Shown here one piece after another: positions 1 through 8,098 of a DNA stretch of 8,098 nucleotides. Within the stretch, counting starts at the first letter, position 1; the number at the start of each line of letters is the position of its first letter. The notes under the pieces are model-generated. The model had not been told where the DNA came from. It made no database searches and worked only from the letters and a program-made list of their open reading frames with translations. This stretch comes from a virus (Duplodnaviria; Heunggongvirae; Uroviricota; Caudoviricetes). The stretch covers positions 1 through 8,098 of the IMG/VR virus record IMGVR_UViG_2531839474_000001; one strand, 5' to 3'. The position numbers were made by a program, and so were the translations under genes.

Positions 1-263
1 CGCGCCACTGTACATCTGGCCACCCTGATACCTTCGCGTAACAACTGGCGCCAGACTTTACGCACACCGTACACCTGATGATTTTCATCGTATACGCGCT
101 GTATCTCTCTCTTCAGCCAGTCATCGCGCTGAGCACGGGCACTGCGTTTATCAGGATGATGTCGCTGTTGCTGACAGTGGTAATACGTTGACGGGGCAAT
201 ATGCAGTTCACTGCATACCGGTCCGACCCCGTACTGCTCACGCAGCTTATCCAGCAGCGGCAT
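1..263 (-). CDS. IS3-family transposase OrfB (DDE catalytic part), N-terminal portion only; continues past the window edge
   Basis: Minus-strand frame -1 relative to orfA starts at an ATG overlapping the orfA stop and translates [88 protein letters not shown], consistent with IS629 OrfB. Open to position 1. Confidence 0.8.
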   Translation of the reverse strand, partial: MPLLDKLREQYGVGPVCSELHIAPSTYYHCQQQRHHPDKRSARAQRDDWLKREIQRVYDENHQVYGVRKVWRQLLREGIRVARCTVA

Positions 264-589
264 TATTTTTTCCAGAGGCGGTCGAACTCCGCCTTCGCAA
301 AATAAGCGGAAGCCTGGCGAAGGATATCGTTACTGCGGCGCAGTTCACGATTTTCACGTTCCAGCTCTTTCAGACGCTGACGTTCAGCGGTGGTGAGTCC
401 ACCATCACCACTCCCGGTATCCCGCTCATGCTGACGAACCCACACACGCAGAGTCTCTGGTGTACAGCCAATCTTTGGGGCAATGGAACAAATTGCCGCC
501 CATTGTGAGTCATATTCGCCCTGACTTTCCAGAACCATACGAACTGCCCGTTGACGGACCTCGGGGGAAAAACGTGTATTTTTAGTCAT
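263..589 (-). CDS. IS3-family transposase OrfA (helix-turn-helix, leucine-zipper part)
   Basis: 108-aa [54 protein letters not shown]...[28 protein letters not shown], matching my memory of IS629 OrfA. It ends in LWKK with an A-rich run (tggaaaaaataatg on the minus strand) at the overlap with orfB. Confidence 0.9.
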
Positions 590-667
590 CCTGTTTACCT
601 CTTTCTCAGGGAGTTTAGTCTCCAGGATTCCCGGGGCGGTTCAGTTCGGACTGAAAGGAGCAAGTGT

Positions 668-958
668 ATGACGGGCAAAGAGGCAATTATTCATTACCTG
701 GGGACGCATAATAGCTTCTGTGCGCCGGACGTTGCCGCGCTAACAGGCGCAACAGTAACCAGCATAAATCAGGCCGCGGCTAAAATGGCACGGGCAGGTC
801 TTCTGGTTATCGAAGGTAAGGTCTGGCGAACGGTGTATTACCGGTTTGCTACCAAGGAAGAACGGGAAGGAAAGATGAGCACGAACCTAATTTTTAAGGA
901 GTGTCGCCAGAGTGCCGCGATGAAACGGGTATTGGCGGTATATGGAGTTAAAAGATGA
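668..958 (+). CDS. hypothetical phage protein, possible winged-helix DNA-binding fold
   Basis: ATG at 668 is preceded by AAGGAG (655..660) at 7 nt spacing; 96 aa. The segment PDVAALTGATVTSINQAAAKMARAGLLVIEGKVWRTVYY resembles a wHTH recognition helix plus wing. The listed ORF 551..958 is an in-frame upstream extension into the IS end and is unlikely to be the real start. Confidence 0.55.
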   Translation: MTGKEAIIHYLGTHNSFCAPDVAALTGATVTSINQAAAKMARAGLLVIEGKVWRTVYYRFATKEEREGKMSTNLIFKECRQSAAMKRVLAVYGVKR

Positions 959-1038
959 CCATCTACATCACTGAGCTAATAACAGGCCTGCTGGTAATCG
1001 CAGGCCTTTTTATTTGGGGGAGAGTAAATCGTGGTTGA
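955..1038 (+). CDS. possible 27-aa hydrophobic peptide (MTIYITELITGLLVIAGLFIWGRVNRG)
   Basis: ATG at 955 overlaps the stop of the upstream gene (ATGA); it has a single predicted transmembrane segment. Too short for composition-based support. Confidence 0.25.
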   Translation: MTIYITELITGLLVIAGLFIWGRVNRG

Positions 1039-1237
1039 GTTGATTTTTTCTGCATTGAGGATTCTCGGTGCTATGTGGATGGTGGCGACGTTCATTGTGG
1101 TTGCCAGCAGTTTTGTCCGGCTGGTAGGCGAAGGTAAAGACCTGGTTGGTGTGCTTTTCGGTAGCATTTTCCTGTGGGTGATTATCGGTGTTGCGCCTGT
1201 CGCTGTAGCAAAAATGGCGTGGCGTTTTGTGAGTTGA
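1031..1237 (+). CDS. small hydrophobic protein, two predicted transmembrane helices (68 aa)
   Basis: GTG start at 1031 overlaps the end of the 27-aa ORF; a GGAGA-like SD lies upstream. Sequence MVELIFSALRILGAMWMVATFIVVASSFVRLVGEGKDLVGVLFGSIFLWVIIGVAPVAVAKMAWRFVS. It is co-oriented and ends 8 nt before ninB. Confidence 0.45.
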   Translation: MVELIFSALRILGAMWMVATFIVVASSFVRLVGEGKDLVGVLFGSIFLWVIIGVAPVAVAKMAWRFVS

Positions 1238-1244
1238 GGTGACA

Positions 1245-1691
1245 ATGAAGCAAATATACATGCTTCGCAACGAAGCAATCAGAAACAACGCCATAGACGC
1301 AATACTCTCACTTCCGATCGACGACAAGTCACCTCACGAAGTCCACATTAAAGAACCAAAGCGGAGCAATCCTCAAAACCGCCTTATGTGGGCGTTATTG
1401 CAGGACGTATCACGTCAGGTGCTTTGGCATGGACAGAGACTTGCGCCGGAGGACTGGAAAGACCTGTTCACTGCCCTGTGGCTTAAGACCAAAAAACTGG
1501 AGCAACGAAGTGTGCCTGGTATCGATGGTGGCGTTGTCATGCTTGGCGTGCGTACCAGCAAAATGCGAAAGGCCAGCATGACTGAGCTTATCGAAATCAT
1601 GTTTTGGTTCGGCTCAGAGCGCAACGTGCGGTGGAGTGATGACTCCCGGCGAGAGTATGAATGGTCACAACGAAAAGGTAGGGCTGCATGA
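1245..1691 (+). CDS. ninB: NinB (Orf-family recombination mediator)
   Basis: Translation MKQIYMLRNEAIRNNAIDAI...NPQNRLMWALLQDVSRQVLWHGQRL...[23 protein letters not shown] aligns along its length with lambda NinB as I recall it (MKKLTFEIRSP...DQNRKLWACLGDVSRQVEWHGRWL...GVKWSDEARLALEWKARWGDRAA). ATG 1245 preferred over the GTG at 1239; stop overlaps the next start. Confidence 0.9.
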   Translation: MKQIYMLRNEAIRNNAIDAILSLPIDDKSPHEVHIKEPKRSNPQNRLMWALLQDVSRQVLWHGQRLAPEDWKDLFTALWLKTKKLEQRSVPGIDGGVVMLGVRTSKMRKASMTELIEIMFWFGSERNVRWSDDSRREYEWSQRKGRAA

Positions 1692-2215
1692 CTATCAAAT
1701 CAAATACACCAGCACACGACAAGGACTGCTGGCAAACGCCGCTTTGGCTTTTTGATGCGCTGGATATTGAGTTTGGATTCTGGCTGGATTCAGCTGCGAG
1801 CGACAAAAATGCTCTGTGCGCTCACTGGCTAACTGAGGCCGACGACGCACTCAATTCTGAGTGGATAAGCCACGGTGCAATCTGGAATAACCCACCGTAC
1901 AGCAATATCAGGCCGTGGGTGGAAAAAGCCGCTGAGCAGTGCATACAACAGCGACAGACGGTAGTGATGCTTGTGCCAGAGGATATGTCTGTCGGATGGT
2001 TCAGCAAGGCTCTGGAGAGTGTTGACGAAGTTCGCATTATCACTGATGGACGGATTAATTTTATCGAACCATCGACAGGGCTGGAGAAGAAGGGAAACAG
2101 TAAAGGCTCCATGCTGCTGATTTGGCGACCGTTCATCAGTCCTCGACGGATGTTTACTACCGTATCCAAAGCGGCATTGATGGCGATCGGGCAGGGCGTC
2201 AGGAGGGCGGCATGA
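1688..2215 (+). CDS. phage Dam-like DNA N6-adenine methyltransferase
   Basis: 175 aa with the catalytic NPPY motif ([10 protein letters not shown]) and an N-terminal [17 protein letters not shown] region typical of the phage Dam family found in lambdoid nin regions. ATGA overlap with ninB stop and ninE start. No restriction endonuclease gene is adjacent. Confidence 0.8.
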
Positions 2216-2394
2216 GGCGACAGCGACGAAGTTTCACCGACATCATCTGCGAAAACTGCAAATACCTTCCAACGAAACGCTACAGAAATAAACGCAAGCC
2301 AATCCCAAAAGAATCTGACGTAAAAACCTTCAATTACACGGCTCACCTGTGGGATATCCGGTGGCTAAGAAATCGTGCGAGGAAAACAAGGTGA
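2212..2394 (+). CDS. ninE: NinE
   Basis: [60 protein letters not shown] is near-identical to lambda NinE from memory. AGGAGG lies 5 nt upstream of the ATG. The listed ORF 2122..2394 is an in-frame upstream extension. Confidence 0.9.
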
Positions 2395-2561
2395 TTGACC
2401 AAAATCGAAGTTACGAACAAGAAAGCGTCGAGCGAGCTTTAACGTGCGCTAACTGCGGTCAGAAGCTGCATGTGCTGGAAGTTCACGTATGTGAGCACTG
2501 CTGCGCAGAACTGATGAGCGATCCGAATAGCTCAATGTACGAGGAAGAAAACGATGAGTGA
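2391..2561 (+). CDS. ninF: NinF (Cys-rich zinc-ribbon-like)
   Basis: From GTG 2391 the product [56 protein letters not shown] matches lambda NinF ([28 protein letters not shown]...). GAGGA SD lies 7 nt upstream; the upstream ATG at 2349 would overlap ninE by 46 nt. Confidence 0.85.
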
Positions 2562-2823
2562 TTTCTCTGAGCTTATTTCCTTCAAAAAAGACAGAGAAGA
2601 AATGCGGACTGAATCTGTCTATTACGTTCAACACCGGAATAAACGCTCGGTGCTTGATCAGGAGTTGGTTATTACCGGAGACCTGGCATTCAGAACATAT
2701 AAGGCCAGCATGGAAATGAAGGATTTCCCTAAATGTGGTTCTGAAAGAGAAGCTGCGTTAAAGCTGGCTGAGTGGATGCAGAGAATGGCTGCTGCAATTG
2801 AGAATTACTGGAGTGAACCATAA
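2554..2823 (+). CDS. hypothetical nin-region protein (89 aa), function unknown
   Basis: Complete ORF translationally coupled at both ends (ATG overlaps the ninF stop; its TAA overlaps the next ATG). I do not recognise it as a lambda nin protein. Confidence 0.6.
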   Translation: MSDFSELISFKKDREEMRTESVYYVQHRNKRSVLDQELVITGDLAFRTYKASMEMKDFPKCGSEREAALKLAEWMQRMAAAIENYWSEP

Positions 2824-3113
2824 TGGCTAACCTACGCAAAGAAGCGCGCGGCAGAGAATGCCAGGTACGTATTTACGGCGTATGCAATGGCAATCCTGAA
2901 ACTACAGTTCTGGCACATTACCGGATGGCTGGAATTTGCGGAACGGGAATGAAGCCTGACGACCTGATCGGCGCATGGGCTTGTAGCGCGTGTCACGATG
3001 AAATCGACCGACGCACAATGATTATCGACAACAAAGATGCCAGACTTTACCACCTCGAAGGCGTGATCAGGACGCAGGCGATACTGCTGAAGGAGGGGAA
3101 GATTAAGTCATGA
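2823..3113 (+). CDS. ybcO: YbcO-like DUF1364 protein (putative metal-binding nuclease)
   Basis: 96 aa, MANLRKEARGRECQVRIYGVCNGNPETTVLAHYRMAGICGTGMKPDDLIGAWACSACHDEIDRR..., with the conserved Cys/His pattern I recall from DLP12 YbcO. Recognition is from memory. Confidence 0.75.
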   Translation: MANLRKEARGRECQVRIYGVCNGNPETTVLAHYRMAGICGTGMKPDDLIGAWACSACHDEIDRRTMIIDNKDARLYHLEGVIRTQAILLKEGKIKS

Positions 3114-3472
3114 ACGAATATCAGTTTGTGCTTCCATACCCGCCGTCGTTGAATACCTACTGGCGAAGACGGGGAAGCCAATACTACATCAGCGATAAAG
3201 GCCAGAAATACCGAAAAGACGTTCAGCAAATCATCCACCAACTCAAGTTAGATATTTTCACCAAATCACGACTCCGCATCAAAGTCATCGCAGACGTTCC
3301 AGACTCCCGCCGCCGCGACCTCGATAACATCCTGAAAGGTTTACTCGACTCCCTTATCCACGCCGGATTTGCGGAAGACGACGAGCAATTCGATGACATT
3401 CGCGTAATTCGTGGTGTGAAAGTACCAGGCGGAAGGCTTGGAATAAAAATCACCGAACTGGAGAACGCATGA
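3110..3472 (+). CDS. rusA: RusA Holliday-junction resolvase
   Basis: 120 aa; the motifs LPYPPSLNTYWRRRG, DVPDSRRRDLDNILKGLLDSL and GGRLGIKITELE match the RusA family (E. coli RusA: LPWPPSNNRYYRHNRG...PDRRRRDLDNLQKAAFDAL...GGRLELTITEM). Confidence 0.9.
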   Translation: MNEYQFVLPYPPSLNTYWRRRGSQYYISDKGQKYRKDVQQIIHQLKLDIFTKSRLRIKVIADVPDSRRRDLDNILKGLLDSLIHAGFAEDDEQFDDIRVIRGVKVPGGRLGIKITELENA

Positions 3473-3657
3473 ACGCCACAATTCAAACGATACCAGAGCT
3501 TCTTATCCATACACGAGGCAATCAGACCGAAGTGGCAAGGATGCTTTCCTGCGCAAGAGGAACAGTGCTCAAGTACAACCGAGACAGCAAAGGCGAGCGT
3601 CATGTAATAGTTAACGGCGTCCTGATGGTCAAACAGGGCAAGAGGGGAAGACGATGA
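3469..3657 (+). CDS. ninH: NinH
   Basis: 62 aa; TIPELLIHTRGNQTEVARMLSCARGTVLKYNRDSKGERHVIVNGVLMV matches lambda NinH (TIPDMLVEAYGNQTEVARRLKCSRGTVRKYVDDKDGKMHAIVNDVLMV). Start and stop both in ATGA overlaps. Confidence 0.85.
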   Translation: MNATIQTIPELLIHTRGNQTEVARMLSCARGTVLKYNRDSKGERHVIVNGVLMVKQGKRGRR

Positions 3658-4277
3658 GACTCGAAAGCGTAGCTAAATTTCATTCGCCAAAAAGCCCGAT
3701 GATGAGCGACTCACCACGGGCCACGGCTTCTGACTCTCTTTCCGGTACTGATGTGATGGCTGCTATGGGGATGGCACAATCACAGGCCGGATTCGGTATG
3801 GCTGCATTCTGCGGTAAGCATGAACTCAGCCAGAACGACAAACAAAAGGCTATCAACTATCTGATGCAATTTGCACACAAGGTATCGGGGAAATACCGTG
3901 GTGTGGCAAAGCTCGAAGGAAATACTAAGGCAAAGGTACTGCAAGTGCTCGCAACATTCGCTTATGCGGATTATTGCCGTAGTGCCGCTACGCCGGGCGC
4001 AAGATGCAGAGATTGCCACGGTACAGGCCGTGCGGTTGATATAGCCAAAACAGAGCAGTGGAGGATAGTTGCTGAGAAAGAGTGCGGAAGATGTAAAGGC
4101 GTCGGTTATTCAAGAATGCCAGCAAGCGCCGCATATCGCGCTGTGACGATGCTAATCCCAAACCTTACCCAACCCACCTGGTCACGCACTGTTAAGCCGC
4201 TGTATGACGCTCTGGTTGTGCAATGCCACAAGGAAGAGTCAATCGCAGACAACATTTTGAATGCGATCACACGTTAG
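3654..4277 (+). CDS. Q: late-gene antiterminator Q (lambda type)
   Basis: 207 aa, MRLESVAKFHSPKSPMMSDSPRATASDSLSGTDVMAAMGMAQSQAGFGMAAFCGKHELSQNDKQKAINYLMQFAHKVSGKYRGVAKLEGNTKAKVLQVLATFAYADYCRSAATPGARCRDCHGTGR..., essentially the lambda Q sequence as I recall it, including the Cys-rich zinc-binding region. Confidence 0.95.
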   Translation: MRLESVAKFHSPKSPMMSDSPRATASDSLSGTDVMAAMGMAQSQAGFGMAAFCGKHELSQNDKQKAINYLMQFAHKVSGKYRGVAKLEGNTKAKVLQVLATFAYADYCRSAATPGARCRDCHGTGRAVDIAKTEQWRIVAEKECGRCKGVGYSRMPASAAYRAVTMLIPNLTQPTWSRTVKPLYDALVVQCHKEESIADNILNAITR

Positions 4278-4319
4278 CGCCATGATTGCCACGGATGGCA
4301 ACATATTAACGGCATAATA

Positions 4320-4375
4320 TTGACTTTTTGAATAACTTTGGGGAAACTTGACACCAATAATGGGCGTTTTTTACA
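4320..4375 (+). promoter_or_regulatory. late promoter pR' with Q-utilisation (qut) region
   Basis: TTGACT (4320..4325), a 17-nt spacer TTTTGAATAACTTTGGG, then GAAACT (4343..4348). This is collinear with lambda pR' (TTGACT-TATTGAATAAAATTGGG-TAAATT-TGACTCAACGATGGG) and sits just downstream of Q. Similarity to lambda ends shortly after the expected transcription start. Confidence 0.6.
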
Positions 4376-4514
4376 TGTCATTGATGAGTCTCAATAACCT
4401 GCCGCCGAGTAGTTTTTATGCTCTGAATTGTATTTGTGTAGTAAACATGCTGACTGCAATGTAATAGAGTTTTTTTAGCCTGTAACCTCTTGACGGCATT
4501 GAATTGCTTTTGTT

Positions 4515-5225
4515 ATGAGTTGTAAGCCAATGTTATCATCTTGTATTGGGGTGGTTATGAAGGATGGTGCGCTGCTCAGGAGTTCTTCACTTTTTATTGC
4601 CTACATGGGATGCCTTGGATGGGGGAGTGCTTATTTCTATGGATGGGGTACTTCTTTTTACTACGGCTTCCCATGGTGGATTGTAGGTGCAGGTGTTGAT
4701 GATGTTGCCAGAAGTTTATTTTTTGCAGTTATCGTCATTGCTATATTTCTTATCGGTTGGGGTATTGGTGTTGTATTCTTTTTCGCAGTGAAAAGAAAAC
4801 ATTCTATGCAAGAGCTAAATGTATTTCGCCTTTATTTTGCTGTGGAATTATTGTTTGTGCCGGCAATTATTGAGTTTTCTATATTGAGACAGAAGATTCA
4901 GGTACCTCTTTTGCTACTGTCAGCAGCGATTGCGCTGGCGGTTACAATTTCGATAAGATCTTATGGGCGATTTTTATCGGTATCATGCTTCTATGATAAG
5001 CCATTTATAAAAAAACATTTTTTTGAGATTGTGATGATTGCTTTTGTGGCATATTTCTGGCTTTTTTCATTTCTGACAGGATATTACAAACCACAGTTTA
5101 AGAAAGAATATGAAATGATTAATTATAATGATGGTTGGTATTATGTTCTTGCTCATTATGATAATTGTCTGGTTTTGTCTACTTCTTTCAATGCAGGTAG
5201 TAAAAGGTTTGTCATTTATCAATAA
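4515..5225 (+). CDS. uncharacterised polytopic inner-membrane protein (cargo gene in the Q-S interval)
   Basis: Only long ORF in a clearly AT-rich stretch; 236 aa from ATG 4515 (alternative starts at 4530 and 4557, none with a strong SD). About five hydrophobic helices (e.g. SLFFAVIVIAIFLIGWGIGVVFFFAV, VPLLLLSAAIALAVTISI, FFEIVMIAFVAYFWLFSFLTG) and an aromatic-rich C-terminal tail. No recognisable family. Confidence 0.6.
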   Translation: MSCKPMLSSCIGVVMKDGALLRSSSLFIAYMGCLGWGSAYFYGWGTSFYYGFPWWIVGAGVDDVARSLFFAVIVIAIFLIGWGIGVVFFFAVKRKHSMQELNVFRLYFAVELLFVPAIIEFSILRQKIQVPLLLLSAAIALAVTISIRSYGRFLSVSCFYDKPFIKKHFFEIVMIAFVAYFWLFSFLTGYYKPQFKKEYEMINYNDGWYYVLAHYDNCLVLSTSFNAGSKRFVIYQ

Positions 5226-5406
5226 GCACAAGATAAGAATCTTCAGGTTGATATTGTAAGGACCAGAATTTAATTGGCTGCATAAATAATATTTTAAGTT
5301 GCAAGTTGGCTATTCGTAGGAATAGAACCTTAGGCATGCTGAATGCGTTTTCTGAACATTGTTTTATAAACTGTGTCTGCTTGCTGTTGTGATCCTGCTT
5401 TTAGTG

Positions 5407-5517
5407 ATGGTGATGATGGATTTCACCAGCAGGATAATGTTGGTACTGACTGATGGCGCTCTGGTCTGCGGCATTGTGGTATTGCTGTGGCCGATGATGA
5501 AAGAACAGAATGAATAA
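5407..5517 (+). CDS. possible small hydrophobic peptide (36 aa, MVMMDFTSRIMLVLTDGALVCGIVVLLWPMMKEQNE)
   Basis: Short ORF with one predicted transmembrane segment, lying antisense to a listed minus-strand ORF. No convincing SD; in-frame GTG/TTG alternatives lie upstream. Speculative. Confidence 0.2.
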   Translation: MVMMDFTSRIMLVLTDGALVCGIVVLLWPMMKEQNE

Positions 5518-5703
5518 TTCTTGACTTTTTTGTTTACTGTTTATTAAAAAATCAACCGCATGGTGAATCCTCCTTGGAGGGGCTAAATGATCGAGTTTTA
5601 AGGGCACGTAGCGAGTTCTGTTTGATCATTGCAGAACTTAGCGGGAGGCGCCATGCGTACATCACTAATGTTATTTCCTTCTATCATTTTCCTTGTGAGT
5701 TCT

Positions 5704-5730
5704 GGCTGCGCATGGCGCGGCCTTTTTTTT
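5704..5730 (+). terminator. rho-independent terminator (plus-strand orientation)
   Basis: GGCTGCGC (5704..5711), loop ATG, GCGCGGCC (5715..5722) forms an 8-bp GC-rich stem with one G-U pair, followed by a run of eight T (5723..5730). Confidence 0.6.
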
Positions 5731-5919
5731 ATGACCTGCCACTGGCAGATGGTCATCCTGTGATTTGATTCCGGTTCCGGCTTTTTAACTCTGTTCCTGT
5801 ACACGGGAGAAATTCTATGTCGATTAATCGTTATGATATTGGTTACAAGAAGTACCACGTATTGTGTTGAGATAGAAAGCATGGTGCCAGAGGTAAATGC
5901 AGCAGCATAATAAAAAAGA

Positions 5920-5959
5920 GCCAGCGCAGAAGAGAACGGGTAAAAGAGTCTGCGCTGGC
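5920..5959. repeat. perfect 11-bp inverted repeat (GCCAGCGCAGA / TCTGCGCTGGC) separated by 18 nt
   Basis: Arms at 5920..5930 and 5949..5959. A second small hairpin GGGG-ATATT-CCCC follows at 5962..5974. No T-run follows either, so it is not a canonical intrinsic terminator. Confidence 0.55.
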
Positions 5960-6075
5960 GTGGGGATATTCCCCGTGGAGAAATGATATGTAACACACAT
6001 CGGGAACCTTTCTATATAAACATTATCATTATTGTCAATCATAACAGTCAGGTATTATGACGTTTATGCATCAGG

Positions 6076-6104
6076 GCCATCAGGAATTAACTGGTGGCTT
6101 TTTA
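6076..6104 (+). terminator. rho-independent terminator about 35 nt upstream of the holin start
   Basis: GCCATCAG (6076..6083), loop GAATTAA, CTGGTGGC (6091..6098) forms an 8-bp stem with one G-U pair, followed by TTTTTATTG. Confidence 0.5.
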
Positions 6105-6138
6105 TTGTTGTCAGCTTCCGGATAACGGGAGACGGGGT

Positions 6139-6354
6139 ATGTACCAGATGGAAAAAATAACAACAGGTGTGTCATACACCACGTCAGCGGTGGGGACGGG
6201 ATACTGGCTACTGCAGTTGCTGGACAAAGTCTCTCCGTCCCAGTGGGTGGCAATAGGTGTGCTGGGAAGTCTGCTGTTTGGCCTGCTGACGTATCTGACA
6301 AATCTTTATTTCAAGATTAAAGAAGATAAGCGTAAGGCTGCGAGAGGTGAATAA
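6139..6354 (+). CDS. S: class II holin (phage 21 S-type pinholin) with dual-start motif
   Basis: From ATG 6139 the product [71 protein letters not shown] (71 aa) matches phage 21 S as recalled ([68 protein letters not shown]). A second in-frame ATG at 6148 gives the shorter form. Stop overlaps the endolysin ATG. Confidence 0.9.
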
Positions 6355-6851
6355 TGTCGCCGTCATTACGCAAGGCTGTTGCAGCTGCTATTGGTGGTGG
6401 GGCTGTTGCCATAGCGTCTGTGCTCATCACTGGTCCAGGTGGTAACGATGGTCTGGAAGGTGTCAGCTACATACCATACAAAGATATCGTTGGCGTATGG
6501 ACTGTATGTCACGGACACACCGGAAAAGACATCATGCCCGGTAAAACGTATACCGAAGCAGAATGCAAAGCCCTCCTGAATAAAGACCTTGCCACGGTCG
6601 CCAGACAAATTAACCCGTACATCAACGTCGATATACCGGAAACAACGCGCGGCGCTCTTTACTCGTTCGTTTACAACGTGGGCGCTGGCAATTTCAGAAC
6701 ATCGACGCTTCTTCGCAAAATAAACCAGGGCGATATCAAAGGCGCATGTGATCAGCTACGGCGCTGGACATACGCTGGCGGTAAGCAATGGAAAGGGCTG
6801 ATGACTCGCCGCGAGATTGAGCGTGAAGTCTGTTTGTGGGGGCAACAATGA
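6354..6851 (+). CDS. R: SAR endolysin (phage 21 R-type lysozyme with N-terminal signal-anchor-release domain)
   Basis: 165 aa; N-terminal Gly/Ala-rich weakly hydrophobic segment [20 protein letters not shown] followed by a lysozyme catalytic region ([25 protein letters not shown]). Near-identical to phage 21 R as I recall it. Confidence 0.95.
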
Positions 6852-7285
6852 GCAGGGTAACCGTTATTATCTCCGCTCTGGTTATCTGCATTATCGCCTG
6901 CCTGTCATGGGCTGTTAATCATTACCGTGATAACGCCATCGCCTACAAAGAGCAGCGCGATAAAGCCACATCCATCATCGCTGATATGCAGAAGCGGCAA
7001 CGTGATGTAGCAGAACTTGACGCCAGATACACAAAGGAGCTTGCTGATGCTAATGCGACTATCGAAAGTCTCCGTGCTGATGTTTCTGCTGGGCGTAAGC
7101 GCCTGCAAGTCTCCGCCACCTGTGCAAAGTCAACGACCGGAGCCAGCAGCATGGGCGATGGAGAAAGCCCAGGACTTACAGCAGATGCTGAACTCAATTA
7201 TTACCGTCTCCGAGGTGGAATCGACAAGATAACCGCGCAGGTTAACTACCTGCAGGAATACATCAGGACGCAGTGCTTAAAATAA
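6848..7285 (+). CDS. Rz: Rz i-spanin
   Basis: From ATG 6848, [39 protein letters not shown]...RLQVSATC...QCLK matches lambda Rz ([39 protein letters not shown]...). N-terminal transmembrane anchor plus coiled-coil periplasmic domain. ATGA overlap with the endolysin stop. Confidence 0.9.
7047..7232 (+). CDS. Rz1: Rz1 o-spanin (outer-membrane lipoprotein), embedded in the +1 frame of Rz
   Basis: AAGGAG (7034..7039) lies 7 nt upstream of ATG 7047. Product [36 protein letters not shown]... has a signal peptide, a lipobox-like VSAC and a Pro-rich mature part, as in lambda Rz1. The start could instead be 7017 or 7053. Confidence 0.75.
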
Positions 7286-7322
7286 TTTTAATTTCACTGA
7301 AATTTAACAAGTGACTTTCAGG

Positions 7323-7352
7323 AAAATGCCTCGCAGATGCGGGGCATTTTTG
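7323..7352 (+). terminator. rho-independent terminator after the lysis cassette, possibly bidirectional
   Basis: ATGCCTCGC (7326..7334), loop AGAT, GCGGGGCAT (7339..7347) forms a 9-bp stem with one G-U pair, flanked by AAAA upstream and TTTTT downstream. Confidence 0.6.
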
Positions 7353-7434
7353 TACCGGTATTTCACCGCGCACCGCAGCGCACAATAAACACCGAACCTG
7401 ACCCTTTGGAATGGGCCTTTGAGGATACCAGTTA

Positions 7435-8052
7435 GTGCTGGCGAGCCTCGGTGGGCTGGTTTCCTGTGCGGCAAAGGTTCATTTCAAAGAAGCAGGCAAC
7501 GCCATGAATGAATTAATTGCGAATCATGACTTCGACTTTCGCCAGTTAGTTACCGCAGCAGAAGGTCAACCGGTAACTGACACCTTCCAGATTGCCAGGG
7601 CATTTGGTAAACGCCATCAGCATGTGATTAGGGCTATTAAATGTTTGAGATGTTCTGAGGAATTCTCGACAACCCATTTTTGGGCCGTCGAGAAAATCAA
7701 TGACTTAGGGATTTTTGACAAGAAACAGATTTACTACCGCATGGACTTTAGTGGCTTCGTTATGCTGGTTATGGGATTTAACGGGGCAAAAGCCGATGCT
7801 GTTAAAGAAGCCTATATCAATGCGTTTAACTGGATGTCAGCAGAACTCCGTAAGTACAGCGAAAGTTATGAAGCAGAACGTAACGCCGTAATGCTGGAGT
7901 ACATGAAAGAGAAGGATGTCGCCAGCATGTCAGGCCGTCTGCTCAATCGCTGGGGGAGAACGAAAAAACCTCAATTGCTTGCAAAGCTGGAACGTCTGGA
8001 GAGACAGGGACAGTTTTTATTACCGGGATTCGATAAAGGTATTCAAGCCTGA
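7435..8052 (+). CDS. Rha-family phage regulatory protein (often annotated as antirepressor)
   Basis: The segment PVTDTFQIARAFGKRHQHVIRAIKCL...YYRMDFSGFVMLVMGFNGAKADAVKEAYINAF resembles the Rha domain (compare SSREIAELTGKQHKHVLRDI in known Rha proteins). GTG start at 7435 has a GAGGA SD about 9 nt upstream; ATG 7504 (MNELIANHDF...) is an alternative start. Confidence 0.65.
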   Translation: MLASLGGLVSCAAKVHFKEAGNAMNELIANHDFDFRQLVTAAEGQPVTDTFQIARAFGKRHQHVIRAIKCLRCSEEFSTTHFWAVEKINDLGIFDKKQIYYRMDFSGFVMLVMGFNGAKADAVKEAYINAFNWMSAELRKYSESYEAERNAVMLEYMKEKDVASMSGRLLNRWGRTKKPQLLAKLERLERQGQFLLPGFDKGIQA

Positions 8053-8098
8053 CACATTATGCGCTGTATCGTCGCCGTATTCCCGCATTAACCATGAC

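Follow-up and report, generated by a model that had tools for sequence, protein, structure and literature searches.

IS629, the end of P, and ren

The window, the whole stretch of 8,098 nucleotides analyzed here, begins inside a copy of the IS3 family element IS629, which fills positions 1–643 on the minus strand and is represented by the 643 nt counted from its IRL end. Positions 1–643 match many E. coli plasmid copies at 100% over 643 nt. One of them, in AP019707.1 (643 of 643 nt identical), bears the depositors' annotation 'IS629 transposase OrfA / OrfB'. The minus strand opens with TGAACCGCCCCGGGAATCCTGGAGA, which places the IS terminus at base 643. This IRL (619–643, minus strand) shares 22 of its first 25 positions with the IRR of the full 1310-bp copy, and the ends are the imperfect terminal inverted repeats of IS629 (TG...CA), with the IRR at L016 1485 in the source scaffold described below. 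The orfA gene (263–589, minus strand) was found in the ORF list and encodes 108 aa that cover positions 1–86 of the NCBIfam transpos_IS3 profile, in agreement with the OrfA annotation in AP019707.1. The orfB gene (1–263, minus strand) lies in the −1 frame relative to orfA and is truncated by the window start. Translation of its N-terminal 87 codons gives the 87 OrfB residues inside the window, which cover transpos_IS3 positions 93–172 and match OrfB of AP019707.1. The catalytic DDE domain of OrfB (rve, PF00665) is outside the window, on the gene at L016 1527–2161. The overlap of orfA and orfB carries the ALIL pseudoknot of the programmed −1 frameshift region (192–308, minus strand), which is of the IS3411/IS629 type and matches Rfam RF01497 over its full length with 120.9 bits (gathering score, 50). 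Both transposase genes are antisense to the rightward phage operon. A TTG-initiated ORF (551–958) begins inside the IS, antisense to orfA and in frame with ren; this mechanical ORF call would add a 39-residue N-terminal extension to ren.

Alignment with the E. coli SLK172 prophage and with 933W shows that homology to uninterrupted phages begins exactly at 643/644. The SLK172 prophage is 99.9% identical to the window over 644–8098, and three other uninterrupted relatives (L018–L020) are 99.84–99.97% identical to its phage part, so that SLK172 and L018–L020 together span 99.8–99.97% over 644–8098. L018 carries a 933W-type cI-cro-cII-O-P block upstream of the matching phage part. Window 644–671 is identical to nt 675–702 of P in SLK172 and to 933W 15165–15192. 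This puts the IS within P, in Lys codon 225 of 233 and behind nt 674 of 702, at a point where the uninterrupted sequences (SLK172, L018–L020) read ...CTCAAAGCTAA|GTTCGGACTG. What remains of P is its last 28 nt (644–671, plus strand), a stretch that opens with the third base of Lys codon 225 and closes with the TGA stop at 669–671. An intact 233-codon P (lambda P, PF06992) is not present, and the scaffold holds no 5' part of P beyond the IS.

The first phage gene after the IS is ren (668–958, plus strand, 96 aa), which is 99–100% identical to the annotated ren of 933W, H-19B, phage 21, and RefSeq E. coli genomes. Its Shine-Dalgarno sequence AAGGAG (655–660, plus strand) lies inside the P coding sequence and consists of the same bases in the uninterrupted phages. 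The ren start ATG (668–670) overlaps the P stop as ATGA, an overlap that couples translation of ren to that of P in all uninterrupted relatives. The ren product matches PHROG 142 'Ren-like exclusion protein' with E=3.6e-42, and its residues 1–66 match PHROG 1687 'MarR family' with E=1e-10; the match to Pfam HTH_Crp_2 (E=0.061) is below the cut-off. A winged-helix-like fold is plausible for Ren; the AlphaFold2 model built from the single sequence without an alignment is unusable (pLDDT 48.9). By homology, the 668–958 gene is lambda ren. The lambda ren phenotype is resistance to Rex exclusion, which the gene in the window may confer.

An earlier sequence-only reading of this DNA had placed the end of an IS629-like element at 643, an AAGGAG at 655–660, and an ATG at 668, and all of these coordinates are confirmed, with 100% identity to annotated IS629. 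The same reading called the first phage gene winged-helix-like and held that the disrupted target cannot be identified. The gene is ren, with its ribosome-binding site inside P and the ATGA overlap of stop and start, and the match of 644–671 to the end of P makes the right-hand target identifiable.

A terminator-like hairpin followed by a T run was found by consensus scan just after ren (984–1007, plus strand), and the records of phages 21, O276, and 933W have an annotated terminator within their match to window 644–1024. The rest of the rightward delayed-early operon follows at 1031–4277 (plus strand), now without pR or nutR. Its order, taken from the ORF list, the SLK172 annotation, and Pfam, is a 68-aa ORF, ninB, a Dam-type methylase gene, ninE, ninF, an 89-aa ORF, DUF1364/YbcO, rusA, ninH, and Q. 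The 68-aa ORF (1031–1237), between the hairpin and ninB, is hydrophobic and belongs to PHROG 1165 (unknown function).

The other end of the IS and the missing interval

The window is exactly one contig (L016 2472–10569) of NCBI scaffold JH659573.1 (GCA_000261145.1), set between two N runs. Directly to its left is a gap of 310 N, and beyond the gap lies a 677-nt IRR half of IS629 that is identical to the reference copy at 675 of 677 positions (2 mismatches). The left contig ends with ...GGCGCGCCACTG and the window starts with CGCGCCACTG. The two overlap by 10 nt, and 677+643−10 gives 1310 bp, exactly one IS629. The possibility that the N run masks sequence in place was rejected, because 677+310+643 exceeds the length of the IS and the two sides overlap by 10 nt. 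The N runs of the scaffold vary (310, 100, and at least 900), and the 100-N gap to the right of the window conceals a true overlap of 388 nt at a join that the relatives confirm. N runs in this scaffold can thus stand for unmerged, near-abutting contigs. The IS halves are nevertheless joined across an N run in a multicopy repeat, and their adjacency represents the submitters' scaffolding rather than continuous sequence. When identical full-length copies were sought as a test for a hybrid element, the best copies of the merged 1310-bp IS in complete genomes were 99.9% identical, not 100%.

The IRR end adjoins nutL and gene N, not P. The sequence to its left, L016 1–1484, corresponds to 933W 8164–9647 with 99.7% identity and contains ea10/ssb, L0079, N, and part of nutL, so the IRR junction falls within the annotated nutL (933W 9614–9680). 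The split 933W-type nutL, which is outside the window (L016 1451–1484), retains a boxB-like hairpin, GCGCTGACAAAGCGC, beside N; its promoter-proximal half and pL are gone. Gene N now reads in the same direction as the IS transposase genes. The right flank, at the IRL end, corresponds to 933W 15165.

The interval absent relative to 933W is 9648–15164, or 5517 bp (about 5.5 kb). In the 933W annotation it comprises the rest of nutL, the pL region, L0081, stk, L0083, L0084, cI, pM, and pR with the operators, followed by cro, nutR, cII, O with its six iterons (ori), and 674 of the 702 nt of P. Between N and ren the scaffold contains no cI, no pL or pR with operators, no intact nutL, no nutR, and no O/P with ori, provided that the scaffold join is correct.

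The IS is bordered by AAT on the left (L016 1482–1484) and by GTT on the right (window 644–646), and a 3-bp target-site duplication was not found at the scaffold IS629 flanks. The element shares its 100% identity, 1310-bp length, TG...CA ends, orfA/orfB pair, and ALIL with the IS629 of EHEC chromosomes, prophages, and plasmids (isoforms IS1203 and IS3411 are near-identical); it differs from the usual IS629 in its unmatched flanks. The missing duplication shows that a rearrangement followed insertion and is no argument against the identity of the IS.

Exact junction patterns of 37 and 22 nt drew no hits in genome, viral, or metagenome contigs, and BLAST with either junction gave no contiguous match in complete E. 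coli genomes or GenBank phages. With both junctions absent from the 5,426 complete E. coli genomes, the GenBank phages, the GTDB species representatives, the JGI metagenomes, and IMG/VR, these public collections provide no independent confirmation of the join. One contig (L023), which starts 34 nt before ren, was considered as a second instance of the junction and rejected, its P sequence being uninterrupted there.

A probable deletion scar and its alternatives

These data probably describe a lambdoid prophage in which a full-length, 1310-bp IS629 has been left as a deletion scar. The prophage itself is composed of a 933W-type left arm and a lambda-like nin, Q, and lysis region. Either homologous recombination between two copies or an IS-adjacent deletion would be expected to leave a single IS with non-matching flanks, which intact relatives have 5.5 kb apart. 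The most likely route would be RecA-dependent recombination between an IS629 copy in nutL and a second, directly oriented one in P; alternatively, a single copy may have generated the deletion next to itself. Either route would remove pL and oL, the boxA half of nutL, cI, pRM, pR and oR, cro, nutR, cII, O with ori, and codons 1–224 of P.

The sequence-only reading had treated the locus as a simple insertion. In that case, IS629 would have entered P with a 3-bp GTT duplication, and beyond the IS one would expect unbroken O, 5' P, cI, and pR. Either an intervening contig would be missing from the scaffold, or two different IS629 copies would have been mislinked in it, and the immunity and replication block would either be kept between two IS copies or be mis-scaffolded. 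The junctions expected in place of the N-IS629-ren arrangement are ...AAAGCTAAGTT|TGAACCGCCCCGGTTTTCC and GGGGCGGTTCA|AAT.... The interrupted gene would encode P minus its last 7 residues plus a 12-residue IS-encoded tail (computed product P1-226+EPPRFSWRVFYL), and N-antiterminated pR transcripts could still cross the IS. Two other P::IS629/IS1203 alleles of O157:H7 prophages, which have the same orientation and 3-bp duplications, speak for this arrangement, as does the fact that the join here spans N's within a repeat. Against it, the scaffold sets the N-side contig beside the window with a short estimated gap (310 N), the actual 10-nt overlap completes exactly one 1310-bp IS, and the order and orientation of N and ren fit a single prophage. 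The flanks AAT and GTT, 5517 bp apart in 933W, do not form a duplication, and skipping about 6.8 kb would presumably need a far larger gap estimate. We consider a simple insertion unlikely.

The deletion reading has direct consequences for expression. In the standard lambdoid circuit, a prophage with this structure would be without a repressor, without an SOS-inducible early promoter, and without replication, and ren, the nin genes, and Q would be promoterless. Late transcription needs Q, so the late genes would be expected to stay silent as well. A stray rightward transcript would be without N/nutR modification and would then reach the terminator-like hairpin at 984–1007. The sole gene downstream of the IS transposase promoter would be N, and weak read-through into N is conceivable. 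The element would thus be a silent remnant whose genes could return to circulation solely by recombination with other lambdoid phages. As judged from its gene content, the prophage is very probably defective.

A promoter scan bears on the last alternative. A crude consensus scan, which weak or non-sigma-70 promoters could escape, detected sigma-70-like sites neither on either strand of 1–1300 nor around the N-side junction. It is most improbable that an IS-borne outward promoter keeps ren, the nin genes, and Q expressed and the remnant transcriptionally active: the ORF at 551–958 does begin inside the IS in frame with ren, and rusA of DLP12, a K-12 cryptic prophage, is activated by upstream IS2/IS10 insertions, but the transposase genes and their promoter are directed away from ren, the plus strand of 1–1300 holds no sigma-70-like site, IS3 family elements have their outward-facing −35 in the IRR and not in the IRL that faces ren here, the hairpin follows ren, and nutR is lost.

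The claims of the sequence-only reading about function divide along the same lines. Its proposal that the insertion separates the nin region from the replication genes and pR holds more strongly than it expected, in that the far IS end in the scaffold adjoins nutL/N and the immunity and replication module is absent. Its suspicion of a defective prophage is strengthened to very probable by the absence of cI, pL/pR, and O/P with ori from the scaffold. The checks it proposed gave a junction at exactly 643/644 by alignment with uninterrupted prophages, and a second IS end that was found in the scaffold at nutL/N, with no target duplication. Its idea that read-through or an IS-derived promoter serves the nin genes is not borne out, given the opposite direction of the transposase genes and the lack of a sigma-70-like outward site in the scan.

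Related alleles and the remainder of the window

P::IS629/IS1203 alleles occur in O157:H7 prophages of strain 8368 and of JEONG-1266 and about 20 related genomes, where the IS is in the same gene and the same orientation, directly upstream of ren. The sites of those alleles differ from the one described here, being after P nt 603 and nt 267 with 3-bp duplications CAA and ATG, and they keep both halves of P, O, and the repressor, whereas the present allele is a deletion. The locus is thus closest to the O157:H7 P::IS629 alleles but advanced to a deletion.

Elements of the IS629/IS1203 type recur in the early-right and replication module of other lambdoid prophages. The two P insertions in the same orientation, with duplications CAA and ATG, are those at L004 2315–3624 and L005 2315–3624. 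L017 462–1675 is an IS3-family transposase gene at the place expected for O, and L013 2879–4092 is another just upstream of cII. Three P sites, all in one orientation, together with the transposase genes at the place of O and upstream of cII, raise the idea that IS629 hits the O-P replication module of lambdoid prophages above chance and that the present allele is an end state. We regard this as very unlikely. If such an excess were true, it could come from a target preference, or from selection that favors the 'grounding' of prophages with their cargo and late genes preserved. In a lesser variant, transposase read-through may give low constitutive N from the boxB-only nutL remnant, acting in trans on co-resident 933W-type Stx prophages.

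In EHEC O157, IS629 is more abundant than any other IS. It is documented to cause gene inactivation and genomic deletions (PMC9943667), and it is a main driver of Stx-phage diversity and the chief origin of the variation seen among Stx2a phages (PMC4587872). PMC9943667 cites work on deletions associated with IS629 and on the pool of defective prophages in EHEC (Ooka 2009; Kusumoto 2011), in which IS629 likewise stands at a prophage-inactivating deletion. The paper describes IEE-type deletions as accompanying IS excision; the IS is kept here, so recombination of two copies or an IS-adjacent deletion would fit better. IS629-driven inactivation and deletion of EHEC prophages is already well documented, and the locus is one more instance, with nothing beyond known biology.

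The locus is very probably a dead prophage remnant of a type well known in pathogenic E. coli, and its significance reaches little beyond annotation; it adds to the picture of IS629 eroding the prophages of EHEC-type E. coli. Cryptic prophages of K-12 such as DLP12 retain ninE, ybcO, rusA, Q, and the lysis genes without a working immunity and replication module. Their nin genes are silent for want of a promoter, an outcome that resembles the remnant described here. DLP12 is nevertheless a different prophage with a different history, and close relatives of the present prophage have downstream late and structural genes that look mostly intact. For annotation, the 8-kb nin/Q/lysis block looks intact, yet it belongs to a prophage that is almost certainly non-inducible and non-replicating and is not to be counted among active phages. 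A contig that begins inside an IS can conceal a deletion, not just a simple insertion.

The right-hand end of the window bears on the annotation of a Rha-family gene (7435–8052). The contig after the 100-N gap repeats the window from 7711 onward (window 7711–8098; L016 10570–11011), inside this gene. A duplicate made by the assembly, and not a duplicated gene, therefore accounts for the additional 113-aa 'Rha' ORF called beyond the gap.

An AT-rich cargo block (4300–6090; 35–43% GC) separates Q from the holin gene and occupies the place at which Stx phages have stx. It contains a DUF3927 ORF (5359–5517), a 132-aa ORF without a family match (5598–5996, minus strand), and a gene for a TfpB-like (PF27470) membrane protein of 231 aa (4530–5225). 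In the SLK172 prophage, which is 99.9% identical, the TfpB-like gene carries a frameshift.

Follow-up and report, generated by a model that had tools for sequence, protein, structure and literature searches.

The window analysed here, an 8,098-nucleotide stretch of a Caudoviricetes record (IMGVR_UViG_2531839474_000001, positions 1 to 8,098), opens with insertion-sequence DNA and then runs through the nin region of a lambdoid prophage. Its left end is filled by an IS3-family element (IS629/IS1203-like; 1 to ~643, minus strand), recognised by its transposase gene orfA (263-589), an ALIL programmed-frameshift pseudoknot (Rfam RF01497; 192-308; 120.9 bits) and a terminal repeat ending at 643. To the right of the element stand a remnant of gene P, comprising its last ~28 nt, and ren (668-958, following the RefSeq annotation of the corresponding locus in E. 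coli SLK172). Since the element lies inside these last ~28 nt of the replication gene P, the prophage is probably replication-defective. The SLK172 prophage matches the window over 643-8098 at 99.9%, and the exact IS/P junction was found in one piece in no complete E. coli genome of our collection.

Downstream of ren, a terminator scan placed an intrinsic terminator at 984-1015 (plus strand), in the tR2 position upstream of ninB-dam-ninE and with the same sequence as the terminator between ren and ninB of lambda; phage Nil2, too, has an annotated tR2 terminator in the equivalent place before ninB. Between this terminator and ninB the window has a 68-codon hydrophobic ORF (1031-1237, plus strand) that matched no Pfam or PADLOC model and corresponds to the hypothetical protein WP_000229807.1 in SLK172, whereas lambda has only a 73-nt gap between ren and ninB. 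The ninB gene, encoding the Orf recombination mediator, follows at 1245-1691 (plus strand; PF05772, E=7.6e-49; phrog_72), its start taken from RefSeq at the identical SLK172 locus. Next come dam (1688-2215, plus strand) and ninE (2212-2394, plus strand; PF05322, E=2.3e-41; RefSeq annotation), and the order after ninE is ninF, an 89-codon ORF (2554-2823, plus strand; no Pfam or PADLOC match, hypothetical in SLK172), the YbcO/DUF1364 gene, rusA, ninH and Q. The preliminary description had placed a methyltransferase gene in the nin region, and the NinB and NinE matches on its two sides bear this out. Between Q and the holin gene lies an AT-rich stretch (4278-6090), which is the slot holding stx in Stx phages; 4278-8098 overall has 44% G+C. 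This part of the window includes a 236-codon ORF of membrane-spanning appearance (4515-5225; no family match, frameshifted in SLK172), a DUF3927 ORF (5359-5517) and a 132-codon ORF on the minus strand (5598-5996), and a holin-lysozyme-Rz lysis cassette followed by a Rha-family gene completes the window at its right.

The ORF list and the sequence show dam as one uninterrupted reading frame of 175 codons, running from ATG to TGA with no frameshift or internal stop. It is joined to its neighbours by two ATGA overlaps on the plus strand, the first formed by the ninB stop and the dam start (1688-1691) and the second by the dam stop and the ninE start (2212-2215). Ahead of ninE stands a good Shine-Dalgarno sequence (AGGAGG); that of dam, AAGGTAGGG, is weaker. 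The overlaps at both ends bear out the earlier proposal that dam is translationally coupled to ninB and ninE, and lambdoid nin regions in general show such ATGA junctions (bioRxiv 10.1101/2020.10.05.325894). Opposite dam lies an antisense ORF (1822-2346) with no family match, which we treated as a chance ORF.

The product of dam belongs to the small phage family of N6-adenine DNA methyltransferases that includes the Dam enzymes of T1, HP1 and VT2. It matched Pfam PF05869, 'DNA N-6-adenine-methyltransferase (Dam)', with E=8.3e-65 and 218 bits (cut-off 28.1) over profile positions 1-167 of 169. It further matched TIGR01712, the NCBIfam equivalog for the phage N-6-adenine-methyltransferase, with 264.2 bits (cut-off 97.05) over positions 1-165 of 165, and PHROG 111 (phrog_111, 'DNA methyltransferase') with E=8.6e-88; its best PADLOC models are termed 'orphan methyltransferase'. 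Because the profile scores far exceed the curated cut-offs, dam is far more than a chance ORF. At the level of identity, 174 of the 175 residues (99.4%) are the same as in the dam product of VT2-Sakai, M.EcoVT2Dam (BAA94133). The sole change, I60 here for V60 there, is a conservative substitution and falls in a column that varies among homologues in a 32-sequence alignment. ORF175 of phage Nil2 matches Dam at 100% identity, and so does RefSeq WP_000153270.1 of E. coli SLK172, annotated as 'phage N-6-adenine-methyltransferase'; the ninB-dam-ninE block as a whole shows 95-97% DNA identity to many Stx-converting phages. The gene is thus already known, is named correctly by standard annotation pipelines and is very common.

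To locate the catalytic motifs, we aligned Dam with T1 Dam, HP1 Dam and 11 enterobacterial homologues, and used the alignment of 32 homologues as a second set. In the first alignment, the invariant columns include T17-P18, L33-D34, A37, N68-P69-P70-Y71-S72, R122 and N137/K139; the 32-sequence alignment gave the same picture of conservation, again with NPPY invariant. The catalytic motif IV, NPPY, was read directly at aa 68-71 (1889-1900, plus strand) in the context W-N-N-P-P-Y-S, and its loop would hold the flipped base here as it does in amino-methyltransferases at large. A motif I-like segment, L-D-S-A-A-S (aa 33-38; 1784-1801, plus strand), whose L33, D34 and A37 are invariant also in T1 and HP1 Dam, presumably forms the AdoMet-binding region, as suggested by the gamma-class order of the motifs. 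The N-terminal Q-T-P (aa 16-18; 1733-1741, plus strand), with T17 and P18 invariant, resembles the gamma-class motif X and may correspond to it. The order TP, LDxAA, NPPY within 71 residues is that of the gamma-class amino-methyltransferases. An NPPY-type N6-adenine DNA methyltransferase, as had been claimed from the first look at the DNA, is supported by PF05869, TIGR01712 and the motif itself, and the careful alignment, in which loss of the catalytic motif would have spoken against the claim, retained NPPY in every homologue including T1 and HP1 Dam.

Motif IV begins at residue 68, ~30 residues past the motif I-like segment, and no domain is inserted between them. Since motifs packed within 71 residues leave no room for it, Dam has no separate target-recognition domain. 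An AlphaFold model of Dam was of moderate quality (pLDDT 72.8, pTM 0.74), with aa 33-51 at pLDDT <50, and a Foldseek search of this model against the PDB returned no match at E<=0.001. A sequence search of the PDB with Dam yielded chance-level matches only (SdiA, a DHH protein), among them no methyltransferase and thus no solved relative by sequence. As far as the model goes, the evidence for a putative class I (Rossmann-like) AdoMet-dependent methyltransferase fold would be consistent rather than strong.

We compared Dam with the named members of its family and with the host enzyme of the same name. T1 Dam (M.EcoT1Dam, YP_003925; 32% identity to Dam here) and HP1 Dam (orf13, NP_043482; 35%) share with it the family PF05869/TIGR01712 and the invariant TP, LD..A, NPPY, R122 and N137-x-K139, and are likewise orphans in phage early regions. 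They differ in the type of phage, virulent siphovirus and P2-like, respectively, and in the neighbours of dam, and T1 Dam is in addition extended by ~45 aa at its N terminus and has an insertion of 14 aa relative to Dam here. In contrast, the host-type Dam family (alpha-class; E. coli Dam, T4 Dam, DpnM) gave no match, PF05869 being the only family found at E<=0.01, and the PDB sequence search returned no Dam chain. The alpha-class host Dam of E. coli (PDB 2ore/4rtk) differs in the order of its motifs, and the phage Dam has no counterpart to its target-recognition domain. The phage enzyme is ~100 residues shorter than host Dam. The term 'Dam-like' therefore holds for function and does not hold for family, and on sequence grounds the GATC specificity of the phage enzyme and of host Dam would be a case of convergence, not of orthology.

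The closest characterised relative is M.EcoVT2Dam, found in VT2-Sakai and also in 933W (L0094) and Phi24B (dam). It agrees with the gene here in length, in its position between ninB and ninE and in the ATGA junctions, and VT2-Sakai dam is annotated as a DNA N-6-adenine-methyltransferase, as is dam here in RefSeq. The prophages differ around it, however, and the prophage here does not have the Stx phage module: ninF, YbcO, RusA and NinH follow downstream, where Stx phages have Roi/NinG, and an IS lies upstream. M.EcoVT2Dam is stated in PMC6602927, citing Radlinska & Bujnicki 2001, to be 'known to target 5'-GATC-3'', and GATC is also the target predicted there for copies with 99% identity. Although the specificity of the enzyme had at first been called unknown from sequence, GATC can be inferred, because Dam differs from the enzyme so described by one residue only, I60V, at a variable position. 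Dam thus most probably methylates the adenine of GATC to N6-methyladenine.

A relaxed or additional specificity, in which adenines outside GATC would be methylated as by some phage and plasmid orphan methyltransferases, is unlikely. It would fit the 175 residues without a recognisable target-recognition domain, the non-specific action of other orphans on E. coli mobile elements (M.EcoGI/GII, M.EcoGIX) and the off-target methylation that may arise from over-produced Dam-like enzymes (PMC10810198). Yet M.EcoGI/GII and M.EcoGIX belong to other families, and the near-identical M.EcoVT2Dam is GATC-specific according to the statement in PMC6602927. Moreover, an O111 strain with two copies of M.EcoVT2Dam showed GATC, CTGCAG and CRARCAG as its only m6A motifs, CRARCAG being credited to another enzyme (PMC6602927). 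Two candidate relatives with broad specificity were considered and rejected. The paper on the non-specific Hia5-type enzymes is silent on VT2, HP1, T1 and PF05869, so that these enzymes give no grounds for doubting GATC specificity, and M.EcoGIX ('SAY' or non-specific) is plasmid-borne and single-strand-specific, and not the same type of gene. As Dam lacks a target-recognition domain and belongs to a family without a solved structure, we also considered that GATC might be read in an undescribed mode, for instance by a dimer or by loops of the catalytic domain alone, or that activity might need a co-translated partner such as NinB or might reach ssDNA or RNA; we regard this as very unlikely.

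Stx phages carry another prophage-borne orphan methyltransferase. M.EcoGV and M.EcoPA8orf6770P, which are of MT-A70 type, are likewise annotated as GATC adenine methyltransferases, and the PA-series phages, siblings of Phi-PA8, have a nin-region dam at ~95% nucleotide identity to dam here. The M.EcoGV/M.EcoPA8orf6770P family has a DPPW motif, is encoded close to the integrase end of the phage, depends on its partner PNB-2 and prefers 16S rRNA in vitro (PMC10810198). Dam gave no MT-A70 Pfam match and its motif is NPPY, not DPPW. The identification of dam with the Stx-phage 16S rRNA methyltransferase was therefore rejected, the latter being a distinct MT-A70/DPPW gene near the other phage end (PMC10810198), and we keep it as a caution. 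It offers the precedent, as an Stx-phage enzyme methylating 16S rRNA when bound to PNB-2, for supposing that the true substrate of Dam is RNA or ssDNA rather than duplex DNA, perhaps with help from another protein, for which the co-translated NinB would be a candidate. We consider this highly improbable: the precedent comes from a different family, PF05869 being the sole match of Dam; diverged homologues do not keep NinB as a neighbour; VT2 Dam is reported, in the statement of PMC6602927 quoted above, to methylate GATC in DNA; and the HP1 and T1 enzymes are listed as DNA Dam enzymes.

We next consider the distribution of dam and the slot that it occupies. Copies with at least 95% nucleotide identity are present in 1566 of 5426 complete E. 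coli genomes (~29%), with up to five per genome, and every full-length match listed is annotated as NinB, phage N-6-adenine-methyltransferase and NinE, in this order. More widely, tblastn detected relatives of Dam in 1901 phage records, T1 and HP1 Dam among them, spanning phages of Escherichia, Klebsiella, Vibrio, Lactococcus and Gordonia. Homologues at 66-73% identity in prophages of Serratia, Yersinia and Providencia are orphans in early regions with DUF1367 or small unknown ORFs as neighbours. Conserved adjacency of ninB and dam, which would have suggested a functional partnership, is absent in these diverged homologues, so that linkage to ninB does not characterise the family. The ninB-ninE slot is a mosaic cassette site: it holds dam here (1688-2215) and ninC plus ninD in lambda (compared over 3082-4124), and in a related prophage of strain OkiPb01711 (compared over 4390-5009) ninB abuts ninE directly. 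Compact overlaps are kept throughout, with 4-nt overlaps of the ATGA type at the ninB junctions in lambda and the related prophage and at both dam junctions here.

None of the window ORFs tested with Pfam and PADLOC matched a restriction endonuclease or defence system. As no neighbour in the window matches such a model, the methyltransferase is an orphan, and the statement that no restriction endonuclease is adjacent stands: the neighbours are NinB, NinE, NinF, YbcO, RusA, NinH and Q. The orphan state recurs in E. coli genomes and in the diverged homologues. Dam has weak PADLOC matches to models for type II methyltransferases (E=4.8e-07 and 1.1e-05), which might hint that it serves as the methylase in a restriction-modification system with an endonuclease encoded elsewhere or escaping recognition. 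However, the best PADLOC models are those for orphans, and each neighbour either is a standard nin, lysis or Q gene or matches no defence system. In addition, the order of NinB, Dam and NinE recurs under every listed full-length match among the 1566 genomes, the diverged homologues too have no nuclease partner, and a methylation-sensitive GATC endonuclease would be pointless in a Dam+ host. A restriction-modification origin thus retains next to no probability.

Taken together, the best explanation for dam is an S-adenosylmethionine-dependent GATC N6-adenine methyltransferase, an allele of M.EcoVT2Dam, expressed as a delayed-early gene and likely supplementing a limiting host Dam; we put the probability of this reading at about 85%. 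The enzyme would act as a bare catalytic domain, using S-adenosylmethionine as methyl donor to convert the adenine of GATC to N6-methyladenine. Because dam lies downstream of tR2 and is coupled through ATGA, delayed-early, N-dependent expression is predicted, in which dam would be produced alongside ninB and ninE on induction or infection, and only once N has brought about antitermination. In agreement with this prediction, Phi24B dam (528 nt) was recovered as an expressed product, and its qPCR pattern was tied to the lytic cycle (PMC3342100); the Phi24B product is 100% identical to VT2-Sakai Dam.

For the copy in the window, expression is uncertain, because the IS3-family element interrupts P ~1 kb upstream and may separate the nin block from pR. 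It is accordingly possible, though doubtful, that dam is an intact but unexpressed gene, left without pR transcription in a defective prophage by the IS in P and carried as a passenger heading to decay. The placement of the element described above, filling 1 to ~643 inside the last ~28 nt of P with its orfA, pseudoknot and terminal repeat, speaks for such silence, and a prophage methyltransferase predicted to be a Dam homologue, whose family may differ, was untranscribed in ST131 lysogens under the conditions used (PMC4659465). Against it, the reading frame is unbroken and the allele recurs with 100% identity in further genomes as well as a phage record, so that there is no sign of decay; moreover, IS3-family elements can permit read-through or outward transcription, and whatever lies beyond the element falls outside the window.

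Where dam is expressed, the supplementing role could take the following form. The phage enzyme would top up host Dam where this is limiting, and phage DNA that replicates rapidly would become fully methylated at GATC. Full methylation would in turn protect this DNA, in some hosts, against GATC endonucleases that are sensitive to methylation, and also against nicking by MutH at unmethylated GATC. In mismatch repair, MutH incises unmethylated GATC. Since a GATC enzyme adds no new mark in Dam+ E. coli, completing GATC methylation is the likelier role, and we infer that supplementing host Dam methylation is the most likely one; the roles proposed in the preliminary description, anti-restriction and altered host methylation, are generic. 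The role of phage Dam enzymes was described in 2020 as 'still not well understood' (PMC7556043), and the Stx phage 933W reportedly requires host Dam for stable lysogeny (Murphy et al. 2008, as cited in PMC3342100).

We also counted GATC in the window and found 12 sites (1316, 2185, 2520, 2656, 2966, 3065, 4265, 4957, 5391, 5589, 5624 and 6750) where 30.6 were expected, a ratio of 0.39; counts of 12 or fewer arose in 0.05% of second-order Markov simulations. CTAG, with 5.1 expected, occurs 0 times in the window. The observed-to-expected ratio for GATC was similar in lambdoid regions with and without dam (0.39-0.59 overall, 0.46-0.59 in the regions compared with the window, 0.56-0.57 without dam) and gave no signal of the gene. 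Given this similarity, the idea that having dam acts at the genome level finds no support, and the depletion reflects the general avoidance of GATC by enterobacterial phages.

For this window little is at stake, as dam is a routine component of a lambdoid prophage and a close relative has been cloned and characterised. The wider interest belongs to the family, where the question is how so small an enzyme reads GATC, in a gene carried by more than a quarter (~29%) of complete E. coli genomes, including those of Stx phages. Protein databases also hold fused forms of the product: the entries P0001 and P0023, with 41 and 12 member sequences, respectively, are Dam-NinE fusions of 233-235 aa that combine PF05869 with PF05322, and presumably are read-through products arising from a lost ATGA stop. 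Further chimeric entries join Dam to fragments of CII, RusA or NinB.

Follow-up and report, generated by a model that had tools for sequence, protein, structure and literature searches.

Mosaic make-up of a probable late regulatory and lysis module in a lambda-like E. coli prophage

The stretch from position 3654 to 7285 of the window (the whole stretch of DNA analysed, 8,098 nucleotides) very probably holds the genes and signals for late regulation and lysis of a lambda-like E. coli prophage, as a module of cassettes that assort independently. Its nin-Q part has its nearest relatives among HK97-like phages, its cargo region in phages 434 and 2B8, and its S-R genes in Stx phages and phage 434. 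The identities, motifs, joints and frequency of the module are observed, and the activities of all its proteins are predicted from the named families to which they belong. The identities of Q, S, R and the other named features lie far beyond what chance could plausibly give. The mosaic description of the original prediction is right, yet the arrangement is ordinary, known in kind and already annotated. The whole module (at least 80% of 3654–7285) is present in 236 of 5,426 complete E. coli genomes, and its promoter joint in 572, O157:H7 included (556 of them at 99% identity or more). The noteworthiness that had been implied therefore falls away, the arrangement being common in E. coli genomes and in isolated phages. 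The features are collected in Table 1.

Table 1. Features of the late module, with positions in the window.
Feature	Position	Strand	Basis
Q, lambda-type late-gene antiterminator, 207 aa	3654..4277	+	Lambda Q identity; PF03589; structure matches
pR' late promoter	4320..4348	+	Alignment with lambda, HK97, mEp506, P22, Emek, 2B8; function predicted from homology
Rest of qut: -35-like element and sigma-dependent pause element	4348..4361	+	Alignment; element roles per PMC9388147
Leader segment	4362..4395	+	Among the phages compared, only window and phage 2B8
Eroded homologue of phage 434 promoter-proximal terminator	4396..4420	+	Alignment; folds
Cargo gene, multi-pass membrane protein, function unassigned	4515..5225	+	phrog_1521 (unknown function)
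Cargo gene, small DUF3927 / TciB-like membrane protein, 52 aa	5359..5517	+	PF13064, 53 bits; phrog_1470
First strong intrinsic terminator 3' of pR'	5704..5730	+	8-bp G+C-rich stem (hairpin 5704–5722), then T8
SASA/NanS-p esterase gene, 3' remnant	5842..5927	+	Comparison with esterase-bearing relatives
Second intrinsic terminator, just 5' of S	6073..6105	+	Hairpin 6073–6101, then T run
S, class II holin, S21 pinholin family	6139..6354	+	PF04971; S21 alignment
R, R21-type SAR endolysin, 165 aa	6354..6851	+	R21 alignment; PF00959; structures
Rz, inner-membrane spanin	6848..7285	+	PF03245, 119.8 bits; TM segment at residues 4–23
Rz1, outer-membrane lipoprotein spanin	7047..7232	+	Embedded in Rz, +1 frame; phrog_3198, E 3e-28

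Q shares 202 of 207 residues with lambda Q (97.6%) in a full-length alignment, whereas global alignment revealed no similarity to Q21 or to the Q82-like Q of phage 434. The match to lambda that had been claimed for Q is thus upheld, and Q is not nearer to Q21. It matches Pfam PF03589 at 184.9 bits (cut-off 26.7), and among solved structures it matches those of lambda Q (7UBM, 4MO1 and 7UBJ) with E values of about 1e-135 (7UBM: 1.4e-135 over residues 1–207). Lambda Q has a helix-turn-helix body and an arm formed by a four-cysteine zinc ribbon, and its loading involves a Q-binding element, a pause element, a repositioned sigma region 4 and the arm tip (residues 133–137) (PMC9388147). The zinc-ribbon cysteines (Cys118, 121, 144 and 147) occupy the lambda Q positions, and the body residues are those of lambda Q except for I205. 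The differences cluster at arm-tip residues 135–140. This polymorphic arm tip may be co-adapted to the changed -35-like and pause elements. The different specificity that was proposed for the phage 21 Q is also supported: Q21 is unrelated, and the annotated phage 21 Q-binding element differs.

All elements of pR' and qut are present at 4320–4361 in the same order as in lambda. The -35 hexamer TTGACT (4320–4325) is followed by a 17-bp spacer (4326–4342) that holds the Q-binding element TTTTGAATAACTTTGGG, by the -10 hexamer GAAACT (4343–4348; TAAATT in lambda), by the -35-like element TTGACA (4348–4353) and by the pause element AATAAT (4356–4361; AACGAT in lambda), with an inferred transcription start at 4355/4356. 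Across seven phages with lambda-Q-type late regions, TTGAATAA and the spacer TTGGG are invariant, and the differences fall in the spacer centre, the -10 and the pause hexamer. Because its -10 begins with G, whereas that of lambda and of each of the five further lambda-Q-type phages in the comparison begins with T, pR' may be weak. The promoter is of the lambda family and carries the Q-loading site, as the original prediction stated, and is a variant allele of lambda pR' rather than a copy.

The seven late regions are similar through the -10-like pause element and then continue into three unrelated leaders, which places the joint directly 3' of the qut core. In the window, lambda-type similarity ends just past the pause element (~4352–4364), and the leader segment bridges the gap between the lambda/HK97-type sequence before it and the phage 434-type sequence that follows. 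A junction downstream of qut had been predicted and is found there. The mapping of breakpoints by alignment did not, however, return one joint but at least five (~4352–4364, 4395/4396, 5841/5842, ~6071–6145 and ~6960). The Q-qut unit moves as a single cassette of ~720 bp with its joint directly after the pause element, and the module shows clearly the exchange of modules by which lambdoid phages are defined. Its importance beyond correct annotation is small.

The cargo was also expected to sit at the recombination joint, and accessory genes do occupy the 1.7-kb gap between qut and S. With its membrane protein, TciB-like peptide and esterase stump, this gap appears to be the usual moron slot of lambdoid phages, in which accessory genes pile up between qut and the lysis genes. 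The gene at 4515–5225, which had no match in the Pfam profile search, likely starts at ATG 4530 or 4557, and a TCA to TAA change at 5223–5225 shortens its product by 16 aa relative to phage 434 and the EC4115 prophage. A separate promoter-like site lies at 4510–4539. The joint at 5841/5842 marks the deletion of the esterase gene, which 434, 2B8, EC4115 and Stx phages still have. A full-length but sub-threshold match to STnc100 ends exactly at the 5704–5730 terminator.

Both downstream terminators proposed originally (5704–5730 and 6076–6104) were found as hairpins with T runs, with fold z-scores of -2.85 and -3.28, respectively, and the phage 434 record annotates terminators at the homologous sites. 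A scan for terminator-like hairpins returned 8 sites, compared with 3.3 ± 1.8 in shuffled sequences. At 4396–4420, by contrast, a 4-nt deletion and substitutions separate the window from the phage 434 terminator, and folding of 4356–4425 gave no stable hairpin (z = -0.4 to -0.6, versus -3.2 for the phage 434 version). Since no stable terminator lies near the promoter, the first ~1.35 kb of the late transcript may not need Q, unlike in the canonical cassette.

S matches PF04971 ('P21 holin S') at 112 bits (cut-off 26) and is identical to S21 at 52 of 71 positions (73%). It has two possible starts spaced as in S21, Met1 at 6139 (71 aa) and Met4 at 6148 (68 aa). The longer product begins MYQ and lacks Lys or Arg there, whereas S21-71 begins MKS, with the lysine that gives it antiholin character. 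A strongly hydrophobic segment (residues 37–53) follows one that is weakly hydrophobic and abundant in Gly, Ser and Thr. The former keeps G40, S44 and G48, which we take, with numbering and significance from work on S21, to be the glycine-zipper-like motif G40xxxS44xxxG48 of the second segment. R shares 157 of 165 residues with R21 (95.2%), matches PF00959 at 155.8 bits and the solved structures 3HDE/3HDF (R21) and 4ZPU (RrrD) at E values of about 1e-107 (3HDE: 4e-107), and keeps the catalytic E35, D44 and T50. Its N-terminal domain is nearly identical to the R21 N-terminus, and residues 9–25, with 59% Gly/Ala/Ser/Thr, form a weakly hydrophobic SAR domain. S21 makes holes that depolarise the membrane yet are too small to let a folded cytoplasmic endolysin through; depolarisation is what sets SAR endolysins free (PMC6116005). 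The pinholin and the SAR endolysin that the original prediction paired are accordingly both present, one by family and the other by its SAR domain and catalytic triad. Neither is of lambda type: S cannot be aligned to lambda S, and R is unrelated to lambda R by alignment. Their proposed match to phage 21 stands for both at the level of the S21 and R21 families and closely for R; S, only 73% identical to S21, is instead 100% identical to phage 434 S68. In the spanin genes, the first ~110 nt of Rz resemble lambda and phage 21, and over their distal two thirds Rz and Rz1 belong to the P22 gp15/HK97 type rather than to that of phage 21. Rz1 carries a VSAC lipobox, and its mature part is rich in proline.

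In the mechanism that we propose, the early rightward transcript would supply Q, which would bind the element between the -35 and -10 of pR' (4326–4342) and load onto RNA polymerase at the sigma-dependent pause set by AATAAT (4356–4361), with sigma region 4 presumably on TTGACA (4348–4353) during the pause. The Q-modified polymerase is predicted to disregard terminators and would therefore read past 5704–5730 and ~6073–6105 into S, R, Rz/Rz1 and beyond. By analogy with R21 (PMC6116005), R would be exported via Sec and stay tethered and inactive through its SAR domain until accumulating S forms small holes, the membrane is depolarised and R is released and activated. Rz/Rz1 would then disrupt the outer membrane. 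Near-identity to phage 2B8, which comes from a study whose phages were isolated as plaques on indicator strains (PMC6969025), suggests that the variant promoter and the lysis genes are functional.

Three other readings were weighed against a module of assorted cassettes that still serves phage lysis. A recent direct recombinant of lambda and phage 21, with one crossover within the cargo gap, would account for the identity of Q to lambda Q (97.6%) and of R to R21 (95%), but is highly improbable: the map has at least five joints, S is nearer to phage 434 S68 than to S21, Rz/Rz1 are of P22/HK97 type, the Q flanks (2821–4363) are HK97/mEp506-like rather than lambda-like, and the cargo has its matches in phage 434 and in prophages of O157. 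A lambda–21 hybrid formed by a single crossover is ruled out by the breakpoint map. It is possible, though rather unlikely, that the module, intact in sequence, is left over in a defective prophage as a relic that no longer drives phage lysis in this host, with only parts such as the cargo genes or small RNAs kept to the host's benefit. An IS3-family element sits in replication gene P of the window's prophage and ends at 642, cutting the gene 29 nt short of its end; the cargo gene carries a nonsense codon, the esterase gene has been lost by deletion, erosion has affected the promoter-proximal terminator, and a replication gene is frameshifted in the close relative from strain SLK172. The prophage may indeed be defective as a phage, because of the IS element in P and the nonsense codon, with the late-module ORFs intact nonetheless. 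Q, S, R, Rz and Rz1 are full-length with key residues intact, the same Q-pR' allele and S-R genes occur in 2B8 from a plaque-recovering study, and the insertion affects replication rather than the late module, all of which argues against a relic.

The eroded homologue of tR' raises another alternative, which we consider unlikely, namely that pR' doubles in the lysogen as a Q-independent cargo promoter up to 5704–5730, with Q needed only beyond. Such a unit would cover the membrane protein, the TciB-like peptide and the STnc100-like RNA. Lambda pR' is itself constitutive. The absence of a stable hairpin in 4356–4425 (z = -0.4), the position of the first strong terminator at 5704–5730 and the STnc100 match that ends exactly there all favour this reading. 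Against it, the -10 is weakened, Rho-dependent termination is possible in the untranslated leader, and the promoter-like site at 4510–4539 could serve the cargo instead. That the late promoter has this second role for a 1.35-kb cargo unit, perhaps with a co-adapted Q arm tip, is accordingly doubtful; if true, the Q checkpoint would lie more than 1 kb downstream of the late promoter. Expression of the cargo and of any downstream virulence genes in lysogens, among them O157:H7 strains with the same allele, could be affected by the variant promoter and by the absence of a proximal terminator. The question is modest and testable.

The assorted cassettes recur in different combinations among the closest known systems. 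Phage 2B8 (Lambda_2B8; LR595859 / NC_049952) has the same Q allele class and matches the window at 100% over pR'/qut and the leader (4150–4420), at 98% from Q to the cargo (3644–5841) and at 98.7% over S and R (6145–6854). It differs in its interval from the cargo to S, where the SASA esterase gene is kept and a mobile-element gene is also present, in another Rz allele (~75% identity) and in its nin genes, which are NinG and NinI, whereas the window has RusA and NinH. The prophage of strain SLK172 (NZ_CP017631) is 99.9% identical to window 643–8098 and is without the left-end IS element. The prophage of O157:H7 EC4115 (NC_011353) shares Q, pR' and cargo at 98%, but retains the esterase, and past the holin its arrangement differs, with a YdfR-family gene and a truncated glycoside hydrolase. 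Phage 434 (OL657226) matches the cargo (4396–5841) at 97.9% and R at 98.8%, but has a Q82-like antiterminator with its own promoter, an intact promoter-proximal terminator, the esterase and lambda-type Rz/Rz1.

In lambda (NC_001416), similarity begins 10 bp 5' of Q, at the annotated recombination point of lambda. Unlike the window, lambda has a 194-nt leader with tR' at its end; the S of lambda is a class I holin, its R is a transglycosylase without a SAR domain, and NinI precedes its Q. Phage 21 (OL657228) shares the S-R-Rz/Rz1 gene order, but has its own Q-binding and pause elements, tRNA genes in the cargo slot and lambda-type Rz/Rz1. The Stx2-converting phage 1717 is 98–100% identical over S-R-Rz/Rz1 (6110–7260); the match is limited to the lysis cassette, and 5' of its S lie an esterase and other genes that the window does not have. 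Of the P22-like Salmonella phages compared (Emek and PS34), Emek too has both a lambda-type Q (95% at the DNA level) and a SAR endolysin of the R21 type (94% aa), and it shares the Rz type, but its holin is just 30% identical and its intact tR' lies ~40 nt past the start.

The antiterminator Q is of the lambda type. It is identical to lambda Q at 202 of 207 aligned residues, matches PF03589 in a Pfam profile search and the solved structures of lambda Q (E 1e-135), and retains all four zinc-ribbon cysteines, and neither Q21 nor the Q82-like protein of phage 434 has alignable similarity to it. Four of the five differences from lambda Q lie in residues 135–140 (window 4054–4074), at and adjoining the tip of the zinc-ribbon arm (residues 133–137), with which lambda Q contacts sigma region 4 (PMC9388147). 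Natural lambda-type Q alleles vary mainly in residues 135–140: the window has QWRIVA, the O157:H7 strain EC4115 QWGIVA, phage 2B8 QLGRVA and lambda LWGRVV. The GenBank record MW057783 ('Campylobacter phage CJLB-4'; 48,361 bp) matches the Q region just as the lambda records do, in both identity and coverage, and appears to be misnamed lambda DNA.

The late promoter pR' likewise belongs to the lambda family, since all its elements can be aligned with those of lambda, in which the Q-binding element comprises 13 bp (PMC9388147). Compared with lambda, the window has one additional base between the -35-like and pause elements. Lambda, HK97, mEp506, P22 and Emek all have TAAATT as the -10 element and AACGAT as the pause element; the window has GAAACT and AATAAT, the latter being nearer to the consensus. 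Of 5,426 complete E. coli genomes, 572 carry the 171-bp promoter-leader joint, 556 of these at ≥99% identity. Many O157:H7 strains are among the 572, and the variant promoter allele is thus not a local accident.

Features of the late module and of the adjoining IS element, with lambda counterparts where aligned
Feature	Position	Strand	Remarks
ALIL frameshift pseudoknot (RF01497)	192–308	-	120.9 bits; sole above-threshold Rfam match in the window, outside 3654–7285
IS orfA	263–589	-	
Q	3654–4277	+	late-gene antiterminator
Late promoter and Q-loading site	4320–4361	+	aligned element by element with lambda pR'
-35	4320–4325	+	TTGACT; lambda TTGACT
17-bp spacer including Q-binding element	4326–4342	+	TTTTGAATAACTTTGGG; lambda TATTGAATAAAATTGGG
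-10	4343–4348	+	GAAACT; lambda TAAATT
-35-like element	4348–4353	+	TTGACA; lambda TTGACT
-10-like pause element	4356–4361	+	AATAAT; lambda AACGAT
Multi-pass membrane protein gene (236 aa)	4515/4530/4557–5225	+	candidate starts
DUF3927/TciB-like gene	5359–5517	+	
First strong intrinsic terminator	5704–5730	+	hairpin and T run; ~1.35 kb downstream of inferred start
Esterase gene stump	5842–5927	+	SASA/NanS-p; ~85 nt of 3' end
Second intrinsic terminator	6073–6105	+	hairpin and T run
S	6139/6148–6354	+	PF04971 ('P21 holin S'); 73% identical to S21
R	6354–6851	+	95.2% identical to R21; R21 crystal structures matched
Rz	6848–7285	+	
Rz1	7047–7232	+	embedded in Rz

S and R fall into the phage 21 families, and neither resembles its lambda counterpart; no lambda-type S or R is present in the window. 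R keeps E35/D44/T50 and a Gly/Ala-rich N-terminal SAR domain, and, as originally predicted, a pinholin-family S together with a SAR-type R makes an internally consistent lysis module. The longer S product opens with MYQ-M (6139–6150) in place of the MKS-M of S21-71. Because MYQ replaces MKS and the extension carries no Lys or Arg, it is doubtful that the long form acts as an antiholin in the usual charge-based way.

The original prediction placed the recombination joint downstream of qut, the Q-loading site at pR', and the alignment of seven late regions with lambda-type Q bears this out. Conservation extends through the pause element and the next GG, past which three unrelated leaders are found (lambda/mEp506, P22/HK97/Emek and window/2B8), so the joint lies right after the qut core, ~7–9 nt into the transcript. 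Of the phages compared, 2B8 alone shares the segment 4362–4395 with the window. Upstream, similarity to lambda runs from 3644, 10 bp before Q and a recombination boundary in lambda's own record, to 4352. Similarity to HK97 and mEp506 runs from 2821 (DUF1364-RusA-NinH-Q) to 4363/4364, with ~96% identity in the nin region, which shows that the Q cassette resides in an HK97-like rather than a lambda-like nin region. NinI directly precedes Q in lambda, whereas DUF1364, RusA and NinH lie upstream of Q in the window.

Further changes of partner follow downstream. The stretch 4396–5841 shares 97.9% identity with the cargo carried by phage 434, a phage with a Q82-type antiterminator. A deletion joint lies at 5841/5842, where 434, 2B8, EC4115 and Stx phages have a SASA/NanS-p sialate esterase gene that survives in the window only as the 3' stump. 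Phage Evi, whose Q is different again, matches the stretch 5775–6158, and the sequence from 6071 or 6110 to 7260 is 98–100% identical to the Stx2 phage 1717. Identity to phage 21 is ~50% where S begins, climbs to 90–100% through R and falls to 38–70% past ~6960, where the window instead follows P22 gp15/HK97 Rz (92–98%). The combination of lambda Q with a phage 21 lysis cassette therefore holds at the level of families, but neither lambda nor phage 21 is among the nearest relatives of the region. At least five joints divide it into a patchwork, and the breakpoint map rules out a single crossover between lambda and phage 21.

The Q/lysis pairing is correct but already known. It is present and annotated in phage 2B8, in 236 complete E. 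coli genomes and in P22-like Salmonella phages such as Emek and PS34, whose lambda-type Q is accompanied by an R21-type SAR endolysin (94% amino acid identity). That Q types, cargo and lysis cassettes assort independently has long been described and is a defining trait of lambdoid phages. One example is given in the epsilon34 genome paper, according to which P22-like phages have lambda-type Q/qut alongside holins of three non-homologous types and lysins of three types (PMC2629481).

The two terminators of the original prediction are real: besides the hairpin and T run, both have fold z-scores near -3 and sit where phage 434 has annotated terminators. No intact promoter-proximal terminator (tR') was found within ~70 nt of the inferred start, where the sequence folds no better than shuffled sequence. 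Phage 434 has such a terminator, but its homologue in the window is short of 4 nt and of two stem positions and likewise does not fold better than shuffled sequence. The lambda pR' is constitutive. The PR' of Stx phages is likewise constitutive (PMC7547250). If pR' of the window behaved in this way, the cargo genes might be transcribed in the lysogen without Q, an outcome we regard as rather unlikely. A promoter-like site (4510–4539; TTGTTA, an 18-nt spacer and TATCAT preceded by TG) is located just upstream of ATG 4557, the probable cargo start, which has a GGGGTGG ribosome-binding site; this site could be the cargo's own promoter.

A drop in G+C from ~0.51 to 0.32–0.40 across 4200–5400 sets the cargo apart as foreign to its flanks. 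Its membrane protein matches no Pfam family and, among PHROGs, only families of unknown function. Relative to phage 434 and EC4115, a TCA to TAA change at 5223–5225 removes 16 residues of this protein; E. coli SLK172 carries the same change, and the gene is annotated there as frameshifted. No tRNA genes, which occupy this slot in phage 21 and mEp506, were found. An antisense ORF (5598–5996, minus strand, 132 aa), for which SLK172 has a hypothetical-protein annotation, spans the first terminator and the deletion joint; it has no PHROG match and is therefore probably spurious.

Within 3654–7285 no Rfam family reached its curated threshold, and the sub-threshold matches were STnc100, Esr41, SorX, asX2 and GcvB. 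The STnc100 match (5528–5733, plus strand) is full-length, with 37.7 bits against a gathering score of 47 and a whole-window E of 1.6e-5. It begins just past the DUF3927 gene and stops in the first terminator, and may represent a small RNA carried by the prophage or else the 3' UTR belonging to the cargo transcript. The match to Esr41, an EHEC sRNA, is weak (5910–5999, minus strand; 32 bits against a gathering score of 102) and includes a minus-strand hairpin and T run. This match may have arisen by chance or reflect a decayed relative.

The antitermination and lysis activities of the module are predicted from family membership. By the mechanism described from lambda Q structures (PMC9388147), Q would use its helix-turn-helix body and zinc-ribbon arm to bind its element within the promoter spacer, and would contact sigma region 4, which has shifted to the DNA immediately upstream of the pause element. 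Once loaded onto the paused polymerase, Q would render it resistant to terminators, which would allow it to cross both terminators into S, R, Rz/Rz1 and the genes beyond. Under the phage 21 lysis scheme of a SAR endolysin and a small-hole holin (PMC6116005), the endolysin would be exported and kept inactive in the membrane until the holin collapses the membrane potential and thereby releases it, after which the spanin would finish the outer membrane. Phage 2B8, which shares 4150–4420 at 100% and S-R at 98.7% identity, comes from a study that recovered phages as plaques on indicator strains (PMC6969025), which suggests that the variant promoter works, as do the lysis genes.

The window comes from a lambda-like E. 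coli prophage. Positions 643–8098 are 99.9% identical to the SLK172 chromosome, in which cI/cII/O/P-type early genes lie on one side and lambda-type terminase, portal and protease genes on the other. Positions 1–642 are the end of an IS3-family element (IS629/IS1203-like), which cuts the replication gene P at 642/643. Because of this insertion, together with the TCA to TAA change in the cargo and the esterase deletion, the prophage in the window may be replication-defective. Such a defect leaves the identity of the late module unchanged, and all late-module ORFs are intact.

Follow-up and report, generated by a model that had tools for sequence, protein, structure and literature searches.

The interval between the antiterminator gene Q and the lysis genes of this window (the entire 8,098-nucleotide stretch analyzed) is very probably the late-operon leader of a lambda-Q-type lambdoid prophage that carries a previously described moron cassette. 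As we read it, the order of features is the qut site with late promoter pR', a TfpB-family gene, a DUF3927 gene, pasD1, the two ends of an esterase gene, EcOnc32, and a hairpin with a T-run, followed by lysis genes for a pinholin, a SAR-endolysin, and a spanin. The initial annotation had recognized nothing in this content; however, the whole interval is present at ≥80% coverage in 586 of 5,426 complete E. coli genomes, it occurs in E2348/69 PP4, O26 11368, and Sakai Sp3, and its left part is found in phage 434. One membrane-protein ORF and about 900 bp with no convincing long ORF had been reported, and both observations hold, but the stretch is not empty: a 52-aa gene with Pfam support and two genes for sRNAs lie in the interval. 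The roughly 900 bp consist mostly of sRNA genes, which were published in 2014 and 2021. This is a documented E. coli prophage accessory cassette whose architecture, PasD1, and EcOnc32 are already known; with the architecture on record in 2014, PasD1 validation in 2021, and a survey of pasD1 synteny in 2026, its discovery value is small.

The interval (4279-6138) fills the gap between the stop codon of Q and the start codon of the pinholin. On its left lies a lambda-type Q gene (3654-4277, + strand; 207-aa ORF; Pfam PF03589 Antiterm, 2.7e-55), whose protein accession, WP_001235460.1, is common to the window, E2348/69 PP4, and O26 11368. On its right, a phage-21-type class II holin gene (6139-6354, + strand; Pfam PF04971, 1.4e-32) opens the lysis genes at the position first annotated; its Met codons are at positions 1 and 4. 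Sliding-window analysis bore out the AT-rich island (GC of 0.39, against about 0.50 in the flanks). GC was 0.392 in 4279-6138 versus 0.498 in 590-4278 and 0.488 in 6139-8098, and 300-nt windows had a mean of 0.390 inside the interval (minimum, 0.30) versus 0.498 outside it (standard deviation, 0.026; minimum, 0.43). The break was sharpest in 4279-5557 (0.36-0.38) and milder in 5558-6138 (0.43-0.47).

Similarity to lambda stops soon after pR', as had been proposed: matches to HK97, HK022, and mEp phages were confined to 4281-4357/4364, and lambda-type similarity ended about 40 nt past the promoter. The qut site and pR' (4281-4364, + strand) have 90-92% identity to sequences annotated as 'promoter / lambda Qut site' in HK97, HK022, HK106, mEp234, mEpX1, and others, with a -35 hexamer TTGACT (4320-4325) and a -10-like GAAACT (4343-4348) read from the sequence. 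Within the interval, only qut/pR' is shared with lambda, HK97, and HK022-type phages, and the cassette is absent from these phages, in line with the placement of the island at the classic Q-to-S moron site. In the sense of Juhala et al. (2000), morons show presence/absence between similar phages and a deviant base composition, both of which were found here; as regards their own promoters and terminators and expression in the lysogen, the terminators are clear, the promoters are predicted, and expression is seen in E2348/69 and Sakai data. A tRNA scan identified no tRNA genes in the interval and no ORF of fitting size or family for stxAB followed pR', in agreement with the original statement that the content is not stx.

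The interval was enriched in EPEC, EHEC, and STEC genomes, and over its 1,860 nt there were 2 mismatches to O26:H11 11368 and 6 to EPEC E2348/69 PP4. A conserved arrangement with no compositional discontinuity, or a membrane ORF from a well-characterized family, had been named as grounds for rejecting a cargo island; the arrangement did turn out to be common, yet it comes with a genuine compositional break and an uncharacterized membrane protein. Among the closest known loci, E2348/69 PP4 (E2348C_1011 to E2348C_1014 plus pasD1) has the same gene order and identical PasD1 and EcOnc32-type elements; it differs by a few point differences and by TCA where the window has TAA at 5223-5225, leaving the window protein 16 aa shorter. 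In 434, 2B8, and PP2 the order is TfpB-like, TciB/DUF3927, PasD2, nanS-p esterase, PasA/PasC, and holin. All three are 98% identical over 4396-5841 in the same order, and in 2B8 the 98% identity covers 4279-5841, with a lambda-type Q and pR' like those of the window. These three loci differ from the window in retaining a 1,851-nt SASA esterase gene, in having PasA/PasC in the EcOnc32 slot, and in carrying the PasD2 variant, and 434 and PP2 differ further in their Q82-type antiterminator and intact tR'-like hairpin. Sakai Sp3 is 96.4% identical over 4396-7056, and its EcOnc13 and EcOnc32 peaks recur letter for letter in the window, but its Q is of the Q82 type. Tree et al. (2014) described moron coding sequences with convergent sRNAs downstream of pR' in Sakai prophages, Sp3 among them, a layout that the window matches exactly; what EcOnc13 and EcOnc32 target was outside the scope of that paper. 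The late region of Stx phages (Q, tRNAs, stxAB, nanS-p, S R Rz) uses the same insertion slot and has the nanS-p 3' stump in common with the window, which differs in having no stx, no tRNA genes, and no intact esterase.

Identity to 434, E2348/69 PP2, and Sakai Sp3 starts at 4396, and alignment places at 4396-4423 (+ strand) both the left edge of the cassette common to Q82-type phages and a decayed 434 tR'-like hairpin. Relative to the 434 hairpin (AACCCGC..GTGGGTTTTTTTT), the window copy is 4 nt shorter, with substitutions as well. No terminator was detected between pR' and the membrane gene, where 4340-4480 folds no better than shuffled sequence; lambda pR'-6S RNA-tR' follows the same Q-dependent read-through logic, but the window has no recognizable tR' near pR'. 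The count of two intrinsic terminators needs revision, since three terminator-like elements were found in the interval (5704-5733, + strand; a hairpin at 5921-5960 with its U-tract on the minus strand and an RNA 3' end at 5911; and 6073-6106, + strand). The pasD1 intrinsic terminator (5704-5733) combines an 8-bp stem (7 GC pairs) with a downstream T8, corresponds to the 3' hairpin of the PasD1 fold, and is the first strong + strand terminator downstream of pR'. The element at 6073-6106, just upstream of the holin RBS, has an 11-bp stem followed by TTTTTATTGTT (local fold z of -4.1). It is terminator-like and part of the lysis-cassette leader; the segment 6070-6138 was present in 2,015 of 5,426 genomes, far above the number of cassette carriers.

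The membrane-protein gene (4557-5225, + strand) is a truncated allele that we assign to the TfpB family (PF27470). Membership is deduced from homologues, as 104 of 104 carried a precomputed PF27470 tag, one of them (cluster P0001) at 99% identity. An SD-like GGGGTGG precedes the ATG at 4557, which is the start annotated in E2348/69; alternative upstream starts lie at 4515 and 4530, and an intact frame would extend to 5273. Position 5224 is A in the window (TAA) versus C (TCA) in all five compared loci, so that the last 16 aa are lost, and the short allele is also recorded as WP_141008152.1. An IS element lies within gene P of the same prophage; given this and the truncated allele, parts of the cassette may be decaying. 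The ORF matched phrog_1521 (9e-142), of unknown function, and nothing in NCBIfam or in a Pfam copy that did not include the PF27470 model. An HMM search of 1.84 billion representatives returned only 76 clusters, all of one ~240-aa architecture, and ten remote members checked had no other Pfam domains. Profile searches of PDB sequences gave no solved relative. An AF2 model built with 27 homologues had five helices and a C-terminal beta domain (mean pLDDT, 57.6), and Foldseek comparison of this low-confidence model with viral structures gave no match at E ≤ 0.001. The term 'TfpB' led to no relevant paper, and 'protein tfpB' is used in one NCBI record; the name presumably goes back to an ORF in the STb-enterotoxin transposon, an origin that would suit the Klebsiella context described below.

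Downstream of it, a 52-aa small hydrophobic protein, DUF3927 or 'TciB-like', is encoded at 5359-5517 (+ strand). It belongs to Pfam PF13064 (3.4e-14), scoring 53 bits over residues 7-50 against a gathering score of 25, and corresponds to phrog_1470 and to RefSeq WP_000499454.1 ('DUF3927 family protein'). Literature searches with 'DUF3927' gave nothing useful. The only basis for the name 'TciB' is the label given to a non-essential, untested P1 gene. Phage Evi pairs its DUF3927 gene with one for a TerB-like protein, an arrangement like that of tciA-tciB in P1. DUF3927 and TfpB do not form an obligate pair, as no DUF3927 gene adjoins the TfpB homologues of Salmonella and Klebsiella. Both protein families travel with virulence-associated DNA in several enterobacteria.

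The first sRNA gene, pasD1 (5558-5730, + strand), is EcOnc13 of O157 Sakai Sp3 and is identical at 173 of 173 positions to PasD1 of E2348/69 (NC_011601, 1060260-1060432), the published 5' end of which maps to 5558; there are 5 differences from PasD2. PasD1 and PasD2 were defined at 172-173 nt by Pearl Mizrahi et al. (2021), who reported PasD1 as northern-validated, Hfq-associated, and pairing through the seed UGUGAG. In the window RNA this seed lies within UUGUGAG, followed by GGCUGCGC-AUG-GCGCGGCC and U8. Synteny is that of PasD, in a lambdoid prophage downstream of Q and adjoining the holin/lysozyme operon, and the Hfq peak of EcOnc13 falls exactly on 5664-5714, inside pasD1. The published coordinates, size on northern blots, probe, and seed of PasD1 all agree with this identification. 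A predicted promoter (5521-5549, + strand; -35 TTGACT at 5521-5526 and an A/T-rich -10 region at 5542-5549, read from the sequence) has the correct spacing from the published 5' end. The Hfq dependence of PasD1 comes from northern blots, while its RNA-seq level without hfq was almost unchanged (log2FC of -0.18). The full-length window RNA resembles Rfam STnc100 (RF02076; 37.7 bits, E of 1.6e-5) but scores below the gathering score of 47, and its published seed differs. A phage Evi copy of STnc100 (119.9 bits) occupies the equivalent slot, after the DUF3927 gene and before the holin region. A common origin of PasD and STnc100 was proposed by Zhu et al. (2026), with pasD1 beside the holin operon; given the sub-threshold score, we treat the link as a resemblance only.

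The remains of a nanS-p (SASA sialate O-acetylesterase) gene follow at 5817-5926 (+ strand), consisting of the RBS and first 25 nt (5817-5841) and then about 85 nt of the 3' end. Identity to 434, 2B8, and PP2 ends at 5841, 25 nt into their esterase gene, and picks up at 81-83% near the end of that gene, placing a deletion junction at 5841/5842 with microhomology GAT(G/A)TT. The leftover ORF has 17 codons (5817-5870) versus about 616 aa when intact, and 5842-5926 matches the yjhS/nanS-p 3' end in 271 phage records, mostly Stx phages. From these alignments, the island is a deletion derivative of a longer nanS-p-bearing cassette and not a single insert.

On the opposite strand, convergent with pasD1, lies EcOnc32 (5911-6015, minus strand), an Esr41-like Hfq-binding sRNA with its 3' end at 5911 and an approximate 5' end at 6005-6022. 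Its Hfq-CRAC peak in Sakai (NC_002695.2, 901574-901662, minus strand) is an exact string at 5906-5994; this mapping assumes that the coordinate system of the paper is NC_002695.2, which the placement of the EcOnc13 peak inside pasD1 supports. Tree et al. (2014) reported EcOnc32 on the minus strand of Sp3, at about 112 nt on northern blots. This size suits a predicted promoter at 6022-6051 (minus strand; CTGACT-18-GATAAT, from a consensus scan and reading of the sequence) better than the alternative TTGACA (6038-6033) with TATAGA (6016-6011). The RNA is predicted to fold into three hairpins (-34.9 kcal/mol, z of -7.3). In E2348/69 RIL-seq data, the identical sequence appears as the second RNA of chimeras, at the window equivalent of 5911-5970, with entC (263), the nlpD-rpoS intergenic region/rpoS leader (537), and dnaK as partners; the chimera sites in entC and rpoS overlap the start codons. 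The predicted duplex with entC (-30.4 kcal/mol) was matched by 11 of 300 shuffles and is the only one to stand out, as predicted pairing with rpoS, dnaK, and the IE2 site was not above shuffled controls. These contacts with translation start regions of entC and rpoS have gone unremarked in the published tables and offer a testable prophage link to host iron metabolism and stress control.

Like Esr41, EcOnc32 has a single-stranded CAUUUCUCCA motif, then a GGGG...CCCC hairpin and a GCCAGC terminator, and the partners of both are iron-related: the genes repressed by Esr41 are chuA, cirA, and bfr, and entC is among the chimera partners of EcOnc32. The two differ in the terminator loop (25 nt in EcOnc32 versus 7) and in location, with Esr41 (EcOnc14) on SpLE1 / O-island 43/48 beside iha and ter, and EcOnc32 between an esterase stump and a lambdoid-prophage holin gene. 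The score of EcOnc32 against Rfam Esr41 (RF02676; 32.3 bits, E of 0.004) is below the gathering score of 102 and blastn gave no link; we rejected its classification as Esr41 proper, and the apparent family link is likewise one of resemblance only. PasA/PasC occupy the same slot and orientation, antisense to the esterase 3' end and just upstream of the holin gene, with a comparable 5' hairpin and GCCAGC terminator. Identification as PasA/PasC was rejected, with only the ends alignable; the middle of the RNA is unrelated, and EcOnc32 has an extra GGGG/CCCC hairpin.

Evidence on the RNAs is by proxy, from identical or near-identical sequence in E2348/69 and Sakai. In those strains, copies of PasD1 and EcOnc32 are made in uninduced lysogens, bind Hfq, and form chimeras with host mRNAs; EcOnc32 also depends on Hfq for its abundance, with an RNA-seq level 2.9 log2 units lower in E2348/69 without hfq. 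Expression had at first been tied to prophage induction; E2348/69 RNA-seq and RIL-seq indicate that the RNAs are made in uninduced lysogens too and not only on induction. We propose that, during phage dormancy, both would be Hfq-dependent riboregulators that control host genes in trans. Like Esr41, EcOnc32 would use an anti-Shine-Dalgarno seed, CAUUUCUCCAC, to repress entC; it may be an Esr41-type repressor of enterobactin synthesis acting at the entC ribosome-binding site. The + strand terminators at 5733 and 6106 would prevent expression of the lysis genes until Q, after loading at qut, drives polymerase read-through. The membrane-protein genes would have low transcription in the lysogen from pR' or from a promoter of their own, the former being possible because no good terminator lies in between, and their products may be lysogenic-conversion proteins.

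An unlikely reading is that TfpB and DUF3927 are the real payload, an envelope module for lysogenic conversion (superinfection exclusion, phage defense, or colicin tolerance) to which the sRNAs are secondary. The membrane gene is transcribed about 25 times as strongly as the adjoining Q and holin genes in the E2348/69 lysogen (mean normalized RNA-seq counts of 147 versus 6 and 5, respectively). TfpB relatives are accessory genes in Yersinia (alone, downstream of Q), in Salmonella (beside an sseJ-like effector gene), and in Klebsiella (within a region of IS, AraC-type regulator, DsbA, and STb toxin genes), and one lies beside an AAA_23/AAA_21 ATPase gene near icd; the pairing of DUF3927 with a TerB-like protein in Evi, compared with tciA-tciB of P1, also favors this reading. 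Against it, none of four ORFs matched PADLOC-DB 2.0 at E up to 0.1, the structural searches described above were uninformative, pairing of the two genes is not obligatory, 'TciB' is a P1 label only, and the window allele is truncated. This reading is compatible with a late-operon leader carrying a known cassette rather than opposed to it. In a more specific form that we consider unlikely, the ancestral tR' has decayed, constitutive transcription from pR' crosses the TfpB and DUF3927 genes and ends only at the pasD1 terminator, which becomes the functional tR', and the proteins are envelope exclusion, defense, or tolerance factors expressed in the lysogen; repression of entC by EcOnc32 is the likelier lead. 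That the interval holds a new stx-like toxin or virulence cargo expressed only upon induction is extremely improbable: the stx slot and the enrichment in EPEC, EHEC, and STEC fit such cargo, but no ORF shows features of a toxin, an enzyme, or a secretion signal, hydrophobic proteins of 222-247 and 52 aa are all that is encoded, and the RNAs are expressed without induction.

The deletion junction, two gene stumps, decayed terminator, and nonsense allele are what an inert AT-rich scar of recombination or deletion in the late leader, a passenger with no function, would display, and near-identity among genomes could come from recent spread instead of selection. Such a scar is nonetheless very unlikely, given that each RNA is abundant, associates with Hfq, and has partners that recur reproducibly in two pathotypes, that DUF3927 and TfpB show family conservation at the protein level (45-70% identity across Enterobacterales), and that the left module stands behind two unrelated Q/pR' types, as expected of a retained cassette. 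It is highly improbable that the ~900 bp encode proteins, although both candidate ORFs appear in public annotations: a 132-aa minus-strand ORF (5598-5996; hypothetical protein WP_012578864.1, ECs_0817, E2348C_1013) in RefSeq, and a 63/64-aa + strand ORF (5574-5768, TTG start), a 'putative membrane protein' in phage 434. The latter lies inside PasD1, crosses its terminator, and has no convincing family match, and we rejected it as a gene. RNA-seq counts on E2348C_1013 are high in E2348/69 (2,064; log2FC of -2.9 without hfq), but the reads are concentrated on 60-90 nt corresponding to EcOnc32, an RNA that ends in a terminator. The 132-aa ORF was also judged to be no gene, as it spans the 5841/5842 junction and exists only in the deleted arrangement; in PP2, where the deletion is absent, the annotation marks it as having a frameshift and an internal stop. 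Its start codon lies within EcOnc32, the terminator of which ends the transcript about 85 nt later, and it had no convincing family match in Pfam, PHROG, PADLOC, or NCBIfam. About 600 complete E. coli genomes annotate this 132-aa 'hypothetical protein' where the transcript is EcOnc32.

The interval at window 4279-6138 begins after the stop codon of an antiterminator Q gene of the lambda type (3654-4277; Pfam Antiterm, 2.7e-55) and extends up to a class II holin gene of the phage 21 type (6139-6354; PF04971, 1.4e-32), whose start codon forms the right border. The initial annotation had described an AT-rich island between Q and the lysis genes, and both borders and composition agree with this description: GC content is 0.392 in the interval versus 0.498 in the left flank (590-4278) and 0.488 in the right flank (6139-8098), with the same picture in sliding 300-nt windows (mean 0.390, minimum 0.30 inside; mean 0.498, sd 0.026, minimum 0.43 outside). 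Similarity to lambda does end soon after pR', as had been noted, with lambda, HK97, HK022, and mEp-type phages matching the interval only at 4281-4357/4364, the late promoter and qut site according to the annotation in matching phage records. The interval is also, as stated then, not an Stx locus; it matched none of the known defence systems, and a tRNA gene search of the window found none.

The view that the content was unrecognisable did not survive comparison with other genomes and the literature. Megablast against 5426 complete E. coli genomes covered at least 80% of the whole interval in 586 of them, and 537 records were at least 99% identical; the interval is not rare, and the two sRNAs it encodes, PasD1 and EcOnc32, are already published. 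O26:H11 strain 11368 and prophage PP4 of EPEC E2348/69 differ from it by 2 and 6 mismatches, respectively, over 1860 nt, a prophage of chicken isolate Z1323CEC0016 is 99.88% identical over 643-8098, and Sp3 of O157:H7 Sakai is 96.4% identical over 4396-7056. Identity was about 98% with phage 434 and E2348/69 prophage PP2 over 4396-5841 and with phage 2B8 over 4279-5841. The interval hardly differs from the corresponding loci of three reference pathogens, where both RNAs were found experimentally; it belongs to a described architecture and is already known. The left module was found behind two unrelated antiterminator/promoter types. In the window, 2B8, and PP4, Q is of the lambda type; in 434, PP2, and Sp3, where the common sequence begins at 4396, it is of the Q82 type.

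PasD1 is encoded on the plus strand at 5558-5730 and is identical at 173/173 positions to PasD1 of E2348/69, which was mapped to PP4 (NC_011601, 1060260-1060432, plus strand, 173 nt; Pearl Mizrahi et al. 2021, Table S6), validated by northern blotting, and reported as Hfq-dependent (Pearl Mizrahi et al. 2021). The published seed UGUGAG is present in the window's copy. The peak of EcOnc13, an RNA of about 187 nt on the plus strand of Sp3 (901332-901382; Tree et al. 2014, Table S2), matched exactly at 5664-5714. STnc100 has been related to the PasD sRNAs, with pasD lying upstream of a sialate esterase in 2B8 and pasD1 directly beside the holin operon (Zhu, Shabalina, and Storz 2026, preprint). 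In the window, a full-length Rfam STnc100 match at 5528-5733 reached 37.7 bits, below the gathering score of 47, and phage Evi carries a bona fide STnc100 (119.9 bits) in the slot of pasD1, after a DUF3927 gene. In the Evi locus (L007, 2140-3345), Q is followed by three tRNA genes, a TerB-like gene, the DUF3927 gene, and STnc100.

Downstream of PasD, phages 434 and 2B8 and prophage PP2 carry a 1851-nt SASA-family esterase gene of the nanS-p/yjhS type, of which the window retains only the 5' and 3' ends (5817-5926); the interval is therefore not an intact nanS-p locus. Identity to these three stops at 5841, 25 nt into the esterase gene, and is followed by about 85 nt that match the 3' end of the gene at 81-83%, an end common to 271 phage records, mostly Stx phages. 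A short repeat, GAT(G/A)TT, marks the deletion junction, and the leftover esterase frame comprises 17 codons (5817-5870).

The second sRNA lies on the minus strand at about 5911-6015. The published Hfq peak of EcOnc32 (Sp3 901574-901662, minus strand, about 112 nt; Tree et al. 2014, Table S2) matched exactly at 5906-5994, which identifies this RNA as EcOnc32, a published Hfq-bound sRNA. The mapping of both EcOnc peaks presumes that the published coordinates refer to NC_002695.2, an assumption supported by EcOnc13 landing correctly inside pasD1. Convergent sRNA genes at the moron site downstream of pR' were described in Sp3 and other prophages (Tree et al. 2014). Folding of EcOnc32 gave three hairpins (-34.9 kcal/mol, z -7.3) and an unpaired CAUUUCUCCAC stretch, and a weak Rfam Esr41 match was found on the minus strand at 5999-5910 (32.3 bits versus a gathering score of 102). 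Because neither the STnc100 nor the Esr41 match reached its Rfam gathering score, we treat both as resemblances and not memberships; PasD1, EcOnc32, and the DUF3927 protein passed all sequence tests. PasA and PasC of undeleted phages occupy the same position and strand as EcOnc32 here and share a similar 5' hairpin and the GCCAGC terminator with it, whereas the middle parts are unrelated.

In the E2348/69 RIL-seq tables, some columns of which were interpreted from their headers, the EcOnc32-identical sequence is listed under the CDS label E2348C_1013, always in second place within a chimera and at positions corresponding to window 5911-5970. Its partners are the entC 5' UTR (263 chimeras), the nlpD-rpoS intergenic region (537 chimeras), the dnaK 5' UTR, and an IE2 site, and the entC and rpoS chimera sites overlap start codons. 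RNA-seq gave E2348C_1013 a mean normalised count of 2064, which fell by 2.9 log2 units without hfq. The EcOnc32 seed is complementary to GUGGAGGAUGAUAUG of entC, in a predicted duplex of -30.4 kcal/mol that 11 of 300 shuffles equalled; predicted duplexes with the other three partners were no better than shuffles. The seed would act as an anti-Shine-Dalgarno sequence, as in Esr41, which represses chuA, cirA, and bfr. The entC and nlpD-rpoS chimeras are absent from the main text of the E2348/69 RIL-seq paper, and these unremarked chimeras are part of the value left in the locus.

Another part is annotation: EcOnc32 was present in 603 of 5426 genomes, with a "hypothetical protein" annotated over every copy, so that an sRNA is mis-annotated as protein in about 600 genomes. 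The 132-aa minus-strand ORF concerned (5598-5996; WP_012578864.1, ECs_0817, E2348C_1013) crosses the deletion junction, and its counterpart in loci without the deletion is disrupted, carrying a frameshift and an internal stop according to RefSeq. The ORF starts within EcOnc32, about 85 nt ahead of the terminator of that RNA; no convincing family match was found for it, and it is very probably not a gene. A 64-aa plus-strand ORF (5574-5768) was likewise rejected, as it lies inside PasD1 and crosses its terminator; it too had no convincing family match. The phage 434 record annotates the corresponding ORF (L001 5162-5350) as CPT_434_70, "putative membrane protein"; lying inside the PasD2 sRNA, terminator included, it is probably an over-call. 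The initial annotation had seen here about 900 bp without a convincing long ORF, which is correct, but the stretch carries the DUF3927 gene, pasD1, and EcOnc32.

The qut/pR' region has a predicted -35 element TTGACT (4320-4325) and a -10-like hexamer GAAACT (4343-4348), which would place the start of transcription at about 4355. Phage 434 carries an annotated terminator there, a tR'-like hairpin with T-run (AACCCGC..GTGGGTTTTTTTT; L001 3980-4007). At window 4396-4423 this hairpin has decayed through a 4-base deletion and substitutions, as in other lambda-Q-type carriers, and the fold of 4340-4480 was no better than that of shuffled sequence. With this hairpin decayed, the first good terminator after pR' is that of pasD1 at 5733, so pR' may itself feed both protein genes in the lysogen; alternatively, they may be transcribed from a candidate internal promoter (TTGACG, 4490-4495). 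In published RNA-seq of uninduced E2348/69, the first of these genes, encoding a TfpB-family membrane protein, had a mean count of about 147, compared with 6 and 5 for the Q and holin genes, respectively.

At the right end, a hairpin and T-run (6073-6106) precede the holin ribosome-binding site. The segment 6070-6138, comprising all three, was found in 2015 of the 5426 genomes, among them ExPEC strains that lack the cassette, and because these far outnumber the genomes with the cassette, we assign it to the lysis cassette as its conserved leader. The holin ORF begins MYQMEK (6139-6150), with Met at positions 1 and 4, the dual start known from the pinholin of phage 21.

The sequence identities, the esterase deletion, and the terminators are directly observed. 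Published data on identical sequence in E2348/69 and Sakai show that uninduced lysogens produce both RNAs, which bind Hfq and form chimeras with host mRNAs. In the lysogenic state, both sRNAs would act on host mRNAs in trans. The terminators at 5733 and 6106 would keep the lysis genes silent until they are passed by polymerase modified by Q.

The two protein genes represent families of no known function, which is the third part of the value left in the locus. The TfpB-family gene likely starts at ATG 4557, preceded by GGGGTGG; E2348/69 annotation places the start at 4557 versus 4530 in RefSeq. A Pfam copy without the PF27470 model gave no match, and the precomputed tag PF27470 "TfpB" was carried by 104/104 homologue clusters, one of them at 99% identity. 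Only 76 of 1.84 billion representative clusters belong to this small enterobacterial family, whose members are all about 240 aa long; those checked contain no second domain. An aromatic N-terminal motif, YFYGWGxSFYYGFPWW, and a C-terminal segment are conserved in the alignment, and a low-confidence AlphaFold2 model (pLDDT 57.6) has five long helices plus a C-terminal domain of five strands. Codon 5223-5225 is TAA in the window (A at 5224) versus TCA in 5/5 compared loci, and the window's protein therefore lacks the conserved last 16 residues of the intact 238-aa form, including the last predicted strand. This short allele (RefSeq WP_141008152.1) is common to the window and chicken isolate Z1323CEC0016; O26, E2348/69, 434, and 2B8 are without the C-to-A change at 5224. 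The DUF3927 gene (5359-5517) encodes a hydrophobic 52-aa protein (Pfam 53 bits, cut-off 25; phrog_1470, "TciB-like"), a name derived from phage P1 genes tciABC, which are non-essential there and functionally untested.

A TfpB homologue in Yersinia lies downstream of NinG-Q, and the DUF3927 gene lies downstream of a TerB-like gene in Evi and in P1. By context, both appear to be mobile accessory genes, and these contexts yield no mechanism; an obligate TfpB-DUF3927 pair was rejected on the contexts of TfpB homologues. The TerB-like/DUF3927 pair of Evi resembles tciA-tciB of P1. Members of the TfpB family are also encoded away from prophage late regions (L008, L012/L013, L020-L022): a Salmonella homologue, in a cluster of 2681 sequences, adjoins an sseJ-like effector gene, a Klebsiella homologue lies in a region with an IS, an AraC-type regulator, DsbA, and STb enterotoxin, and another has an AAA_23/AAA_21 ATPase pair as its neighbour, close to icd.

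On the left side of the window, the match to the intact sister prophage does not start before 643, where 29 nt of replication gene P are left, which implies that an IS interrupted or replaced P; the prophage is probably replication-defective. The IS3-family element lies in 1-642, with orfA on the minus strand (263-589) and an Rfam ALIL frameshift pseudoknot at 192-308, also on the minus strand (120.9 bits).

Follow-up and report, generated by a model that had tools for sequence, protein, structure and literature searches.

A truncated TfpB-family inner-membrane protein gene carried as late-slot cargo in a lambda-like Escherichia coli prophage

The open reading frame considered here belongs to the TfpB family of polytopic inner-membrane proteins, is carried as cargo behind the late promoter of a lambda-like E. 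coli prophage, and is cut short by a nonsense mutation in the window, by which is meant the whole stretch of 8,098 nucleotides that was analysed. Family identity, truncation and cargo status can all be regarded as secure. As for the role of the gene, the best overall explanation is a lysogenic-conversion protein of the cell envelope, represented in the window by a copy that is probably inactive, and this explanation has roughly an even chance of being right. The gene is already catalogued (Pfam TfpB; PHROG 1521) and has annotated copies in phage 434 and hundreds of E. coli genomes; since a catalogued family is represented here by a rare damaged allele, the find is ordinary at the level of gene presence.

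On the + strand an open frame spans 4515-5225, as the sequence-only reading had proposed, but neither of its ends is that of the family gene, whose start lies at 4557 and whose stop in the window, at 5223-5225, is a nonsense mutation. The features of the gene and of its damage are the following.

4515..4556, + strand: in-frame upstream extension, beginning at ATG 4515 in the sequence-only reading and at ATG 4530 in RefSeq, with no SD-like sequence before either ATG
4557..5225, + strand: gene for a TfpB-family inner-membrane protein, truncated allele of 222 codons plus a premature TAA (PHROG 1521; homologue starts)
5154..5156, + strand: CAT (His) for a near-invariant Arg (R209) in the motif VLARYD, the second base difference from O26:H11 11368
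5223..5225, + strand: premature stop TAA, where intact alleles have TCA (Ser), from the two-SNP comparison with O26:H11 11368
5226..5273, + strand: 16 codons of the intact-allele frame that are now untranslated (15 sense codons and the original TAA stop)

ATG 4557 is the start in nearly all full-length homologues, drawn from six enterobacterial genera, and an SD-like GGGGTGG is found at 4548-4554. The extension at 4515-4556 is absent from homologues of other genera, and comparison gave no support for a start at either 4515 or 4530; judged from the sequence, it is probably not translated. At the other end of the gene, the TAA removes the last 16 residues (SAQDKNLQVDIVRTRI), corresponding to the last beta strand of the C-terminal domain (strand 236-241 of the AlphaFold model), and the window allele stops just before this strand. 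The copy in O26:H11 strain 11368 differs from the window by two bases in 1814, one of which is the TCA to TAA change; the other, Arg to His at 5154..5156, was found only in the window among the loci compared, and is absent also from the two sister genomes with the same stop. Of the 682 complete E. coli genomes carrying the segment, 5 have the nonsense allele (perfect match to a 61-base probe centred on the changed base), and the truncated protein is found on 35 contigs, the intact forms on 918 to at least 1000. In a sister strain, SLK172, the same stop is accompanied by an additional frameshift, and the gene bears a pseudogene flag in RefSeq. Independent secondary damage of this kind is what would be expected in a small nonsense lineage once function had been lost. 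Because the last beta strand is missing and His replaces Arg at a near-invariant site, the window copy is probably inactive or weakened.

Membership of the family is supported by a PHROG 1521 match with an E-value of 9e-142, covering profile positions 1-206 of 222, and by the presence of PF27470 (TfpB) in 101 of 101 homologues from a large protein collection. The Pfam-A set that was scanned did not contain PF27470, and the assignment was made through a precomputed match on P0001, the representative of the 90% cluster that holds the window's 231-aa product; the window protein itself gave nothing usable in Pfam-A, NCBIfam or PADLOC scans. The sole weak match, to CrgA (E 0.62), was dismissed as noise, and ten distant family members likewise returned only noise from Pfam. 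The Moraxella "protein tfpB" (P0191) is matched by the profile at E 9e-62, and the window protein finds the M. bovis locus (L029) in tblastn at 1.4e-19. Intact members are about 238 aa long, and a length of 236-238 aa is kept across Escherichia, Citrobacter, Cronobacter, Klebsiella, Salmonella and Yersinia. Across the family, lengths of 236-261 aa go with a full C-terminal beta domain, and the window product, 16 residues short, is a truncated member.

When 1.84 billion cluster representatives were searched exhaustively with the profile, 72 relatives in total were returned, so the TfpB family is small. A scan of species-representative genomes and profile searching placed its members in Escherichia, Shigella, Salmonella, Citrobacter, Cronobacter, Klebsiella, Enterobacter and Yersinia among the enterobacteria, and beyond these in many Pasteurellaceae, Neisseria, Conchiformibius and Moraxella; all members found so far come from animal-associated Gammaproteobacteria and Neisseriaceae. 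The gene is carried by more than 600 complete E. coli genomes, frequently as two or three copies on different prophages of one genome. Values of dN/dS of 0.12-0.18 across prophage, plasmid and chromosomal copies indicate purifying selection on the family. Searches of the available literature on TciB, DUF3927 and Moraxella tfpB gave nothing relevant, and no demonstrated function was found there for the Moraxella gene or for that of the window; a "TfpB" described in Acinetobacter is an unrelated PilB-like ATPase.

At the protein level, the earlier description of a strongly hydrophobic, aromatic-rich product with about five helices and a short tail was borne out by hydropathy, composition and two structural models, the tail proving to be beta-stranded. 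Trp, Tyr and Phe account for 21% of residues, and Kyte-Doolittle hydropathy reaches 1.8-2.8 in four 19-residue windows, with a Gly/aromatic-rich N-terminal helix in addition. Both AlphaFold (AF2) models consist of five long helices followed by a C-terminal part of five beta strands, about 55 residues in length, and both are of moderate confidence only (45 sequences and pLDDT 61 for the first; a more diverse 51-sequence alignment, pLDDT 73 and pTM 0.59 for the second). Loop charge counts over 51 aligned sequences fit the positive-inside rule for an N-in/C-out protein; the N terminus is accordingly predicted to be cytoplasmic, and an aromatic loop 1 and the C-terminal domain are predicted to be periplasmic. 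Conservation is highest at the end of helix 1 and in loop 1 (W-G-S-A-Y-x-Y-G-W-G...Y-Y-G-F-P-W-W...A-R-S-L). Every invariant or near-invariant position of the family motif S-S...A-Y...W-x-x-A-Y-x-Y-G-W-G...G-x-P-W-W...A-R-S-L is present in the window protein. No acidic residue, His or Cys is kept throughout the family, and distant members have lost the Asp pair seen in E. coli, which makes binding or scaffolding more likely than catalysis. Neither the conserved acidic motif in the first periplasmic loop nor the fold similarity that would mark a GT-C-type or other membrane-embedded envelope-modifying enzyme was found. The models matched no fold among the solved and viral predicted structures compared, and a profile search of PDB sequences gave no match at E up to 10.

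The window comes from a lambda-like E. coli prophage and covers its late-regulatory region, in which genes for NinB, a Dam-like methylase, RusA and NinH are followed by Q, then by a low-GC interval of about 1.8 kb and the lysis cassette, with a Rha-like gene after Rz. The features that frame the TfpB gene are these.

3654..4277, + strand: late-gene antiterminator Q, lambda type (Pfam PF03589, E 3e-55; 97.6% identical to lambda Q)
4319..4364, + strand: lambda-type late promoter pR' with Q-loading and pause region (-35 TTGACT at 4319-4324; -10 GAAACT at 4342-4347)
about 4396..5841, + strand: low-GC cargo cassette common to phage 434 (local alignment with 434 locus 3378-4826; GC profile)
4399..4420, + strand: decayed counterpart of the terminator annotated ahead of the gene in phage 434 (fold comparison with 434)
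5359..5517, + strand: second cargo gene, for a 52-aa DUF3927 or "TciB-like" small membrane protein (Pfam PF13064, E 3e-14; PHROG 1470; TciB annotation in phage 434)
5704..5730, + strand: first strong intrinsic terminator 3' of pR', with an 8-bp GC-rich stem and eight T (-15.2 kcal/mol, z -2.8)
6074..6106, + strand: second terminator-like hairpin, directly 5' of the pinholin gene (-15.8 kcal/mol, z -3.2)
6139..6354, + strand: phage 21-type class II holin (pinholin), which starts the lysis cassette (Pfam PF04971 and RefSeq annotation)
6354-6851: SAR endolysin (Pfam PF00959 and RefSeq annotation)
6836-7285: Rz (Pfam PF03245 and RefSeq annotation)

The GC profile falls to 31-40% over 4200-5600, compared with about 50% in the flanks. 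From 4413 to 5841 the window is 98.4% identical to phage 434 (blastn); lambda has other DNA at the cassette site. In 434 the antiterminator ahead of the cassette is a different one, of Q82 type; the cassette thus moves from one late-regulatory module to another. The TfpB gene is not the sole cargo gene, as had been supposed, for the Q-to-holin interval (4278-6138) also holds the DUF3927/TciB-like gene and further small ORFs. DUF3927 was considered as an obligatory partner of TfpB and rejected: it lies beside some of the closest alleles only, and is lacking next to two copies of 93-96% identity (L013 and L014) and next to all more distant homologues. No tRNA genes were found in the window, and its only Rfam match is an IS3 frameshift pseudoknot; an IS3-family element has inserted into this prophage.

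By its position, the gene may be transcribed from the phage's own late promoter. The stretch 4281-4364 aligns with lambda 44513-44595, established in lambda as the pR' promoter and Q-loading region, and the same sequence is present in phage 2B8; the -10 of the window, GAAACT, is weaker than the TAAATT of lambda. The TfpB gene is the first gene 3' of this promoter. The sequence-only reading had seen nothing that linked the gene to the phage operon, which holds for translational coupling, of which there is none, but not for the position behind pR'. It had also proposed a -35 of the gene's own, TTGACG at 4490-4495. The hexamer is there; however, no usable -10 lies at 17-18 nt from it (TTATGA or TATGAG), the promoter scan does not list the site, and transcription from it would start at about 4526, 3' of 4515, so that such a promoter cannot serve ATG 4515. 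No convincing private promoter was found for the TfpB gene, the region containing 5 promoter-like matches versus 6.4 +/- 2.3 in shuffled sequences. The hairpin that lies upstream of the gene in 434 has a folding energy of -12.5 kcal/mol (z -3.8), whereas its equivalent in the window reaches -2.2 kcal/mol (z +0.2), no better than shuffles, and a fold of the 200-nt leader (4354-4560) gave no significant structure (z -0.4). With the upstream terminator decayed and the first strong terminator after pR' lying beyond both cargo genes, these genes, when intact, may be transcribed without Q in lysogens.

Phage 434 provides the closest comparison. Its CPT_434_68, annotated as a "putative membrane protein", is 99.5% identical to the window protein, lies directly after the antiterminator gene, as in the window, and belongs to the same cassette, including the TciB/DUF3927 gene. 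It differs in that the gene is intact (238/247 aa), the antiterminator is of Q82 type, the upstream terminator is intact and a NanS-p esterase gene follows downstream. The position directly after Q is shared by the window, O26, 434, 2B8 and Yersinia. A viable clear-plaque phage, 434B, lacks the gene, its entire Q-cassette-lysis segment having been replaced by DLP12 DNA, and the gene is therefore taken to be dispensable for lytic growth. The earlier view of a moron, a non-essential prophage gene for an uncharacterised polytopic membrane protein, thus stands: the gene appears dispensable, is variably present among otherwise syntenic phages and is deviant in base composition. Of the expression features of a moron, the terminator at 5704-5730 is present and a private promoter was not found. 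One homologue sits in a Q-methylase-tRNA-tRNA-[TfpB]-lpxR-pmrD-nanS-p scaffold, which is the layout of Stx phages with TfpB at the stx position. The amplification of late-slot cargo by pR' and Q is established for lambda and Stx phages. Shiga-toxin genes and other cargo of the Q-to-lysis slot share the slot with the window gene and the same expected logic, being placed 3' of pR' and amplified by Q on induction. Unlike Shiga toxin, the window product is an integral membrane protein and no secreted toxin, and the terminator between pR' and the cargo is decayed.

Outside lambdoid prophages, the family takes its name from the Moraxella TfpB of M. bovis and M. lacunata (PF27470), which is homologous to the window protein over nearly its full length at 25-29% identity and shares the layout of five helices and a C-terminal beta part and the motifs W-x-x-A-Y-x-Y-G-W-G, Y-P-W-W and A-R-S. 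In M. bovis the gene lies between two inverted pilin segments and in M. lacunata it adjoins piv, a site that is the classical pilin inversion region (tfpQ/tfpI). The Moraxella gene differs in being chromosomal, 261 aa long and inside a Piv-inverted pilin segment; that of the window is truncated, follows a phage late promoter and has no pilin gene near it. Elsewhere, homologues adjoin lpxR in Citrobacter rodentium, cdtABC in Glaesserella parasuis and an RTX operon in Mesocricetibacter; on ETEC plasmids a homologue is divergent from eltAB and close to estB, and another sits between iroBC and bor/iss. Copies in Mannheimia, Neisseria, Aggregatibacter and Pasteurella lie among housekeeping genes, and those in the chromosomes of Salmonella, Mannheimia and Neisseria are vertically stable and away from prophages. 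There is no constant partner gene across the neighbourhoods examined. Adjacency to virulence loci may reflect only shared insertion hot spots for foreign DNA.

The Salmonella homologue P0075 is STM1630, as its deletion primer encodes NSSMLLAYLGGLGWG, and the gene is of 717 bp and beside sseJ. STM1630 (SL1560) of S. enterica, the gene of a putative membrane protein, lies between steB and sseJ and resembles the window gene in encoding a 238-aa protein of the same Pfam family (48% identical) and in being a low-GC foreign gene bound by H-NS. It differs in being intact, chromosomally fixed and non-phage-borne, with its own mapped promoter and co-expression with SPI-2 genes. In the supplement of PMC6785131, STM1630 is given as a gene of unknown function that is bound by H-NS and expressed in SPI-2-inducing medium and in macrophages; the same supplement records attenuation of mutants in calves and chicks, and increased intramacrophage replication on deletion in strain 4/74. 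Hypermotility was observed in one screen (PMC4219756) but did not figure among the phenotypes that the follow-up (PMC4534456) pursued, and this lead was down-weighted for that reason. Altogether, the Salmonella phenotypes are modest.

In the explanation preferred here, lysogenic conversion of the envelope, the TfpB protein would act alone at the periplasmic face of the inner membrane, where it would more likely bind a component of the envelope than catalyse a reaction, and the benefit would go to the bacterial host in animals rather than to the lytic cycle of the phage. An intact gene, together with its DUF3927 neighbour, would be transcribed from pR' without Q in lysogens, and Q would boost this transcription after induction. 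The lean towards host fitness comes from the regulation and phenotypes of STM1630 and from retention of the gene beside eltAB/estB, cdtABC, the RTX operon, iroBC/iss and lpxR/pmrD. Taken by itself, the mechanistic reading is weak and should be considered doubtful. It could be carried further, to a single-gene device that spreads among the phages, plasmids and chromosomes of mucosal pathogens, with the aromatic loop and the beta domain remodelling pili, pseudopili or LPS-linked assemblies, and with toxin adjacency (stx slot, eltAB, cdtABC, RTX, sseJ) as a functional partnership, but this is a long shot. If such remodelling were true, host colonisation would be altered and the availability of phage receptors would change as a by-product; if the partnership were true, the protein would have a role, for example, in toxin delivery or release, and shared insertion hot spots would not be the reason for the adjacency. 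As a pointer, the gene marks a conserved accessory membrane protein at the lambdoid toxin slot that recurs beside genes for LT, CDT, RTX, an SPI-2 effector, salmochelin/iss and lipid A modification. A function in envelope remodelling or phage exclusion, if found, would explain a very common accessory gene of EHEC, ETEC and Salmonella.

Phage exclusion was the function favoured by the sequence-only reading, in the form of superinfection exclusion or abortive infection: an inner-membrane protein made in lysogens would block the entry of incoming phage DNA or kill infected cells. This appears unlikely, and the analysis yielded no positive evidence for it. Known exclusion proteins are prophage-borne, non-essential, polytopic membrane proteins, as TfpB is, two or three copies on different prophages often occur in one genome, and the decayed upstream terminator could permit expression in lysogens. 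However, no family of PADLOC-DB 2.0 was matched at E up to 1, and the recurrence in known defence islands that had been suggested as a check was not seen, no recognisable defence genes or islands being present in about 15 distinct homologue neighbourhoods. The stable copies outside prophages in Salmonella, Mannheimia and Neisseria and the co-regulation of the Salmonella copy with intracellular virulence genes also argue against exclusion. P22 SieA, T4 Imm and HK97 gp15 resemble TfpB in being small inner-membrane proteins of phages or prophages that are not needed for lytic growth, but no sequence, profile or fold similarity to these or other known exclusion proteins was detected, and the TfpB family is also stable outside phages. 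Quite unlikely, too, is an accessory role in type IV pili or pseudopilin systems, in which the protein would bind pilin-like proteins in the inner membrane and tune filament assembly. The idea draws on the homologue inside the invertible pilin segment of M. bovis and M. lacunata, which has the orientation of one of the two variable pilin segments, so that its expression would switch with pilin type; moreover, all taxa that carry the family are generally understood to have genes for type IV pili, competence pili or type II secretion. It is opposed by the lack of a nearby pilin gene in E. coli prophages and plasmids, Salmonella, Citrobacter, Mannheimia, Neisseria, Aggregatibacter and Glaesserella, and by the M. 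lacunata copies, which are themselves truncated (195 aa).

A late-gene accessory of lysis or virion release, such as a factor that regulates the holin or prepares the membrane and is expressed from pR' along with S-R-Rz, is very improbable. Although the gene lies between Q/pR' and the pinholin-SAR endolysin cassette, where strong transcription is expected after Q action, two strong terminators lie between it and the holin gene, Pfam gave no match to holins or antiholins, phage 434B forms plaques without it, and many homologues are found on chromosomes and plasmids, far from lysis genes. The proposal that the window copy is a pseudogene in progress, doing nothing whatever the role of the family, is of another kind, as it is compatible with the preferred explanation, and it has slightly better than an even chance of being correct. 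Decay relative to intact homologues, which the sequence-only reading had named as a finding that would count against it, is in part what was seen: the premature stop is rare, a near-invariant Arg has become His, the sister SLK172 has a frameshift and a pseudogene flag, and an IS3-family element has invaded the prophage. Against complete loss of function, 93% of the coding length and all five helices are kept, and a protein that lacks 16 of 238 residues may still function. The allele has also survived in at least five complete genomes and is found on 35 contigs, and this natural nonsense allele, only one or two bases from intact ones, offers a ready isogenic comparison.

In many lineages, TfpB-family genes directly adjoin toxin or virulence loci, and the neighbors differ among the homologue loci (L-numbers) compared with the window.

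Toxin and virulence loci beside TfpB-family genes
eltAB and estB: L041-L045, ETEC plasmids
cdtABC: L019, Glaesserella parasuis
RTX toxin operon: L018, Mesocricetibacter
sseJ: L004, Salmonella
iroBC with bor/iss: L047-L051
lpxR with pmrD: L052-L055

At two of these loci (L052 and L053), the TfpB gene is itself the cargo in the order Q-methylase-tRNA-tRNA-cargo-nanS-p, a layout of Shiga-toxin phages. In the window, the late region (3654-7285) is a mosaic of three phage types, in which Q and pR' of lambda type are combined with a cargo cassette of 434 type and a pinholin/SAR-endolysin lysis cassette of phage 21 type. Several small genes and gene calls are found within it.

Small genes and gene calls in the late region of the window
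5359-5517, plus strand: second cargo gene, encoding a DUF3927/PHROG 1470 'TciB-like' small membrane protein of 52 aa
5598-5996, minus strand: hypothetical protein of 132 aa, a RefSeq call
5629-5763, plus strand: small membrane or lipoprotein-like ORF, annotated in the phage 434 record
7017-7232: Rz1-like lipoprotein ORF, embedded in Rz

Among the homologue loci compared, the DUF3927 gene was confined to the neighborhoods of some of the closest TfpB alleles; it is missing beside the 93-96% identical copies at L013 and L014 and beside all more distant homologues. The RefSeq and phage 434 calls overlap on opposite strands, so that the annotations conflict, and neither is secure because a strong terminator (5704-5730) lies inside both. 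Upstream of the cassette, phage 434 carries an intrinsic terminator of -12.5 kcal/mol (L002, 3380-3405), the equivalent of which in prophages of the lambda-Q type (window 4399-4420) is mutated to a non-hairpin of -2.2 kcal/mol. In these prophages, loss of the hairpin may shift the effective tR' to 5704-5730.

In Moraxella lacunata NCTC10359, both tfpB copies (L032/L033, 6001-6561) read as truncated ORFs of 195 aa, whereas the M. bovis gene encodes 261 aa, so that the gene from which the family takes its name is apparently a pseudogene here as well. A 76-aa zinc-ribbon (UPF0547) gene comes directly after the TfpB gene in two Mannheimia species (L037/L038, 6744-6982) and could be a lineage-specific partner. 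A 3-kb contig labeled 'MAG: Veillonella sp.' (L015) carries an E. coli lambda-type Q and the TfpB cassette at 99.5% protein identity; almost certainly, it comes from an Escherichia prophage and was mis-binned. Beyond the nonsense mutation that both share, the sister strain SLK172 has a further frameshift (L056, 4536-5232; flagged as a pseudogene in RefSeq) and the window a further Arg-to-His change at 5155; these are independent second hits within the small nonsense lineage.

Follow-up and report, generated by a model that had tools for sequence, protein, structure and literature searches.

The DNA stretch highlighted by an earlier sequence-only reading is very probably the gene for PasD1 (alias EcOnc13), a previously published small regulatory RNA (sRNA) from lambda-like prophages of pathogenic E. 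coli. Positions 5558-5730 of the window (the whole 8,098-nt stretch of Caudoviricetes DNA analyzed in this work) are identical on the plus strand to PasD1 of EPEC E2348/69 at 173 of 173 nucleotides (100%; NC_011601.1, 1060260-1060432, the PasD1 coordinates given in Table S6 of PMC8550237), and an exact copy is located in prophage Sp3 of O157 Sakai (901226-901398). The 40 nucleotides upstream of PasD1 and PasD2 in E2348/69 also match the window except for one base, and the northern probe for PasD1 has an exact match at 5691-5714 (0 expected by chance). The earlier reading found that the layout fitted nothing it could name, but the locus has a published name and is already known: the RNA was found in 2014 as EcOnc13 and named PasD1 in 2021. 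The window differs in nothing from PasD1 as described by Pearl Mizrahi (2021) and in the 2026 preprint of Zhu, Shabalina & Storz. Aligned with it, PasD2 shows four substitutions and one deletion of 1 nt, and two of these five differing positions lie in the terminator. Overall, a match is present in 697 of 5,426 complete E. coli genomes.

All sequence features listed in the sequence-only reading are present where it had placed them. Its suggestion that a small RNA is transcribed here from a nearby promoter and ends at a strong intrinsic terminator agrees with the 173-nt PasD1/EcOnc13, whose 3' end is exactly the predicted position 5730; the roles it suggested for a palindromic Shine-Dalgarno (SD) element, for mini-ORFs, and for toxin-antitoxin or attenuator arrangements are not supported. 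Thus, a reading of the raw sequence had picked a real sRNA gene with the correct 3' end. The features of the region are collected in Table 1.

Table 1. Features of the pasD1 region, in window coordinates.
Feature	Position	Strand	Basis
PasD1 (= EcOnc13) small RNA, 173 nt	5558..5730	+	Identity with published coordinates
Putative -35 element TTGACT of the pasD1 promoter	5521..5526	+	Sequence and conserved position in relatives
Putative -10-like hexamer TAAAAA (non-consensus, without T at the last position)	5545..5550	+	Conserved upstream block
Structured 5' domain, 99 nt, homologous to the STnc100 5' domain	5558..5656	+	Covariance models
Helix P0	5558-5565 with 5649-5656	+	Family fold
Helix P1	5570-5574 with 5578-5582	+	Family fold
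Hairpin P1 (earlier read as a palindromic SD element)	5568..5580	+	Aligns with CCCCU-loop-AGGGG, invariant in STnc100 relatives
Helix P3	5613-5621 with 5631-5639	+	Family fold
Pseudoknot (P1-P3 linker with P3 loop)	5587-5592 with 5624-5629	+	Covariation
Single-stranded U-rich tail	5657..5703	+	Unpaired in centroid fold
Published predicted seed UGUGAG	5694-5699	+	Fig. S5 of PMC8550237
Intrinsic terminator, PasD1 3' end	5704..5730	+	Stem-loop and U8; published 3' end at 5730
52-aa DUF3927 membrane protein gene, outside the sRNA	5359..5517	+	PGAP CDS WP_000499454.1; Pfam PF13064, 53 bits, E 3e-14
Convergent partner sRNA EcOnc32 (Esr41-like)	5906..5999	-	Sakai mapping, probe, Rfam, fold
132-aa "hypothetical protein" ORF WP_012578864.1, overlapping both sRNAs	5598..5996	-	PGAP

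PasD1 has been verified on northern blots as an sRNA that associates with Hfq (Pearl Mizrahi 2021, Sci Adv, PMC8550237); the evidence in EPEC also includes RNA-seq ends and its status as a RIL-seq hub. Its published ends map to G5558 (5') and 5730 (3'), corresponding to 173 nt; the 5' end was derived from read coverage and not from TEX or RACE data on a primary end. The RNA is expressed without prophage induction (RNA-seq baseMean ~8,650, PMC8550237), and PasD ranks very high in abundance among the sRNAs encoded in the accessory genomes of EPEC and EHEC. In O157 Sakai, EcOnc13 was identified as an Hfq-CRAC peak in Sp3 (Tree 2014, Mol Cell, PMC4104026), which the CRAC coordinates place at window positions 5664-5714, and it gave a northern band of ~187 nt from a sequence identical to the window. 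The EcOnc13 northern probe as printed in the supplement of that paper has no match in the window or in Sakai Sp3, which may reflect a mix-up in the table.

The TTGACT hexamer noted earlier was confirmed, and it probably represents the -35 element of a promoter belonging to pasD1. Among PasD/STnc100 relatives, 38 distinct upstream sequences have a hexamer of the TTGnCT type at the same position, with ~18 bp between it and the -10-like block. Upstream of the RNA, conservation in this family is highest in the block TTT(G/A)TTAAAA at -17 to -8 (T-16 100%, A-11 95%, A-8 97%), and 7 nt separate the TAAAAA hexamer from the published 5' end. Since this -10 element is non-consensus, a scan of the window with a consensus promoter scanner did not call the TTGACT site. 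RpoD ChIP-exo signal has been reported at STnc100 copies in Salmonella (PMC10794520). Processing of PasD1 from a longer late-operon transcript may be an alternative to an own promoter, and it has to be kept in mind because the 5' end is based on read coverage.

The terminator hairpin (5704-5722) has an 8-bp stem (GGCUGCGC/GCGCGGCC, 7 G-C pairs), a 3-nt AUG loop and an energy of -15.2 kcal/mol, and T8 (5723-5730) comes directly after it. This U-tailed hairpin follows a single-stranded U-rich stretch, as expected of an Hfq-dependent trans-acting sRNA. By plain counts, the promoter and terminator features are not beyond chance (three terminator-like sites in the scan versus 1.9 +/- 1.5 in shuffles); that they are real is shown by independent evidence, as 5558 and 5730 coincide with the ends published for an RNA verified on northern blots. 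No long plus-strand ORF precedes the terminator, the sole plus-strand gene upstream being the DUF3927 coding sequence, which ends at 5517.

The 5' domain of PasD1 is a diverged copy of the 5' domain of STnc100 (Rfam RF02076). At the Rfam gathering threshold nothing was found in this region, the only match in the window being an ALIL element at 192-308, so the covariance-model search suggested earlier gave only a sub-threshold hit to STnc100, which spans the whole model (1-206) and scores 37.7 bits (E 4.3e-6), below the gathering score of 47 and below the 77-200 bits of bona fide STnc100 copies. This relationship, like that of the neighbouring sRNA to Esr41, surfaced only in the Rfam E-value scan. 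Our own model built from 20 STnc100-type domains, with PasD left out, matched end to end exactly at 5558-5656 with 42.7 bits (E 6e-9; next best 7.5 bits), so that the match begins exactly at the published 5' end of PasD1. A relationship between PasD and STnc100 is reported in the 2026 preprint too (Zhu, Shabalina & Storz).

In the structure test of the 5' domain, 94% of cells were paired versus 35-44% when the partners were slid, and changes on both sides were observed in six of six pseudoknot pairs and six of eight P3 pairs. A column-wise count on the MAFFT alignment gave 83% paired for the pseudoknot, which is an underestimate because the register shifts between subfamilies. Tested per sequence, a complementary run of at least 6 nt between linker and loop is present in 38 of 42 distinct relatives, representing at least eight sequence classes; the cross-sequence control of this test is crude, with 33% of cross pairs also reaching 6 nt because many loops are near-identical. 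PasD itself retains the pseudoknot with 6-9 bp (AAUGAUCGA with UUGAUCAUU). The nested minimum-free-energy fold is unlike the family fold, with CCUCCU paired to GGGAGG and a z-score of only -2.07. The two are about equal in energy (-37.7 for the former versus -30.2 plus about -7.6 for the pseudoknot), and given this and the covariation the nested fold was set aside in favour of the family fold with the pseudoknot. In the literature consulted, the PasD/STnc100 family is modelled with nested folds only and the pseudoknot is not mentioned; searching the text of the 2026 preprint gave no mention of a pseudoknot or promoter.

The self-complementary element TCCTCCTTGGAGG at 5568-5580, also confirmed, had been regarded as a palindromic SD; it corresponds to hairpin P1 of this conserved structured domain. 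We tentatively suggest that the 99-nt domain may be an autonomous pseudoknotted module with its own function, which phages would join to exchangeable 3' cassettes carrying seed and terminator, at times with as many as four or five in tandem. Such a module could bind a protein or ligand, or could act as an RNase shield making abundance independent of Hfq.

The 3' part of the RNA varies among PasD/STnc100 family members, and in PasD1 the U-rich tail is covered by the EcOnc13 Hfq-CRAC peak. RIL-seq chimeras contain PasD1, with contacts to many mRNAs on Hfq (PMC8550237), and the PasD contacts include the virulence mRNAs tir, cesF, bfpB and perB; aceE, gltI, yhdW, spr, uspA, coaE, tir and cesF are top RIL-seq partners. 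The target motif of the predicted seed is CUCACA, for which the reported MEME E-values are non-significant (2.4e3 for PasD1 and 6.5 for PasD2, PMC8550237); the 2026 preprint gives no validated PasD target, and its authors call PasD function unknown. In the hfq comparison, levels of pasD1 and pasD2 barely changed, with non-significant log2FC values of -0.18 and +0.55, in contrast to a strong drop of pasA, pasB and pasC (PMC8550237). Therefore, Hfq-dependent stability of PasD is doubtful.

PasD1 lies in a lambdoid prophage, near the Q gene and adjoining the holin-lysozyme operon, which is the setting given in the 2026 preprint. The Q antiterminator gene is located at 3654-4277 (Pfam Antiterm, 185 bits), a lambda-like late promoter at 4321, ~1.2 kb upstream of the PasD1 start, and the holin and lysozyme genes at 6140-6354 and 6354-6851, giving the order Q, membrane protein, DUF3927, PasD, holin, lysozyme. 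The order from Q to PasD is common to E2348/69 PP4, Sakai Sp3 and phage 434; in phage 434, which carries a PasD2-type copy, an esterase gene is found between PasD and holin. The 36-codon hydrophobic ORF running from ATG 5407 to 5517, which had been counted as part of the locus, is the ATG-started part of the separate DUF3927 gene. A literature search on DUF3927 and "TciB" returned nothing relevant.

On the opposite strand, the convergent sRNA EcOnc32 (Sakai 901574-901662) maps to window positions 5906-5994, its probe matches 5966-6000, and it has been detected as a northern band of ~112 nt (PMC4104026). Its sequence is identical in E2348/69 PP4 and has a fold z-score of -5.75; the Rfam Esr41 model matches at 5999-5910 with 32 bits, below the gathering score of 102. 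For a hairpin at 6073-6101, no Hfq-bound sRNA has been reported.

Based on these data, we propose that pasD1 is a stand-alone sRNA gene in the prophage "moron" region, flanked by Q with the late promoter on one side and by the lysis genes for holin and lysozyme on the other. In a lysogen, host RNA polymerase would start at G5558 from the conserved non-consensus sigma-70-type promoter (TTGACT at 5521, TAAAAA at 5545) and stop at the terminator, producing the 173-nt RNA. The first 99 nt would adopt the compact domain inherited from the STnc100 family, which P0 closes and which contains the P1 and P3 hairpins as well as the pseudoknot of the P1-P3 linker with the P3 loop. The remaining 74 nt comprise the U-rich single strand and the terminator; they bind Hfq and most likely base-pair in trans with mRNAs. 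In the lytic cycle, polymerase modified by Q at the upstream late promoter would be expected to pass the terminator and thus transcribe the lysis genes. Starting points for studying PasD function are the conserved promoter block, the modular layout of 5' domain and 3' cassette, and the covariation-supported pseudoknot.

A different possibility is that PasD1 is a dual-function RNA, also translated into a small peptide from the MIEF ORF (5587-5601) or the ORF at 5653, which we regard as very unlikely. Both start codons are preceded at 4 nt by SD-like sequences (GGAGGGG before ATG 5587, and GGGAGG, at 5643-5648, before ATG 5653), and a Ribo-seq study of EDL933 listed STnc100_1 (~0.90 Mb, position 902843, 159 nt, plus strand) with a ribosome coverage of 2.16. 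By location this may be PasD1, as O157 genomes carry PasD1 at ~0.90 Mb; in the new EDL933 assembly the coordinates are shifted. However, footprint reads on sRNAs may stem from Hfq or other bound proteins rather than from ribosomes. The MIEF start lies within a pseudoknot strand, STnc100 relatives have no AUG there, and neither this ORF nor the minus-strand MRLIF ORF starting at 5561 has a counterpart in relatives. The ORF at 5653 is open throughout the 173-nt RNA, passing the terminator to a stop at 5763, whereas in the equally expressed PasD2 a 1-nt deletion trims it to 14 codons with a different C-terminus. The tails of relatives after the AUG are unrelated, and consequently there is no conserved peptide; this ORF also has no Pfam family, and its GGGAGG and AUG are conserved elements of RNA structure (the former in the P4 loop region, the latter in the P0 3' strand). 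On the side of translation, a 62-aa coding sequence is annotated across the PasD2 copy of phage 434.

It is very unlikely that the stretch is a cis-acting attenuator or riboswitch-like leader, in which the 5' domain would sense a signal and set the formation of the terminator, and hence how far transcription continues to the lysis genes. The top of the terminator (5709-5717) has a perfect complement in the P0 3' strand (5650-5658, CGCCAUGCG), which could in principle provide an antiterminator once P0 opens, the 5' domain exceeds a typical sRNA scaffold in complexity, and the holin gene follows on the same strand 410 nt downstream. This 9-nt match is the sole feature in favour of the attenuator layout suggested previously, and it lies at the edge of chance, barely above shuffled terminators (maximum 8 in 50 shuffles). 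In PasD2, which is nevertheless expressed and terminated in the same way, the longest complementary run is 4 nt, and hybrids with the same terminator have a run of only 6 nt. We therefore treat the P0/terminator complementarity as probably due to chance or specific to PasD1. Moreover, across the family a shared 5' domain is combined with tails that are unrelated to one another and with 12 or more terminator variants, and members occur in tandem arrays, which fits a gene rather than an expression platform; PasD1 also accumulates as a discrete abundant 173-nt species contacting many mRNAs on Hfq.

Even less probable is that one of the protein-coding annotations is correct and the RNA features are incidental. 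The RefSeq/PGAP annotation keeps a minus-strand "hypothetical protein" label over 5598-5996 (WP_012578864.1) in hundreds of genomes, and the curated phage 434 record has a plus-strand membrane-protein coding sequence. Neither the 132-aa minus-strand ORF nor the 62-64-aa plus-strand ORF matched a Pfam family above cut-off. At the PasD2 locus the minus-strand ORF is annotated as frameshifted with an internal stop, whereas the sRNA there is intact, and both of its ends coincide with experimentally detected sRNAs; the plus-strand ORF requires a TTG start in hairpin P1 and crosses the terminator. The 132-aa ORF is probably not a gene, and both labels over this stretch are probably wrong. Finally, the type I toxin-antitoxin layout suggested previously, with the hydrophobic DUF3927 peptide as toxin and the adjacent RNA as antitoxin, can hardly be credited: the gene of this 52-aa membrane peptide does end 40 nt upstream of an abundant sRNA, but the RNA is encoded further down the same strand, in an orientation neither antisense nor divergent relative to the peptide gene, its duplex energy with the DUF3927 mRNA is no better than that of shuffles for the whole RNA or the tail (z = 0.15 and -1.0; likewise -0.63 for EcOnc32), and STnc100 relatives adjoin unrelated genes (stx2B, tRNA genes, an esterase gene). 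Duplexes of PasD1 or EcOnc32 with the DUF3927 mRNA or with the 5' regions of the holin gene and a 236-aa ORF were all in the shuffle range, and the arrangement was rejected.

STnc100, an sRNA present in multiple copies in Salmonella and E. coli prophages, is among the closest known systems to PasD1. PasD and STnc100 share the promoter block, the start at GCAUGGUG, helices P0, P1 and P3, and the pseudoknot between linker and P3 loop, as well as the position and orientation in the lambdoid late region. In contrast to STnc100, PasD has a shorter P1 loop, its own pseudoknot sequence, and an unrelated tail and terminator, and its P4 hairpin (CCGGG-AGGCA-CCCGG in STnc100) is incomplete, as a 7-nt deletion (CCGGGAGGCACCCGG to GCGGGAGGC) takes the 3' arm.

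The layout of the locus resembles that of the AsxR/EcOnc27 pair in Sp5 (Tree et al. 2014), in which a sense sRNA located after the moron genes converges on an antisense sRNA placed right before the lysis genes, and Sp3 was listed in the same work among the prophages with a convergent sRNA pair at the moron site (PMC4104026). The antisense partner here is Esr41-like (EcOnc32) and not an anti-sRNA of the AsxR/AgvB type. StxS and lambda 6S RNA are short transcripts of the late promoter stopped at the first late terminator, and they are similar to PasD1 in being late-region phage sRNAs with an intrinsic terminator that Q-modified polymerase would ignore. Unlike them, PasD1 has its own conserved promoter-like block and is not a late-promoter leader.

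The segment at 5558-5730 is the gene of an already known small RNA (sRNA), described as PasD1 by Pearl Mizrahi 2021 (PMC8550237) and as EcOnc13 by Tree 2014 (PMC4104026). When Rfam was scanned by E-value, so that sub-threshold matches are reported, a full-length match to the sRNA family STnc100 was found at 5528-5733 (37.7 bits, E 4e-6, gathering score 47), together with a sub-threshold match to the Esr41 family on the other strand (5999-5910). In a 2026 preprint, the Storz laboratory describes PasD1 and its second copy PasD2 from EPEC as structural relatives of STnc100, located near Q and adjoining the holin-lysozyme operon, often with an Esr41-like match nearby. Table S6 of Pearl Mizrahi 2021 (PMC8550237) places PasD1 at NC_011601.1 1060260-1060432 (+, 173 nt) and PasD2 at NC_011601.1 741157-741328 (+). 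In an alignment with the fetched E2348/69 locus, 5558-5730 was identical to PasD1 at 173 of 173 positions, and the preceding 40 nt likewise match; PasD2 departs from the window by four substitutions and a 1-nt deletion, five alignment positions in all. The northern probe published for PasD1 is exactly complementary to 5691-5714. All 173 nt also occur without change in the O157 Sakai prophage Sp3 (901226-901398), where the Hfq-CRAC peak EcOnc13 (Sakai 901332-901382) and a northern signal of ~187 nt have been reported (Tree 2014, PMC4104026); this peak maps to 5664-5714 of the window. The exact match to PasD1 and the mapping of EcOnc13 thus identify the locus as an sRNA gene that has been published and detected by experiment.

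The elements listed for this region by the sequence-only reading are all present, each at the position assigned to it. Simple counting gives them no significance, with three terminator-like sites in the scan versus 1.9 ± 1.5 expected, and the TTGACT promoter at 5521 was not called by the promoter scan. The interpretation held for a small-RNA gene with a promoter and a terminator and failed for the mini-ORFs, an attenuator and a toxin-antitoxin module; the terminator singled out in that reading forms the 3' end of PasD1, exactly at 5730.

Coordinates of genes and sequence elements around the PasD1 locus
Feature	Position	Strand	Remarks
Q antiterminator gene	3654-4277		Pfam Antiterm, 185 bits
236-aa membrane protein gene	4515-5225	+	
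52-aa DUF3927 protein gene	5359-5517	+	annotated; PF13064, 53 bits
36-codon ORF	5407-5517	+	
TTGACT	5521-5526	+	
MRLIF ORF	starts 5561	-	
Self-complementary TCCTCCTTGGAGG	5568-5580		
MIEF ORF	5587-5601	+	
GGGAGG	5643-5648		4 nt before ATG 5653
ATG-5653 ORF	5653-5763	+	runs through terminator
Terminator	5704-5722 (stem), T8 to 5730		8 bp, 7 GC; hairpin energy -15.2 kcal/mol
Holin gene	6140-6354		lysozyme and Rz next in order

Relatives were gathered by scanning IMG/VR for CATGGTGAATCCNCC, which gave more than 100 instances in lambdoid phage contigs; those sampled scored 77-200 bits against Rfam STnc100. All have three parts in common, namely a 5' domain (beginning with GCAUGGUGAAUCCCCCUGUGCGGAGGGGC, variable in the middle and ending with UCACCGGGAGGCACCCGGCACCAUGC), a variable tail and a terminator. 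The 5' domain is conserved, the tails attached to it are unrelated and the terminators come in at least 12 variants, which makes the family modular. Some STnc100-type relatives are arranged in tandem, with as many as four or five copies per array (IMG/VR loci L011 2265-3380, L014 3121-3798 and L082 1363-1843). Hybrids, among them L041, L018 and phage Evi (L005), carry an STnc100-type domain and a PasD-type terminator with a different tail, and a third divergent subgroup was observed between two canonical copies (L014 3374-3478, 40 bits), with AUGUGAUG/CAUCACAU as its closing helix P0. A covariance model of 20 STnc100-type 5' domains only, with the PasD sequences left out, gave a full-length match in the window with the exact bounds 5558-5656 (42.7 bits, E 6e-9), the next best match scoring 7.5 bits.

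Minimum-free-energy folding of the 173 nt gives a nested structure that is unremarkable (z = -2.07); it keeps P0 and the terminator with a mainly single-stranded tail. Across relatives, the loop of hairpin P3 and the stretch just 3' of hairpin P1 are complementary, which in PasD1 corresponds to 5587-5592 (AUGAUC) with 5624-5629 (GAUCAU), extendable to 8-9 pairs. In a 25-sequence alignment, 94% of cells were paired versus 35-44% with the partners slid, and both sides had changed in six of six pseudoknot pairs and six of eight P3 pairs. Sequence by sequence, linker and loop are complementary over a stretch of 6 nt or more in 38 of 42 distinct relatives (at least eight sequence classes), and covariation of P0 is seen in divergent copies such as AUAUGGCG/CGCCAUAU and AUGUGAUG/CAUCACAU. 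The family fold of PasD1 (-30.2 kcal/mol) and the pseudoknot helix (about -7.6) together equal the nested minimum (-37.7). These data, in which the structure is derived from the same sequences that serve as its evidence, many of them close relatives, support a predicted linker/P3-loop pseudoknot with at least eight covarying classes in the PasD/STnc100 5' domain. Only the modular architecture and the pseudoknot might be new, and a text search of the Storz preprint returned neither "pseudoknot" nor "promoter".

Among 38 distinct upstream sequences anchored at the G that opens the domain, the sole strongly conserved block is TTT(G/A)TTAAAA at -17 to -8 (T-16 100%, A-11 95%, A-8 97%), with a TTGnCT-type hexamer ~18 bp upstream of it. 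We infer a pasD1 promoter with the TTGACT hexamer as its -35 element, a -10-like TAAAAA at 5545-5550 and +1 at G5558, the RNA-seq 5' end of Table S6 (PMC8550237). This assignment is supported by the coincidence of the 5' end of the model match with the published end, by the abundance of the RNA without prophage induction (baseMean ~8,650; PMC8550237) and by the RpoD ChIP-exo signal reported at Salmonella STnc100 copies (PMC10794520). Primary-end mapping for PasD was not found in the literature.

Judged from sequence, the mini-ORFs are by-products of the predicted RNA structure. When the window is aligned with the covariance model, the palindrome noted earlier is hairpin P1, GGGAGG is what remains of hairpin P4, whose 3' arm is missing from PasD owing to a 7-nt deletion, and ATG 5653 falls in the 3' strand of P0 (GCAUGGUG with CGCCAUGC). 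The ORF starting there has no stop inside the RNA and comprises only 14 codons in PasD2, and the tails of relatives are unrelated; the MIEF start lies in a strand without AUG in relatives. The 36-aa ORF, taken earlier as part of the locus, is the ATG-started part of the DUF3927 gene, a separate gene. A dual function, with the sRNA also translated into a peptide, is very unlikely given that the ORFs are not conserved, although an STnc100 copy at ~0.90 Mb in EDL933, whose match to PasD1 is unconfirmed, has a ribosome-coverage value of 2.16 in a Ribo-seq study. It is highly improbable that the 5' domain decides on terminator formation as an attenuator: perfect 9-nt complementarity links the 3' strand of P0 (5650-5658) to the terminator top (5709-5717), and the two could form an antiterminator, but the complementarity is 4 nt in PasD2 and 6 nt in the hybrids, shuffles reach 8 nt, and the tandem arrays and swapped tails favour genes over leaders. 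Because it is not conserved in PasD2, the 9-nt complement is likely a chance match. There is hardly any likelihood that the protein-coding annotations are correct and the RNA features incidental. PGAP annotates a 132-aa hypothetical protein ORF at 5598-5996 (-), and phage 434 (OL657226.1) has a 62-aa "putative membrane protein" CDS at 43214-43402 (+) over its PasD2 copy; however, the 132-aa ORF extends across both sRNAs, was assigned to no family and at the PasD2 locus is a frameshifted pseudogene, and both annotations are probably miscalls. A type I toxin-antitoxin pair of a DUF3927 peptide toxin and an adjacent RNA antitoxin has a negligible probability, as the sRNA is downstream of and co-directional with the peptide gene and has no excess complementarity to it.

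PasD1 most likely acts by base-pairing in trans, with several steps of this mechanism being weak. The RNA would be made constitutively in the lysogen and end at its own terminator, and the CRAC peak at 5664-5714 shows that its U-rich tail and terminator contact Hfq. Read-through of terminators by Q is general lambda biology, and during lytic growth the Q-modified polymerase would be expected to read through the PasD1 terminator. In RIL-seq, the 3' part of PasD1 was ligated to many mRNAs, including aceE, gltI, yhdW, spr, uspA, tir, cesF and bfpB, and the published seed UGUGAG (5694-5699) lies opposite a CUCACA motif in targets, whose E-values (2.4e3 and 6.5) are not significant (PMC8550237). 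The 2026 Storz preprint contains no validated PasD target. In the hfq comparison (Table S2, PMC8550237), pasD1 and pasD2 were essentially unchanged (log2FC -0.18 and +0.55), and pasA, pasB and pasC fell strongly. The hfq-insensitive abundance of pasD1 and pasD2 would be consistent with self-stabilisation by a structured 5' domain.

In a lambda-like prophage from pathogenic E. coli, the window makes up the late region. When 601 nt around the locus were used as a query, they were found at 100% identity in hundreds of EHEC and EPEC chromosomes; matches occurred in 697 of 5,426 complete genomes, mostly at several sites in each. The genes run in the order NinB, methyltransferase, RusA, Q antiterminator, 236-aa membrane protein, DUF3927, PasD1, holin, lysozyme and Rz. 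Just downstream of Q, 4321-4350 (+) contains TTGACT, 17 nt and GAAACT (TTGACTTTTTGAATAACTTTGGGGAAACT, then TTGACACC), a layout which we take to resemble the lambda late promoter; the likeness of the late-promoter -35 context to that of pasD, remarked on earlier, was noted here as well. Between this promoter and PasD lies a two-gene membrane-protein "moron", also found beside PasD in E2348/69, Sakai and phage 434, whose larger gene encodes a 236-247-aa multi-pass protein without a Pfam family; the 52-aa DUF3927 protein is named "TciB" in the phage 434 record. A terminator-like hairpin at 6073-6110 (+), with 11 pairs followed by TTTTTATTG, precedes the start codon of the holin gene by ~40 nt, and no Hfq-bound sRNA was reported there by Tree 2014 (PMC4104026). 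The left end of the window holds an insertion sequence, as shown by an ALIL frameshifting pseudoknot at 192-308 (-; 121 bits in Rfam) and by the orfA of an IS3-family transposase at 263-589 (-).

A second known sRNA, the Esr41-like EcOnc32, is encoded convergently with PasD1 at 5906-5999 (-). Its reported Sakai coordinates (901574-901662; ~112 nt on northern; Tree 2014, PMC4104026) map to 5906-5994, and its probe matches 5966-6000. EcOnc32 is identical in E2348/69 PP4 and folds with z = -5.75. It consists of a hairpin at the 5' end, single-stranded AUCAUUUCUCCAC, a GGGGAAUAUCCCC hairpin and a terminator with a long loop; standard annotation misses it because its Rfam Esr41 score is only 32 bits, the gathering score being 102. 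PasD1 and EcOnc32 represent one of the convergent sRNA pairs described by Tree 2014 (PMC4104026) at the moron site of prophages, Sp3 among them.
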